Source: Candidatus Thorarchaeota archaeon (lineage in GTDB: Archaea > Asgardarchaeota > Thorarchaeia > Thorarchaeales > Thorarchaeaceae). From it: a stretch of DNA of 43,016 nt. A program made the translations under genes and the position numbers. The DNA lies in contig JAEORO010000011.1 in assembly GCA_016840855.1 (NCBI GenBank), positions 1-43,016 of the forward strand. The letters are read 5' to 3'. Positions 1-43,016 of this stretch are shown here, one piece after another. The number at the start of each line of letters is the position of its first letter. Positions within the stretch are counted from its first letter, which is position 1. The notes under the pieces were generated by a model that ran no database searches, was not told where the DNA came from, and saw only the letters and a list, made by a program, of their open reading frames with translations.

Positions 1-114
1 ACACCTACAGGTACCACAACACCACCACCATTAGATTGGGTGCTAGTGATGAGCATGATAGGAGTTGCTATCGTTGTGTTACTAATCATTATGATAGTAG
101 TGAAGAAACGATAG
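1..114 (+). CDS. 3' end of a membrane-anchored surface protein (partial)
   Basis: Frame 1 reads TPTGTTTPPPLDWVLVMSMIGVAIVVLLIIMIVVKKR*: Thr/Pro linker, TM helix, basic tail. Confidence 0.8.
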   Translation, partial: TPTGTTTPPPLDWVLVMSMIGVAIVVLLIIMIVVKKR

Positions 115-129
115 TACGAACAATGACAT

Positions 130-169
130 GTGACCAGAAACATACCTGGTCACCGTCTTTTCTTTTTTT
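130..169 (+). terminator. Hairpin plus T-tract terminator
   Basis: GTGACCAG/CTGGTCAC 8-bp stem followed by TCTTTTCTTTTTTT. Confidence 0.65.
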
Positions 170-305
170 AGAACCCGAAAATTGATTGGGAAAAAACAGT
201 AAACCATTCGATTTCCACGCAACTTTGTATAAAAATCGGATGCGCATATGTTCATATGGTTAGGTGTGATGTGTTTCGTAGTATTTCATAGAGAGGGTAA
301 GCAAG

Positions 306-950
306 ATGTCTTACGGGTTGGACGCCAACGACCTGGAGAGAGAGATAGAGATAGGTATCGTCGGTGCCTTTGGATGGGCAGTCATTGAATTTGAAGCCGT
401 GCTTTTCCAGAAGTATATTGTCATGTCAGGACCAAAATCGCTGATAACTGAGGATATGTTCAGAAAGTATCTCATGGATATGGAGGCAAAAGGATACGTT
501 TCTCCACTCGAATTTCAGGGCAAAAAAGCTTGGAGAAGACTTGTTATCGAATCCGATATTGAAGAACCAGCAATGACTCCAGAGGAAGTTAAAGAGTTCA
601 TAGCGAAAGCGCAAACAGCTTCGAAAAAGGACAAGAAGCGAGATGCAGCAGGTGAGCATCGTATCCGGGATTCAAAGAAACTGGCAGAGAGCATCATTAG
701 AACACTTCAACAGGTAATGCCAAAGACCAAGACGCAAAAAGCTCCTTGGGAACCATCGCTCATTGACCATGTCGAAGGGATGCACAGAGCACTTATTGAG
801 TCAAAGGATGAGTTTCTTCGATACTTGAAGAAGAATATTCCACGCGCTTACGAGCCAATGAAAAAGATGCTAAACTCGAATGGGGAGGAAATAATTCTTC
901 TCAGTCTTAGAATGATTGAATCTGGTCAAAGGGTGTATCCGCCATCATAG
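306..950 (+). CDS. Hypothetical protein, possible N-terminal winged helix
   Basis: 214-aa ORF with GAGGG upstream; FRKYLMDMEAKGYV resembles a wHTH helix-wing. Confidence 0.7.
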   Translation: MSYGLDANDLEREIEIGIVGAFGWAVIEFEAVLFQKYIVMSGPKSLITEDMFRKYLMDMEAKGYVSPLEFQGKKAWRRLVIESDIEEPAMTPEEVKEFIAKAQTASKKDKKRDAAGEHRIRDSKKLAESIIRTLQQVMPKTKTQKAPWEPSLIDHVEGMHRALIESKDEFLRYLKKNIPRAYEPMKKMLNSNGEEIILLSLRMIESGQRVYPPS

Positions 951-983
951 AGGTAAATTAGCCTCGTTATTTGAGTCCAATTG

Positions 984-2384
984 TCACTGTCCAACAAGTT
1001 CAGTGCTAGGAAGCATCATAGTGGGCATTATCACGCTAGCATTTCTTCCAGGATTAGAGATTCCATGAATCTCCGGATTGTTTGCAAAGAGCATATCATC
1101 CTTGAGGCATTTGTATAGATTTCCAACCAGCAGAGCATGTTTAATCTGACCTCTTAATTCACCATTTTCTATAATCTGTGCGTTCCGTATTTCATTTGAG
1201 AACGAACCAGAGTTTGGATCTACTTGCGGCCAAGCAAAGTGCTCAATAATCACCCCTTTGTCAATCTCACTGATGATGTCATCTACAGATTTTGAGCCTG
1301 GTGAAACTTCAAGAGTGGTTGGATTACAACTCGCGGGATTTACAAATGCACCATGGACATTACGAGCCCCTCGCCGCATGCCATTACTTGTTGATTCTAA
1401 TTCCAATTGAGCTGCATTGTAACTATCAGATAAATAGGATTTCAACATACCTCTCTCAATGACTGTAGTTTTTTGCATTGGCATTCCTTCATCATCGGTG
1501 AGAGCACTAAGTAATCCTAGTTCCGATAAACCATTATCAATGATAGTCACTGACGCGTGAGCTACAAAATCTCCAACTTTGTCAGTCCATGGACTTGATT
1601 TCTTGTTCACATTTTCTGCAGAGGCTGCTGAACCTATTAGTGAATCAATAAGCTCTGCCCCCTCACTAGGAGCAAGAATTGCAACAATATTCTCCCATTT
1701 CTCGTTGAATGGCTTTGCCTTTAAAACATTCAACGCCTGAGTTTTCAGCTTCAACCCGATTTTTTCAAAATCGATTCTAGTGATATCTCTAGACCAACAC
1801 CTTTGAACGCCTTCACCAACTAAACTTGACGATTCTGACTTCGCAGTGAAGAAACCAAAAACAATTGTTGATTTTGAGCCTGTATCAACACCAAGAGAGT
1901 TCATCACTCTGAAATCTAATGAGCTTGAACGCAGTGTACCATTAGGAACTGTAACATTTTCTGCTCTTGCATTTTCTACTACTAGCATTGCATTCTCTGC
2001 AAGATTGTCACTATCAATTTCAGCTGTTTTTCTGTCGAAGAACTTCTCAGGATTGCCTGATACTTTCTTTGCACTTGGTAATGATTCAAATTTAGGATTA
2101 GATTCACTTACTCTCGCCATTGAACTAGCACGATCTACAAATTCTTCAATTGATTCAAATGTAAGTGTAGAACTTGTATATCCGATTTTTTTGTCAATTA
2201 TGAATTTGAGCCCAAAACCAAGTTCGGTCTGAGAAGTTCCAATTTTTACGATATCATCATCAATATAGACACCAGAGGTTTTCACTAGTATTCCGAAAAC
2301 CTCAGCCTGAGAAGCACCCTTCTTCTCAGCTAATTGCATAACTTTTTGCGTGGTTTTAGATAAGTCCACTTCAACCGCCTCCAA
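984..2384 (-). CDS. pmbA: PmbA/TldE family protein
   Basis: TldD/PmbA motifs (DDEGMP, STSNGMR, GSFS, IENGEL) without HExxxH; overlaps tldD stop. Confidence 0.85.
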   Translation of the reverse strand: MEAVEVDLSKTTQKVMQLAEKKGASQAEVFGILVKTSGVYIDDDIVKIGTSQTELGFGLKFIIDKKIGYTSSTLTFESIEEFVDRASSMARVSESNPKFESLPSAKKVSGNPEKFFDRKTAEIDSDNLAENAMLVVENARAENVTVPNGTLRSSSLDFRVMNSLGVDTGSKSTIVFGFFTAKSESSSLVGEGVQRCWSRDITRIDFEKIGLKLKTQALNVLKAKPFNEKWENIVAILAPSEGAELIDSLIGSAASAENVNKKSSPWTDKVGDFVAHASVTIIDNGLSELGLLSALTDDEGMPMQKTTVIERGMLKSYLSDSYNAAQLELESTSNGMRRGARNVHGAFVNPASCNPTTLEVSPGSKSVDDIISEIDKGVIIEHFAWPQVDPNSGSFSNEIRNAQIIENGELRGQIKHALLVGNLYKCLKDDMLFANNPEIHGISNPGRNASVIMPTMMLPSTELVGQ

Positions 2385-3759
2385 CGATAAGCTCTAGCCT
2401 CATATGTGGTCCTCCAGATGATACTGGAATGAAATCTTCTTCACCTTTTCCACAGGTTCCACCATTGAATGATAATTTATTTCCAACAGCGTCTACTGTT
2501 TTTAGCATCTCCAGAACTTTGCCGGCAATTGAAAGACGTCTAACAAGCTGAGTCTTTTCCCCATTTTTAATAATGTAACCTTTCAAAGCTGTTGCTTGAA
2601 CACCCCCACCAACGACATCCTCCATACCTGATGTGCCTTTTATAATATACAGCCCATCTTTAGTATCAGTAATAATTTCATCATCTTTCCAATCCCCAAT
2701 GTCAAAGAATGTATTAGTCATTCTAGCAAAAATGCGACGGTTGTAGTCTTGCGCTCTACCATTCCCAGTAGGTTTTACACCCATAAGATATGCTGTTTCA
2801 ATCGTATGAAGATAGCCTTTGAAAATACCATCTTCTATGATTGGCGTCCTTGAAGTTGGTGTACCTTCGGAATCAAAAGGTATACTTCCTGAAGGACCTT
2901 TGAGTGTACCATCATCGAACATTGAAACTTGTTCACCAGCGACTTCTTTCCCTACAAGATTGGAAAGAAATGAGCGGCCTTTAACGACTTCGTCAGCCTC
3001 ACTTCCATGTCCACAAACCTCGTGAGCTATCAACCCAGCGATATTGCCATCAATAACAGCAGTGACTTTTCCGGAAGGTGGTTTCTTGGCAGAAAGGAGG
3101 TCGATTGCACCTCTAGCAGTTTTGGAGCTAAATTCTTCAGGGTCTATACTTCTGACAACTTCATAGCCCGCGGTTCCATCAACGATATCATAATCGAATT
3201 GGATGTTACTTCCCTCTCTAGCTACAGATTGGGCAATCACACGAATTCGTGCTTCATCCCATTCTAACTTCGACCCCGCTGTGTTAACTAATCTATAGAT
3301 TCTTCGTGCATCAGAGTAAACTGAGTTTGAGGCCACTATCTTGTCATCAATTTTCTGAGCTTTATCGAGATTCATAACAAGCTCAATCTTTTCTTCTATT
3401 GATACATTGCTAGGATTCTCTTTGACTTTTTGCCAGACTGTTTCCTCGATGCCCTCGACTCCAGAGAGGTCAATCTTCTTTCTCGAATATTTAGCCGAAG
3501 CTTTTGCCATCTTTGAGGCGTCTATAAGAAGGTCCAGATATCCTTTCTCTGAGAGAGGTAAGGATGAGGACGAAGCTCCCCAGCATTCACCAACTAATGT
3601 ACGGGCTACTGCACCAGCTGCAGAAGCACGATTAAAACTGAGAAGATTTCCATTTGTTACAAAAAAGTTTGTACTTGATCGGTCTTCAACTCTAAGGTCT
3701 GCAAATGAAACGTCCTTGTCGGAGAATGCATCAATAGCGTTTTTCATAGTGTCTAGCAT
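2371..3759 (-). CDS. tldD: TldD family metalloprotease
   Basis: HEVCGHGSEAD metal motif, FDSEG, TGNGRA, RMTNT, CGK and GGPH motifs. Confidence 0.92.
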   Translation of the reverse strand: MLDTMKNAIDAFSDKDVSFADLRVEDRSSTNFFVTNGNLLSFNRASAAGAVARTLVGECWGASSSSLPLSEKGYLDLLIDASKMAKASAKYSRKKIDLSGVEGIEETVWQKVKENPSNVSIEEKIELVMNLDKAQKIDDKIVASNSVYSDARRIYRLVNTAGSKLEWDEARIRVIAQSVAREGSNIQFDYDIVDGTAGYEVVRSIDPEEFSSKTARGAIDLLSAKKPPSGKVTAVIDGNIAGLIAHEVCGHGSEADEVVKGRSFLSNLVGKEVAGEQVSMFDDGTLKGPSGSIPFDSEGTPTSRTPIIEDGIFKGYLHTIETAYLMGVKPTGNGRAQDYNRRIFARMTNTFFDIGDWKDDEIITDTKDGLYIIKGTSGMEDVVGGGVQATALKGYIIKNGEKTQLVRRLSIAGKVLEMLKTVDAVGNKLSFNGGTCGKGEEDFIPVSSGGPHMRLELIVGGG

Positions 3760-3841
3760 TGAAGGTCACAGGTTTGCGAATTTAGTAATGAGATAAGTCT
3801 TTGGAGCCCCGCAACCAAGCTGTAACAAGAGTGAAAGATTG

Positions 3842-4765
3842 TCAGAAGTAGATCTTTCCCTTCATGACTGTAACTCCAGTTCCACTCACTTTAACTTGAT
3901 CAATACTCTCCTGATTACCGCGGACTTCAACAAAGATTTTCCCGGGTCTCTCAACATAATGGCCCTGCTCAATAACGATACTCGTTACTGGATAGGTTGC
4001 TTCCATTAACCCGTACTTAATCAAATAGCTACCAAGGCTTCCTGCGGCTGAACCTGAAATGGGATCCTCATAAACACCTAAGGCAGGAGCAAAATGCCTG
4101 ACTTGAGCATCAGATGTAGGTTCGCGTGTGTCCCTAGTAAAAACACTCATCGACACATAATCTGATGCTGCCTGCAATTCTTTGAGTCTTTCCCAATTAG
4201 GTTTGATTTTATCTAATGACCTATGTGTAGAAACTGGAACCATTAAATGAGGAGTTCCTGTACTCACAGTCTGGATTGGGTTTGGAGAATGAATGTCAGC
4301 CAATGACAATCCAAGAGCCTCAAGATATTCCTTAGGGTCGTATGTTTCCATGAACTGTGGTTTCTTGTGTGTAATCTGTATCTCATGATGTCCAGTCGAT
4401 TCATTTCTCACAATCTCTATGTCAAAAATCCCGCTGCTAGTTTCTAGACGCACCATGGTGATGTCGCTAACTAGCTCAATGTAGCCTTCTTCCACCAGAG
4501 CATAAAATGCGGCAATCGTAGGGTGTCCAGAGAAACCTATCTGACTCTTTGGAGTCATGTATCGAAAGTAGAAATCAGCCACTTTGGATTTAGAAACGAA
4601 CACGGTTTCTCTTACATTCATTTCACGCGCAATCATATGCATAGTTTTTTCACTGACATGGTCAGCATCTAAGACCACAGCTGCAGGATTTCCTCCGAAT
4701 GGTGTATCTGTGAAAGCATCAACCTGAATCACATCAAGAGCACGTTTACTAGACATGAACATCAA
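3842..4765 (-). CDS. PhzF/YddE family isomerase
   Basis: QVDAFTDTPFGGNPAAV, ETVF, FSGHPT, EDPISGSA, IEQG motifs; true start may be a few codons later. Confidence 0.9.
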   Translation of the reverse strand: MMFMSSKRALDVIQVDAFTDTPFGGNPAAVVLDADHVSEKTMHMIAREMNVRETVFVSKSKVADFYFRYMTPKSQIGFSGHPTIAAFYALVEEGYIELVSDITMVRLETSSGIFDIEIVRNESTGHHEIQITHKKPQFMETYDPKEYLEALGLSLADIHSPNPIQTVSTGTPHLMVPVSTHRSLDKIKPNWERLKELQAASDYVSMSVFTRDTREPTSDAQVRHFAPALGVYEDPISGSAAGSLGSYLIKYGLMEATYPVTSIVIEQGHYVERPGKIFVEVRGNQESIDQVKVSGTGVTVMKGKIYF

Positions 4766-4874
4766 CTTGATGGAGAATTCGCTTAGTTACTTTTTAAGAA
4801 TTCCATAGGGATGGAAAAATAAAGTATGACAAGATAAGATTCGTGCTTTAAGTATCACAACCGACTTGCAGATG

Positions 4875-5010
4875 GATGAGGTGGCGAGCACGTGGGAATC
4901 GTGGTAGGAGGGGGGAGTTTCGTAATTGAGGGCATGTAACGAAAAACTAGCCCACACGCTCGCCTTTGATTTTACTTTAATACGGTTTATGCCCGTTCAG
5001 TCCTACTTAG
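4875..5010 (-). ncRNA. Candidate structured ncRNA or leader (unassigned)
   Basis: 14-bp helix GGCGAGCGUGUGGG/CCCACGUGCUCGCC (two G-U on minus strand), inner stem UUUCGU/ACGAAA, TATA-like CTTTAATA near 5040. Confidence 0.5.
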
Positions 5011-5197
5011 ATTGTTATTAACTCTATAATCTACTTATTAAAGTTTGTTTTGGTACTGGGAAAATTCACAAAATTACATGGCGCCAAACCTCATAGAAAT
5101 GCAATTTTAGGGGTGTGATTCCTAGTGAATCTTGTTTTCATGTTTTTTAATTTTCTTACTTAAAGTTCGATGTTGTATCTAAGTAAAAAGTTAGAAT

Positions 5198-5245
5198 AGA
5201 AAAAGGAGGGGGTGATATGTGCCACTTTAATTAGACACAATCACC
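5198..5245 (-). terminator. Hairpin plus U-tract downstream of tes
   Basis: GGUGAU-UGUGUC...GGCACA-UAUCACC followed by CCCUCCUUUUU. Confidence 0.55.
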
Positions 5246-5258
5246 ATTCGAACAACAT

Positions 5259-6908
5259 CTATGATTCACTGCTATAGGGTTTGGAAATACTTTCTTCTTC
5301 AACCTGATTTGGTTTGTGACCAGAACGCCACTCCTCAATTGTCTTGGAGAATTTCTCTTCCACTCGGGAACGGTGGATTGTGTTCATTGTACAGAAGGGG
5401 ATAATTCTTCCATCAGGAACAGAATAGTTGATGTCGCAATGTTGCACACGCTCGAGATCAAAGTTGTAAGGATCTTGGAAATGCATCATACCAATCATAA
5501 TGATTCGTCGCATCAGCTTGGCAAGTGATTCATAATCACCACGGTTAAGAAATGCACTTAGTAGGTCCTTGATGAGCCCTTTCTTCTTTATGTGACGAGC
5601 TCCAGCAGCAAGTTTCGCCTTGGCTCTTGTACTTGCACCTCTTGCCCCATCAGCATAGAGGTTAGCAATCTCTTCGAGCAATACCAAGAATTTGTCAACA
5701 TCAATCAAGTCCGTAATTGGTTTGTAATCACCATCATCATCTATGTAGATGAAAGTAGCCATTCCGCAAGCAAAGTGAGAACTTAATTCAAGGTCTGGAC
5801 CACCTTTGATAAGACCGAGCGCTCGACCAACAGGCATCATTGATGGTACAGGATACCATTCGGTATGTGGAATTTTGCCGCCAGTCTGTTTTTCAATGAG
5901 ATGAATTGCATCAGGAATTGTGATTCGCATCTCGTGACGCGCAGTATGATCAATACGCCCAGTAATACTAACTGGTTGGAAATTAACACATCTCACAACA
6001 TCTCGGTTTTCCACCGCAAATTCAATAATACCACCTAGTTGATCATCATTGACTCCACGAACTACAGTTGGCACTAAAACCAGAGATTCCATTCCAACCT
6101 CGCGTGCATTCTGGATGGCTTGTTTTTTCAGAGGAAGGAGGTTTGTGCCACGTGCTGCAAGATATGGGTCAGGAGTAATACCATCAAACTGCATGTAAAT
6201 AGTGGACAAACCAGCATCACGAAGTTCCTGGAGATACTCTTTACTCTTGCCGATTCGTATTACATTACTCGCAATCTGAACATGTCTAAACCCAAGTTGT
6301 TTTGCCCATTTGATGTATTGTGGGAGGTGCTTGCTAACTGTTGGTTCACCACCTGCAAACTGAATAGCTGGTGCTGGAACTGGTAAATTACTTCGAAGAT
6401 TCTGCATCATATCAAAGACTTCTTGGGGCTCTGGCTCATAGACGGTACCACCTTCAGCAGCAACAGCAAAACAAATTGGACATCGGAGATTACATCGATT
6501 TGTTACATCTAAAAGGGCAAGGGCAGTATGAGATTTGTGCTCCGGGCATTGACCACAGTCTTCTGGACACCCTTTCACAGTTTCAGTTCGGGGATTATCA
6601 AGTCCAATTGACTTATACCACCATTTCTGAGCCTTCTTGAACATTTCAGCATCGCCCCAGTAGACATCGACAAACTCACCATGTTCCTCACAGGTCTTCT
6701 TGTACATAACCTTCCCATCTTCTTCATATAGTGTCGCGTCAATCACGTGGACTTTATCATCTGTCAAGAAACATTCAGGGCATATGGATTGTGTCGTGTA
6801 TGGAAGTTCCTTGACTGGATATCTCTCAACATGATACCTTGAGATTGGTCCGCCATCCTCATGCTTGATCGGGACTTCAGGGATTCGTTTAACTTCATCA
6901 GTAGCCAT
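5259..6908 (-). CDS. tes: Radical SAM tetraether lipid synthase (Tes / GDGT-MAS, MJ0619 family)
   Basis: N-terminal CPEC...CEEHG, CPEDCGQCPEH cluster, CNLRCPICF radical SAM motif, C-terminal HCDINY...IIPFCTMN; GGAGTGA RBS. Confidence 0.85.
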   Translation of the reverse strand: MATDEVKRIPEVPIKHEDGGPISRYHVERYPVKELPYTTQSICPECFLTDDKVHVIDATLYEEDGKVMYKKTCEEHGEFVDVYWGDAEMFKKAQKWWYKSIGLDNPRTETVKGCPEDCGQCPEHKSHTALALLDVTNRCNLRCPICFAVAAEGGTVYEPEPQEVFDMMQNLRSNLPVPAPAIQFAGGEPTVSKHLPQYIKWAKQLGFRHVQIASNVIRIGKSKEYLQELRDAGLSTIYMQFDGITPDPYLAARGTNLLPLKKQAIQNAREVGMESLVLVPTVVRGVNDDQLGGIIEFAVENRDVVRCVNFQPVSITGRIDHTARHEMRITIPDAIHLIEKQTGGKIPHTEWYPVPSMMPVGRALGLIKGGPDLELSSHFACGMATFIYIDDDGDYKPITDLIDVDKFLVLLEEIANLYADGARGASTRAKAKLAAGARHIKKKGLIKDLLSAFLNRGDYESLAKLMRRIIMIGMMHFQDPYNFDLERVQHCDINYSVPDGRIIPFCTMNTIHRSRVEEKFSKTIEEWRSGHKPNQVEEESISKPYSSES

Positions 6909-7030
6909 AATAATTCACTCCATGACCACATGGAACCACCACTAAACAGGGTGGTATTCACAAAATCAAGTGGAAAAAATCCGTATAAAAGCGCTTCCCG
7001 AATTTTCAGAGTATGTAAAGTGAGCTATCT

Positions 7031-7348
7031 TTAATCTGTTTCATCTGAAGAGAGAACATAACCTTGAGTAAATCCACCACGCGCAAGAAGTTTGGTATGA
7101 CGCTGGAGCTCAATTAAGGCTACGTCAGCTTTCCTAAGTTTGAGAAGTGCATCGATGGCTTCTTGGATATCGACCAGCTCTTCAGTATCACCTGAGAAAA
7201 GGAATTCCTTTGCCTCTTCAACGATTTTTTCACGAAGAAGTACATCAAGCTCATCAGGTCCTGCGACTCGAATCTTAGGGTTTCCACCATTTTCACGTAT
7301 TATCTCTGGCACCTTATCTCGTACTAGTTTTTCTTTCAAAATAACCAC
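7031..7348 (-). CDS. MazG-like nucleoside triphosphate pyrophosphohydrolase
   Basis: KLVRDKVPEII, EEAKEF, EELVD, RGGF motifs. Confidence 0.85.
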   Translation of the reverse strand: MVILKEKLVRDKVPEIIRENGGNPKIRVAGPDELDVLLREKIVEEAKEFLFSGDTEELVDIQEAIDALLKLRKADVALIELQRHTKLLARGGFTQGYVLSSDETD

Positions 7349-7355
7349 CCATCCT

Positions 7356-8039
7356 TTACTTTAAAGCAAGTGCAACTTCAACCTGATATCTAGCATGAGC
7401 AAGAAAAGCATCAACAGCTAGTTCGATTGCTCCTGGAAGTTCTGTTATCCATGGATTCTCAGCACCTCTTGGTGTTGATGCAGTCATTGCTGTGAAGGGG
7501 AGAAATTTGACATTGAGTGAATTATCAAAGGAAATTGTTCCTTGCCATTGACCTTCACCGTCGACAATCTCATAAGTTGGAAGGAACTTCTTCATTTCTT
7601 CAGGAACTATGGCATTCCAATAGATAGACAGCCCATTGAATTGCTCGGGACCACCAACAATTATATTGTAGGTATCTAGTGTTGCATTTGCAGTGACAAG
7701 CTTGTATAGAATACCAATTCGGCAGTTCAAACATTGATTGAACTCAATACCATCGCCAGAAGATTCAACATAAGCGATACCGTTCTTCTCAATATTATCA
7801 TCATTACAATGGACACAGAGATTCATTCCCCATCTCACTTCAAGATGATCCTTGAACGGACCCTTCGTAAATCGATCTGCAGCTTCATAAAATGAAGCTT
7901 TCACAGCCTCTGTTCCTTCTTGGTCCATCTTTATTCGAATAGCTTTCCAGACCTCAAGAAGATCTTGCCAGAGAACATTGAAAATCATGTCCGCAAGTTT
8001 GTCAAGAGATCTTTCTTCCAGAGCACTCATTGCATACAC
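7356..8039 (-). CDS. Hypothetical protein with CxxC...CxxC zinc-ribbon-like motif
   Basis: 227-aa ORF; CVHC and CLNC pairs; 7 nt from the next gene. Confidence 0.7.
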   Translation of the reverse strand: MYAMSALEERSLDKLADMIFNVLWQDLLEVWKAIRIKMDQEGTEAVKASFYEAADRFTKGPFKDHLEVRWGMNLCVHCNDDNIEKNGIAYVESSGDGIEFNQCLNCRIGILYKLVTANATLDTYNIIVGGPEQFNGLSIYWNAIVPEEMKKFLPTYEIVDGEGQWQGTISFDNSLNVKFLPFTAMTASTPRGAENPWITELPGAIELAVDAFLAHARYQVEVALALK

Positions 8040-8146
8040 TTCACAAAAGATGGATTAGAAATTTCAATTAAACATTGGTTGGACCTCCTGATGGTCAAAA
8101 GGTTTTAACCTAAGGTTTTTTAACTGAGTCAAGATGTGATACCAAA

Positions 8147-8253
8147 GAGCGAATAGGTGAGAAAAGTTGGAAAGGACGGATTGCCAAATCAACTGAATCA
8201 GAAGACCACCCTCTGAGTCTATATTCTAGAAAATTCTCACCTTCAAAATGCTC
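8147..8253 (+). promoter_or_regulatory. Structured ileS 5' leader (cloverleaf-like)
   Basis: AGGUGAGAA (8155-8163)/UUCUCACCU (8234-8242) encloses three hairpins; TTTTTTAA box near 8120. Confidence 0.4.
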
Positions 8254-8304
8254 AATGAAATTCTATGGATGCTTCAAACATTATCGAAGTGAGAGGATAT
8301 TGAC

Positions 8305-11300
8305 ATGAGTCCGTTACCAAAGAGATATGATCCACATGCATTGGAAAAACATGTACATGATTTCTGGGAAAAGAAAGAAATCTACAGGAAAACGGTAGAG
8401 CTCAGGAACTCAGGACCTAGATGGAATTTTCTTGAGGGACCTCCCACAACCAATGGCTTCATGCATGTTGGACATGCCCGGGGACGTGCTATGAAGGATG
8501 CACAGCTACGCTATATGACAATGAGAGGATTCAATGTCTGGAGACGTGGTGGTTGGGACATGCAAGGACTTCCTGTTGAGCTCGAAGTTGAGAGAAATGA
8601 GGGAATAGATCAGAAAGGACTAATAGAATCAAATCTTGGTATGGATGTTTTTGTACAGAAATGCAAAGAGTTAGTCGATTATTATCTTGAAGGATGGGTG
8701 AATGACTCAATTAGACTTGGCTTGTGGTTGGATTATCCATCAGCATACCAAACCCGAAGAGACGACTACATTGAACACGTCTGGTATTTCCTAAAAATGG
8801 CTAATGAGAGAGGTCTTCTTGGTAGAGGATATAGAGTAAATCCAATGTGTCCAAGATGTGTTACTGCATTATCAGGACATGAAGTATCCCAAGGATATCA
8901 AACAAAAGAGGATCCATCAATATACGTGAAATTCAAGCTTGTCGGAAAAGAGAATGAGTATCTTGTTATATGGACCACTACACCATTCACCCTAATATCG
9001 AACGAGATGGTATCCGTCCATCCAAAAATGAAGTATGTCAAGGTTGATGTAGGTGGGGAATTGTGGTGGCTTGTTGAGGATCTTGTAGAAGAAGTAATGC
9101 GAAAAGCAGGTGTTAGTTCCTATGAGGTGGTTGATTCTGTCCTCGGTAAGAAGATGTTAGGATGGAAATATGAGCATCCGTTTAGGAATGAGGTGCCATT
9201 TCACCAAGAACATGACGAGGAGTACATGCATGCAGTCGTTACAGGCACCCATGTCACAGTCGAAGATGGAACTGGTCTTGTTCACACAGCCCCTGGATTT
9301 GGACCAGATGACTTCAATGTAGGTCGAGAGTTCAATGTACCAGTCTTAGCTCCTGTCACTCCTTCCGGAAAGTTCACAGACGAGGTGCCAATGTTCAAGG
9401 GAAGAATGGTTTTTGACACGAATCCTGAAGTTCCGAGAATGCTGGAAGAAAAAGGTTTGCTCGTTCATGAAGAAACAATATCTCACGAGTATCCTCATTG
9501 TTGGAGGTGTGATACGCCACTAATATACTTAGCAGATAATACGCAGTGGTTCTTGAAGATGATGGGAGTCAGAGATAAGCTTGTAGAAGCAAACAAGGAA
9601 GTTGATTGGACTCCAGATTGGGCAGGGACAGGCCGATTTGGCGATTGGCTCGCGAACGCGGATGATTGGTGCATATCCAGATCAAGGGTATGGGGGTCTC
9701 CTCTTCCTGTCTGGATATGCGATGATTGTCAAGCTGAAGTTGTTGTCGGTTCAAGAAAGGAGCTGAAAGAACGTGCCCTGAAATTCCCTGACAACTTTGA
9801 AATGCATAGACCTTGGGTGGATGAGGTTGTTCTCAAATGCGAAAAATGTGGAGGAGAGATGCATCGAGAGGAGTTTGTAACAGATTGTTGGCTTGACTCG
9901 GGATTAGCTCATACAGCAAGCGTCGATTATCTTAAAGATCCCCAGACACTCAAGGAGCTTTATCCATATGATTTCATAACGGAAGCTGTGGATCAGTCAC
10001 GTGGATGGTTTTACAGCCTTCTATACACCGCAGTTGTAATGCATGGGAATACACCCTTCAAGGCTTGCGTCAGCCAAGAACATGTTTTAGATGCTGAAGG
10101 AGGTAAGATGAGCAAGTCTAGAGGCAATGTTGTTTGGGCGAAAGACGCATTTGCAGACATAGGTGCAGATCCATTTAGAGTGTTTGTCTTGACGCGTTCG
10201 GCATCTTGGTCAAGAATGAATTACGACCCAAAGGAAATAGAACTTACACGGAAAAAACTCGATGTTCTTTGGAATGTGGTCCTATTTGCTGAAACCTATA
10301 TGGACCTTGATAATTTTCAGTATGACGAGAGCCGAATGAGAAGGGCACTCTCGAAGGCAGATCTTGAAGACAAATGGTTGCTCTCCCGTGTCCAGTCTGT
10401 TGTAAAAGAATACAGAGTCAACATGGACAAGTATCTGTGGCATCATGCAGGACGTGTTTTGTTAGATTTCATATCAGAGGATCTTAGTAGAATATATCTT
10501 CCACTTGTGAAGAAACGCGTCTGGCTTGACAGCGATGATCCCAAGAAGGTAATGGCCTATGATGTTATGTACTATACACTTCAGACGTTTCTTAGATGCT
10601 TCAATGTGTTTACTCCATTTCTAGCGGAAAAGTTGCATACTGATTTCCTCATGCATTATGCAGATGGACTCCCAGAGTCAATAAACATGACCCAAGTACC
10701 TGAACCTGATGATAGTTTCCGAGATGGTGAGATGGAATCTACCTTTGAGATACTCCAAGAGCTTAGAAGTGCATCAAGTCATGCTCGGAATAAGAAAGGT
10801 GTCAAACTAAGACACCCAGTAGCAAAGGTCATCCTAATAGCTGAAAACAAAGAAACTGCGAAAAGAGCTGCTAATCTTGCGGCACTTCTGCAAGATGATC
10901 TCAACACAAGGGAATTCGAAGTTTTGTTAACTGATGTCATGGCTGACTTCACAACACTTACTGTGAAACCAAATTACAAGACATTGGGACCGAAATACAA
11001 AGACATGATGAAGCAGCTGGTGTCAACTCTCCAGAATGTCGATGCTGTCAAGTTGAGAGACGACCTAGAGAAGGGACAAGCAACAGTCACAGTTGCAGGG
11101 AAGAAATTAAAACTTGATGCTGGAGATGTAGAGTTTGAGGAGAGCCTCCCAGACCACCTGAGTTACTCAGACTCTAAAATGGGGAAAGTCTATGTTGATG
11201 TTACACGAACTAGAGAGCTCGAAGCTGAGGGTCTCGTCAGAGATGTGATACGACGAGTCCAAGTTATGAGAAAGGAACTTGACTTGAAAGTTGAACAATC

Positions 11301-11502
11301 AATAGATGTTCTACTTATGTTTTCAGACGAGGAATCAGTAGAACTTTCTATGATGTTTAAAGAACATTTAGCCAATGAAGTTCGGGCAAACCTGCTAGAA
11401 ATGAAAGGCCCCAGTGCTAAGCCTAAATGGAAGGATTTCTCCTACGTCAAAGAGTGGGAGATAGACGACCTCAAATTGAAGGTAGGAATGAATCCAAAGT
11501 AG
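8305..11502 (+). CDS. ileS: Isoleucine--tRNA ligase
   Basis: EGPP, HVGH, WTTTP, GTGLVH, YPHCWRC, DWCISR, KMSKS motifs. Confidence 0.96.
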   Translation: MSPLPKRYDPHALEKHVHDFWEKKEIYRKTVELRNSGPRWNFLEGPPTTNGFMHVGHARGRAMKDAQLRYMTMRGFNVWRRGGWDMQGLPVELEVERNEGIDQKGLIESNLGMDVFVQKCKELVDYYLEGWVNDSIRLGLWLDYPSAYQTRRDDYIEHVWYFLKMANERGLLGRGYRVNPMCPRCVTALSGHEVSQGYQTKEDPSIYVKFKLVGKENEYLVIWTTTPFTLISNEMVSVHPKMKYVKVDVGGELWWLVEDLVEEVMRKAGVSSYEVVDSVLGKKMLGWKYEHPFRNEVPFHQEHDEEYMHAVVTGTHVTVEDGTGLVHTAPGFGPDDFNVGREFNVPVLAPVTPSGKFTDEVPMFKGRMVFDTNPEVPRMLEEKGLLVHEETISHEYPHCWRCDTPLIYLADNTQWFLKMMGVRDKLVEANKEVDWTPDWAGTGRFGDWLANADDWCISRSRVWGSPLPVWICDDCQAEVVVGSRKELKERALKFPDNFEMHRPWVDEVVLKCEKCGGEMHREEFVTDCWLDSGLAHTASVDYLKDPQTLKELYPYDFITEAVDQSRGWFYSLLYTAVVMHGNTPFKACVSQEHVLDAEGGKMSKSRGNVVWAKDAFADIGADPFRVFVLTRSASWSRMNYDPKEIELTRKKLDVLWNVVLFAETYMDLDNFQYDESRMRRALSKADLEDKWLLSRVQSVVKEYRVNMDKYLWHHAGRVLLDFISEDLSRIYLPLVKKRVWLDSDDPKKVMAYDVMYYTLQTFLRCFNVFTPFLAEKLHTDFLMHYADGLPESINMTQVPEPDDSFRDGEMESTFEILQELRSASSHARNKKGVKLRHPVAKVILIAENKETAKRAANLAALLQDDLNTREFEVLLTDVMADFTTLTVKPNYKTLGPKYKDMMKQLVSTLQNVDAVKLRDDLEKGQATVTVAGKKLKLDAGDVEFEESLPDHLSYSDSKMGKVYVDVTRTRELEAEGLVRDVIRRVQVMRKELDLKVEQSIDVLLMFSDEESVELSMMFKEHLANEVRANLLEMKGPSAKPKWKDFSYVKEWEIDDLKLKVGMNPK

Positions 11503-11506
11503 CAGA

Positions 11507-12844
11507 TTATATTGGACTCTTCTCACGGGTTAGAATCTCAATCATTGTGTGGAAAACATTTGCATTCTCCTTAAGAGACTTAATGGACACCCATTCATTT
11601 GCTCCATGTACATTGTCACCCTTAGGACCAAAGTCAAACAAATCTACTCCTTCGCCAGCAAAATAACGTGAGTCAGAACCTCCAAAGCCTTCAGTGATCC
11701 TGTAGGATATACCTTCTTTCTCGAGTGCCCATCGAGCAGCCTTGATTAGTCTTGAGTCAGGATCACAATCGACATAGCCAACTCCAGAGTGCACATTTAA
11801 TGAGAAAAGTTCTACCCTTCCTTTTAGCATCTCCTCGAAAGCTGCTTTGACTGTTTCGCCATCATTTGTCATTGATCTAATATCTATATAGAGAGTCCAG
11901 AGATCCTTCTCTTTTGACAGGATATTTGGGCAGATATTGGTACCTTTATCTGAAGGTCGAGTTGGAAAAGCAGTCAATGAGAGAGGAAGTAATGCTCTCA
12001 TTAAATCTGTTAATGCAGCATCGTAGGATGACTCAGTACCGGATGCTTCAGGATGAATAACATCCATCTCAATCCAATCAGGGACTACATTGCCTTTCAG
12101 AAATGCCCCACGGACTGACTGTACTACTGCACGAGGGTTGAGATCGAGATACTTGGATGCTGCAATCATCGCATGTCTATCAACACCAAATCTGAGATAG
12201 GCACTGTGCCTGGTATTTGTCCCAAATGTTTCTGTTTCTACTCTTACAGTTTCTTTTCTGCCTTTGATCTTCTCTGTTCTTTCTTTAACTTTAATGAATG
12301 TGGGAAGGATGTTCCTTCTTCGATGAATAATGTCTTGACCATTACCGTCTGCAATGACAACAAAATCAGGAAAGAGCCCTTGTTTAACCAAGTAGTCCCT
12401 TAGCACGCCAGCCCCCTGTCTTCCTCCAAGCTCTTCATCACCCGAAGCGCCAATCATGATAGTGCATGGAAAATCTGAATTAGCAAGTTTCTCCGCAAGT
12501 AAAAGGAGTGAAGCAATGTTACCTTTGTCATCACAAGTACCTCTCCCATATGCTTTGTCACCATCAATCTTCAACTTCAAAGGATCTGAGTTCCATCCCT
12601 CACCAAATGGAACAACATCAAAATGAGCTAAGAATAGTATCTTGAATTTGCCGCGGCCACGTCTTGCGAAAGCTGTCGTGTAGCCTTCTGATTCAATAAT
12701 TTCTGTTACGAAACCAAAACCACCCAGAATGTTATTGATGAATTCAGGGCAATTTCGAGGTGCTTTCATGTCACCGTTATTTCGTGTATCAAAAGCAACC
12801 AGAGTTTTTAGAAGTTCAGCTGGATCAAGAGGCATCTCAATCAA
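11507..12844 (-). CDS. M20 family metallopeptidase/deacylase (ArgE/DapE-like)
   Basis: AHFDVVP, GRGTCDDKG, DEE, GGSD, HGANE motifs. Confidence 0.88.
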   Translation of the reverse strand: MIEMPLDPAELLKTLVAFDTRNNGDMKAPRNCPEFINNILGGFGFVTEIIESEGYTTAFARRGRGKFKILFLAHFDVVPFGEGWNSDPLKLKIDGDKAYGRGTCDDKGNIASLLLLAEKLANSDFPCTIMIGASGDEELGGRQGAGVLRDYLVKQGLFPDFVVIADGNGQDIIHRRRNILPTFIKVKERTEKIKGRKETVRVETETFGTNTRHSAYLRFGVDRHAMIAASKYLDLNPRAVVQSVRGAFLKGNVVPDWIEMDVIHPEASGTESSYDAALTDLMRALLPLSLTAFPTRPSDKGTNICPNILSKEKDLWTLYIDIRSMTNDGETVKAAFEEMLKGRVELFSLNVHSGVGYVDCDPDSRLIKAARWALEKEGISYRITEGFGGSDSRYFAGEGVDLFDFGPKGDNVHGANEWVSIKSLKENANVFHTMIEILTREKSPI

Positions 12845-12895
12845 TTAGAAATCAAAGTAAACTGTTCAAAAGTTTATCTTCTAACGTCATTGACA

Positions 12896-12940
12896 AACAA
12901 AAAAGCTGAAACAAGGGACAACCACTAGATTGCCCCTTGT
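12896..12940 (-). terminator. Hairpin plus U-tract downstream of the EF-2 paralog
   Basis: ACAAGGGGCAAUC-UAGU-GGUUGUCCCUUGU 13-bp stem followed by UUCAGCUUUUUU. Confidence 0.7.
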
Positions 12941-12951
12941 AATTTTGAACC

Positions 12952-15168
12952 TTACGAGGTCCGTTTGTAAATCCATCTGTTCCAAGAGCTGAGGCTTGGC
13001 ATTTCTTGAGGCATGCCTTTTCGCTCTCTAATCTCGAGGATGATTTCTTCCTGCATGTTACCAGGTAGAGGTTCAAATCCTCTAAACTCGTAACCGAAGA
13101 AACTACGACCTGCTGTTGCGCTTCTGAACTCATCTGCTATCCCGATTGTTTCAGCTGTGGGGAGCGTGCCTCTCACAGTGACTGTGTCTTCTTCGCCTTC
13201 AATCGTGACAATCTGACCACGGTGCCCAGTTAGGACCTTGATAACCTGACCCTGTGTATCGGTCGGTGTTTTGATATCGGTGTTGAGGACCGGTTCGAAG
13301 AGTCCAGGCTTACCAGTCAAGAAGCCCATATTTAGACCAGCACTTACCATTGTCGCAACTTCGTTGTAACCAGTATGAGCAGGATCTGTATGGACAGTTG
13401 CATCGGTAAGAACTACTTTGACACCCATTACAGGCTCTTTTGCGATTGGACCACCATCAATGAACTCTCGGAAGGTTGTCTGAAGATATGAGAAGATACG
13501 TTCGAACCTCTGAACACCACTCATTGCATCAACTAGCATTGAGGATTCATAGATATCTAGGATTTTACGAGCCTCTTTAGCATCCCATCCTGCTTCATCT
13601 CGAAGAATTGCTGCACGCTCTCTGTCAGGCATTTCAGCAGTGATTCTCCTCTTCCTGATGAGTTCGACTGTCTTCGCATCAAGTGGTTCAAGGTACATTC
13701 GAATCCTGTTGTGTCCATTAGGAGACTTGGTATGGAACTCGTCACCACGATCAGTCATCTTTTCACGATAGACAATGATGGGTTCTGAAACCTTGATTTT
13801 GACTTGCTCGTTGATTCTCTTTGTCAGAATCTCGATTTGAAGTGGATCAATACCATCAAGTCTGTACTCACCAGATTCTTTATCGTGAACAAACCGTGCT
13901 GTGGGGTCAGCCATAATCCACTTTGAAACCACTTCACCAAGTTTAGCAATCTCCTGTGGGTCAATTGGTTTGATGCTTCTACTTACAACAGGCTCACTGA
14001 CATATTCAATAGCTTCAAAGCCTTTCAAGCCTGAACCGGGTTCAACGAATGTTTCACCACTTGGACACATGAAACCAAATACAGAGAAGAGATTACCTGC
14101 AGGAACCTCATCCATATCAAGGATGTCAGTGATTTCTTGGACTCCCAATCGCTTGACCTTAGCATTCTGTTTCATGTTGACTAGTTGAATCTCTTGCCCT
14201 GCGTTAATCGTTCCAGAGAATACTCTTCCAATCAGTGTGGGTCTCTTGCTCTTAGGGTCGATGAAGATTTTTGTAATCATTCCAATAAGAGGGCCCTTCG
14301 AGTCACAATTTAAGAGTGCTTTACCCTCGTTGCTTTCAAGGTCACCCGACCAAATCCTAGGTATCTTGTATTTTTGAGCGTCTTTAGGATTAGGAAGGTG
14401 CTTCACAATCATCTCAAGGAGAGCATCATCTAATGGGAGATTATCACGAAGCCATCTATCATCACCCTCATTGTATTTCTCAAAGACAACAATGGGTTTG
14501 ATGTTCTTTTTCTCTAGCGTCTTCATTGTAAACGCCCAGCCAGTTTTGGCGCTACCAATTGCTACGCTTCCCTCTTGGAAACTGACTCTCCAGTCAAGTG
14601 CATATTCCTTTGGAGCGACCTTCTTGATTAGCTCGTTGACCTTTGCGATGATGATGTCAATACGTTCGTAGACTTTCGCAGGTGGGAGCTTCAACTCATT
14701 GATGAGTCGGTCCACCTTGTTGATGAATAAGACTGGCTTGCATGCCTCTCCACCCACTGCCAGACGAATGTTAGTTTCGGTCTGGGTCATGACGCCTTCC
14801 AAGGCGTCCACTAGAATAACTGCCCCATCACTGGCACGTAATGCTCGAGAAACCTCACCGGTGAATGAGAGGTGTCCAGGAGTATCAGACAGCTGAACGA
14901 GATACTCCTCGCCTTCGATTTCAAAGTTAAGCAGAACCACTGAGGTGAAGATAGTAATACCTCGCTCTTGCTCTTCTTCATCACTGTCTGTCATCAATGC
15001 CTGTCCAGCAGCTGCATCACTCATGAGACCGGCCCTACGCATTAGGTAGTCGGTTGTTGTGGTCTTACCATGGTCAATGTGAGCGCTGATTGATATGATT
15101 CTCTTATGCTCGAAATCATTTGAAAGGATGAGCCTCTTGATTGCATCTGGCTCTTTGATTTTTACCAT
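12952..15168 (-). CDS. Elongation factor 2 family GTPase, probably the divergent paralog aEF-2p
   Basis: AHIDHGKTT, ERGITI, DTPGH, NKVD, KSPNGHNR, FRSATAGR; start reassigned to ATG 15168 behind AGGAG; no rps12/rps7 neighbours. Confidence 0.88.
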   Translation of the reverse strand: MVKIKEPDAIKRLILSNDFEHKRIISISAHIDHGKTTTTDYLMRRAGLMSDAAAGQALMTDSDEEEQERGITIFTSVVLLNFEIEGEEYLVQLSDTPGHLSFTGEVSRALRASDGAVILVDALEGVMTQTETNIRLAVGGEACKPVLFINKVDRLINELKLPPAKVYERIDIIIAKVNELIKKVAPKEYALDWRVSFQEGSVAIGSAKTGWAFTMKTLEKKNIKPIVVFEKYNEGDDRWLRDNLPLDDALLEMIVKHLPNPKDAQKYKIPRIWSGDLESNEGKALLNCDSKGPLIGMITKIFIDPKSKRPTLIGRVFSGTINAGQEIQLVNMKQNAKVKRLGVQEITDILDMDEVPAGNLFSVFGFMCPSGETFVEPGSGLKGFEAIEYVSEPVVSRSIKPIDPQEIAKLGEVVSKWIMADPTARFVHDKESGEYRLDGIDPLQIEILTKRINEQVKIKVSEPIIVYREKMTDRGDEFHTKSPNGHNRIRMYLEPLDAKTVELIRKRRITAEMPDRERAAILRDEAGWDAKEARKILDIYESSMLVDAMSGVQRFERIFSYLQTTFREFIDGGPIAKEPVMGVKVVLTDATVHTDPAHTGYNEVATMVSAGLNMGFLTGKPGLFEPVLNTDIKTPTDTQGQVIKVLTGHRGQIVTIEGEEDTVTVRGTLPTAETIGIADEFRSATAGRSFFGYEFRGFEPLPGNMQEEIILEIRERKGMPQEMPSLSSWNRWIYKRTS

Positions 15169-15197
15169 CAGGATGTCTCCTTGTAACGTAGTTTTTT

Positions 15198-15290
15198 GTC
15201 CCCTCGTGAAAGCATGCGATAGCATGTCCCCAACTGTCCATTATCACACGAGAGAACTCGTCGGGGTCACCAGCAAAACCACTGGTGAAT
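15198..15290 (-). promoter_or_regulatory. Pseudoknotted 5' leader of the EF-2 paralog
   Basis: UCACCAGU/GCUGGUGA hairpin; CCCCGAC/GUUGGGG stem; its loop GUUCUCUCGUG pairs with downstream CACGAGGGGAC; CTTTTAAT box at about 15314-15321. Confidence 0.5.
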
Positions 15291-15336
15291 AGCGCGACCT
15301 CGCGTGTGGATGATTAAAAGTATTTCTACAGAGGAA

Positions 15337-16116
15337 CTATCGATGAGCAATGACCACCATACGCTCTGAATTTGATGCATAGGGAACTCGAGGCAATATA
15401 TGCTGACCATAGAATTCTACTTTGGTAAATCCAATTTCCTTAAGCATCTCCTGAATCTCAAGAGCTGTGTACATTCGGATGTCGTTATTTGACAAAGCAT
15501 CTTGGTCCATTAACACAATCCGATCTTCTTCAGTATCAATGAACATAGCAGGTCTGCCAATAAGAACTCCAGCAGGCGCATCCAGCACATGTGGCTCGTT
15601 CAGTAGAAATCCACCATCAAGTTGAGTCCATGTCTTCTGAAATTTAGGGAGATTGTAGGGATTTATTAAATCTAGAAGCAGACATCCACCTTCTTTCAGT
15701 GCGCGATATGCACCTAGGAGTACTCGTTTGTTTTCCTCATGATTGAAGAATCCAAAACTATGACTTAACATCACTGCAGCCTTAAACTGGGACTCAAAGG
15801 TCATATCCCGCATATCACCAGCATAGAAGTTTACTTCCACCTTTTCCTCCTTGGCTGCTTTCTTTGCTACGTCAATCAAAGACTTTGCTATGTCGAATGC
15901 TGTGACCTTGAGACCTCGCTTGGCGAAGTCGATAGAGTGGCCTCCTGCACCACAGGCGATATCAAGAATCTCACTACCCTTCTTCAGATTCAATACTTCT
16001 ATGATGAAAGATACCACGAGCTTGTCATATTGCTCAATCCCCTGAATTGCCTGACGATGTCGGACCCGGAAAATCTCCGCCCAGAATTCGTCCCAGCCAA
16101 GCTCGACCTTCTCCAT
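15337..16116 (-). CDS. Class I SAM-dependent methyltransferase
   Basis: ILDIACGAGGH motif I, GDMRD, SFGFF, LKEGG. Confidence 0.9.
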   Translation of the reverse strand: MEKVELGWDEFWAEIFRVRHRQAIQGIEQYDKLVVSFIIEVLNLKKGSEILDIACGAGGHSIDFAKRGLKVTAFDIAKSLIDVAKKAAKEEKVEVNFYAGDMRDMTFESQFKAAVMLSHSFGFFNHEENKRVLLGAYRALKEGGCLLLDLINPYNLPKFQKTWTQLDGGFLLNEPHVLDAPAGVLIGRPAMFIDTEEDRIVLMDQDALSNNDIRMYTALEIQEMLKEIGFTKVEFYGQHILPRVPYASNSERMVVIAHR

Positions 16117-16263
16117 TGATCACACTTCCACCGAAGCCGTGGATTGACTTGGATATGAAGATTGTCATGAAGTTCAAAAATAGATGCAATATCCTAGCGT
16201 ATCACCGGATGGCTTTAAATCTCAAAGAATTAGCGGCTCCTCATGTACGATATGCTCCCATCT

Positions 16264-17046
16264 ATGGCTGAGGCTATCCAAACACGACAATCTTACAGAC
16301 AGTTCCACCCAGTTTCACTGACCTCGGAACACGAAGAACAAATCCATCAATTCATGTTAAAGTTGAATGCTCCTTTCAACCATCAAGTATCACTTGACTA
16401 TCATCAAGTTCCAAACGAGAAAAATGTCGTATATTTTCAAGGGCCAAAACAGTTTGCTACTTTATCTACAAAACGAACACCTGTAGATCAAGCTAAGTTA
16501 GGATTTCTCGGTGAGCAATTGATACTCTATAGCGAGAGTATCGGAGTGAGGACGTGTTGGATGGGGCATTATAAAACAAAAGAAGTGAACCAGATTGTAT
16601 ATGGGACATCGAAACCTGTCGTTGACAATCCTCTGTATTGCATAATTCTCTTGGGATATGTTCCAGAAAAAACAAGTTTCTTGGATCGCTTCTCGCAGAA
16701 GCGTATGTCAAAGAAGAACAGAACTGTGGAATCATTTCTTCATGATAATTCATTAACAGAATTTCCAGACTTCATCAGATATTCACTTGAACTTGCATCA
16801 AGAGCGCCTTCTGCAATGAATTCTCAGAAATGGTATTATCTAGTTCAACGAATTGATGATGGCTTTTCAATTGAACTTAGCAAACCCAAGGGGTATCAAC
16901 ACTTCAAGTGGAAGAATTACGATATTGATGTTGGCACCGCAGCAGCACACCTTTGGCTTGGCTTAATGACCAAAGGGATTGAGCCAAATGTGGTAGTAAC
17001 CAATATCGAAGAAAACGCAGTCTGGAAATTCATATGCACTCGCTGA
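16264..17046 (+). CDS. Nitroreductase family protein (tandem domains)
   Basis: IQTRQSYRQF, GVRTCW, RAPSAMNSQKW, IDVGTAAAH motifs; start uncertain (16243 or 16264). Confidence 0.85.
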   Translation: MAEAIQTRQSYRQFHPVSLTSEHEEQIHQFMLKLNAPFNHQVSLDYHQVPNEKNVVYFQGPKQFATLSTKRTPVDQAKLGFLGEQLILYSESIGVRTCWMGHYKTKEVNQIVYGTSKPVVDNPLYCIILLGYVPEKTSFLDRFSQKRMSKKNRTVESFLHDNSLTEFPDFIRYSLELASRAPSAMNSQKWYYLVQRIDDGFSIELSKPKGYQHFKWKNYDIDVGTAAAHLWLGLMTKGIEPNVVVTNIEENAVWKFICTR

Positions 17047-17061
17047 TAAAATAGAATTTGG

Positions 17062-17175
17062 AGAGAACCCGCACCTGTTTTCTCCGCCGGGAGGGACGCA
17101 GACTCAGTAACAGGAAACTCAAATTGAGCATAATCTGCGGATTTCTTCTCCACCTGAAATGGAGGCGAGTTCTCT
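17062..17175 (-). ncRNA. Candidate 114-nt pseudoknotted ncRNA (unassigned)
   Basis: 11-bp closing stem AGAGAACUCGC/GCGGGUUCUCU, four internal stems, CCUGUU/AACAGG pseudoknot; three G-U pairs orient it to the minus strand. Confidence 0.55.
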
Positions 17176-17360
17176 AAAAAACCTTTAGGTTATGCGTAAA
17201 TTTGAAATTTTAAGCAATTTTCGAAATTATCTTCGATTTTTCGACTTGAAGATAAAAATCCAATCGGGTTGATGGAAAAACAGATTTTGGAGTGTTTTTC
17301 ATATCAAAATGATGGATTGAATTCTTTTTTGCCAGCCCTGGTACCGAAAGTAGAAGAAGT

Positions 17361-17464
17361 TGGTAGCCCCGCCAGGATTTGAACCTAGGTCAAGCGGGCC
17401 AGAACCGCTTATGCATAGTCTAGGAAGCTATTGCTTGCCTAATGGACCACTACACCACGGGGCT
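17361..17464 (-). tRNA. tRNA-Gln(CUG) with a 28-nt D-loop intron and encoded CCA
   Basis: AGCCCCG/CGGGGCU acceptor, AGCGG-UUCUGGC-CCGCU anticodon arm, UUCAAAU T loop; removing 17415-17442 gives a canonical 76-nt tRNA. Confidence 0.93.
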
Positions 17465-17581
17465 ATTGTACAGACAAGTCTGTGTGACTCCGGAGTGACG
17501 TGCTGCATTTTTCATCTTTTCGGTTGATAGCTGACCTAATTCTGCTTTCAGTCATAATGGAGTGTTTGCAAAAGAAAGAGT

Positions 17582-18394
17582 CTAGATGCCAACTTTGAAG
17601 ATTAGGGCATCTCGGAGGACTCGCTGGAACATTCGTAGTAGATTTTTGCCCTCTGTAGCAATAGTATCAAACACTGGATAACCTTCCAGATCTAGCATCT
17701 GAACCATATAGTCAATTGGTAAAGCATTGGGAAGATCTCTTTTGTTTAGGGCGACTATGATTGGGAGTGTCGCCATCCGGTCTGTACCAAGAGCAATCCT
17801 TAGTTCTTGTATGGATGCAAGATTCTCATTCATCTGTTCAGGAGTTGAGTCAGCCATGAAAATGATACCATCGCAGTCACGAAGTACCTTGATTCTTTGG
17901 CTAGCATGACGTCTCTGTCCAGCCACAGTAAAGACATCAAACACAATTCTCTCACTCGCTGTGACAGGTACAAAGTCAAAGAAGGTAGTTCTACCAAGCT
18001 CATCATGAATTTCTATAATCTTCCCCTTTGCCAATGATCGGACATTAGCAAATAGCCATCTCAGGGCGGTAGTCTTACCAGAGAGAGAAGGACCATAGAA
18101 GACGATTTTGATGTGAACCCTCCCCACCTCATCCCGTTTGAGAACATGGCCTGGAACGATTTCAGCAGCACTTTGCGGCTTAATACGAGCGTACCGGGCA
18201 TGTTCAGCTGTGACCTCAGGATCAAAATGAATATCTTCACTAGAGGCAATTAATCGACCCATTGGAGTGGGAGTTGGTTCAGCGATTACAGGTTCCATCA
18301 CGGCCATACTTGTATCAACACTAGGCTCCGCTGATATCTCTTTTTCCTCTTTAGGCTTCTTTGAGCGCCGGGTTAATCTGCGAAATACAGACAA
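17582..18394 (-). CDS. MglA-like small GTPase with N-terminal extension
   Basis: KIVFYGPSLSGKTT, RTTFFDF, TVAGQ, NKRD, TIA motifs. Confidence 0.88.
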   Translation of the reverse strand: MSVFRRLTRRSKKPKEEKEISAEPSVDTSMAVMEPVIAEPTPTPMGRLIASSEDIHFDPEVTAEHARYARIKPQSAAEIVPGHVLKRDEVGRVHIKIVFYGPSLSGKTTALRWLFANVRSLAKGKIIEIHDELGRTTFFDFVPVTASERIVFDVFTVAGQRRHASQRIKVLRDCDGIIFMADSTPEQMNENLASIQELRIALGTDRMATLPIIVALNKRDLPNALPIDYMVQMLDLEGYPVFDTIATEGKNLLRMFQRVLRDALIFKVGI

Positions 18395-18495
18395 ACGCCT
18401 CTCCAGAATTTACGATGCTCATACTAGACTTAAATCTTAGGGGGATTTCGTCCGCAGTGACCTTTATCAACGATGAGCTATTTGGACGGTTCATC

Positions 18496-19620
18496 ATGAC
18501 TGAATTGATTGACCAGGAATTCATCTCTGAGATGTGGCCAACACTTAGCAAGATGACATACTTGAATAATGCATCTACAGGCATTCCTCCTGTAAATACT
18601 TTCCACGCAATGAAACAATATCTAGACGACACGGCAAAGGCTGTTGACAAATTCGAAGAAACACTAGAAGCATTCAAGGAAATACGTCAGCACCTTGCAA
18701 GCCTTTTGGGTGGCCATTATAGTCAATATGCATTCGTACCAAGCACTAGTGAAGGTGTAAACTCCATTGCACATGGTGTGCATTATCCAGAGGGTTCCAA
18801 TGTTGTAATATGCGACCTAGAATTTCCAGCCAACTATGTCCCTTGGCAGAATGCAAGTAGATTTTATGATTTTGAGCTTCGAGTTGTTAAATCCAATCAT
18901 GGCGCGGCTCCACTTGATGCATTCAAGGACAAAGTTGATGAGAATACGAAGGTACTTTCAATAAGCCAGATTCAGTTTGGTTCAGGATTTAGAGCAAATC
19001 TTGGAGAACTATCAAAACTCGCGCATGATAATTCTGCTCTTCTTGCGGTGGATATCATCCAAGCTGCAGGGTGTTTCAATACAGACTTATCAAAACTTGA
19101 TGTAGACTTTGCTACCGGTCAGTCTGCAAAGTGGCTTTTGGGGCCAATCGGAGCGGGTTTCATCTATGTTGGCAAATCTATGATGGATGAACTTAAGCCT
19201 CGCTTCATGGGGTGGTGGGGAGTTGAGAATCTGATGGAGTTTGGTTACTCTGAGCGGAAACCTTTCGCTGATGCACGAAAGTTCCAAGTCGGGTCTCCTG
19301 CAATGATTGCTTATGTCGGTTTATTGGAATCATTAAAGACACTACTAAAAATACCTGGAGAAGATAGAGAGAAAGCGGCGATGAACAATGCAGACTATCT
19401 CAGAAAAAGACTTTCAGAAATCGATGTTGCATTCTATGATTTCGGACGAGATCACAATTCAGCCATTGTGTCATGTGAGCCCCAATATGTTGAGAATCTA
19501 CTTGAAAGGCTAATGAAGAACAATATTCACTGTTCTGTAAGAAATGGAAGATTACGTGTATCTCCACATTTCTATAACAATCATGATGAGATTGATAGAT
19601 TGGTAGCATATTTGGGGTGA
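18496..19620 (+). CDS. Class V PLP-dependent aminotransferase-fold enzyme
   Basis: YLNNAS, EFPAN, VDIIQAAG, SAKWLLGP, LRVSPHFYN; start reassigned to ATG 18496 because the longer ORF overlaps the divergent gene. Confidence 0.88.
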   Translation: MTELIDQEFISEMWPTLSKMTYLNNASTGIPPVNTFHAMKQYLDDTAKAVDKFEETLEAFKEIRQHLASLLGGHYSQYAFVPSTSEGVNSIAHGVHYPEGSNVVICDLEFPANYVPWQNASRFYDFELRVVKSNHGAAPLDAFKDKVDENTKVLSISQIQFGSGFRANLGELSKLAHDNSALLAVDIIQAAGCFNTDLSKLDVDFATGQSAKWLLGPIGAGFIYVGKSMMDELKPRFMGWWGVENLMEFGYSERKPFADARKFQVGSPAMIAYVGLLESLKTLLKIPGEDREKAAMNNADYLRKRLSEIDVAFYDFGRDHNSAIVSCEPQYVENLLERLMKNNIHCSVRNGRLRVSPHFYNNHDEIDRLVAYLG

Positions 19621-19624
19621 TTAT

Positions 19625-20308
19625 TTGCTCGATCCGATTACAGACTCGATATATTTCATAATTAGCCGTTCTTTCGATTCAAACATCACCTATATCAAAT
19701 CAGGGAACCACGAGATTTTAGTTGACGCAGGGACCGGACTTTATTCTTCATCTCTCGATAAAGATCTACACACGAAAGGTTCGTCACTTGAAATGATTAC
19801 TGATGTTGTGCTCACGCACTGTCACATTGATCACATAGGTGGTATTATACCATTATTGGAAAGAGGATCACCCAGACTTTATCTTCATGAGGCTGAGGCA
19901 GTACCTATCAACAACGGCGACTATAGCCAGACGCTTGGAGCTACTTTTGGTGCAGAACTACCACCTTTCAAAATCGATGTAATGCTCAAAGAGGGAGATT
20001 TGATTGATTTTGGGGACATAAGGCTGCGAGTGTTTCACACACCAGGGCATTCTACAGGAAGCATTGTTATGGAAGTAGAGGACTCAGGCATTCTCTTCAC
20101 AGGAGACACGCTATTCCCCGGTGGGAGTTTTGGTAGAGTAGATTTTCCCACAGGAAGTCCCGAAAAACTTGTAGCATCTCTTAAACGAATATCAGAGATG
20201 GAGTTTGAAATTGGTATACCTGGTCACATGAATGTTATGAGGTACAATGCCAGAAAGTCAGCACTCACATCGTATCAAATGGCCAAAAATTGGTTCAATG
20301 TTGGGTGA
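19625..20308 (+). CDS. MBL-fold metallo-hydrolase (glyoxalase II-like)
   Basis: THCHIDH, HTPGHS, FTGDTLF, GRVDF, PGH motifs. Confidence 0.9.
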   Translation: MLDPITDSIYFIISRSFDSNITYIKSGNHEILVDAGTGLYSSSLDKDLHTKGSSLEMITDVVLTHCHIDHIGGIIPLLERGSPRLYLHEAEAVPINNGDYSQTLGATFGAELPPFKIDVMLKEGDLIDFGDIRLRVFHTPGHSTGSIVMEVEDSGILFTGDTLFPGGSFGRVDFPTGSPEKLVASLKRISEMEFEIGIPGHMNVMRYNARKSALTSYQMAKNWFNVG

Positions 20309-20521
20309 ATAATCATCAAAAACAGCAATGTATTACTTGGATAATGGTTGGTATTCTCCTAAGTAAAGAATATATGAGATAAATTGATGAAGCGTGAATG
20401 CTGATTGCGACAAATTAGTGGAAAAGCTTTCGGTATAAATGCTCAAAACAAATGCTCCAGCCATCAAATGGCATGGATGCACACAGTAAACAAAAACGAC
20501 CTATTGGTAGGTGTGGAATAC

Positions 20522-21355
20522 TTGGCTGACTCTTCTCGTGACTTGGAAGAATTACTTAAAGAATTCAAACCCGAGAAGAAAGCTCGTTTCCAAGCCTTTG
20601 ATAAGGTGGTCAATGCTCTTAATACCCCTAGCCAATCTCTATTCGTTTTAGATAATGATAACGAAGTTGATACATTCCAAAGAGAGTACAATCAATTCCT
20701 TGTATCAACAGGAAGAATGGAAGAGGGAGGAGAACTACCATACTATATGGTTCGTATTGGGTACGATGGGGACATGTTGGACGATATGTTCAGACTAGTT
20801 GTTTCTGATGAGTCTGACAACTTTAAACCTGCTTCCTTGGATGTTAACATGCTTTATTCGAAACAGGCAATCTTCCAACACCTCTATCAAATAATTACAA
20901 AAGATAAGTACATCATTTTTCACATCCCGGAGTTCCCACTTGCATACTATTTCGAAACTGCTGTTGTCGTGGATGTGGAAGAACTTTCGGATGTTATGGA
21001 CTCATCCGTGCATGATGATACAATCATCAGATATCTAAACGACCTTCGAGAGCAAGGCACAGAGGAACATAGAAAGACGTATAGCTTCTTCTATAGAATC
21101 AGCACTTCCTTGTTGATGGAATTCTCGAACGTGTTTCTTGTAGCTCCAACTGCAGGCATGAATAGGCACATGTGTGTCACCAGTTGGAGAACTCAGACAC
21201 TTTTGCTCGGATTCAGTCCACTTACATGGTCGTCTGGAAGTTTCCGCGTCTTTGACTTGAGTGGTAGAGATATTGATGCAAGATGGGCATACCCAGCGCC
21301 TCAATCAGATGATCCAAGAATCAAGCAATACACTCGTATTGTTCCATTAGAGTAA
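20522..21355 (+). CDS. Hypothetical protein
   Basis: Long ORF with protein-like composition; likely TTG start at 20522 behind AGGTG. Confidence 0.7.
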   Translation: MADSSRDLEELLKEFKPEKKARFQAFDKVVNALNTPSQSLFVLDNDNEVDTFQREYNQFLVSTGRMEEGGELPYYMVRIGYDGDMLDDMFRLVVSDESDNFKPASLDVNMLYSKQAIFQHLYQIITKDKYIIFHIPEFPLAYYFETAVVVDVEELSDVMDSSVHDDTIIRYLNDLREQGTEEHRKTYSFFYRISTSLLMEFSNVFLVAPTAGMNRHMCVTSWRTQTLLLGFSPLTWSSGSFRVFDLSGRDIDARWAYPAPQSDDPRIKQYTRIVPLE

Positions 21356-21475
21356 CATATTATCTTCTAGAGCGTTTCTTATTCAAATTAAACCAAATAT
21401 AGAATGTATATACATGTATATATGCAATGTTGAATGTATAAAGAATATTTAATACCCGACTCAATAAAGACGGAC

Positions 21476-22417
21476 ATGGCTGACACATTGAAAAGGCAAA
21501 AGAATGAGGAACAGACAGCAAAGGCTTTCGTGCCCGGCCACATTACAGGAATCTTTCGTATCTTTGACGAATATGACGATCCTCTTCGTTGCGGTTCAAT
21601 GGGAGCCGGATTCTCAGTGACCATTGGAACAGTCACTTCGGTTTCCGTGGTGAATCATCCAAGACTGGAGATTACAACTGATTACAACAAACAACGAATA
21701 GATGCACAAGTCACGAAGACGGTGATACAGAGATTGACTGAAGAATACGAGAGGACACTCAAAGTTCATGTAGACCATAGTTCCTCTCTAATTATTGGAG
21801 CTGGTTTTGGAGCATCAGGCGCAGGCGCTTTAGGCACAGCTCTTGCTCTCGGTCATCTGCTCGATCCTGACATTGAATATGAAAAAGCTGCAGGTTTCGC
21901 ACATTGTGCAGAGATTGCCAATCATACGGGCCTTGGAGATGTACTTTCACAGACAATTGGTGGACTCGAAGTGCGAGTGCAAGCTGGTGGTCCCGGTATA
22001 GGGAAAATTAAGAAAATTAATCATGATCACACTCTTCGTGTTGCCCTCGCAGGAGCCCCAGGTCTTGAAACTTCAAAGGTATTGACGAATCCATCATCAC
22101 GAGAACGAATCAATGCAATAGGTGAAGAATTAATATCAAGGATAATAGACAATCCAACAATTGAGATGTTTATCGAGTGCTCTCGAGAGTTTTCAGAAGA
22201 GATAGGATTGCAAAGTACACGAGTAAAGCAGGTACTCCATGAGCTTGACAAGAGAGGACTGACCCAATCGAGTATGGTTATGTTGGGAGACTCTGTCTTT
22301 TGTTTTTGTAATGAGGAAAACTCCAATATAGCTCAAGGAATCCTATCAGAATATTGGAATGTATCAGAGGTATTCATGACAGACATAGCAGCTCAGGGTG
22401 GGAGGTTAATCAGATGA
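21476..22417 (+). CDS. Pantoate kinase (GHMP family)
   Basis: AFVPGHITGIF, GSMGAG, GAGFGASGA, TGLGDV, SMVMLG; first gene of the CoA operon. Confidence 0.9.
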   Translation: MADTLKRQKNEEQTAKAFVPGHITGIFRIFDEYDDPLRCGSMGAGFSVTIGTVTSVSVVNHPRLEITTDYNKQRIDAQVTKTVIQRLTEEYERTLKVHVDHSSSLIIGAGFGASGAGALGTALALGHLLDPDIEYEKAAGFAHCAEIANHTGLGDVLSQTIGGLEVRVQAGGPGIGKIKKINHDHTLRVALAGAPGLETSKVLTNPSSRERINAIGEELISRIIDNPTIEMFIECSREFSEEIGLQSTRVKQVLHELDKRGLTQSSMVMLGDSVFCFCNEENSNIAQGILSEYWNVSEVFMTDIAAQGGRLIR

Positions 22418-23226
22418 CAAAGATTGAGATACCTCCTGATCATCCACGAAGGATTTCACTTGAAACCAGAGAGAAAATAATTGATGGGCATGAATCACAT
22501 GTAGTTGCTACAGCTGGATTATTAGCTCATGGCAGAGGTGAAGCTTTTGACTATTTAATTGGCGAGAGGACCACCGAACAAGCAGAGCTTGCTATGCAAG
22601 CAGCTGTTGCAGCTTTACTCTCCGCTAAACATCCAGTCATTAGTGTAAATGGAAATGCATGTTCTTTGGTACCAGAAGCCTTGGTGGAACTTTCAGAGGT
22701 TTGCAAGGCACCACTGGAAATCAACTTGTTCTACTATAGAAAAGAGAGAGAGGACGCTATTAGAGATGCTCTCATCGATGCAGGTGCGAAAGTTGTGCTG
22801 GGTACTCAGGACAGGCCATCAATGAACATCCCAGAGTTGAGTAGCAATCGTCGGAAGGTGGATGTTGAAGGAATTGGAGCGGCTGATGTCGTTCTAGTAC
22901 CATTGGAAGATGGTGACAGAACTGAAGCACTGAAAGCGATTGGTAAGTTTGTCATAACTATTGATTTAAACCCGATGAGCAGAACTGCAGTCTATTCAGA
23001 CATCACCATTATTGATAATATAGTAAGAGCTCTTCCTCGTATGGCTGAGCAGGCTCATGTGATGAAGAAGATTCCTAAAGATGAACTTCATCAGATTGTA
23101 AGGAGTTTTAACAACTCTGAGAACATTGCCACAGCAGTACGAATAATAATAACACATCTCGAGAGAAGAGTAAAGGATATTGTCGAATTGAGGACAAAAA
23201 CGAATATTGGAGTTAGCGAAAAATGA
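22414..23226 (+). CDS. Phosphopantothenate synthetase (4-phosphopantoate--beta-alanine ligase)
   Basis: HPR, AHGRGEAFDYLIGERT, PVISVNGN, VPLEDGDRTEAL, IDLNPMSRT; ATGA overlap with the upstream stop. Confidence 0.93.
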   Translation: MTKIEIPPDHPRRISLETREKIIDGHESHVVATAGLLAHGRGEAFDYLIGERTTEQAELAMQAAVAALLSAKHPVISVNGNACSLVPEALVELSEVCKAPLEINLFYYRKEREDAIRDALIDAGAKVVLGTQDRPSMNIPELSSNRRKVDVEGIGAADVVLVPLEDGDRTEALKAIGKFVITIDLNPMSRTAVYSDITIIDNIVRALPRMAEQAHVMKKIPKDELHQIVRSFNNSENIATAVRIIITHLERRVKDIVELRTKTNIGVSEK

Positions 23227-24209
23227 AGATAGTTGTTGTGGGGTCAGGAGCGATTGGAAGCTTATATGGAGCGTTCCTGAGTCGACTTAAGGATACAGAA
23301 GTAATCTTGGTGGGCAGGAATCCTCATGTTTCTGCAATTCAGTCTAACGGTCTCAAGATTAACGGTATTCTTGGAGAGCATGTCTTCAAGCTTAAAGCTA
23401 TGAAACTTGCATCCGAAATAGACAAGGCAGATCTAGTTATTCTCACAACAAAAACTTACGACACCCTTACAGCAGCTCAAAGTGCGAAACACTTGGTTGA
23501 CAGGGGAGCCTCAATACTCCTCATCCAGAATGGTCTTGGAACAGAAGAATTGGTCGCAAAAGCTCTCAATACGACTAAGGTTCTAAGAGCAACAACCTGT
23601 ATGGGCGCATTAAGAACTACACCCGGAGTTGTAACAGCAACAGGTTGTGGTCTCACTGAGATTGGCTCTCGATATCCTGAGAATTATGAGTTGGTCGAAC
23701 AACTCACTGAGATGATGAAAGAGGTCGGATTCGACGTACGATCAAGCGATAACATCGAGGGAGTAGTTTGGACAAAAACTTTGGTGAACTGTGGCATAAA
23801 CCCAGTTGGTGCATTGACAGGGCTTTCAAACGGAGAGGTCTACAGAAACAAAGCACTTCGTGGTCTAATTGTTAGACTTGTTGAGGAGGCAGTTAAAGTT
23901 GTCAAAGCTCTTGGTGTTGAACTCACAACAGACGATCCAGTCAGATATGCACTTGGGACAGCCAAAGCTACTGGAAACAATATCAATTCAATGCTTCAAG
24001 ACCTTCGTGCTGGAAAAAGAACAGAAATTGATGCGATAACAGGTGAAGTCATCAGATTAGCCAAGATATATGGAATTGAAACGCCATCAAGTGAAGCTGT
24101 CTACGCTCTCGTGAAAGCACTTGAATCTAAATATCTAGAGGAAGGCAAGAAAATGACAGAAATGGATATTCTTGCTATCGACGAACTTGTTGAAGCAATA
24201 ACAAGGTGA
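23223..24209 (+). CDS. panE: 2-dehydropantoate 2-reductase
   Basis: GSGAIG, QNGLG, WTKTLVNCGINP, SMLQD, RTEIDAITG. Confidence 0.93.
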   Translation: MKIVVVGSGAIGSLYGAFLSRLKDTEVILVGRNPHVSAIQSNGLKINGILGEHVFKLKAMKLASEIDKADLVILTTKTYDTLTAAQSAKHLVDRGASILLIQNGLGTEELVAKALNTTKVLRATTCMGALRTTPGVVTATGCGLTEIGSRYPENYELVEQLTEMMKEVGFDVRSSDNIEGVVWTKTLVNCGINPVGALTGLSNGEVYRNKALRGLIVRLVEEAVKVVKALGVELTTDDPVRYALGTAKATGNNINSMLQDLRAGKRTEIDAITGEVIRLAKIYGIETPSSEAVYALVKALESKYLEEGKKMTEMDILAIDELVEAITR

Positions 24210-24211
24210 TT

Positions 24212-25456
24212 ATGTTGATTGAGCATACATCAAAGCTCATCAAAGGAAGTTTAAGCAGACTGCTTGATAGAAAGAAAATAGCTCTTGGCATTACTGGCAG
24301 TGTAGGAGCTGTAGAGTGCGTTGCTTTGGCTAGAGCCCTTATGCGTCATGGCGCTGAGGTTTACACAATTATGAGCCAAATGGCACAAAAGATTATTCAC
24401 CCCTATTTGATGGAGTGGGCAACTGGAAACTCAGTTGTAACTGAACTCACAGGTCAGATTGAACACATAACACTTGCCGGGAAGCACGACGATCACGTTG
24501 ATCTACTTCTAATCGCACCTTCAACAGCCAATACAATAGGCAAAATTGCTAGAGGTATTGATGACACTCCAGTGACAACTACTGCATCTTCAGCCATCGG
24601 TGCTGGTATTCCAGTCATCATCGTTCCAGCCATGCATGAATCTATGTACGACCATCCTGCTGTAATAGAGAATATTGAGATATTGAAAGGCATGGGAGTC
24701 ACGATTGTTTCACCACGGATGGAAGAGGCGAAAGCAAAGATTCCAGAGGTAGCAACAATAGTTGATCATGTACTCAAGGTGTTAGGCCCAAGACATCTTG
24801 ATGGGAAACATTTTGTCGTCACTGCAGGGCCAACAAGAGGATGGGTAGACCGAGTTCGTTTTATTACCAATCCATCGACCGGAAAGATGGGAATTGCAGT
24901 GGCTGAAGAATTAGTTCGCAGAGGTGCTACTGTGAGTCTAATACTCGGTCCGACTTCAGAAAATTCCTCGCGTCTTGTAGAAACCCATAAGGTTTCGACA
25001 TCGCAGGAAATGCTTGAAGCTGTCATGTCGGAGCTTTCAGCTCGACAAACAGATGGATTTGTATCTGCAGCTGCTGTTCTCGACTATACTCCCTCAAAGA
25101 AAGAAGATAGAAAGATGGCATCAGGCGCAGCAAGTCTAAACCTTGAGCTTGTTCCTACAAAGAAAATAATCGAAGAGGCGAGAAAAGCATACAAAGACCT
25201 CTTCATCGTTGGTTTCAAGGTAGAATCCGGTGTAACAGACAATGAACTGGAATCTAGAGCCAGAACAAAAATTGATGCAGGTATATGTGACCTTGTTATT
25301 GCAAATGATGAACAAAGAGAGGGAGTCGCATTCGGTACTGATACAAATGCAGTGCTAATAGTTGGCCCTAACAATTATACTAGGAGCGTTGATCTTGCAC
25401 CTAAGAGAGAGATAGCAAGGCACATTGTTGATGAGATAGTTAACAAAATGAGATGA
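24212..25456 (+). CDS. coaBC: Bifunctional phosphopantothenoylcysteine decarboxylase/synthetase
   Basis: GITGSV, APSTANTIGK, PAMH, TAGPT, VRFITNPSTGKMG, AAVLD, VGFK. Confidence 0.93.
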   Translation: MLIEHTSKLIKGSLSRLLDRKKIALGITGSVGAVECVALARALMRHGAEVYTIMSQMAQKIIHPYLMEWATGNSVVTELTGQIEHITLAGKHDDHVDLLLIAPSTANTIGKIARGIDDTPVTTTASSAIGAGIPVIIVPAMHESMYDHPAVIENIEILKGMGVTIVSPRMEEAKAKIPEVATIVDHVLKVLGPRHLDGKHFVVTAGPTRGWVDRVRFITNPSTGKMGIAVAEELVRRGATVSLILGPTSENSSRLVETHKVSTSQEMLEAVMSELSARQTDGFVSAAAVLDYTPSKKEDRKMASGAASLNLELVPTKKIIEEARKAYKDLFIVGFKVESGVTDNELESRARTKIDAGICDLVIANDEQREGVAFGTDTNAVLIVGPNNYTRSVDLAPKREIARHIVDEIVNKMR

Positions 25457-25460
25457 CAAA

Positions 25461-25823
25461 TTAGAGTATCTCTAATAGCACATCAGCAATTCGCCTCATA
25501 TCAACAAAGATAAGACCAATCTGAGCATCAGCTTTTGCCAATACGAGTAGAAGTGCATTTTCACCAACTGATGTCAGAAGGGTATAGCCTCGTTCACCCT
25601 TGACATAGATTTCTTTGAAAACACCACGATCTAATTCGGTTGTTGCTTTCTCACCTAGCGACAAGAGACCAGCACTAATCGCAGCTACACGTTCCTGTTC
25701 AGCTTCTGGTAGAGCTGAAGAAATCATCAGGCCATCTGCAGAAACAAGAGCTGCTCCCTCAACACCTGGTACAGTTTCGAAATCACGAATAGTTTTGTTG
25801 ATGCTATCAACACGACTGGACAT
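25461..25823 (-). CDS. Roadblock/LC7 (MglB-like) protein
   Basis: GVEGAALVSADGLMISSALP...RVAAISAGLLSLG...IYVKGERG...IGLIF; ATG 25823 behind GAGGGTG. Confidence 0.92.
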   Translation of the reverse strand: MSSRVDSINKTIRDFETVPGVEGAALVSADGLMISSALPEAEQERVAAISAGLLSLGEKATTELDRGVFKEIYVKGERGYTLLTSVGENALLLVLAKADAQIGLIFVDMRRIADVLLEIL

Positions 25824-25924
25824 ACTTGCACCCTCTAGCAATCCAAACAAACGCTAGTCAGTGGCCATATATAATAACTTATTGTTGCCCCATATTTTTG
25901 GGCGTATTGATAGGATTTAATTCC

Positions 25925-28900
25925 CTAAACACCGAAGAACTCCTTTACATTAGATTTACTATCTTCTTTCTTTTGTTCGGCTTCTTTCCTCTTATCTTGG
26001 GGTGTGCTATCTCGCTTCCAGCCTATGCTTTCGCCGCGTCTTTTCTTCAAGTATATCCAACCGCCAATAACAACAACTACGCCACCACCAAGTATCCCAA
26101 GCATGAGAAATGGAAAAGGACGAACAAGGACGAATTTGTCGATTGTAAGTGTCAGTGTGTCGTGACCTATTTTTGATGCTGCAATGTGAATGTCAAACAA
26201 GCCGATGTTCTGTCCCGTCCATTCTGCATCTAATATAGCAACGTACAATCCATCGGTTAATTCTTGCACAGTGATTTGACTAGAATTAAGCCACAAGGCA
26301 AATGTTGCAGCCTCGATGTTGTTTCCCACAATATCTGTCAGCCTAATCATAATCTGAACCACATCACCAGCCCAAATTATTCTCTCACTTAATTCAATGC
26401 TTTCAACTGTTATTGAAGGAACGCTTCTCCAAAAGACTGCATTCTCAATAGTAGCTGAACCATTTGAAACAGAGGGGAATGTTGTTGATAGAGCAAGCTT
26501 GCCTGAACCTACTGAACCAGCGACGAATACAGGGTTTGTTCCATCGGTTGCTAGAATTGATAGATTAACCCATACAGAAGAGAAATGACCGGAATAGTTT
26601 ACAGATGAACTCAATATATTAGGCGAGTTCAGAAGTGGATGAGTAGAGTCAACATATGTGATTGATGTACCAGATGGTCCTGATTGATACGAAACTGGCC
26701 ATGGTAACCACGACAAGGAGTCTGAAACTCCAAAGATTTCTAGAATGCCTCCATTACGTACAAATGAGTATAACACACTGCTTGATGAAGAGAGACTTGA
26801 GCCTAATTCGGGAAGGGTATCTGGCTCAACAAGAACAACTTGTCTTAGTGGAAGGAACTGAATGAACTCTGAATAGTTTGTAACTTCGTAGTAATCAAAA
26901 GCAATTCCGAGTGATGCTAAGATAGAAGGCAAGTATGAAGAAGATCCAAGCGCAGCAACTACGCCTATCCCTTGACCGGGGATGTGCGTATCAAATGAAC
27001 TTGTTAGTGGATTAGTAGCTGGAACGTGTGGATATGATGATGGTTCATACAGTCTAATAGATGGATCGCCAAAGAGTATTTGCTGGTTTGCATAATCGCG
27101 AGGGTCACGACCAACTAATGGGTCAGAGTAATCAATGGAAGTTGTGCGAAGACCTTCAGAAAGTGCTTCAGAAATCGTTGAACCTTCACAAAGGGACTGA
27201 GTTAGAAGTACTGAAAGCATGCCAGCTGGACGGAAGTAGACTGTTCGAGGTGCTGCGGTGACCGCCACAGCACCATGTTCCATCAACATAAGGGGTAGTT
27301 CAGTTCCTCCAAGAAGGCAAGCGGTAATTATCACAATGGGACTTCCGATGTTACCAATTGCAGCTTCTAGTTCATGAGTTGATTTTGTGACATGATTTGC
27401 TAGTTCAGCTGAAAATTGAACAGGATTGACGAGTTTGTCATAATCTGTAGGACTCTCTCGAACCTCTACACTTACTTCAAATCCATAAGGAGCATCGGTG
27501 CTTCTCAATGAAAAGAAACCGACACCATTTGGTCGGTCTGGAGGATCACGAGGTAGTACAGTTAAAGTCCCGTGTGTGCTCAGTGACCAGAAAGCAACTT
27601 GAGAATCAAGAGTCTGAAAGACCTCATTCTGCCCCACATGACTCTCAATGGAAAAACCTGCAGCTTCAAGTGGGGTTGTCGTATTTTCAATTTGATATAA
27701 AAGAGGATAATTGTAGTCATTATCTACAAAGGTATCACCATCAGTATATGCGTACATGCTTACCAAAGAGGTGTCAGCTTGGTTAGCACTTCGGAATAGA
27801 AACCGGTGCAAGAGGCCTCTGGCTATAAGAACAGAAGCCATAGTTGATGATGTTGCAGGTATCCTTCCTGGATTGAAATGAGTCTGTAAGGATCTGTCGA
27901 AACTTAATGGAACAAGGGAAGCAGGTGAAATTACTACTATGGACTGAGATGATGTCGAGTTGTAAGCCCCCCTTGATGAAAGGAATGTTTCAAAACGTGC
28001 CTCGGACTCCATCATTGAGAACTTGTTTGGGATTCGTTCATCATACCATCCATTTTCAGCGCGATTCTCGTATTTGTTGATAACATAGATGTTATTGATT
28101 TCGGGACCAATCAAATAAGGAGCCCATGTTTCTTGAGCCCTAGTCGTTAGCTCATTATTATTACCACAGAGTGAAAATACCGGACTTCCATGAGCTGCCG
28201 CAGAAAAAGCAGCTGGCGCAAAGAACTCGTTGTCATCACTCACAGGTACAGTTACAACAACATCGTGAGATCCTGAGATGGACTTTATCGTTGAGGTTAC
28301 CAAAGAGTAGCTAAACAGATTAATGAGAGCCCCATATGAGCTCAGTAGAGCGGGCAATCCAGCATCTTGAATATTTGATGGGTCAACAAGATAGATAGTT
28401 GATACACCAAGTCTGTTTAAAGCCCAGTCAGTTTCTGAGGGGATCTGGTTAGCATACACATAAAGTAGTGGAGCGTTTAGAAGTGATGCAAGTACGGCTG
28501 CATTTGCAGCTGACTCCATGTAGGACTGAAGATCAGAAGGGAGTCTTGATATCGACCATGATAAGTTGATATTGTTCTGCTCTTGATTCGCATTCAGCCA
28601 TGCTGCTATTATGGTCCAATCTCCAGCCGCAGGGTATGGCAGATTAATTACTTCTCGACCGGGATTTGACAAGATACTTCCAGCAGGGGCCCACATCGAA
28701 AGTCGACCATTAGGATCTATAAGAGCAAGATTGAGGTCAGTTGCTGCGTTGTCCCATGTTAATGATACATTCAGCCACTTTGCATTTGATGGAACTGTGA
28801 CAGTTTCAGTGTATCCCGGATGAGATATGACCTCATTATCCAAAGTGGTTGAGTCAAAAACAGCATCACTGGTTATGTTCATTGTCCAAAGTCCATCGGC

Positions 28901-29737
28901 TGTTTTTGGTAACCAGAAATTCAATGGGACTGGGTGAAGGACTGTACTAGGATTCCTTGACCAGTACATTTGAATCAACATTGAGTAGTCAACAACATTG
29001 CCATTTGGATCAATTAGCTCATGCGTAAGAATCTCAGGTCCAGTCCAATTGAATCGGCCCTCTATCCACCCAGCCCACGGGGCTGGTGTAAAGGTGATGC
29101 TTGAAGGAGTGCCTGGAGAAACAGTTCCACCAAACTCAATTGTTTCAGATGCTTGATTTTGAAAAGTATGACTGGCTGCTCCAGTTATTATCGTTGGTGT
29201 AACAAAATCATCTTTCAAAAGTCCAATAACTGCTGTAGAGCTACTACTCCAAGCATTAGCAGCCAAAAGTGATGCAATTTCAGCTGCAGTTGTCCCTGTA
29301 ATTCTAGGATATATTTTCGCACCGATATTATGTTGTAAATCAGCAAGGTAATTCTCAGAAAAATCACCGACAGAGATGGCTTGTGTAATCCCGCCATCAG
29401 GACCTAGATACTCAGACCAGTCTTCCAGCAGCCAAGCTTCGCTCTCAGAATCTTCACTGTAAATAATGGGTGATATGTATTGAGTGCCGTTAAAGTAGAA
29501 GATTGATGTAGGGACTGCAGCCATGTATGCAAATTCATCAATAAGTGAGCTAGGATTTGGTGAAACAAATGCAACCCGCGATAATGGAATCTGATTTGAT
29601 GGTATGTCACTCACGATGTGACCATTGGGCAGCGATTCAAATCTAGAAATGATGAGAGAGCTTGGTATCGGACTCAATGTTCCAAACATAAGAACTACAA
29701 CTAGAATCGATAGTATCTTGTTTCTAGATCTGATCAT
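25925..29737 (-). CDS. Large membrane-anchored surface protein with a C25 (gingipain)-like peptidase domain
   Basis: Signal-like N-terminus from ATG 29737 (AGGAGTG RBS), PPC-like LTWDNAATDLNLALIDPNG, STHG...ITACL...FGDPS, C-terminal TM plus basic tail. Confidence 0.7.
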   Translation of the reverse strand: MIRSRNKILSILVVVLMFGTLSPIPSSLIISRFESLPNGHIVSDIPSNQIPLSRVAFVSPNPSSLIDEFAYMAAVPTSIFYFNGTQYISPIIYSEDSESEAWLLEDWSEYLGPDGGITQAISVGDFSENYLADLQHNIGAKIYPRITGTTAAEIASLLAANAWSSSSTAVIGLLKDDFVTPTIITGAASHTFQNQASETIEFGGTVSPGTPSSITFTPAPWAGWIEGRFNWTGPEILTHELIDPNGNVVDYSMLIQMYWSRNPSTVLHPVPLNFWLPKTADGLWTMNITSDAVFDSTTLDNEVISHPGYTETVTVPSNAKWLNVSLTWDNAATDLNLALIDPNGRLSMWAPAGSILSNPGREVINLPYPAAGDWTIIAAWLNANQEQNNINLSWSISRLPSDLQSYMESAANAAVLASLLNAPLLYVYANQIPSETDWALNRLGVSTIYLVDPSNIQDAGLPALLSSYGALINLFSYSLVTSTIKSISGSHDVVVTVPVSDDNEFFAPAAFSAAAHGSPVFSLCGNNNELTTRAQETWAPYLIGPEINNIYVINKYENRAENGWYDERIPNKFSMMESEARFETFLSSRGAYNSTSSQSIVVISPASLVPLSFDRSLQTHFNPGRIPATSSTMASVLIARGLLHRFLFRSANQADTSLVSMYAYTDGDTFVDNDYNYPLLYQIENTTTPLEAAGFSIESHVGQNEVFQTLDSQVAFWSLSTHGTLTVLPRDPPDRPNGVGFFSLRSTDAPYGFEVSVEVRESPTDYDKLVNPVQFSAELANHVTKSTHELEAAIGNIGSPIVIITACLLGGTELPLMLMEHGAVAVTAAPRTVYFRPAGMLSVLLTQSLCEGSTISEALSEGLRTTSIDYSDPLVGRDPRDYANQQILFGDPSIRLYEPSSYPHVPATNPLTSSFDTHIPGQGIGVVAALGSSSYLPSILASLGIAFDYYEVTNYSEFIQFLPLRQVVLVEPDTLPELGSSLSSSSSVLYSFVRNGGILEIFGVSDSLSWLPWPVSYQSGPSGTSITYVDSTHPLLNSPNILSSSVNYSGHFSSVWVNLSILATDGTNPVFVAGSVGSGKLALSTTFPSVSNGSATIENAVFWRSVPSITVESIELSERIIWAGDVVQIMIRLTDIVGNNIEAATFALWLNSSQITVQELTDGLYVAILDAEWTGQNIGLFDIHIAASKIGHDTLTLTIDKFVLVRPFPFLMLGILGGGVVVVIGGWIYLKKRRGESIGWKRDSTPQDKRKEAEQKKEDSKSNVKEFFGV

Positions 29738-29838
29738 ATGGGGCGCACTCCTTAAGGATTCAAGATGATGAAGAGAATTTACTAAATAGAGTTTTCCCGT
29801 GGAAAGCACCAATGATTCAAAGTGCTCTTTATAGCGGT

Positions 29839-30705
29839 CTATTCATCATCCTGAAACTCTAGAAGGTCCTCATCAAAATCATCATCGTCGCCTTCATCAG
29901 GTTCTGTTTCTTCTGGTAAGGCGTCCAAAAGTTCGTCAATCACCCTCCGCAACCTACGACGCGTGCTTTTTGGAACATCCCACATCTTTTGTTCTGCACG
30001 CTCAAGAACCTCTCTAGCTATGTCAAATATCTCAGATTCATAGTAGTATTGTGCAGCTTCAACGAAGAGTTCAGCTGCTTTCTTCTGATTACCTGAGGTT
30101 TCAGCAATGTCTCCTAGTAGTGAACATGCATCAGCAATACCAGACTTGTCATCAATATCACGATAGACCTTCAAGGCTTTCTTGATTGTAGATTCTGCTT
30201 CAGTCCAATTTTCTTTGTCGACATAAGCCGCGCCCATATCCATAATTACGCTCGCGACACCTTGCTCATTTTCAAGTGTTTTGTAAGCTCGCTGTGCTTT
30301 CTTGAAGTGCTCCATTGCATCATCAAAGCTACCCTGACCTAAACTTGCCAAAGCAAGACCATAAATAGCGTCAGCAGCCCCACTACTATTAGATGACTTC
30401 TCAAACATCTTTCTCGCTGATTCAAGTGTGTTAATTGCTTCGTTCCACTGTTCTAGGTTAATCTGTGCAACACCCAGATTATACATTGTGTCACAGATTC
30501 CTGTTTCATCCTTCAGCTCCTGGTAAATCTTCAATGAGTCTTCGAAGCATTTGTGAGCCTCCTCGAACTCTGCGACAGACATGTATAAGTTACCAACTGC
30601 GTTGAACATTTTTGCTGCTGTGTCTTTATCTCCAGCTTCCAAAGCCTCAGCGGCTTGCTCCAAAATCTCAGCTGGATCAACGTCATCGAAATCATCTTCG
30701 GTCAT
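29839..30705 (-). CDS. Tetratricopeptide repeat protein with acidic termini
   Basis: About five 40-aa TPR units (NAVG/YNLG/YGLA/MDMG/SLLG); ATG 30705 behind AGGTGA. Confidence 0.88.
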   Translation of the reverse strand: MTEDDFDDVDPAEILEQAAEALEAGDKDTAAKMFNAVGNLYMSVAEFEEAHKCFEDSLKIYQELKDETGICDTMYNLGVAQINLEQWNEAINTLESARKMFEKSSNSSGAADAIYGLALASLGQGSFDDAMEHFKKAQRAYKTLENEQGVASVIMDMGAAYVDKENWTEAESTIKKALKVYRDIDDKSGIADACSLLGDIAETSGNQKKAAELFVEAAQYYYESEIFDIAREVLERAEQKMWDVPKSTRRRLRRVIDELLDALPEETEPDEGDDDDFDEDLLEFQDDE

Positions 30706-30829
30706 TAGGCTCACCTAAATCATCAACGGTTCCGGGCTATATCGCTTTTGATTCTTTCTGAACGACCTAATGAATCATATCGGTGCCTATGGAAAAAGCG
30801 CGTGATAGAGAAAAATGACTGAAATTTGA

Positions 30830-31531
30830 CTATCGAGGCATCAAAAGCACAGGATTCTCAAGGAGAGGTCTCACAGAGTCCTTTACGAAGAACTGCTCAT
30901 CACCTACTTGGACTTCTAAAAGCTTTCTCAACTCAAATCGACGTAGGTATCCTACAGCTTGCTCACGTTCTAAATTCAAATCTTTCATCAATTTACTCAA
31001 GCCTTTTTTATCGCCACTGAATTGAGCAAATTTACTAAACACCGAACTCCATTGCATCATAACAAGATAGAGAAGTGTTCGAAGCATACTATCAACATTT
31101 TCGCCAGTTTTTGCTGAAACAGGGAATACTGGAAGACCTGCAAGGAATCTTAGATTTCTTCTCAGCTGATCAATTGGTCTCGACTCTGGAACGTCCTGTT
31201 TATTTGCTGCAACTACACACGGCACACCGGGCAGGAAGAACGCAATTTCTCTGAAGAATAGTTTAGCTCGTGCATCAGATTCAGGATCGACAGAATCGAC
31301 GACAAAGATAATTCCATCAGCACCTTCGCTTAGAATTTTTCGCATTGTACGGAACCGTAGTAAGCCAGGAGTACCAAACATGAAGACATTCAATCCATCC
31401 ACATTTGCCAGACCATGATCCATTGCAATTGTAGTGCCCCTACGCTCAACATTAATGCATGCACCATTAGTAATATGATGAATCATCTGGCTTTTGCCTG
31501 CTTCATAGGGACCTGTCACAACAATCTTCAT
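30830..31531 (-). CDS. Small GTPase of the group-2 MglA/CvnD-like type with C-terminal extension
   Basis: KIVVTGPYEAGKS, TTIAMDHG, FGTPG, NKQD, SAKTG. Confidence 0.88.
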   Translation of the reverse strand: MKIVVTGPYEAGKSQMIHHITNGACINVERRGTTIAMDHGLANVDGLNVFMFGTPGLLRFRTMRKILSEGADGIIFVVDSVDPESDARAKLFFREIAFFLPGVPCVVAANKQDVPESRPIDQLRRNLRFLAGLPVFPVSAKTGENVDSMLRTLLYLVMMQWSSVFSKFAQFSGDKKGLSKLMKDLNLEREQAVGYLRRFELRKLLEVQVGDEQFFVKDSVRPLLENPVLLMPR

Positions 31532-31835
31532 GCAATCACCAAATCCTGAATCCGAATATGTATCTCAAATCCGTGTGTTTCCAGTATTCTTACGCTCATT
31601 ATAAGGTTTGTAGTGCTGTTGTTGGTCTAGCAAGTGTAGGCGCTTAACACGATACGCAGACTAACACTCGAGGTAGAAGTAGAAATCATGAATTATTTCC
31701 TTAAGAAGAATAGAACCATTTACAAAAGAAATACAGACCCAGCATCATTGGATTCCTGAAATGTGTATTACCGATTAGATTATATCGACAAAACACGAAC
31801 TATTATGTGAAAATATAAAAAAGAGTGATTTTGTA

Positions 31836-32000
31836 ATGTTGGAAACCAAGGCTGAGAAAATTGATGAATTTTGGCTATTTCATGATATTAATGAAAAAGA
31901 AACCATGGAACTTCGTAAATTCATTGATCCAGAGCTTGACCTGAAACCATTGAAAGATATTATGGAACTTTTCGACAAAATCCACGCCTTCTTCAAATAA
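31836..32000 (+). CDS. 54-aa small protein (below the ORF-track cutoff)
   Basis: MLETKAEKIDEFWLFHDINEKETMELRKFIDPELDLKPLKDIMELFDKIHAFFK*, GAGTGA RBS, tandem TAA TAG stops. Confidence 0.6.
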   Translation: MLETKAEKIDEFWLFHDINEKETMELRKFIDPELDLKPLKDIMELFDKIHAFFK

Positions 32001-32008
32001 TAGAGTAA

Positions 32009-32087
32009 GAGACCAGCCGCTTGCGGCGGCAATCCTCAAACATGGTTCCCAGAGGGTTTACCATTGTTCTCACGGGAATTCGGTCTC
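32009..32087 (-). promoter_or_regulatory. Eukaryote-type (form 2) SECIS element of selD
   Basis: GUGA-GAACAAUGGU-AAA-CCC-UCU-GGG-A-ACCAUGUUU-GA: RUGA/GA core, helix II, unpaired AAA, mini-stem; outer helix GAGACCG/UGGUCUC. Confidence 0.82.
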
Positions 32088-33116
32088 GATAAACTGAACT
32101 TCTTGTGCAAGACACGCACAAGGTGATCCTTTAGCTTTTGTAACTCTACCAACAGGCCAACAGGGAAGATTTCTCTTTCCAAGGAAGTCACGAAACACTT
32201 CTTCTTTGCGAGGTTCCAAGAATACAAGCATCCCGCCTGCGGTTTCAGCACCAAAACCAGATGCAAGCTTGTGGCCATAGAACTCTGCTAGTTGAAGAGT
32301 GCCACGGATTACAGGGATTTGATTTATGACTACATCGACACCACTGAGGGAGCTCACATTTCCTGCGTGTCCGAGTAAACCGAATCCTGTTATATCAGTC
32401 GCAGCATGCACTCCGACATCACGCATCGCCTGAGCGACCTCAAGATTGCTGCAAGTCATCAATCGTACCGCAACATCCTGTATTCTTTTCAAATCAGACT
32501 CTTTGAATTTGGATAAGAGTGCATCACGATTCTCATCCTTGAGGTCCCTATATGATCTCATTGCTGATTGTATACCCAATGGTTTTGTCAAGAGAACAAC
32601 ATCTCCGACTTCAGCACCATGTGAATAGACAATTTCATTTGGATGGGCAACACCAAGTGCAATCCCACCAAACACTGGAACAGGATTCGATATCGTTTGA
32701 CCACCAGAGAGCTTTGCGTTATGGCGTTCCATAAAATGCTTCATTCCCTTGAGGACTCCAACGACAATCTCTTCAGGTAATTCTTTTGGATAAGCAAGAA
32801 ACGCCTGAAGCGATATTACATCGGTTACACCCATTGCAAAGACATCATTGGTAGCATTACAAGCAATAATCTCTCCCTGAATGAATGGGTCATCATGGAT
32901 AGGTGTGAAGATGTCTACATTCTCCACAATAGCCACATCATCACTGATAACCCTGACAACAGCATCCTCGCCAATTTCATCAGCTGTCTTCGATCCTGAT
33001 GGAAGTAAGTTTGCTATTTGAAGAAGACGAGTGAGATCACCCTGTTTGACCTTGCAGCTTCAGCCATGAGAAGTTACCATTGCAGTAAGTCGAACTTCCG
33101 GCACTCGGTGACTCAT
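32070..33116 (-). CDS. selD: Selenophosphate synthetase, selenocysteine-containing
   Basis: Frame continues upstream of the tracked ORF: MSHRVPEVRLTAMVTSHG-U(TGA 33060-33062)-SCK...GEDA...; also NDVFAMG, GGQT, LTKPLG, TDITGFGLLGH, ETAGG; start could be GTG 33104. Confidence 0.93.
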
Positions 33117-33254
33117 CCTCCTGTATTCTTTAAGGCAGTTCTGCCCAGCCTCCTTCTGTATGAAGCGAGTAATAAGATTCTGGGTTATTCATACTTCATA
33201 ATCCTTATAGCCAAAATAACAAACCGATGCGTAATTCTGCGAGTGTGATTCGAT

Positions 33255-34700
33255 TTGGATATTAAGAAAGTTTCTGAGAACATCCACGAAATCCCAAAAA
33301 CCGCCCAACAATGTATGAAGGTTCCAGTGACTATCTTTGCTTCAGATGACCTTGTCCGGAAAATGAAGCAAGATGCGACATTTCAACAAGCAGCCAACGC
33401 TGCCTGCCTGCCAGGAATCTATAAACACAGCATAGTACTGCCGGATGGACATCAGGGATACGGATTCCCTATTGGTGGGGTAGCGGCCACTGATTACGAA
33501 TCAGGCGTGATATCTCCCGGAGGAGTTGGGTACGACATTAATTGTGGTGTGAGGATACTGCGGACAAATCTTGATGAGAGTGACATTCGACCCAAACTCC
33601 GAGCTCTAATCGATCAACTCTTTGAAGATGTGCCTACTGGTGTTGGTAAGCAGGGAAAGATTGACTTGAGAAACCATAGAGGGGTTGATGATGTTCTTGC
33701 AAATGGTTCAGAATGGGCAATTGAACAAGGATATGGTTGGGAAGAAGATATAGCCCATCAAGAAGCAAATGGAAAACTCGAAATTGCTAATCCATCTGAT
33801 GTTCCAGATTCCGCTAAGAATCGAGGTCTCAAACAGAGTGGCACACTAGGATCAGGGAATCACTTTCTAGAGATACAAGTAGTTGATGATATCTATGACG
33901 ACGAAGCTGCTAAACTTATGGGTATCACTCGAAAGAAACAGGTTATGGTTATGATACATAGTGGGTCTCGTGGTCTTGGACATCAGGTATGTTCCGAATA
34001 CATCAAGATAATGACTCAAGCAATGAGAAAGTACAATATTGATGTTCCAGATCGAGAATTATGTAGTGCACCTACAACATCTCCAGAAGGACAGGCATAT
34101 TTGGGTGCAATGAGTGCAGCAGCAAATTATGCGTTTGCAAATCGACAAGCGATGACGCACTGGACAAGAGAAACATTTGGGAAGATAATGGGAAGCACTC
34201 CTGAGGATTTGGATATGGCTCTCATTTATGATGTTGCCCATAATATGGGAAAAGTTGAAACACATGAGATAGATGGAAAGAAGACCAAAGTTGTGGTTCA
34301 TAGAAAAGGTGCTACGCGTGCCTTTCCATCGGGACATCCGGACATACCTGTGAAATATCGAGATGTCGGCCAGCCAGTTATTATCCCAGGAACAATGGGT
34401 ACTGCATCCTACATTCTCATCGGAAATCAAAAGGCGATGGATTTGACCTGGGGTTCAACAGCACATGGTGCAGGCAGGTTTCTCAGCCGTGCAAAGGCAA
34501 AGAAACGATTCTTTGGAAGAGAGGTGCAAGAAGGACTCGCAGAAGAAGGAATAATTGTGAGAGCAACTAAGGGCATCGTAATTGCTGAGGAAGCTCCTGG
34601 CGCATACAAAGACGTTGATGAAGTCGTGAAAGTTTCTGATGCGGTAGGTATAGCTACTAAAGCTGTAAGGTTAAGACCCATTGGTGTCATTAAAGGTTGA
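33255..34700 (+). CDS. rtcB: tRNA-splicing ligase RtcB
   Basis: PDGHQGYGFPIGGV, GYDINCG, GTLGSGNHFLE, HSGSRG, HRKGATRA, HGAGR, EEAPGAYK. Confidence 0.96.
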   Translation: MDIKKVSENIHEIPKTAQQCMKVPVTIFASDDLVRKMKQDATFQQAANAACLPGIYKHSIVLPDGHQGYGFPIGGVAATDYESGVISPGGVGYDINCGVRILRTNLDESDIRPKLRALIDQLFEDVPTGVGKQGKIDLRNHRGVDDVLANGSEWAIEQGYGWEEDIAHQEANGKLEIANPSDVPDSAKNRGLKQSGTLGSGNHFLEIQVVDDIYDDEAAKLMGITRKKQVMVMIHSGSRGLGHQVCSEYIKIMTQAMRKYNIDVPDRELCSAPTTSPEGQAYLGAMSAAANYAFANRQAMTHWTRETFGKIMGSTPEDLDMALIYDVAHNMGKVETHEIDGKKTKVVVHRKGATRAFPSGHPDIPVKYRDVGQPVIIPGTMGTASYILIGNQKAMDLTWGSTAHGAGRFLSRAKAKKRFFGREVQEGLAEEGIIVRATKGIVIAEEAPGAYKDVDEVVKVSDAVGIATKAVRLRPIGVIKG

Positions 34701-35618
34701 AATTTTAGCCCTTTCACGTGAAGCAATATCAGCTAACACCATTGCAATACCAATCAATATTACCATGAATCCGATGATAGTAATTGGTCCCGGTATCTGA
34801 AGGAAGATCAATGCAGCTAAAATAGCAGCCCCTATTGGTTCTCCAAGTACTGCTGACGAAACAACATATGCTGGCACCTTTGTCAACAGGTAGTTATTGA
34901 CAGAATGTCCAAGTACTGTTGGGAATATTGCTAGTGCAATGAAGATTACTACTTCTTTCGGTTCAAACACGAGTATGTTCAAATCAAACATGACGCATAT
35001 TGGTACTGTGAATAGCGCGGCTATAAAATAGATGATTGTGGTGTAAACCGTAATTGGCATATCTTTGGCAAATCTTCGACCTCCGATAAAATATAGAGCC
35101 AGAAACACAGCACCTGAAAGAGCAAGAAGGTCTCCACCCAATGCAAGAACTCCACTACCTCCAAAGTCCCCCCAAGCGAGAAATACTGCACCAAATAGAG
35201 CAATCACTATTCCAACCCATGATCTTCTTCGCAAAGCTTCACCCAGAAATATTGTAGATAAAATTGCTGTGAAAATTGGAGATGAGTCAACTAGGACCAC
35301 ACTTGCAGCAACTGTTGTCATGGAGAGAGATTGAAACCAAGTGCAAAAATGAAGAGACAATGTAATCCCAATTGCGATTAACCAATAATAATTCTCTTTG
35401 GTGACAGACTGTCTTAATGTTTTGAAATCACCTCTTGCGGCTCCTATCGAAGCCATGAATAAAGCTCCATACATAGTTCTCCAAAAGACTTTCACAAAGG
35501 CATGAGATGAACTGAAGAGAATAAGGATACTCGCACTTGAAACCATCGTGACTGATAGAATTAGCAACGGAATGATTTGCCGTCTGCTGCTGGATGGATC
35601 AATAAGGGACTCAGCCAT
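34671..35618 (-). CDS. DMT/EamA family transporter
   Basis: About 10 TM helices, SSPIF...FLGE, GDLLAL, LGEPI; 30-nt convergent overlap with rtcB. Confidence 0.88.
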   Translation of the reverse strand: MAESLIDPSSSRRQIIPLLILSVTMVSSASILILFSSSHAFVKVFWRTMYGALFMASIGAARGDFKTLRQSVTKENYYWLIAIGITLSLHFCTWFQSLSMTTVAASVVLVDSSPIFTAILSTIFLGEALRRRSWVGIVIALFGAVFLAWGDFGGSGVLALGGDLLALSGAVFLALYFIGGRRFAKDMPITVYTTIIYFIAALFTVPICVMFDLNILVFEPKEVVIFIALAIFPTVLGHSVNNYLLTKVPAYVVSSAVLGEPIGAAILAALIFLQIPGPITIIGFMVILIGIAMVLADIASRERAKISTFNDTNGS

Positions 35619-35622
35619 AGCT

Positions 35623-36123
35623 CTACACCGTTGCCTGATGACCGCCAGTCCCACACCCAATGCACTTCAAACCTTCTTCGAGCGCTTCTGCAACTTGGGC
35701 ATCACAAACGGGACATTTCTGAACAATTAGACTCTCGAGATTATGTGAACGAAGTTTCTTTTCAACATCATCAAGAGTTCCGTATTCAATGAGTACCGTA
35801 CCATCCGCACCACGAACCATTTTTGATAACGATTCAAGCTCACCATTAAAGAACATCAACACTGGTTTCATAAGTTCAATCGCAAGCATAATCTCCATTC
35901 CTACTCCCAACGACGGATTAGATACCTCAGCAATCACAAAATCACAGAGTCGGACATTAGCAACATCTCGTCTGTAGATTTCTTCTGGCGCAGCAGGACC
36001 AAGGAATTGAGGTGCAAAGACATTATGACCTAATTCTTCCAGTAAAGTTAGAACATGACTGCAAAAATCATCTTTCCTTGAAGACTTCCTAATAATTGGA
36101 GCTGAGAGATAAGCTAGAGCCAT
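35623..36123 (-). CDS. Nucleoside 2-deoxyribosyltransferase/RCL-like protein with C-terminal zinc ribbon
   Basis: YLSAPI, IYRRD, AEVSNPSLGVGMEI, SKMVRG; CPVC...CIGC. Confidence 0.85.
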   Translation of the reverse strand: MALAYLSAPIIRKSSRKDDFCSHVLTLLEELGHNVFAPQFLGPAAPEEIYRRDVANVRLCDFVIAEVSNPSLGVGMEIMLAIELMKPVLMFFNGELESLSKMVRGADGTVLIEYGTLDDVEKKLRSHNLESLIVQKCPVCDAQVAEALEEGLKCIGCGTGGHQATV

Positions 36124-36153
36124 TTCAGAGCCTCTTGCATAAAGATTCTAAAT

Positions 36154-36516
36154 TTAATGATCTTCATGATACATAGGTTCTGTTGATGAACCCAGTTCTG
36201 AAATAGAAGGAACACTTCCATCATCAACAAGAATCTCATATCTGCCAGAACGTCCGAGAGATAGTTGTATTTGACCCCTCCATTCTTTAGCCCAACCATC
36301 AATTATCTTAATCACTTTTCCAGCTGAGAGATCGGAACCTTCACCAAATCCCCAGAGGGAAAGGATCGTGGATCCGGTATCATCTGCTATCAGTACCTCA
36401 GTGAGTTGTGTCTTTCTGCCTGTTTTTGTGTTTATCATTTTAGGAGGTGCAACTGAAACAATACGGACAACCAAATCAGTTACATTCTTGCCAGCTTCAA
36501 CATCTGATAATTTCAA
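36154..36516 (-). CDS. ssb: Single-OB-fold single-stranded DNA-binding protein
   Basis: IADDTGS...LSLW...GKVIKI..GWAKEWRGQIQLSLGRSG, crenarchaeal SSB/SOSS-B-like. Confidence 0.82.
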   Translation of the reverse strand: MKLSDVEAGKNVTDLVVRIVSVAPPKMINTKTGRKTQLTEVLIADDTGSTILSLWGFGEGSDLSAGKVIKIIDGWAKEWRGQIQLSLGRSGRYEILVDDGSVPSISELGSSTEPMYHEDH

Positions 36517-36574
36517 ACCGTTTCCCTATTATTTACCAAACACACAAGCAAATCAGTCTTTCCGATTGTCAAAT

Positions 36575-38350
36575 CTAGTCTTGCTTTTTGTCATCTTCCA
36601 TTGTGTCAAGTAATCTTTCAAGTTCAGCGAGGGTTTCACCATTCAGTGGAAGAACTTTATCTTCTTCCTCTTCAGCCACATCCTTCGATGCAGTCCCAGT
36701 TCCACCAACTGAACGGTCCAAAGGACCCAAGATAGTTTCAAGCTCTTCAAGCGATTCAGCATCAATATCCTCTCTAGCTAGAGGCTCGTCATTAATTGGA
36801 ATAGCTTCATCACTCCCAATAGCCTGAAGTGCTGTGTCAATCTCTTCATGTGATGCTTGTTCTATTTCTGTTGCTATGATATCATCAAAGTCATCTGCTT
36901 CAAGGGCTTCAAAGATAATGTCTTTTGCCATCTTCATTGCGTCGGTGTTCTTTTCAACAGCCAGTTCAGGAACATAATCTTCAATAGACAAATCAACTGT
37001 TTCAGGTTCAGATTCCATCGGTGAGGATTCAGGTTCAATTGATACCATTATTTCTTCTGCATATTCAGGTTCAACCAAGACTTCTTCTTTAGGTTCTGTG
37101 GAGATTTCAGGTTCAGGTATGAAATCAGCTTCTATTTGGATATCTACGTTTCCTGGAACCTCAGCAGATTCAGTTGTTGGTATTTCAAACGACTCCGAGC
37201 TGTCAATCTGTGTATCGACTTCTAGCATTTCTACAGGTGATTCAACAACTTCTCCAAGAATCTCTTCTTCTTCTTCTTCAATAATCTCATATTCGTCGAG
37301 ATTCTCAATCACATGGCCCTCTTCATCGACAAATACCTCTTCGATGATTTCCACTGTTTCGTATTCCTCTTCCTCAACCTCTCCTTCTTCGCTAGCGATG
37401 GTGGCCTCTTCAATTTCAACCACTTCATCTCCAACTCCAGCTATTGCCTCCTCTGTAGCCACATCAGTGAATTTCAGTAGCTCCGATGCAGGTAGGTCTG
37501 GAAGAGCGACCCCAACATATTGGGCTGCTGCAGTCATTAGGATTCGTAGCATCTCATCTCGACGGTCCTTATCAATGGCAACCATTGGAAAGGTGGGAAT
37601 ACCTAGTATCTTTTGAACAACTTCAGGTTTCATTGCATTTGGCTTATCCTGCTTATTTGCCATAGCAAATACTGGAACCTTCGGAGCATCTCTTTTGATT
37701 AGCTTAAGGATATCCTTGCTAATAATCACATTTCTCAGTGTTGAATCGCAAACTAAGAAAATGACATCAGCTCCATGGAAATAAAATCGCCATAAGGTTC
37801 GAAAGCGTTCCTGACCAGCAAAATCCCATAGAACAAGTGAGTAGTTACCAAATCGTATGTTTTCAACTGTTTCAAGATTCAAAGCTATCGTTGGAACATA
37901 TTGGAGAGGTGGAGTATCTCCTAGAAGTAGGTGTAAGGTAGTTGTTTTTCCAACACCACCTTCTCCCACAAGTGCAATCTTAAGTCGAGTAGTGATGGAT
38001 GGTTCTATTAGTGCAGTGTATTTGTTGATTGCACCCTCAATACCTTCCTTTTTGAAATATGCTCTAAGTGCTTTCAATGCCACATCGAGTTTTTCAAAAA
38101 TACTCGCTTCATCCTCACCTTTGTCAGTCACAAAGACAAGAACAGAGTCTTCAATCCAATCTTTGCCAAGAAACTTGTGATCTCCAATTATTAATGGTAG
38201 TTCTGAAACTTGACCATGTTCTGTCCTTAACTCCTCTCTAGTAGAGATGAACTCATATAACGCCTCTTCTTTCACTTCGACTGGCCAATATTGAGTTCTG
38301 GCTATTATTTGCCGGGTGGAAATGCGGACAAGGAAGGTATTGTGAATCAC
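36575..38350 (-). CDS. Longin-like domain plus Arf-like small GTPase plus long acidic tail
   Basis: GEGGVGKTT, PTIALNLETV, WDFAGQERFRTLWRFYF, NKQD; GTG 38350 behind GGTGAT; C-terminal half is E/D-rich. Confidence 0.85.
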   Translation of the reverse strand: MIHNTFLVRISTRQIIARTQYWPVEVKEEALYEFISTREELRTEHGQVSELPLIIGDHKFLGKDWIEDSVLVFVTDKGEDEASIFEKLDVALKALRAYFKKEGIEGAINKYTALIEPSITTRLKIALVGEGGVGKTTTLHLLLGDTPPLQYVPTIALNLETVENIRFGNYSLVLWDFAGQERFRTLWRFYFHGADVIFLVCDSTLRNVIISKDILKLIKRDAPKVPVFAMANKQDKPNAMKPEVVQKILGIPTFPMVAIDKDRRDEMLRILMTAAAQYVGVALPDLPASELLKFTDVATEEAIAGVGDEVVEIEEATIASEEGEVEEEEYETVEIIEEVFVDEEGHVIENLDEYEIIEEEEEEILGEVVESPVEMLEVDTQIDSSESFEIPTTESAEVPGNVDIQIEADFIPEPEISTEPKEEVLVEPEYAEEIMVSIEPESSPMESEPETVDLSIEDYVPELAVEKNTDAMKMAKDIIFEALEADDFDDIIATEIEQASHEEIDTALQAIGSDEAIPINDEPLAREDIDAESLEELETILGPLDRSVGGTGTASKDVAEEEEDKVLPLNGETLAELERLLDTMEDDKKQD

Positions 38351-38489
38351 TTCAGTATCACCAAGTTCTATCAAACCTAGGGGATGTTTGCTGAGTCCTT
38401 TTTGGGATTAAGATAATCCTTTAGGTATAGATTAAGCTGTGCTGTGTGTATATTTTGATATTCTGTGTATCTATTGGAGAGGATTAAAG

Positions 38490-38722
38490 GAAAAATGTTG
38501 GAGCGGGGGTCCGCCAAGGCGAACCTTCCGCATCCGTGGAGCTCTTCCTAACAGGATGCATGGAAAAATCAAATTACATGCGCAAGACTTGCCCAAGAAG
38601 GGCAAATAGGGACCTAGAACTCACTTTGGGACCGTGTTTGCTGCGAGTTCCTTGTTTCTTTCGAAACATGACGGGGGAAGTCCATGCAACCCTGTCATGA
38701 AGATTCACCAGCCCGGAGGGCA
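38490..38722 (-). ncRNA. Candidate ~230-nt multi-stem ncRNA (unassigned)
   Basis: At least six hairpins, a C-GAAA-G tetraloop, an 8-bp long-range pairing, a terminal hairpin plus U-tract; GC-rich island in an AT-rich gap with no credible ORF. Confidence 0.6.
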
Positions 38723-38912
38723 AAATACCATATGAAGCTTTCTAGGTTTTGAAAAACGAAATTAGATTCGATTTTCACTGAAATTATCGCAAAAATCTAC
38801 AGATGTCATCTTAGGATATCGCACAGGTAGTAATTGAGATATTCCACCACAATAGTACATTGTATACACACTAAGAAACCACTATTTGAAATGGGATAAT
38901 AGGCGCTTTCAT

Positions 38913-40052
38913 TTATCGAGGGAAGTTATCCCTAAGTAAACGCAGATGATGATGGACCATCTCCATCTGTTTAGGATCATCAGGAGTCTTCTCAAGATCA
39001 GTAACTAGAGTTTGTAGGAAATACTCCGGGAAGAAGAGTCTGACGCGAATATCATTTAATAAGAACAACCATTTGTCATACTCTCCAGAAGCACCTTTCC
39101 GTCTCTTCTCAGATATTATCCTGAATTTCTTAAGGGTCTGAATGGCAGACTTCAATTCCTTAGGTGGGATGGCCAAAGTTGCTTCTAGTTCTGAAATGTT
39201 GACCGGCCTTCTTCTTAGCTCACTAAGTGTGTCATAGCAGTCTGGATCAGCTAGCACCTGGGCTACAGACACAGTGTCCTCGGGAGTCTTTTGCCATTCA
39301 GTCAGGAACTCTAAGACCTCAGATTTGTATTCAGCAGCAAGCTCAGGATCCAGAACACTACTAGCTGATTCCATAGCTAATAGTGGAGGAGCTCGAAAAA
39401 CCTCAAGGTCTTTAATCATGAAGACGCATGTTCTACCAATCTCGTCAACCCACTCGGTTTTCACAAGACCTAGCTCCTCAAAAGGAGCAATGACCGAATC
39501 AACACTTACACTTGGTAATCCAGTGACCATCTTGAGCCATTCTTCAAGTTCTTCCTTAGAGATACCTCCTTTCCAGAGTTTGGGGAAAACAGCTCGTGAA
39601 ACCTCATCTGAGAATAGCCGAGCAAGACGTGACTCATCAGTCATTCCTGCTAGCCGGATGATTCTGCGATAAGTATTATCGAGTTCTGTCTGCAGTTCAG
39701 CATCTGTCATAGCAACTACTGCATTTGTAAGAGGGGTTACCACTGAAGTGATTGCAGCTTCGTATGTCTTTGGATCCTCTGATGGGGTGAGGAGTAACGA
39801 TACACAGTACTGCTCCTCTTCCCGAACGACTCCAGTATAGTATGAAGCTACGCCATACTCTTCGCCTCCAATCCTAACACTTAGTGATGAGAATCCAGCA
39901 GTAGCATCTCCCATGGCATGTGATGTGAAGATACGCATGATCTCAGTGTTTAGATCTTCTCTGTAATAGTCTGCAAAATCCGCAGGAACCTTTGCCTTTA
40001 AGACAGCCCCTATCTTTGAGTCCCAATCTATAAGTAGCATCGCGACTGGCAT
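38913..40052 (-). CDS. uDENN/NPRL2-like longin protein with C-terminal winged-helix-like repeats
   Basis: N-terminal LIDWDSKIGAVLKAKVP longin-like strand pattern; two wHTH-like segments (PFEELGLV, QTLKKFRII); ATG 40052 behind GGAG. Confidence 0.6.
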   Translation of the reverse strand: MPVAMLLIDWDSKIGAVLKAKVPADFADYYREDLNTEIMRIFTSHAMGDATAGFSSLSVRIGGEEYGVASYYTGVVREEEQYCVSLLLTPSEDPKTYEAAITSVVTPLTNAVVAMTDAELQTELDNTYRRIIRLAGMTDESRLARLFSDEVSRAVFPKLWKGGISKEELEEWLKMVTGLPSVSVDSVIAPFEELGLVKTEWVDEIGRTCVFMIKDLEVFRAPPLLAMESASSVLDPELAAEYKSEVLEFLTEWQKTPEDTVSVAQVLADPDCYDTLSELRRRPVNISELEATLAIPPKELKSAIQTLKKFRIISEKRRKGASGEYDKWLFLLNDIRVRLFFPEYFLQTLVTDLEKTPDDPKQMEMVHHHLRLLRDNFPR

Positions 40053-40215
40053 TTTACTTCTCTCCAAGTCCCTAGAGCTAAGCGAGTGTAAAGTTGAATT
40101 AACTAACGTTGCAGGGCGCCAGCCTAAAAAACCTTGTCTTATTTGGGCTCGACTATAAGAAATATCGAACTGTTCAGCGCTTTTTAGATAGGTTGTTTAT
40201 AATTCAAAAAAACCT

Positions 40216-40863
40216 CTATTCACTCATTATTATTGTATCAGTAATGATGTCATAGATTTCGTCCACGACTTGGTCGAGAGGATTCTTCGCATCGATTATT
40301 TTGAAGTTGCCTGTATCATTCATAGCGATGTCAAGATACGCCTGACGGACTTTAATAAGGCGGTCAAGTCTTTCAAACTGGAGGTTAGCTATTCCTGTTC
40401 GCCCAGTGGCACGAGCTAAACCCATCTCAGCTGGGACATCAAGTATGAAGATGATATCTGGTTCCGGAGCTGAGATGTCCTCGCGATTCCTTCGAAGAAT
40501 TTCTTTCCAATGCAAGTTCATTACTGTTGATTGATATGCACCAGTTGCGAAGAAGTACCTATCCAAAAGAACTACTCTTCCATCTTCGAGCGCGGGTCTG
40601 ATTCGGTTAACAACATGCCACTCTCGATCCTTGATAAAGAGCTCAAGTTCTTCCTCCGGTGTGAGTTCTCCTCGTGGAGACCTCTCTCTCATCTCTTTCC
40701 CCCATGGACTCTCGGTTGTAGGTTCTCGAAGATAGGTTACATCATAACCAACTGACTCTAGTTTCTTTTCTAATTCTTTGCATGCTGAGGTCTTTCCTGA
40801 ACCATCTATTCCCTCAAGAACAAAGAGAAAGCCATTGTATTGTTTTTGAGTCCTTTGCGTCAA
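40216..40863 (-). CDS. tmk: Thymidylate kinase
   Basis: EGIDGSGKTS, REP, LFIKDR, DRY, AYQ, PDI motifs. Confidence 0.93.
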   Translation of the reverse strand: MTQRTQKQYNGFLFVLEGIDGSGKTSACKELEKKLESVGYDVTYLREPTTESPWGKEMRERSPRGELTPEEELELFIKDREWHVVNRIRPALEDGRVVLLDRYFFATGAYQSTVMNLHWKEILRRNREDISAPEPDIIFILDVPAEMGLARATGRTGIANLQFERLDRLIKVRQAYLDIAMNDTGNFKIIDAKNPLDQVVDEIYDIITDTIIMSE

Positions 40864-40963
40864 GTAGGAGTTCTCCTAATGCACGAACATGATTTCTCAA
40901 ACTCGTTCTTGTATTAGATGCTTCGGTCAGTCAAAAAAAGGAAACCTTAAATGATGCAGATTG

Positions 40964-40985
40964 TAGGATAGGTTAACCTATCCTA
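40964..40985. promoter_or_regulatory. 22-bp perfect palindrome, DtxR/IdeR-like operator
   Basis: TAGGATAGGTTAACCTATCCTA, 11 nt downstream of TATA-like CCTTAAAT (40945-40952). Confidence 0.6.
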
Positions 40986-40989
40986 GGGC

Positions 40990-41493
40990 GTGGGAATTCT
41001 GCAAGTTGGAAGATGCGGTCTATCAGTTGTAATGTTACTAACAGTAGCAATCATTCTTTCCATCCCCTTAGCAGTGTCCAGCAGCTCAGAAGCAGTTACT
41101 GCAGCTGAGAGTGTCACTCTCACGATAGACTTTGGAAATGGAACATATAGAGAATACTACAATCTCAATGGCTCAACAGTTTTGGAAGTGACATCTTCGG
41201 TACTTGAAATCGATGTTCAATGGTTTGGTTCTCTTGCATACATTAAAGGCATTGAGGGGCGGATTGGCGAGGGAGAGTATGGTTGGCAATATTGGGTCAA
41301 TGGTGAGTTTGCATCAATAGCAGTGAATCTCTATTCTCTTGAAAATAGGGACATAGTGTCTTGGGTATTTTCATCTCCAACTCCAAGGACTCTAAGCGAC
41401 CCCACATTCATTCCAGGATTGACCATAATCTTGGTGTCTGGTTTCGGTTTCATCGCAATAGTATATGTACAAACCCAAAGGAGGATACGATGA
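40990..41493 (+). CDS. DUF4430 (transcobalamin C-terminal-like) membrane-anchored protein
   Basis: Signal-like N-terminus, IDFGNG, YIKGIEG, WQYWVNGE, C-terminal TM. Confidence 0.8.
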   Translation: MGILQVGRCGLSVVMLLTVAIILSIPLAVSSSSEAVTAAESVTLTIDFGNGTYREYYNLNGSTVLEVTSSVLEIDVQWFGSLAYIKGIEGRIGEGEYGWQYWVNGEFASIAVNLYSLENRDIVSWVFSSPTPRTLSDPTFIPGLTIILVSGFGFIAIVYVQTQRRIR

Positions 41494-41494
41494 A

Positions 41495-42238
41495 TTGGTA
41501 ACAAAAAATTTCTCACTTCTCGCTATCTTTTTCACCATAGTGTTGACATTTACACCATTGGTTTCTGGATATAGTTCAAATATTATAATTGGCTCTACAA
41601 TAGAGTGGCGAGTGGAAGTAGCTCCAAATGATGCTTTCAATATGTATTATTCAGAAGGTGGACTTTGGGTTGCTGAAAATGGGAGTTCTATGACATTTAG
41701 CATTCAAAGTATTGGGGAAGATATCGTTGGAAGACTAACTATCGGAAATATTTCAGTGATTGCTAATGATACAGATATAGCCAAAGATCTAACTTTAGGC
41801 GTATGGGGCACGCCTACTGAATGGTGGCCTGGATTAATTGTTGATGTTGAAGAAAATAGTATTGAAGATCTTAATGAAACTGCATATGCCTCAGTAGAGC
41901 GAATATCAGGCAACTACTTGAATGGGACAATGACATCACGCTACGAAAACATCTCAGTTGGTAATACTCTCGTAGAATGTATCGTATTTGATTTTGAACA
42001 AGATCCTACTGGGTTTGGCGAGCCACAAGTGACCCATTTAGCCTATTCTTTAGCCAGTGGGGTGCTCATAGAAGCAAGAACCAGCTACTCATTTGGTGTC
42101 CCATATAATCTTGAGATAAGCATCATGTCACTGGGACTTCCAACAGATGATGGCTATTATTACTTGAGCCTGATAATACTCCTAGGATTGATTCTCGCAG
42201 TGGTAGTACTCGTATACATTTTTATCAGTAGACGATAA
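41495..42238 (+). CDS. Exported membrane-anchored hypothetical protein
   Basis: Signal peptide and C-terminal TM plus RR; likely TTG start at 41495 behind GGAGG. Confidence 0.75.
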   Translation: MVTKNFSLLAIFFTIVLTFTPLVSGYSSNIIIGSTIEWRVEVAPNDAFNMYYSEGGLWVAENGSSMTFSIQSIGEDIVGRLTIGNISVIANDTDIAKDLTLGVWGTPTEWWPGLIVDVEENSIEDLNETAYASVERISGNYLNGTMTSRYENISVGNTLVECIVFDFEQDPTGFGEPQVTHLAYSLASGVLIEARTSYSFGVPYNLEISIMSLGLPTDDGYYYLSLIILLGLILAVVVLVYIFISRR

Positions 42239-42257
42239 GGAAAGAAGGCATGCAGAT

Positions 42258-42860
42258 ATGGAAACCCAATGGTCTAGTAGAGCGATGAGAGGAAGTAGAT
42301 GGATTTCCATTACTGCAATTATGACCGCTTTAGCGTTGGTTGGTAATTATGTATTAGTTGCCATTCCCAATTTGGAGTTGGGATCCACAGTCTTGTTTGT
42401 GACTGCATATATCTTTGGAGCGCCCATGGCAATCTGGTCAACGCTCATAATGTCGATAGTTTTTGGAGTCATCAATCCTTGGGGAGGTTTCATCCCACAG
42501 ATTTGGGCATCACAAGTCATCGGTTGGTTTTACATTATTACAGTTGGATCAATAATGGCGAAGGAGGGAGCTGAAGGAAAACGACTAAATCCTTCAAAAT
42601 GGGAATTGGCAATAACAGGAGCCTTTGTTACATTAATTTTTGACCAGATTACTAATGTAGGTTATTCTGTAACATTTGGAGTACCATTTCTAATTGCAGT
42701 AATCGCAGCAATACCATTTACGATTCTACATGTTATTTCTAATGGAGTGATTTTTTCACAAGTTGTACCAGTATTAGATAAAACACTGAGGAAGCAGCTC
42801 AAAGACCTTATCTGGAGTCCTGAATCAAAAGGAACGGTCGAGATGTTGGAGAGTGTATAG
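42258..42860 (+). CDS. ECF transporter S component (CbrT-like)
   Basis: AIMTALA...IPNLE...FG, QVIGW, FDQITN, HVISN; about 6 TM helices. Confidence 0.8.
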   Translation: METQWSSRAMRGSRWISITAIMTALALVGNYVLVAIPNLELGSTVLFVTAYIFGAPMAIWSTLIMSIVFGVINPWGGFIPQIWASQVIGWFYIITVGSIMAKEGAEGKRLNPSKWELAITGAFVTLIFDQITNVGYSVTFGVPFLIAVIAAIPFTILHVISNGVIFSQVVPVLDKTLRKQLKDLIWSPESKGTVEMLESV

Positions 42861-42861
42861 A

Positions 42862-43016
42862 ATGACATGGAAGACTGAGTTCATCAGACTCTCTGAACCC
42901 GCAGAAGGGCGAGTTGCTCCATCCTTCAAACCGCATCATGCAGCGGTTGGACTTATTATGATTGGGAGGGAACAACCTCTTGGCAGGTATGAACTCTGCG
43001 AAAAAATGTCAATTGG
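42862..43016 (+). CDS. 5' part of a winged-helix protein (DUF4443-like), truncated by the window end
   Basis: MTWKTEFIRLSEPAEGRVAPSFKPHHAAVGLIMIGREQPLGRYELCEKMSI...; open to the window end. Confidence 0.6.
   Translation, partial: MTWKTEFIRLSEPAEGRVAPSFKPHHAAVGLIMIGREQPLGRYELCEKMSI

Follow-up and report, generated by a model that had tools for sequence, protein, structure and literature searches.

The locus considered here lies on contig JAEORO010000011.1 of a Candidatus Thorarchaeota archaeon, and the stretch that was analysed, referred to below as the window, comprises positions 1 to 43,016 of that contig. The part of the window that matters for this study carries a small structured RNA on the minus strand, flanked by a tRNA gene and several protein-coding genes. 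In the direction of transcription of the minus strand, the genes and signals are the following.

17582-18394, minus strand: Arf-family small GTPase, upstream of the tRNA on the same strand in 63 of 76 loci
17361-17464, minus strand: tRNA-Gln(CUG), 104 nt including an encoded CCA and, in the D-arm region, a non-canonical intron of 28 nt (predicted with introns allowed)
17174-17181, minus strand: TATA-like box TTTTTTAG, a variant of the family consensus ATTTATAGG, ending 22 nt before the first G of the RNA
17059-17151, minus strand: conserved small RNA, 93 nt, from GGAGA to UCUCCA, delimited by full-length covariance-model matches and by the edges of conservation
17046-17056, minus strand: T-rich tract TTCTATTTTAT directly after the RNA, a putative archaeal termination signal
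16243-17046, plus strand: TM1586-type nitroreductase, a convergent insertion between the RNA and the methyltransferase in 2 of 76 loci
16152-16168, minus strand: promoter-like motif ATGACAATCTTCATATC (ATGACAAGCTTCATATC), which travels with the methyltransferase
15337-16116, minus strand: class I SAM-dependent methyltransferase P0001, downstream of the RNA on the same strand in 72 of 76 loci

The locus and the extent of the RNA

The Arf-like GTPase, tRNA-Gln(CUG), the RNA and the SAM-dependent methyltransferase follow one another in a conserved order, all on the same strand. The preliminary description of this DNA, made from the single sequence, had already noticed a tRNA-Gln upstream of the RNA on its strand; run without introns, ARAGORN agrees and reports the window's single tRNA as tRNA-Gln(CUG) at 17361-17429. 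Across the homologous loci, a tRNA stands upstream of the RNA on the same strand in 69 of 76, at a distance of 130-1229 nt, and ARAGORN names it Gln(CUG) in 64. Five upstream tRNAs that were given other identities are, with introns, probably the same tRNA-Gln gene. When this tRNA-Gln was used as a query against five other Asgard genomes (E up to 1e-5), no match was returned. The nitroreductase insertion, on the other hand, is seen only in the window's genome and in one sister genome.

The RNA itself is intergenic, with the plus-strand nitroreductase gene ending at 17046. A minus-strand open reading frame of 78 codons (16917-17153) overlaps it, and was treated as spurious because the length differences among homologues of the RNA (76-115 nt) are not multiples of three and because the sequence downstream is unrelated. 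In alignments that include the flanks, conservation starts at GGAGA and stops at UCUCCA, that is, it runs from 17151 to 17059. The preliminary description had set the RNA at 17058-17175, which is too long at the 5' end: positions 17152-17175 lie between the TATA-like box and the likely start. The whole 118-nt stretch 17058-17175 has a minimum free energy of -41.1 kcal/mol, where shuffles average -31.5 (sd 3.6; z = -2.64), and one of 200 shuffles folds as well.

Homologues and phylogenetic distribution

By BLAST, the RNA is found in 22 of 24 genomes of the same genus (E 3e-6 or better, 76-92% identity), and the same search in 16 genomes of other families yielded nothing beyond 20-nt chance matches. 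A scan for the core motif, with one genome per species, returned 32 contigs. The element is present in all 24 of those that belong to Candidatus Thorarchaeota, Promethearchaeota or an uncultured archaeon; in the other eight (six bacterial, one Nitrosopolaris and one Methanoperedenaceae), the flanks of the motif do not contain the rest of the element.

Covariance models were built in three rounds, from 23 genus members (R1), from 76 class members (R2) and with the corrected structure (R3). Model R1 matched 76 of the 87 genomes of the class, once in each and over the full length, covering 14 of 17 genera. With model R2, the RNA was detected in all 26 genomes sampled from the family and, with the stricter filters of Infernal switched on, in 0 of 124 genomes from 26 other Asgard families. 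Model R3, run with the filters off, recovered diverged copies in two genera of the family that had been missed before, so that all 16 genera of the family carry the RNA. The sister family, represented by one genome, gave no match. The RNA is a single-copy gene across one family of Thorarchaeota (Asgard archaea).

A search of the whole window against Rfam 15 at gathering thresholds gave no matches. When the region 16900-17600 was searched at E up to 10, five matches appeared, none of them on the strand of the RNA; two are weak matches on the tRNA and three are noise elsewhere in that region. Full-text searches of the literature, and a check of passages of one preprint, yielded no description of the RNA. 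We place the element in a new RNA family of its own, that of a small, structured, stand-alone RNA confined to one family of Thorarchaeota.

Secondary structure

The structure was tested on an alignment of 78 sequences, 69 of them distinct (alignment A3), which had been fitted to that same structure; the covariation of helix P2 is visible already in a plain MAFFT alignment, independent of this fitting. The helices and their parts in the window are listed below, together with the number of base pairs at which both sides have changed.

17147-17151, minus strand: P1 5' strand GGAGA, pairing with 17060-17064; both-sided changes at 4 of 5 pairs, e.g., CGACA/UGUCG
17060-17064, minus strand: P1 3' strand UCUCC, followed by the terminal A at 17059; the source of the "UCCA" of the preliminary description
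17136-17143, minus strand: P2 5' strand AAUCCGCA; both-sided changes at 8 of 8 pairs
17066-17073, minus strand: P2 3' strand UGCGGGUU, partner of 17136-17143
17117-17129, minus strand: P3 hairpin GCUCA-AUU-UGAGU, short, variable in sequence and length; both-sided changes at 4 of 4 pairs
17074-17114, minus strand: P4, a long conserved hairpin of two stems and a GC clamp
17109-17114 with 17074-17079, minus strand: P4 lower stem CCUGUU(G)/(C)AACAGG; both-sided changes at 5 of 7 pairs
17103-17108, minus strand: P4 5'-side bulge ACUGAG between the two P4 stems, 4-6 nt across homologues
17100-17102 with 17081-17083, minus strand: P4 upper stem (G)UCU/AGA(U); both-sided changes at 3 of 4 pairs
17095-17098 with 17085-17088, minus strand: P4 GC clamp CGUC/GGCG, a thermodynamic prediction present in 43 of 69 minimum-free-energy folds
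17089-17094, minus strand: hexaloop CCUCCC, which with the following GGC forms the 9-mer CCUCCCGGC

Over the 69 distinct sequences, 90.0% of the cells that should pair in this fold do so, compared with 79.6% in column shuffles (none of 500 reached the observed value) and 37-49% when the partners are slid. The covariation score of the fold is 0.296 vs. 0.130, and both-sided changes occur at 24 of 28 pairs. That the locus encodes a structured non-coding RNA on the minus strand, as the preliminary description proposed, is upheld by the homologues and by these changes; the strand follows from the many G-U pairs (e.g., pair 30-56, which is GU in 37 sequences). The five helices that covary are all nested. 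The covarying pairs thus describe a three-way junction without a pseudoknot, in which the terminal stem formed by P1 and P2 joins both ends of the molecule and from which P3 and P4 branch.

This differs in several respects from the fold drawn earlier, even though all the strings quoted for that fold are present on the minus strand. Two of its helices, CUCA/UGAG and CCUGUU/AACAGG, are real (within P3 and P4, respectively), but they do not take part in a pseudoknot, CCUGUU/AACAGG being nested. The crossing arose from a third helix, CGCAGAU/GUCUGCG, which is not conserved: only some members of the genus can form it, and it is in competition with the covarying P2. Conversely, the pairing AAUCCGC/GCGGGUU, which had been regarded as an alternative that might allow switching, exists and is the conserved P2 itself. 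A long-range pairing between GCGUC of the loop and a GACGC close to the 5' end was also considered, and was dropped as it is present in one genus only.

Promoter and putative termination signal

The box upstream of the RNA is very conserved, and its longer family consensus in the alignments with flanks is CTATAGATTTATAGG. The 8-mer TTTAWARG ends 21-24 nt upstream of the RNA in 60 of 78 distinct loci, and a T-rich variant, that of the window's clade, stands at the same place in 13 of 78. This is the canonical distance between a TATA box and the start of transcription in archaea, and for that reason the first G of GGAGA, or a base next to it, is the most likely start of transcription. The BRE/TATA-like CGAAAATTGCTTAAAA that had previously been put forward as the promoter lies about 55-70 nt upstream, whereas the box at the canonical distance is TTTTTTAG at 17174-17181. 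Among five genomes searched for the 15-mer promoter box, two matched, at the RNA gene only, and there was in addition one site with 1 mismatch in one genome.

Downstream of the RNA, the first 12 nt are on average 82% pyrimidine (78 loci). A run of at least three T within 15 nt is found in 51 of 78 loci, and a run of at least four T within 20 nt in only 40 of 78, so that the putative terminator would be weak in many genera. A look for RNA sequencing runs covering 16600-17900 returned none. When four metatranscriptome runs were mapped to 16950-17500 at 80% likeness, one contig piece was placed, and it fell on the tRNA only. Taking the conserved fold, the candidate signals on either side and the distribution together, we consider that 17059-17151 is probably (roughly 90%) a real stand-alone gene for a structured small RNA that is transcribed independently.

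The position of the promoter bears directly on the earlier reading of the locus as a pseudoknotted RNA of 114 nt that ends in a tRNA-like NCCA and has a Sec-type UCA anticodon-like loop, in other words as a tRNA mimic, a point that was itself marked as speculation. All the pieces of such a molecule can be drawn in the window (a 10-bp closing stem, a 5-bp hairpin with the loop UUUCAGG, and a UCCA end), and the RNA gene does adjoin a tRNA gene. As a conserved feature, however, the mimic is refuted, and we assign it a negligible probability. The closing stem has 10 of 10 pairs in the window itself and nowhere else (1 of 77 homologues) and at least 8 pairs in 10 of 77; the 5' strand of this stem, GAGAACUCGC, overlaps with the TATA-like box. 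For the CUCCA/UGGAG hairpin, all 5 pairs can form in 14 of 77 homologues and at least 4 in 18 of 77, nearly all from the window's own genus. UCA is central to the loop in 14 of 77, and this anticodon-like loop lies upstream of the probable start site, with the 5' half of its hairpin between the TATA-like box and that site. The first 24 nt at the 5' end of the proposed molecule thus fall between the promoter and the start. At the other end, the two C's of CCA are outer P1 pairs with the 5' GG and change along with the 5' G's (at pair 1-152, 58 sequences have GC, 2 have CG, 1 has AU and 1 has UA; at pair 4-149, 61 have GC and 6 have CG; e.g., CGACA...UGUCGA), and for this reason there is no single-stranded NCCA of the tRNA type. 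The last four bases are TCCA in 65 of 77 homologues and something else in 12 of 77 (TCCC, TCGA, TCAA and others). ARAGORN and Rfam find no tRNA or tRNA-Sec at the RNA, and the Rfam models of tRNA and tRNA-Sec give nothing on 17059-17175 even at E up to 10. The case shows that a convincing single-sequence fold, with a tRNA-like stem, CCA and an "anticodon" loop, can be largely promoter DNA.

The methyltransferase gene downstream

The gene that follows the RNA encodes a methyltransferase with only generic matches in Pfam and NCBIfam. The structure predicted for it (mean pLDDT 87.7) most resembles those of small-molecule and peptide methyltransferases, among them the bacillithiol N-methyltransferase NmbA, P. 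horikoshii 1WZN, CypM, GSMT and CcbJ, and is not close to RNA methyltransferases. The idea that the enzyme modifies the RNA or is guided by it lost ground because the model matched NmbA, CypM, GSMT and CcbJ.

Of 43 genomes sampled from the family, 42 have an orthologue of the methyltransferase, and none was found in 157 genomes from other Asgard families (E up to 1e-40); this distribution matches that of the RNA and covers the same family. One genome, 91% complete, has the RNA, and no methyltransferase was found in it. The interval from the 3' end of the RNA to the ATG of the methyltransferase ranges from 64 to 1005 nt and is usually 64-126 nt; of 70 distinct intervals, 17 exceed 140 nt and 6 exceed 390 nt. 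The motif ATGACAAGCTTCATATC, by contrast, precedes the ATG at a near-fixed distance but lies at widely differing distances from the RNA; about 36 nt after the motif comes an SD-like GGAAGUG, and then the ATG. The motif looks like a BRE/TATA element and may serve as the promoter of the methyltransferase. Since the gene keeps this promoter-like motif of its own and the interval to the RNA is so variable, the RNA and the methyltransferase are most simply viewed as separate transcription units. Their strict linkage nevertheless hints that the function of the RNA may be tied to this family-specific gene.

The invariant tip of P4

At its tip, P4 carries the cap GCGUC-CCUCCC-GGCGG. Its 9-mer CCUCCCGGC (CCTCCCGGC) occurs in 78 of 78 distinct loci, representing 16 genera. 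Thermodynamic prediction leaves the CCUCCC loop unpaired with a mean probability of 0.94, above 0.8 in 64 of 69 sequences. Covariation is silent on the CGUC/GGCG clamp below the loop, as the clamp is nearly invariant. In four lineages, the 5' strand of the clamp is altered without a compensating change in GGC, so that GGC must be kept for more than pairing. These uncompensated changes look more like the mark of protein recognition or of a tertiary contact than that of a simple antisense seed.

The bases of the junction are not conserved, and the invariant bases are confined to this one hairpin tip. The helices of the scaffold drift and compensate while CCUCCCGGC never changes, and this contrast points to the P4 tip as the working end of the molecule. 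On balance, we lean towards regarding it as a functional site that acts in trans.

Possible modes of action

If the RNA acts in trans, it would do so through the exposed C-rich loop of P4. The loop CCUCCC shares its core with the anti-Shine-Dalgarno sequence of 16S rRNA, and might pair with G-rich ribosome-binding sites of the GGAGG type in mRNAs; such pairing would lower translation, as with bacterial small RNAs that have C-rich loops. This is the leading mechanism because the genome uses GGAGG-type sites and the loop has a CCUCC core: around 1896 crude gene starts in the window's genome, there are 132 copies of GGAGG at -16 to -6, compared with 16 at -30 to -20. That the loop pairs specifically with Shine-Dalgarno-like sequences is nonetheless a tentative suggestion, drawn by analogy, and the anti-Shine-Dalgarno match of 6 nt is too short to count as specific evidence. 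When up to 2 mismatches are allowed, the 16-nt loop region has its only complement in the genome on the gene's own antisense strand. Complementary 9-mers give 57 hits (38 merged sites), which is within the range of 20 shuffles (14-71). In 31 genomes of the family, the 9-mer GCCGGGAGG occurs 511 times compared with 365 for its reversed control, and 31 of the 511 should be the RNA gene itself. Same-sense matches to UCCCGGCGG in the 3' halves of tRNAs were judged coincidental. The 16S and 23S genes are absent from the window's assembly.

In its most extended form, the proposal is that of a Thorarchaeota-specific riboregulator mimicking the anti-Shine-Dalgarno: the clamped loop would compete with 16S rRNA for GGAGG, or titrate a factor that reads the 16S 3' end, and so tune translation initiation globally, with a genetic coupling to the methyltransferase, whose product or substrate the RNA would answer. 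We regard this full scheme as improbable. If true, such a mimic would establish a new class of regulatory RNA in archaea, and within the lineage that stands closest to eukaryotes.

Recognition of the same tip by a protein is about as likely as Shine-Dalgarno pairing, because the clamp is invariant too, and it is held just as tentatively. The RNA would then be the scaffold of a ribonucleoprotein, with a purine-purine mismatch, the CGUC/GGCG clamp and the CCUCCC loop of the P4 tip forming the binding site, either in a stable particle or as a decoy; the protein would possibly be one that normally reads the C-rich 3' end of 16S rRNA, or one specific to the family. The invariance of the loop together with the adjoining stem, and a GGC strand that stays fixed while its partner strand changes, are what such binding would leave behind, and a single-copy gene, universal in its family, with a very conserved and strong-looking promoter that is unique in the genomes checked, has the profile of a housekeeping ribonucleoprotein RNA. 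Less favourable to a protein partner are the fold of the neighbouring methyltransferase, which is that of small-molecule enzymes and not of RNA-binding or RNA-modifying ones, and the alignments, in which inspection reveals no recognisable K-turn, Sm site or box motif. A K-turn was rejected since the GA of the bulge is replaced by CA throughout one genus and the opposite strand has no GA next to the stem. A role in cis is unlikely in our view. The RNA would here be a riboswitch-like leader of the downstream methyltransferase gene, or read-through from it would interfere with the promoter of that gene, and it would sense a metabolite linked to the enzyme. The same-strand position at a usually short distance, the shared distribution and the weak terminator of many genera fit this idea, and synteny of this kind is the usual genomic signature of riboswitch candidates; kin are not independent, however, and the synteny may simply be inherited. 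The long intervals, the complete convergent gene that stands between the two in the window, the genome that has the RNA and apparently not the methyltransferase, and a promoter-like motif and SD that hold their distance from the ATG whatever lies upstream all argue against cis control, as do invariant bases located in a hairpin tip and not in the junction, where ligand pockets usually lie. That feature also makes a self-cleaving or other ribozyme very improbable, in spite of a compact multi-helix fold with a block of invariant bases: no ribozyme family of Rfam matches even at E up to 10, and hammerhead and HDV-like topologies were rejected by inspection.

Significance

To our knowledge, the non-coding RNAs of Asgard archaea other than rRNA, tRNA, SRP RNA and RNase P RNA are almost entirely unexplored. 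The RNA described here offers a clean and testable case, being single-copy, with a defined promoter, compensatory changes at 24 of 28 pairs and a fixed neighbourhood. The covariance model and the alignment can be converted directly into a new RNA family entry. Given Thorarchaeota cultures or expression systems, the invariant C-rich loop provides a handle for pull-downs and mutagenesis.

Comparison with known RNAs

Like tRNA and tRNA-Sec, the thorarchaeal RNA is about 90-100 nt long, has paired ends, ends with CCA in most members and lies next to a tRNA gene. It differs from them in lacking D and T arms, a cloverleaf and a conserved anticodon loop, and its CCA is neither single-stranded nor conserved. 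With the 5' leaders of the riboswitch type, it shares a position upstream of one enzyme gene, on the same strand, in most genomes. Unlike such leaders, it has a terminator-like tract of its own, a variable and often interrupted spacing to a gene that carries its own promoter-like motif, and a conserved loop instead of a conserved junction; the fixed position in a 5' UTR that characterizes a leader is not seen (interval 64-1005 nt).

The 5S, SRP and RNase P RNAs resemble it in being single-copy, with a strong promoter, universal in the lineage and clustered with a tRNA gene, whereas the thorarchaeal RNA is confined to one family. It was rejected as a copy of any of the three, matches to which lie elsewhere in the genome: 5S and RNase P RNA give full-length matches over the cut-off elsewhere in the window's genome and in 4 of 4 relatives searched, and SRP RNA gives a full-length match elsewhere in the window's genome and in 3 of 4 relatives, over the Rfam cut-off in 1 of 5 genomes. 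C/D-box and H/ACA guides were likewise rejected, as inspection of the alignment shows no RUGAUGA and no ACA after P1, and there is no Rfam match.

The 3' end of 16S rRNA carries the anti-Shine-Dalgarno sequence (...CACCUCC...). The CCUCC core is predicted to be displayed single-stranded in the thorarchaeal RNA as well, with 5-6 nt in common, in a hairpin loop and not at a free 3' end; the comparison is with the general sequence, the host's own 16S being absent from the assembly. Among bacterial small RNAs, RsaE/RoxS and the C-rich hairpins of S. aureus RNAIII pair with Shine-Dalgarno sequences through C-rich loops. The RNA reported here is set apart from these by its archaeal host, its single C-rich loop mounted on a three-way junction, its invariant clamp and the lack of an Rfam match (E up to 10). 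Like them, it is a stand-alone small RNA with a C-rich hairpin loop that is predicted to be unpaired and is complementary to the GGAGG sites of its host.

The tRNA-Gln gene and the zone upstream of the RNA

The small structured RNA of one Thorarchaeota family is preceded on the same strand by a tRNA gene:

17361-17464, minus strand, tRNA-Gln(CUG) gene whose D-arm region is interrupted, at a non-canonical position, by a 28-nt intron

Because of this intron, the gene is shortened to 17361-17429 by both Rfam and the default ARAGORN call, and its 24.9 bits fall short of the tRNA gathering score. In relatives, the same tRNA is either intron-less or interrupted after position 39 by an intron of 34-35 nt; several of these copies are wrongly assigned to Val, Ser, Lys, Pro, Leu or Trp.

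Between this gene and the RNA, repeated TTCGATTTTT(C/G) motifs are found 40-110 nt upstream of the RNA (17190-17260, minus strand, and the related loci L093-L108), as is a second TATA-like box (CATTTTAGCG or TTTATGC). Both elements are conserved across genera, and they may be sites for upstream activation or constitute a second promoter. The BRE/TATA-like string that the preliminary description placed upstream of the RNA falls inside this zone.

Variation among relatives

A divergent form of the RNA, scoring only 22.4 bits, is encoded on a contig of a thorarchaeal MAG (L056:406-498, minus strand). The ACAGG partner of CCUGU apparently lies near its 5' end rather than after the tip hairpin, and this form may have a rearranged topology.

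Separately, the scan for targets brought up eight copies of GCCGGGAGG in one relative (G048:C113:42561-42674); they are spaced exactly 15 nt apart and therefore indicate a tandem 15-nt repeat.

The interval downstream of the RNA and the methyltransferase gene

Downstream of the RNA, the following features are found:

16243-17046, plus strand, TM1586-type nitroreductase gene, a convergent insertion between the RNA and the methyltransferase gene
16152-16168, minus strand, 17-nt motif ATGACAA(G/T)CTTCATATC, about 36 nt ahead of the methyltransferase Shine-Dalgarno sequence and ATG
15337-16116, minus strand, single-copy methyltransferase gene
12952-15225, minus strand, EF-2/EF-G-family GTPase gene (757 aa), two genes downstream

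The nitroreductase insertion is confined to the source genome and one sister genome, and in other lineages unrelated inserts of roughly 130-940 nt occupy this position; the interval between the RNA and the methyltransferase gene is therefore an insertion hot spot.

The 17-nt motif is kept family-wide, at all related loci. Its conservation exceeds that of an ordinary TATA box, so the motif may combine a promoter with an operator.

No copy of the methyltransferase turned up in 157 other Asgard genomes; across the family, its identity is 58-89%. Its modeled fold is similar to those of small-molecule N-, S- and C-methyltransferases.

Follow-up and report, generated by a model that had tools for sequence, protein, structure and literature searches.

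The selD locus

The window, a stretch of 43,016 nucleotides that makes up positions 1 to 43,016 of contig JAEORO010000011.1 from a Candidatus Thorarchaeota archaeon, contains on its minus strand a gene for the selenoprotein selenophosphate synthetase (selD), whose coding end is overlaid by a selenocysteine insertion sequence (SECIS). The gene, its selenocysteine (Sec) codon and the nearest convergent reading frame are as follows:

32070..33116, minus strand: selD (selenophosphate synthetase) coding sequence, a selenoprotein gene of 348 codons plus stop, identified by translation and by NCBIfam and PDB matches
33060..33062, minus strand: Sec codon UGA, codon 19, in the context HG-U-SCK, identified by translation and by the same TGA in 7/7 orthologues
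31836..32000, plus strand: convergent ORF of 54 codons, given for context only, ending 9 nt beyond the SECIS

The selD gene starts with an ATG at 33116 and ends with a TGA at 32072..32070, and its Sec TGA (33062..33060) is the sole in-frame TGA, lying 990 nt upstream of the stop TGA, at the distance given for an internal UGA in the initial annotation of this DNA. The encoded protein passes the NCBIfam equivalog model NF010705 with 302.3 bits (cut-off 291) and TIGR00476 with 213.6 bits (cut-off 125), and its closest solved structures are selenophosphate synthetases in PDB (E 2.4e-40). It thereby has the marks of a SelD protein, namely agreement with a curated family model and a Sec or Cys residue in the N-terminal glycine-rich loop. 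A C-terminal extension was considered as a source of the codons overlaid by the RNA and was rejected, since the NCBIfam SelD profile extends to residue 344 of 348, leaving no obvious extension; the PDB alignments end at residue 325 and are uninformative on the tail. Among the orthologues described below, the selD start of L004 as set by tblastn (L004 1501-1512) is followed by an in-frame TAG at codon 4, suggesting that the true start is probably a few codons downstream.

The content of the window is Asgard-like, including small GTPases, a Roadblock/LC7 protein, RtcB, an EF-2-like factor and a class I aminoacyl-tRNA synthetase, and no other gene of the Sec machinery is present in it. In each of the seven loci compared here, selD is followed in the same orientation by a gene for a small GTPase of 233 residues (Ras/Arf-like; 30830-31531, minus strand, in the window), a case of conserved synteny, and three further GTPase ORFs of the Arf/Ras/Roc type (17582-18394, 36575-38374) and a Roadblock/LC7 gene (25461-25850) are found elsewhere in the window. 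An ORF of 1,295 codons (25925-29812, minus strand) matches no Pfam family at E<=1e-5. The convergent 54-codon ORF (31836-32000, plus strand) matches no NCBIfam or Pfam family; its protein sequence is conserved in L001, L002 and L004 (82-codon form). L003, L005 and L006, which lack it, have about 140-240 nt of unrelated spacer between the element and the next gene, that of a conserved small GTPase.

In the divergent selD-rtcB intergenic region, an invariant GCTATAAG (TATA-box-like) precedes the selD ATG by about 85 nt in 7/7 loci (~33198-33205, minus strand, in the window) and is followed by a conserved TGTGAAGTGAG-like stretch. Judging from these motifs, the two are probably the selD promoter, which would imply a leader of about 55-60 nt. 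The leader region also contains a hairpin 15-35 nt upstream of the selD start (33132-33146, minus strand, in the window), which covaries and is present in 6/7 loci (absent in L006), with stems GGCAG/CUGCC in the window, GAGC/GCUC in L001, GGCA/UGCC in L003, CAGGAUU/AAUCCUG in L004 and GGGC/GCCC in L005. This 5' hairpin has no SECIS features (no RUGA/GA core, no AA motif).

Architecture of the SECIS element

The 79-nt RNA 32087..32009 (minus strand) is a eukaryote-like type II SECIS with a GUGA...GA kink-turn-type core, located at -15 to +61 nt relative to the selD stop. Its unconstrained fold (MFE -29.2 kcal/mol, z = -2.73, as good in 1/200 shuffles) matches the shape drawn in the initial annotation, which had placed a eukaryote-type SECIS at exactly these coordinates; the element lies on the minus strand, is of type II, and is conserved in six orthologous loci. 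From 5' to 3', its parts are:

32081..32087, minus strand: 5' strand of the basal helix P1, GAGACCG, within the codons Glu-Thr-(Glu), from the fold
32075..32080, minus strand: 5' strand of the lower stem (kink-turn C-stem), AAUUCC with one U bulged, within the codons Glu-Phe-Pro
32070..32074, minus strand: kink-turn loop C-G-U and GA of the tandem G.A/A.G, including the stop UGA 32072..32070
32060..32069, minus strand: 5' strand of helix II, GAACAAUGGU, with one bulged A, from the fold; 5/9 pairs changed on both sides
32057..32059, minus strand: unpaired AAA (the SECIS AA motif), AA being present atop helix II in 7/7
32048..32056, minus strand: apical mini-stem CCC-UCU-GGG, a type II feature, from the fold; a C/G mini-stem of 2-3 bp in 7/7
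32038..32046, minus strand: 3' strand of helix II, from the fold and pair counting
32036..32037, minus strand: 3' GA of the core quartet (G60 and A61 of alignment A1), invariant in 7/7
32031..32035, minus strand: 3' strand of the lower stem (C-stem), GGAUU, helix 2 of the pair counting
32016..32030, minus strand: third arm P3, a 5-bp hairpin with the loop N-GCRA (GNRA-like), from the fold and alignment
32009..32015, minus strand: 3' strand of the basal helix P1, UGGUCUC, from the fold and pair counting

Helix II of the window element consists of 9 bp with one bulged A, below which GUGA and GA are unpaired. The gene-end position, core, adenines, mini-stem and lower stem are those by which type II Asgard SECIS are recognized in sequence and structure, and the element does not match the eukaryotic SECIS models of Rfam. 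An Infernal-type scan, suggested in the initial annotation as a check, retrieved no SECIS family from Rfam: there was no match in the whole window at the gathering score, and a permissive scan of 31850-32250 gave no SECIS family at E<=10. Three weak matches (mir-329, PK-PYVV and ClpQY promoter; E 1.1-4.1) were set aside as chance.

Simple kink-turns consist of a C-stem, a 3-nt bulge and tandem sheared G.A/A.G pairs, followed by a non-canonical stem. By these sequence rules, from which the G.A/A.G pairs and the kink were read as opposed to computed, the core of the window element would fit a simple kink-turn with a CC/GG C-stem, the loop C-G-U and tandem G.A/A.G pairs. The kink-turn sequence pattern CC / C-R-U / GA ... 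GA / GG is invariant in 7/7.

The third arm, a hairpin that the initial annotation had also drawn, makes the element a three-way junction, and its conservation supports that drawing, with 94.3% of P3 cells paired and 2/5 pairs changed on both sides. The P3 loop is 5 nt long (N-GCRA), its G, C and final A being invariant in 7/7 above a stem that covaries. Similar to a GNRA tetraloop enlarged by one base, the loop is a candidate for a protein or tertiary contact.

Conservation and covariation

The comparison set consists of the window and six selD loci (L001-L006) from Thorarchaeota or uncultured-archaeon MAGs, identified in one contig scan in which 93 stretches matched and 6 were confirmed as selD loci, all with at least 66% protein identity to the window SelD (95, 93, 83, 73, 68 and 66%). 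The seven sequences represent one class, to the exclusion of Loki, Sif and Cys-type selD DNA, and three of them are at least 93% identical in protein. The Sec TGA, the element, and a UGA within its core are present in 7/7. In a MAFFT alignment of 96 columns, helix II is almost wholly rewritten, while all sequences agree in the core T-G-A, the 3' G-A, the CC/GG stem and most positions of the basal helix. RNAalifold, applied to a sequence-only alignment, gave the same architecture, with 26 pairs, 9 of which have compensatory changes.

In a 29-pair structure, 89.2% of 203 cells (7 sequences) are paired, compared with 82.8 +/- 1.3% in a column-shuffle control (0/500 reach the observed value) and 32.0-45.5% when the structure is slid by 1-3 columns, a contrast that is inflated because the structure was derived from the window sequence. 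Changes on both sides are present in 8 pairs (helix II, five; side hairpin, two; lower stem, one), a count that is reached by 14/500 column shuffles. The seven pairs of P1 (GAGACCG/UGGUCUC) are paired in 100% of cells, with 2 pairs varying on one side, and helix 2 (the lower stem) is paired in 94.3%, with pair 18-65 being A-U in 4 sequences and G-C in 2. The mini-stem never covaries and 5/7 basal-helix pairs never vary, so that these invariant parts provide no covariation evidence.

The apical hairpins of all seven sequences, folded in isolation, form helix II plus the mini-stem, with a helix II of 6-9 bp and AA at its top (7/7 in both respects). For the complete element, unconstrained MFE folding gives the shared architecture in only 4/7 sequences; when the six core bases are barred from pairing, 7/7 take the common three-way shape at 0.0-4.6 kcal/mol above the MFE, with the C-stem formed in 6/7 (not in L004).

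A strict descriptor (RUGA, 2-bp C-stem, closed hairpin of at least 7 bp, AA and GA) matches only the selD site on both strands of the 43-kb window, and gives 17 matches in 80 dinucleotide shuffles (0.21 per shuffle). It was written after the element had been seen and is biased toward it, and therefore counts for little; the comparative evidence is stronger for a non-chance origin. A relaxed descriptor gave extra sites at 26862-26914 and 28190-22 (plus strand), antisense to the ORF at 25925-29812 (minus strand), which were judged to be chance. A covariance model (R1) built from the seven sequences retrieves exactly the 7 selD 3' ends, with 78-98 bits, and has no further match at E<=10 in 67,253 bases, including the window. 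According to this model and the strict descriptor, the window contains no second SECIS or other selenoprotein gene, and across the 7 loci no second conserved 3' element follows the SECIS.

At the protein level, a search returned 6,068 database proteins at E<=1e-20, the best 120 of which have 64-93% identity. Most of these best 120 have a length of 296 residues, since gene callers place the start downstream of the Sec codon, and annotators should note that selD here has 348 codons as against the 288-296 given by gene callers. Among the same 120, 117 end in [IVL][EKQ][TA]xFx and stop there (the IETxFx tail), the last residue being P in 106 and L in 11. These tails fit a putatively widespread ...GAGAC-NNN-UUC-NNR-UGA layout, in which the stop codon is invisible in proteins. 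Two nearly full-length homologues, P0088 and P0101 (343 and 346 aa), show C at the Sec position, yet keep the tail (IQTDFP and IEADFPL, respectively), and may be either true Cys forms or annotated Sec displayed as C.

The stop codon and last codons of selD

The selD stop UGA (32072..32070, minus strand) is also the UGA of the SECIS core GUGA, the last five codons (Glu-Thr-Glu-Phe-Pro) provide the 5' sides of the two lower helices, and the stretch from -15 nt to +10 nt around the stop is all SECIS 5' strand. The initial annotation had described the stop as the UGA of the RUGA motif, with the 5' strands of the lower helices in coding sequence, and had called for an alignment of Asgard selD 3' ends; both observations extend to the six orthologous loci. 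All seven sequences end in ...TTC CC[A/G] TGA, with the stop UGA lying in [A/G]UGA inside a covarying SECIS, and the core UGA (T25, G26 and A27 of alignment A1) is invariant in 7/7. The base preceding it is G in the window and L001 (GUGA, 2/7) and A in the other five (AUGA, 5/7). The simplest reason for the stop always being UGA is that these three bases are core SECIS nucleotides, and there is no evidence for a regulatory role of the overlap beyond keeping the core triplet. The dual role also bears on a reporter assay proposed in the initial annotation, since changing the stop UGA to UAA would alter the core G of a G.A pair as well, and cannot separate the two roles.

Across the 7 selD genes, a very small sample for such a comparison of codons, the codon is identical in only 15 of the 174 columns where a degenerate amino acid is identical. 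Of the last five codons, GAG and TTC are the same in every gene, and where substitutions are seen the pairs are retained, with ACC->ACU giving G.U, and GAA->GAG or GGG being compensated by U->C on the other strand. This codon pattern is no more than suggestive of an RNA constraint on the last five codons, and the conserved IETEFP tail could be partly due to protein constraint. Genome compaction was rejected as a cause of the overlap, since the 140-240 nt of free spacer in L003, L005 and L006 indicate that it is not forced by lack of room.

Past the selD UGA, the next in-frame stop follows directly in L003; the window and L001 reach it after 3 codons, L005 after 8 and L004 after 29, and in L002 and L006 it is much further downstream. 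The in-frame UAA three codons past the stop in the window and L001 overlaps the AAA motif (window 32058-32072, minus strand), and L003 (2545-2550) has a tandem UGA-UGA; neither the tandem stop nor the downstream UAA is conserved in all seven.

Proposed function and alternative readings

The sequence, position, conservation and covariation of the element point to its being the Sec insertion element of the Thorarchaeota selD mRNA, an Asgard eukaryote-like type II SECIS that forms a three-way junction and overlies the gene end (probability roughly 0.8), and the function in Sec insertion, the binding partner and the unfolding at termination are inferred. The folded SECIS would recruit the Sec-specific elongation factor, either directly or via a kink-turn binder, allowing the ribosome to read UGA19, 990 nt upstream, as Sec. 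When the terminal UGA is in the A site, the channel of the ribosome would, by ordinary ribosome geometry, hold the basal-helix, C-stem and core strands and much of the helix II strand. In the last ~10 codons, a ribosome would melt the basal helix, C-stem and core along with the helix II 5' strand; with no SECIS at the terminal UGA at that moment, a release factor would terminate translation normally, and the SECIS would refold once the ribosome leaves. The stop would stay UGA as an indispensable core nucleotide triplet.

The proposal in the initial annotation that the terminal UGA escapes recoding as the ribosome melts the SECIS is plausible from this geometry, but is not new, having already been argued for Loki in the text of Mariotti et al. 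(PMC4989117). Its wider formulation, that the overlap is a built-in solution to the use of UGA for both Sec and stop, is not supported as stated. UGA ends 12 of the 33 long ORFs in the window (TAG 12, TAA 9), so that ordinary genes need no such device, and since UGA is an ordinary stop here, the overlap is not the organism's general way of dual UGA use. The selD overlap is the extreme case of a published minimal-distance requirement. The suggested throttle on trailing ribosomes is possible but unsupported, and would probably be weak, since the element would be unfolded only in the last ~3% of each ribosome's transit.

It is unlikely that the overlap has itself been selected as an adaptive coupling, in which the terminating ribosome would dismantle the SECIS complex, ensure termination, ration Sec insertion behind it and thereby self-limit SelD. 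Such a coupling would be in keeping with an overlap that is invariant in 7/7 even where 140-240 nt of free spacer follow, with a tail common to 117 of the best 120 homologues, and with the lack of a conserved back-up stop (the next in-frame stop lying 0 to >60 codons downstream). The invariance is, however, more simply explained by the core triplet together with 5' strands fixed by RNA and protein; the SECIS would be unfolded only with a ribosome in the last ~10 of 348 codons, a weak effect unless ribosome density is high; and other Asgard selenoprotein stops are described in the text of PMC4989117 as near but outside the core, with varied stop codons. An extension of the idea, in which terminating ribosomes would strip or reset the SECIS complex, gating Sec decoding at codon 19 and self-limiting SelD, with the side hairpin as a factor-docking site, is an unlikely one. 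If true, production of the enzyme that supplies the selenium donor would be tied to its own translation via ribosome traffic at the stop.

Three further readings have lower probabilities still. An L7Ae-bound kink-turn acting in mRNA stability or autoregulation, or a transcription termination signal, would account for the lack of an Rfam SECIS match, for a core that equals the generic kink-turn consensus, and for the U-rich sequence after the element in some loci. This reading is very unlikely given the location of the element, in 7/7, at the 3' end of a gene that contains a Sec UGA, the presence of AA and a mini-stem at SECIS spacing, the agreement with the Thorarchaeia selD SECIS described in the text of PMC11227280, the lack of any other candidate in the window or loci, and a U-tract that is not conserved (L006). 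Less probable again is a different signal, a 5'-UTR or intragenic structure, driving the recoding of UGA19 with the 3' element as an accessory, for which the small covarying hairpin upstream of the start codon in 6/7 loci would be the candidate, and one methanogen gene with a SECIS in its 5' UTR (text of PMC4989117) the precedent. That hairpin, however, shows neither a RUGA/GA core nor an AA motif, and L006 has the Sec UGA but no such hairpin; the relaxed-descriptor matches that L002 and L004 have close to their 5' ends occupy non-homologous positions. The smallest probability attaches to the terminal UGA being partly read as Sec to give an extended SelD isoform, as might be imagined for a UGA on a SECIS-bearing mRNA, where the extension in the window would be only 3 residues before a UAA. 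Neither the length nor the sequence of the extension is conserved across the 7 sequences, the widely differing next in-frame stops make a programmed extension unlikely, and the SECIS could presumably not be folded while a ribosome is on the terminal codon.

Relation to known SECIS elements

With the element taken as the selD SECIS, most of its properties have precedents in print. In the text of Mariotti et al. (2016; PMC4989117), lokiSECIS elements are reported to lie close to or overlap coding ends, the AUGA of the Loki VhuU.1 SECIS also serving as the UGA stop of the gene. Many Loki selenoprotein genes end in UGA, and the proximity of the SECIS was argued to preclude recoding, in line with a minimal-distance rule according to which the distant upstream HdrA always ends in UAA or UAG; the SPS (selD) lokiSECIS was described as type II-like. 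According to the text of Huang et al. (2024; PMC11227280), Lokiarchaeia selenoprotein UGA stops often overlap the AUGA motif, and selD SECIS are mainly of the type II form and generally have G[A/U]G_C[U/A]C lower stems, those of Thorarchaeia being type II with GUGA_GA cores and [U/A][A/G]AA bulges. Standard eukaryotic SECIS tools fail on Asgard elements, as both texts state (PMC4989117, PMC11227280), and SBP2 is described as not found in Asgard archaea (texts of PMC4989117 and PMC9723677).

Because both the element and the idea are in print (2016, restated 2024), the present finding mainly confirms a known principle: the stop-in-SECIS arrangement exists and is conserved, but belongs to a phenomenon already published for Asgard archaea. 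Some details are possibly undescribed, namely the three-way junction with its GNRA-like hairpin and the RNA overlay on the last five codons. In the text of PMC4989117 and PMC11227280, as distinct from their supplementary SECIS tables and figures, no mention was found of the side hairpin (with its invariant N-GCRA loop) or three-way junction, of the selD stop being the core UGA in every case, or of the five-codon overlay.

It has been proposed that Asgard SECIS link the archaeal to the eukaryotic decoding of selenocysteine, and that the ancestral type II SECIS of eukaryotes was carried by selD. The present locus provides a clean, conserved example of a SECIS packed on a coding end, and of why an adjacent terminal UGA is safe. 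A practical product is the small covariance model for the Thorarchaeota selD SECIS, and the conserved side hairpin and the predicted canonical kink-turn geometry could guide binding studies.

The closest known system is the Asgard type II selD SECIS (text of PMC11227280; SPS lokiSECIS, text of PMC4989117), which shares the gene family, the gene-end position and the mini-stem. With the reported Thorarchaeia selD SECIS in particular, the sequences studied here share the GUGA_GA/AUGA_GA core, the [U/A][A/G]AA bulge and the GAG...CUC lower stem (PMC11227280, text). The window element is one of these Asgard type II selD elements, from which it differs in nothing essential. The Loki VhuU.1 SECIS has the same stop-in-core overlap, and the same escape-from-recoding argument was made for it, but it belongs to a different gene and class and is a type I element (9-bp stem, 11-nt loop) described as a single extreme case (PMC4989117, text), whereas here every sampled member of the selD clade has the overlap. 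Eukaryotic type II SECIS (e.g. that of SEPHS2) are alike in their AUGA/GUGA...GA quartet, unpaired AA, mini-stem and action at a distance, but are located deep within the 3' UTR, with a longer helix II and internal loop, and have SBP2 as their binding protein. Euryarchaeal SECIS (Methanococcales, GAA_A bulge) share the 3'-end location in an archaeal selenoprotein mRNA, in contrast to which the window element has a kink-turn-type core and is without the GAA_A bulge or the G-C-rich upper stem. Finally, the element fits in 7/7 the pattern of the simple kink-turns bound by L7Ae-family proteins (box C/D, Kt-7), a likeness known here from sequence.

Follow-up and report, generated by a model that had tools for sequence, protein, structure and literature searches.

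Between two protein genes of a Candidatus Thorarchaeota archaeon lies a gap that raises two questions: does it hold the gene of a structured RNA and, if so, what kind of RNA would that be? The window that we analyzed is a stretch of 43,016 nucleotides (assembly GCA_016840855.1, contig JAEORO010000011.1, positions 1 to 43,016), and a sequence-only reading of it had proposed an unassigned, highly structured RNA in this gap. The element proved real and folds better than shuffled sequences. A GC content of 0.46–0.54 sets the section at about 38450–38750 apart from its flanks (0.30–0.39), and a stretch of 261 nt reaches a minimum free energy (MFE) of −90.0 kcal/mol on the minus strand (z of −3.5 versus dinucleotide shuffles) and −89.0 kcal/mol on the plus strand (z of −3.4). 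ARAGORN called no tRNA at the element. The features of the locus are collected in Table 1.

Table 1. Features of the RNA locus, in window positions, listed from the upstream gene to the downstream gene.
Feature	Positions	Strand	Basis or remark
384-aa ORF	38913–40067	minus	Without a Pfam family; upstream of the RNA
Gap with the RNA	38375–38912	minus	Intergenic, between the 384-aa ORF and the 599-aa GTPase ORF
BRE/TATA-like putative promoter box CUAGAAAG-CUUCAUAUG (RNA strand)	38729–38745	minus	TATA-like part at 38737–38729
Non-coding RNA, predicted transcript of ~215 nt	38491–38709	minus	Covariance model match; ends inferred
P1, 5′ strand UCUUC-A-UGACAGGGU-U-GCAUGGA	38681–38703	minus	Pairs with 38564–38543 in the MFE fold
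Single-stranded junction CUUCCCCCGUC, invariant	38670–38680	minus	CCCCGUC in 28/28 sequences of alignment A3
GUUUC-GAAA-GAAAC hairpin, lineage-specific insertion	38654–38667	minus	5/28 distinct sequences (L001–L005)
P3 hairpin GGAACUCGC/GUGAGUUCU	38616–38651	minus	Covaries, also on alignment A7
Junction AGGUCCCUA, second GGUCCC motif	38607–38615	minus	In other genera (GCAU)UGGUCCCC
P4, variable hairpin AUUUGCCC-UUCUU-GGGCAAGU	38587–38607	minus	5/5 modelled pairs compensatory
Invariant CUUGCGCAU, then U-rich single-stranded tract	38565–38586	minus	Class-wide comparison
P1, 3′ strand UCCAUGC-AUCCUGUUA-G-GAAGA	38543–38564	minus	MFE fold, covariation, duplex energy
Linker GCUCCAC and 3′-terminal hairpin (38535–38500)	38500–38542	minus	14 modelled pairs
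AACA and U5 tract, likely archaeal termination signal	38491–38499	minus	Sequence read
Second conserved block, possible promoter/operator of the GTPase gene, outside the RNA	38424–38474	minus	Kept through the genus
Candidate GTPase start region	38348–38362	minus	GGTGAT, then GTG 38350
599-aa ORF with Arf/Roc/Ras-type GTPase domain	36575–38374	minus	Downstream of the RNA

No known RNA family accounts for the element. Searched with Rfam 15 at gathering thresholds across the whole window, it matched none; at E ≤ 10 over positions 38300–39000, nine chance-level matches appeared (E of 2.3–9, far under the cut-offs), none covering the element and two of them, on the plus strand, merely touching its 5′ margin. 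Homologous loci that have diverged, 17 in number and 58.7 kb in total, had no Rfam 15 match at E ≤ 1 either. The same genome carries an SRP RNA (C216:1871–2179; 87.7 bits, E of 4e-20, RF01857) and an RNase P RNA (C183:32492–32832; 163.9 bits, RF00373) elsewhere, and local alignment of the element to these two was no better than alignment to shuffles, in line with the earlier failure to match SRP and RNase P signatures here. Full-text literature searches turned up no report of such a structured RNA in Thorarchaeota. The novelty proposed for the element therefore stands after the Rfam scan, and as far as sequence comparison can tell, this is a new family, with its novelty at the level of the RNA family. 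We recognize the family by a P1-closed junction with CCCCGUC, a P3 loop with GGUCCC, a second GGUCCC, CUUGCGCA, a U-tract and the GGAUGCGG hairpin, all of which the window carries.

The minus strand, already proposed from the letters, is the right one: among the modelled pairs, 105 G-U stand against 17 A-C, an excess that fits the minus strand only, and the orientation of a promoter-like box and of the U-tract agrees. Small ORFs of 44–49 aa overlap the element but are not conserved, with strand and frame shifting among close relatives, and indels of 1, 2, 4 and 17 nt among these relatives break the frame. Judged from its aligned relatives, the element is thus minus-strand and non-coding.

Covariance model R1, built from seven seed sequences (203 positions, 48 pairs), matches the window at 38489–38709 with 193.8 bits; R2, a core model of wider scope (31 sequences, 130 positions), matches it with 52.7 bits. 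The predicted RNA measures ~215 nt here and 190–260 nt in relatives; in the window, we infer its 5′ end from the position of the putative promoter and its 3′ end from that of the U-tract. The BRE/TATA-like box lies ~28 nt upstream of the RNA in the window; it is kept through the genus and occurs in distant genera as CTAGRAAGSTTCWTATG. Measured with a regular expression that matched 15 of 20 sequences, it precedes the model start by 24–28 nt in RNAs that lack a 5′ hairpin and by 45–63 nt where such a hairpin is present. The box resembles the CTTAAA-type boxes found ~30–35 nt upstream of the same genome's tRNA genes and would act as the promoter of the RNA. A first GCCC/GGGC stem of the sequence-only reading (38721–38711) lies past the TATA-like box but ahead of the predicted start and is kept only among the closest relatives. 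T-rich runs follow the 3′ hairpin in most members of the genus, and the tract is missing from some GC-richer genera.

The fold is backed by extensive covariation. In the R1 alignment of 28 distinct sequences, 94.9% of 1284 pair cells are standard, compared with 76.0% after shuffling, and 37 of the 48 pairs are compensatory (0/500 shuffles as high; slid partners 31–50%); the fitting of these alignments to the structure raises the proportion of paired cells artificially, and the sequences are related, so that shuffle controls overstate significance. The same reading applies to a set of 39 sequences from many genera, with 92.7% of 1681 cells standard versus 71.3% shuffled and 43 of 48 pairs compensatory (slid partners 35–51%). 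Because the alignments are model-fitted, three model-free checks were added. On the sequence-only MAFFT alignment A7, P3 has 91.0% of cells paired and 6/9 pairs compensatory (slid partners 16–51%). The duplex energy of P1 averages −29.9 kcal/mol for a sequence's own 5′ and 3′ strands and −18.1 kcal/mol for non-cognate strands from distant sequences, with 41 of 45 cognate duplexes among the best 10%. Finally, separate MFE folds of divergent homologues gave the same architecture in 18 of 20 cases, as read by eye from the dot-brackets. A consensus from RNAalifold on a plain MAFFT alignment was poor and partly wrong, because indels misalign the helices, and covariance-model alignments were used in its place. 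A lack of conservation or covariation would have spoken against the structured RNA proposed earlier; both are present, and comparison establishes the predicted fold as well as the strand, range and non-coding nature of the RNA.

In its 5′ section, the RNA consists of an optional 5′ hairpin, the long closing helix P1, a junction with the invariant CCCCGUC and hairpin P3; the 3′ section adds the second GGUCCC, the variable P4, CUUGCGCA, a U-rich tract, a linker and the 3′ hairpin. All 20 P1 pairs are compensatory among the 39 sequences. The inner part of this helix had been described as an 8-bp pseudoknot between 38681–38688 and 38557–38564: the pairing is real and covaries (GCAUGG/CCAUGC here; GGCGG/CCGCC, GGCACGAA/UUCGUGCC, GCGCAC/GUGCGC and GCACGG/CCGUGC elsewhere), but the topology is not that of a pseudoknot. 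The local hairpin CAUGACAGGG/CCCCGUCAUG that had been drawn around it fails in the alignment (61.7% of cells paired, 0/7 pairs compensatory), and its 5′ strand pairs with AUCCUGUUA, so that the supposed pseudoknot is the inner part of a nested P1. UCCU/AGGA likewise loses its standing as a stem of its own and belongs to the P1 3′ strand, and the hairpin with the GAAA loop turns out to be an insertion restricted to one lineage.

Three hairpins of the sequence-only reading are present and covary: the GAACUCGC/GUGAGUUC stem, which is P3, the GCCC/GGGC-cored hairpin, which is P4, and the terminal hairpin. The large loop of P3 carries an invariant ACACGGUCCCA (38637–38627), seen across homologues as ACGGUCCC or UUGGUCCC. 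P4 varies in length and sequence and is absent at two loci (L031 and L037). The 3′ hairpin is 95.8–98.8% paired in the 39 sequences, with 10 of its 14 modelled pairs compensatory; it forms at the same place in almost all homologues inspected, its 5′ strand GGAUGCGG is conserved in sequence, and the hairpin sequence is kept class-wide. Two likenesses considered for this hairpin were dropped, a tRNA-like minihelix for want of a conserved CCA and a group II intron domain V for want of an AGC triad, the defining features of the two.

Some 45 sequence-invariant unpaired nucleotides lie inside P1, namely CCCCGUC, the two GGUCCC, CUUGCGCAU and the U-rich tract. The junction core CCCGU is kept class-wide, UUGCGCA is nearly invariant over the same range and is followed by a U-run of at least three in 34 of 36 distinct tails, and the two GGUCCC, correctly noted earlier as lying in unpaired segments, are conserved across the class. 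Tertiary pairings between invariant motifs (CCGU/ACGG and CUUCC/GGAAG, picked by eye) showed no covariation and were dropped. Added hairpins are peripheral only: they occur at the 5′ end, behind CCCCGUC, within P4, on the tip of the 3′ hairpin, or in the stretch that separates P1 from the 3′ hairpin. Among those read at loci L078, L091, L128, L076, L088, L094 and L130 are an extra GGUC-N5-GACC hairpin between P1 and the 3′ hairpin in some genera and, in many, a 5′ hairpin together with a GGC-UUCG-GCC extension at the 3′-hairpin tip.

Syntenic regions collected from relatives, a step suggested with the original proposal, contain homologues in which the element is conserved. Within the genus, a DNA search found it in 16 of 24 other genomes, and beyond the genus in 0 of 16. 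When each species was represented by a single genome, an exact-pattern scan gave 26 loci, titled Candidatus Thorarchaeota (21), Promethearchaeota (2) or uncultured archaeon (3); 16 of them duplicate earlier loci, which results in 28 distinct sequences. Model R1 matches 68 of 87 genomes of the Thorarchaeia class, from 11 of 17 genera, once per genome except in G000 and G018, which have two matches each and both show signs of mixed strains. Most of the genera that R1 missed have a divergent copy in the DNA that immediately follows the orthologous 384-aa gene: run without filters, R1 reached E values of 3e-5 to 0.02 at 7 of 12 loci in these genera, and CCCGU with two GGUCCC was found by eye at L129, L132 and L137, with a more degenerate version at L133. 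The core model R2 matches 23 of 26 further genomes of the window's family (f1) and 0 of 124 genomes across 26 other Asgard families, so that the RNA was not found outside family f1 in the genomes searched. By these searches, the RNA is confined to one family of Thorarchaeota, where it sits at the same chromosomal spot in one copy. The earlier suggestion of a new Asgard RNA class thus holds for a new class, given the silence of Rfam 15 together with conservation and covariation, but "Asgard" is too broad for an RNA of a single family.

The second copy in G000, the window's own assembly, (C103:177–378, locus L018/L050) is 88% identical, lacks the GAAA hairpin insertion, and lies on a 1.9-kb contig with its own copy of the 384-aa gene, 98% identical. 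As the bin is 6.3% contaminated, a second strain is a more likely source than a paralogue; the second copy in G018 presents the same picture. A scan of metagenome contigs with a loose pattern listed at least 120 stretches, with no transcript-like contigs among those listed, and of 80 loci with DNA, one (L229) matched R2, a true homologue among what were otherwise chance hits. In the sister family's one genome (G025), no RNA copy was detected between the two protein genes: there, a longin orthologue (65% identity) adjoins a roadblock-GTPase gene across an AT-rich spacer of ~280 nt (L135, G025:C34:11900–14100). This would mean that the window's family gained the RNA by insertion in its ancestor, or that the sister family lost or moved it.

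What kind of RNA is this? We lean, at somewhat better than even chances, towards an RNA of a new family that is structured, transcribed independently and active in trans, probably as the RNA component of a ribonucleoprotein (RNP). Transcription would start from the RNA's own BRE/TATA-type promoter and end at the 3′ hairpin and U-tract. The long P1 joins the 5′ end to the segment just before the 3′ hairpin and encloses the junction with P3 and P4; P1 and the junction may keep the invariant single-stranded motifs in set positions, as sites for proteins or other RNA, the 3′ hairpin may shield the 3′ end or bind a further protein, and variable hairpins would be tolerated at the surface. The RNA would act in trans and not in cis on the neighboring genes. 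In a target search, complements of the invariant motifs were not enriched in the genome. Presence once per genome in the whole family, with a core as conserved as that of housekeeping RNAs, suggests a basic cellular function. The same two neighbors in nearly all genomes could point to a functional or cis link rather than to free action in trans.

Such a link is the substance of the next reading, to which we give a clearly smaller though still appreciable chance: the RNA works with its neighbors, either as RNA subunit or regulator of a GTPase switch or as a product processed from the 3′ region of the upstream gene. At 24 of 24 divergent loci, the 384-aa gene lies immediately upstream on the same strand, and at 21 the GTPase gene comes downstream. 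The 384-aa protein is 81–94% identical across genera at these loci, compared with 56–68% for the adjacent thymidylate kinase; orthologues occur in 85 of 85 genomes of the RNA-bearing family, and relatives of 30–37% identity, several copies per genome, are found phylum-wide. Sequence searches with this protein gave a weak ArsR/SmtB helix-turn-helix alone, and Foldseek found no match of its AlphaFold model (pLDDT of 88.1) to the PDB at E ≤ 0.001. In a further structural comparison, the N-terminal domain of the model has a longin fold, with a Lokiarchaeota longin domain as the best match (Z of 13.7, rmsd of 2.6 over 132 residues) and GATOR1 chains at Z of 12–12.7; it resembles the longin domains of the GATOR1 and FLCN GTPase regulators (Z of 12–13.7). 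The middle part is modelled as helical, and residues 259–345 as an ArsR-type winged helix (Z of ~10.7), a fold able to bind nucleic acid. With a longin domain and a winged helix in this model, and an Arf/Roc-type GTPase domain in the other neighbor, the earlier label of a longin/GTPase system for the two genes was apt. In a published description of Asgard GTPase, roadblock and longin proteins, including roadblock-GTPase fusions, the passages on these proteins do not contain the word "RNA" (PMC10933270).

Against this coupling stands the fact that gene order is inherited within one family, which makes synteny alone weak evidence. Furthermore, the sister family has both protein genes adjacent with no detectable RNA there, so the protein pair works without an RNA at that place; and a promoter-like box of its own precedes the RNA, which one genus places 800 nt from the upstream 384-aa gene. 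A specific form of the coupling, in which the RNA would be the subunit of an Asgard-lineage RNP acting on a switch of longin/winged-helix protein and roadblock-Arf-type GTPase, with the GGUCCC pair and the U-tract as protein sites, strikes us as improbable; if true, an RNA would here assist a small-GTPase module, in principle as SRP RNA does with the SRP GTPases.

Equally doubtful, in our judgment, is a trans-acting catalytic or ligand-binding RNA, that is, a ribozyme or free aptamer and not a protein scaffold. Its attraction is that the invariant unpaired nucleotides cluster at a multi-helix junction while the peripheral helices vary freely, an arrangement typical of catalytic cores and binding pockets. 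However, none of the ribozyme and riboswitch families in Rfam 15 matches, hand inspection found no covarying tertiary pairing between the invariant motifs, and nothing points to a substrate.

The sequence-only reading had offered a large regulatory leader as an alternative to a new RNA class, and this fares slightly worse still: a cis-acting leader, in which a riboswitch-like aptamer with a terminator hairpin and U-tract controls the GTPase gene, has little probability. At 14 of the 24 divergent loci, the GTPase gene does lie on the same strand 90–260 nt downstream, and the order of promoter, invariant unpaired junction, hairpin with U-tract and same-strand gene recalls the terminating riboswitches of bacteria. 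Riboswitches and other cis-acting leaders, however, always share a transcript with the gene that they regulate and lie in its 5′ UTR. Here, the GTPase gene is ~1.1 kb away at 7 of the 24 loci and outside the retrieved DNA at 3, an opposite-strand 257-aa ORF follows the RNA at locus L032, and the occurrence of opposite-strand genes in this place in some genera argues that the RNA is not a leader. The RNA also has a promoter-like box of its own, a second conserved promoter-like block stands between the U-tract and the GTPase start, the supposed terminator hairpin is conserved in sequence class-wide, unlike typical expression platforms, and no known riboswitch family in Rfam matches.

The second block contains a TATA-like AAUAUACACAC and, ~20 nt further on, CUUAAUCU, as seen in the genus comparison; the two together may form a promoter and its operator. 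This block of ~50 nt is bordered by an inverted repeat, ATAGAT...ATCTAT, with the TATA-like motif. The GTPase ORF itself probably starts at the GTG, 7 nt after GGTGAT, rather than at TTG 38374, the start given by the ORF tool.

Even less probable than a leader is a far-diverged representative of a known class (SRP, RNase P/MRP, C/D, H/ACA, Y RNA or snRNA). Loose similarities to several of these classes lie in the size, the helix between 5′ and 3′ parts, and a U-rich strand near a terminal hairpin, but Rfam is empty at the thresholds given above for the element and for the 17 loci, and SRP and RNase P RNAs are encoded elsewhere in the genome. Like archaeal SRP RNA, the element is archaeal and a few hundred nucleotides long, with a long helix joining its 5′ and 3′ parts; the SRP system has an RNA working with GTPases, and the present RNA is flanked by a longin gene on one side and the gene of an Arf-type GTPase on the other. 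In contrast, RF01857, whose model is built on helices 2–6 and 8 with conserved loops, gives no hit at E ≤ 10 in the element, and the genome's SRP RNA is found at C216. The likeness to archaeal RNase P RNA consists of multiple helices, conserved unpaired regions and lineage-specific peripheral helices; unlike that RNA, which is characterized by a P4 pseudoknot and conserved regions CR-I to CR-V, the element has no RF00373 hit and a similarity not above shuffles, with the genome's copy at C183.

In Sm-class RNPs, a single-stranded U-rich Sm site is bound by an Sm/Lsm ring, and the element shares with Sm-class snRNAs and Sm/Lsm-bound RNAs a conserved U-rich single strand near helices in the 3′ part and a terminal hairpin; it differs in that its U tract leads into a P1 strand and the linker, not straight to the terminal hairpin, and in matching no snRNA family. 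Box C/D sRNAs, of ~50–70 nt, have a K-turn and boxes C (RUGAUGA) and D (CUGA) near their ends. The element is ~215 nt long, no pair of C and D boxes was spotted in its conserved core, and the C/D hits are chance-level (E of 2.3–9) and lie outside it or on the other strand. H/ACA sRNAs consist of one or more hairpins with a pseudouridylation pocket and a K-turn or K-loop, and a conserved ACA comes after them. In the window, AACA follows the last hairpin, but the ACA is not kept in other genera, and the internal loop of the 3′ hairpin (2 nt on the 5′ side, 1–2 nt on the 3′ side) is too small for a pocket. The earlier failure to match C/D and H/ACA signatures agrees with these results. Y RNAs are characterized by a bulged conserved stem bound by Ro and by a Ro (TROVE) gene in the genome that encodes them; the Y RNA models of Rfam had no match in the element (E ≤ 10) or in the 17 loci (E ≤ 1).

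That the element is no RNA at all, being instead a conserved DNA element or small protein-coding gene, is already largely refuted and has hardly any probability left, for although short ORFs overlap it and the two strands are nearly equal in folding, pairing at the RNA level is maintained by compensatory changes, G-U outnumbers A-C in a way that suits a single strand, and the ORFs are unconserved in frame and strand, with frame-breaking indels.

The closest parallel to an independently transcribed, trans-acting RNA of this kind is offered by raiA, OLE, GOLLD and ROOL, orphan structured RNAs specific to bacterial lineages that were found by comparative genomics. Like them, the present RNA has a stand-alone gene of at least ~200 nt, its pairs covary strongly, many of its unpaired nucleotides are invariant while its peripheral hairpins vary, it is restricted to one lineage, and its function cannot be deduced from sequence; unlike them, it is archaeal (Thorarchaeota) and fixed beside longin-domain and small-GTPase genes, and it has no Rfam 15 match to any of them. 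Asgard archaea are the archaeal group closest to eukaryotes, and their structured non-coding RNAs are almost unexplored. Here, such an RNA lies between two eukaryote-like genes of trafficking or signaling, a longin and an Arf-type GTPase gene. If it works with these neighbors, the three would make up an RNA-protein machine of a new kind; if it is not coupled to them, metatranscriptomics, pull-downs and structure probing still have a defined target in it.

Two observations concern other RNA genes. The 87.7 bits of the SRP RNA at C216:1871–2179 (locus L020) are below the Rfam gathering cut-off of 96.5, and standard annotation would therefore miss the SRP RNA in this lineage. ARAGORN called 24 tRNA genes in the whole bin and placed a gene for selenocysteine tRNA (tRNA-SeC) at positions 35074–35164 of contig C72 in G000.
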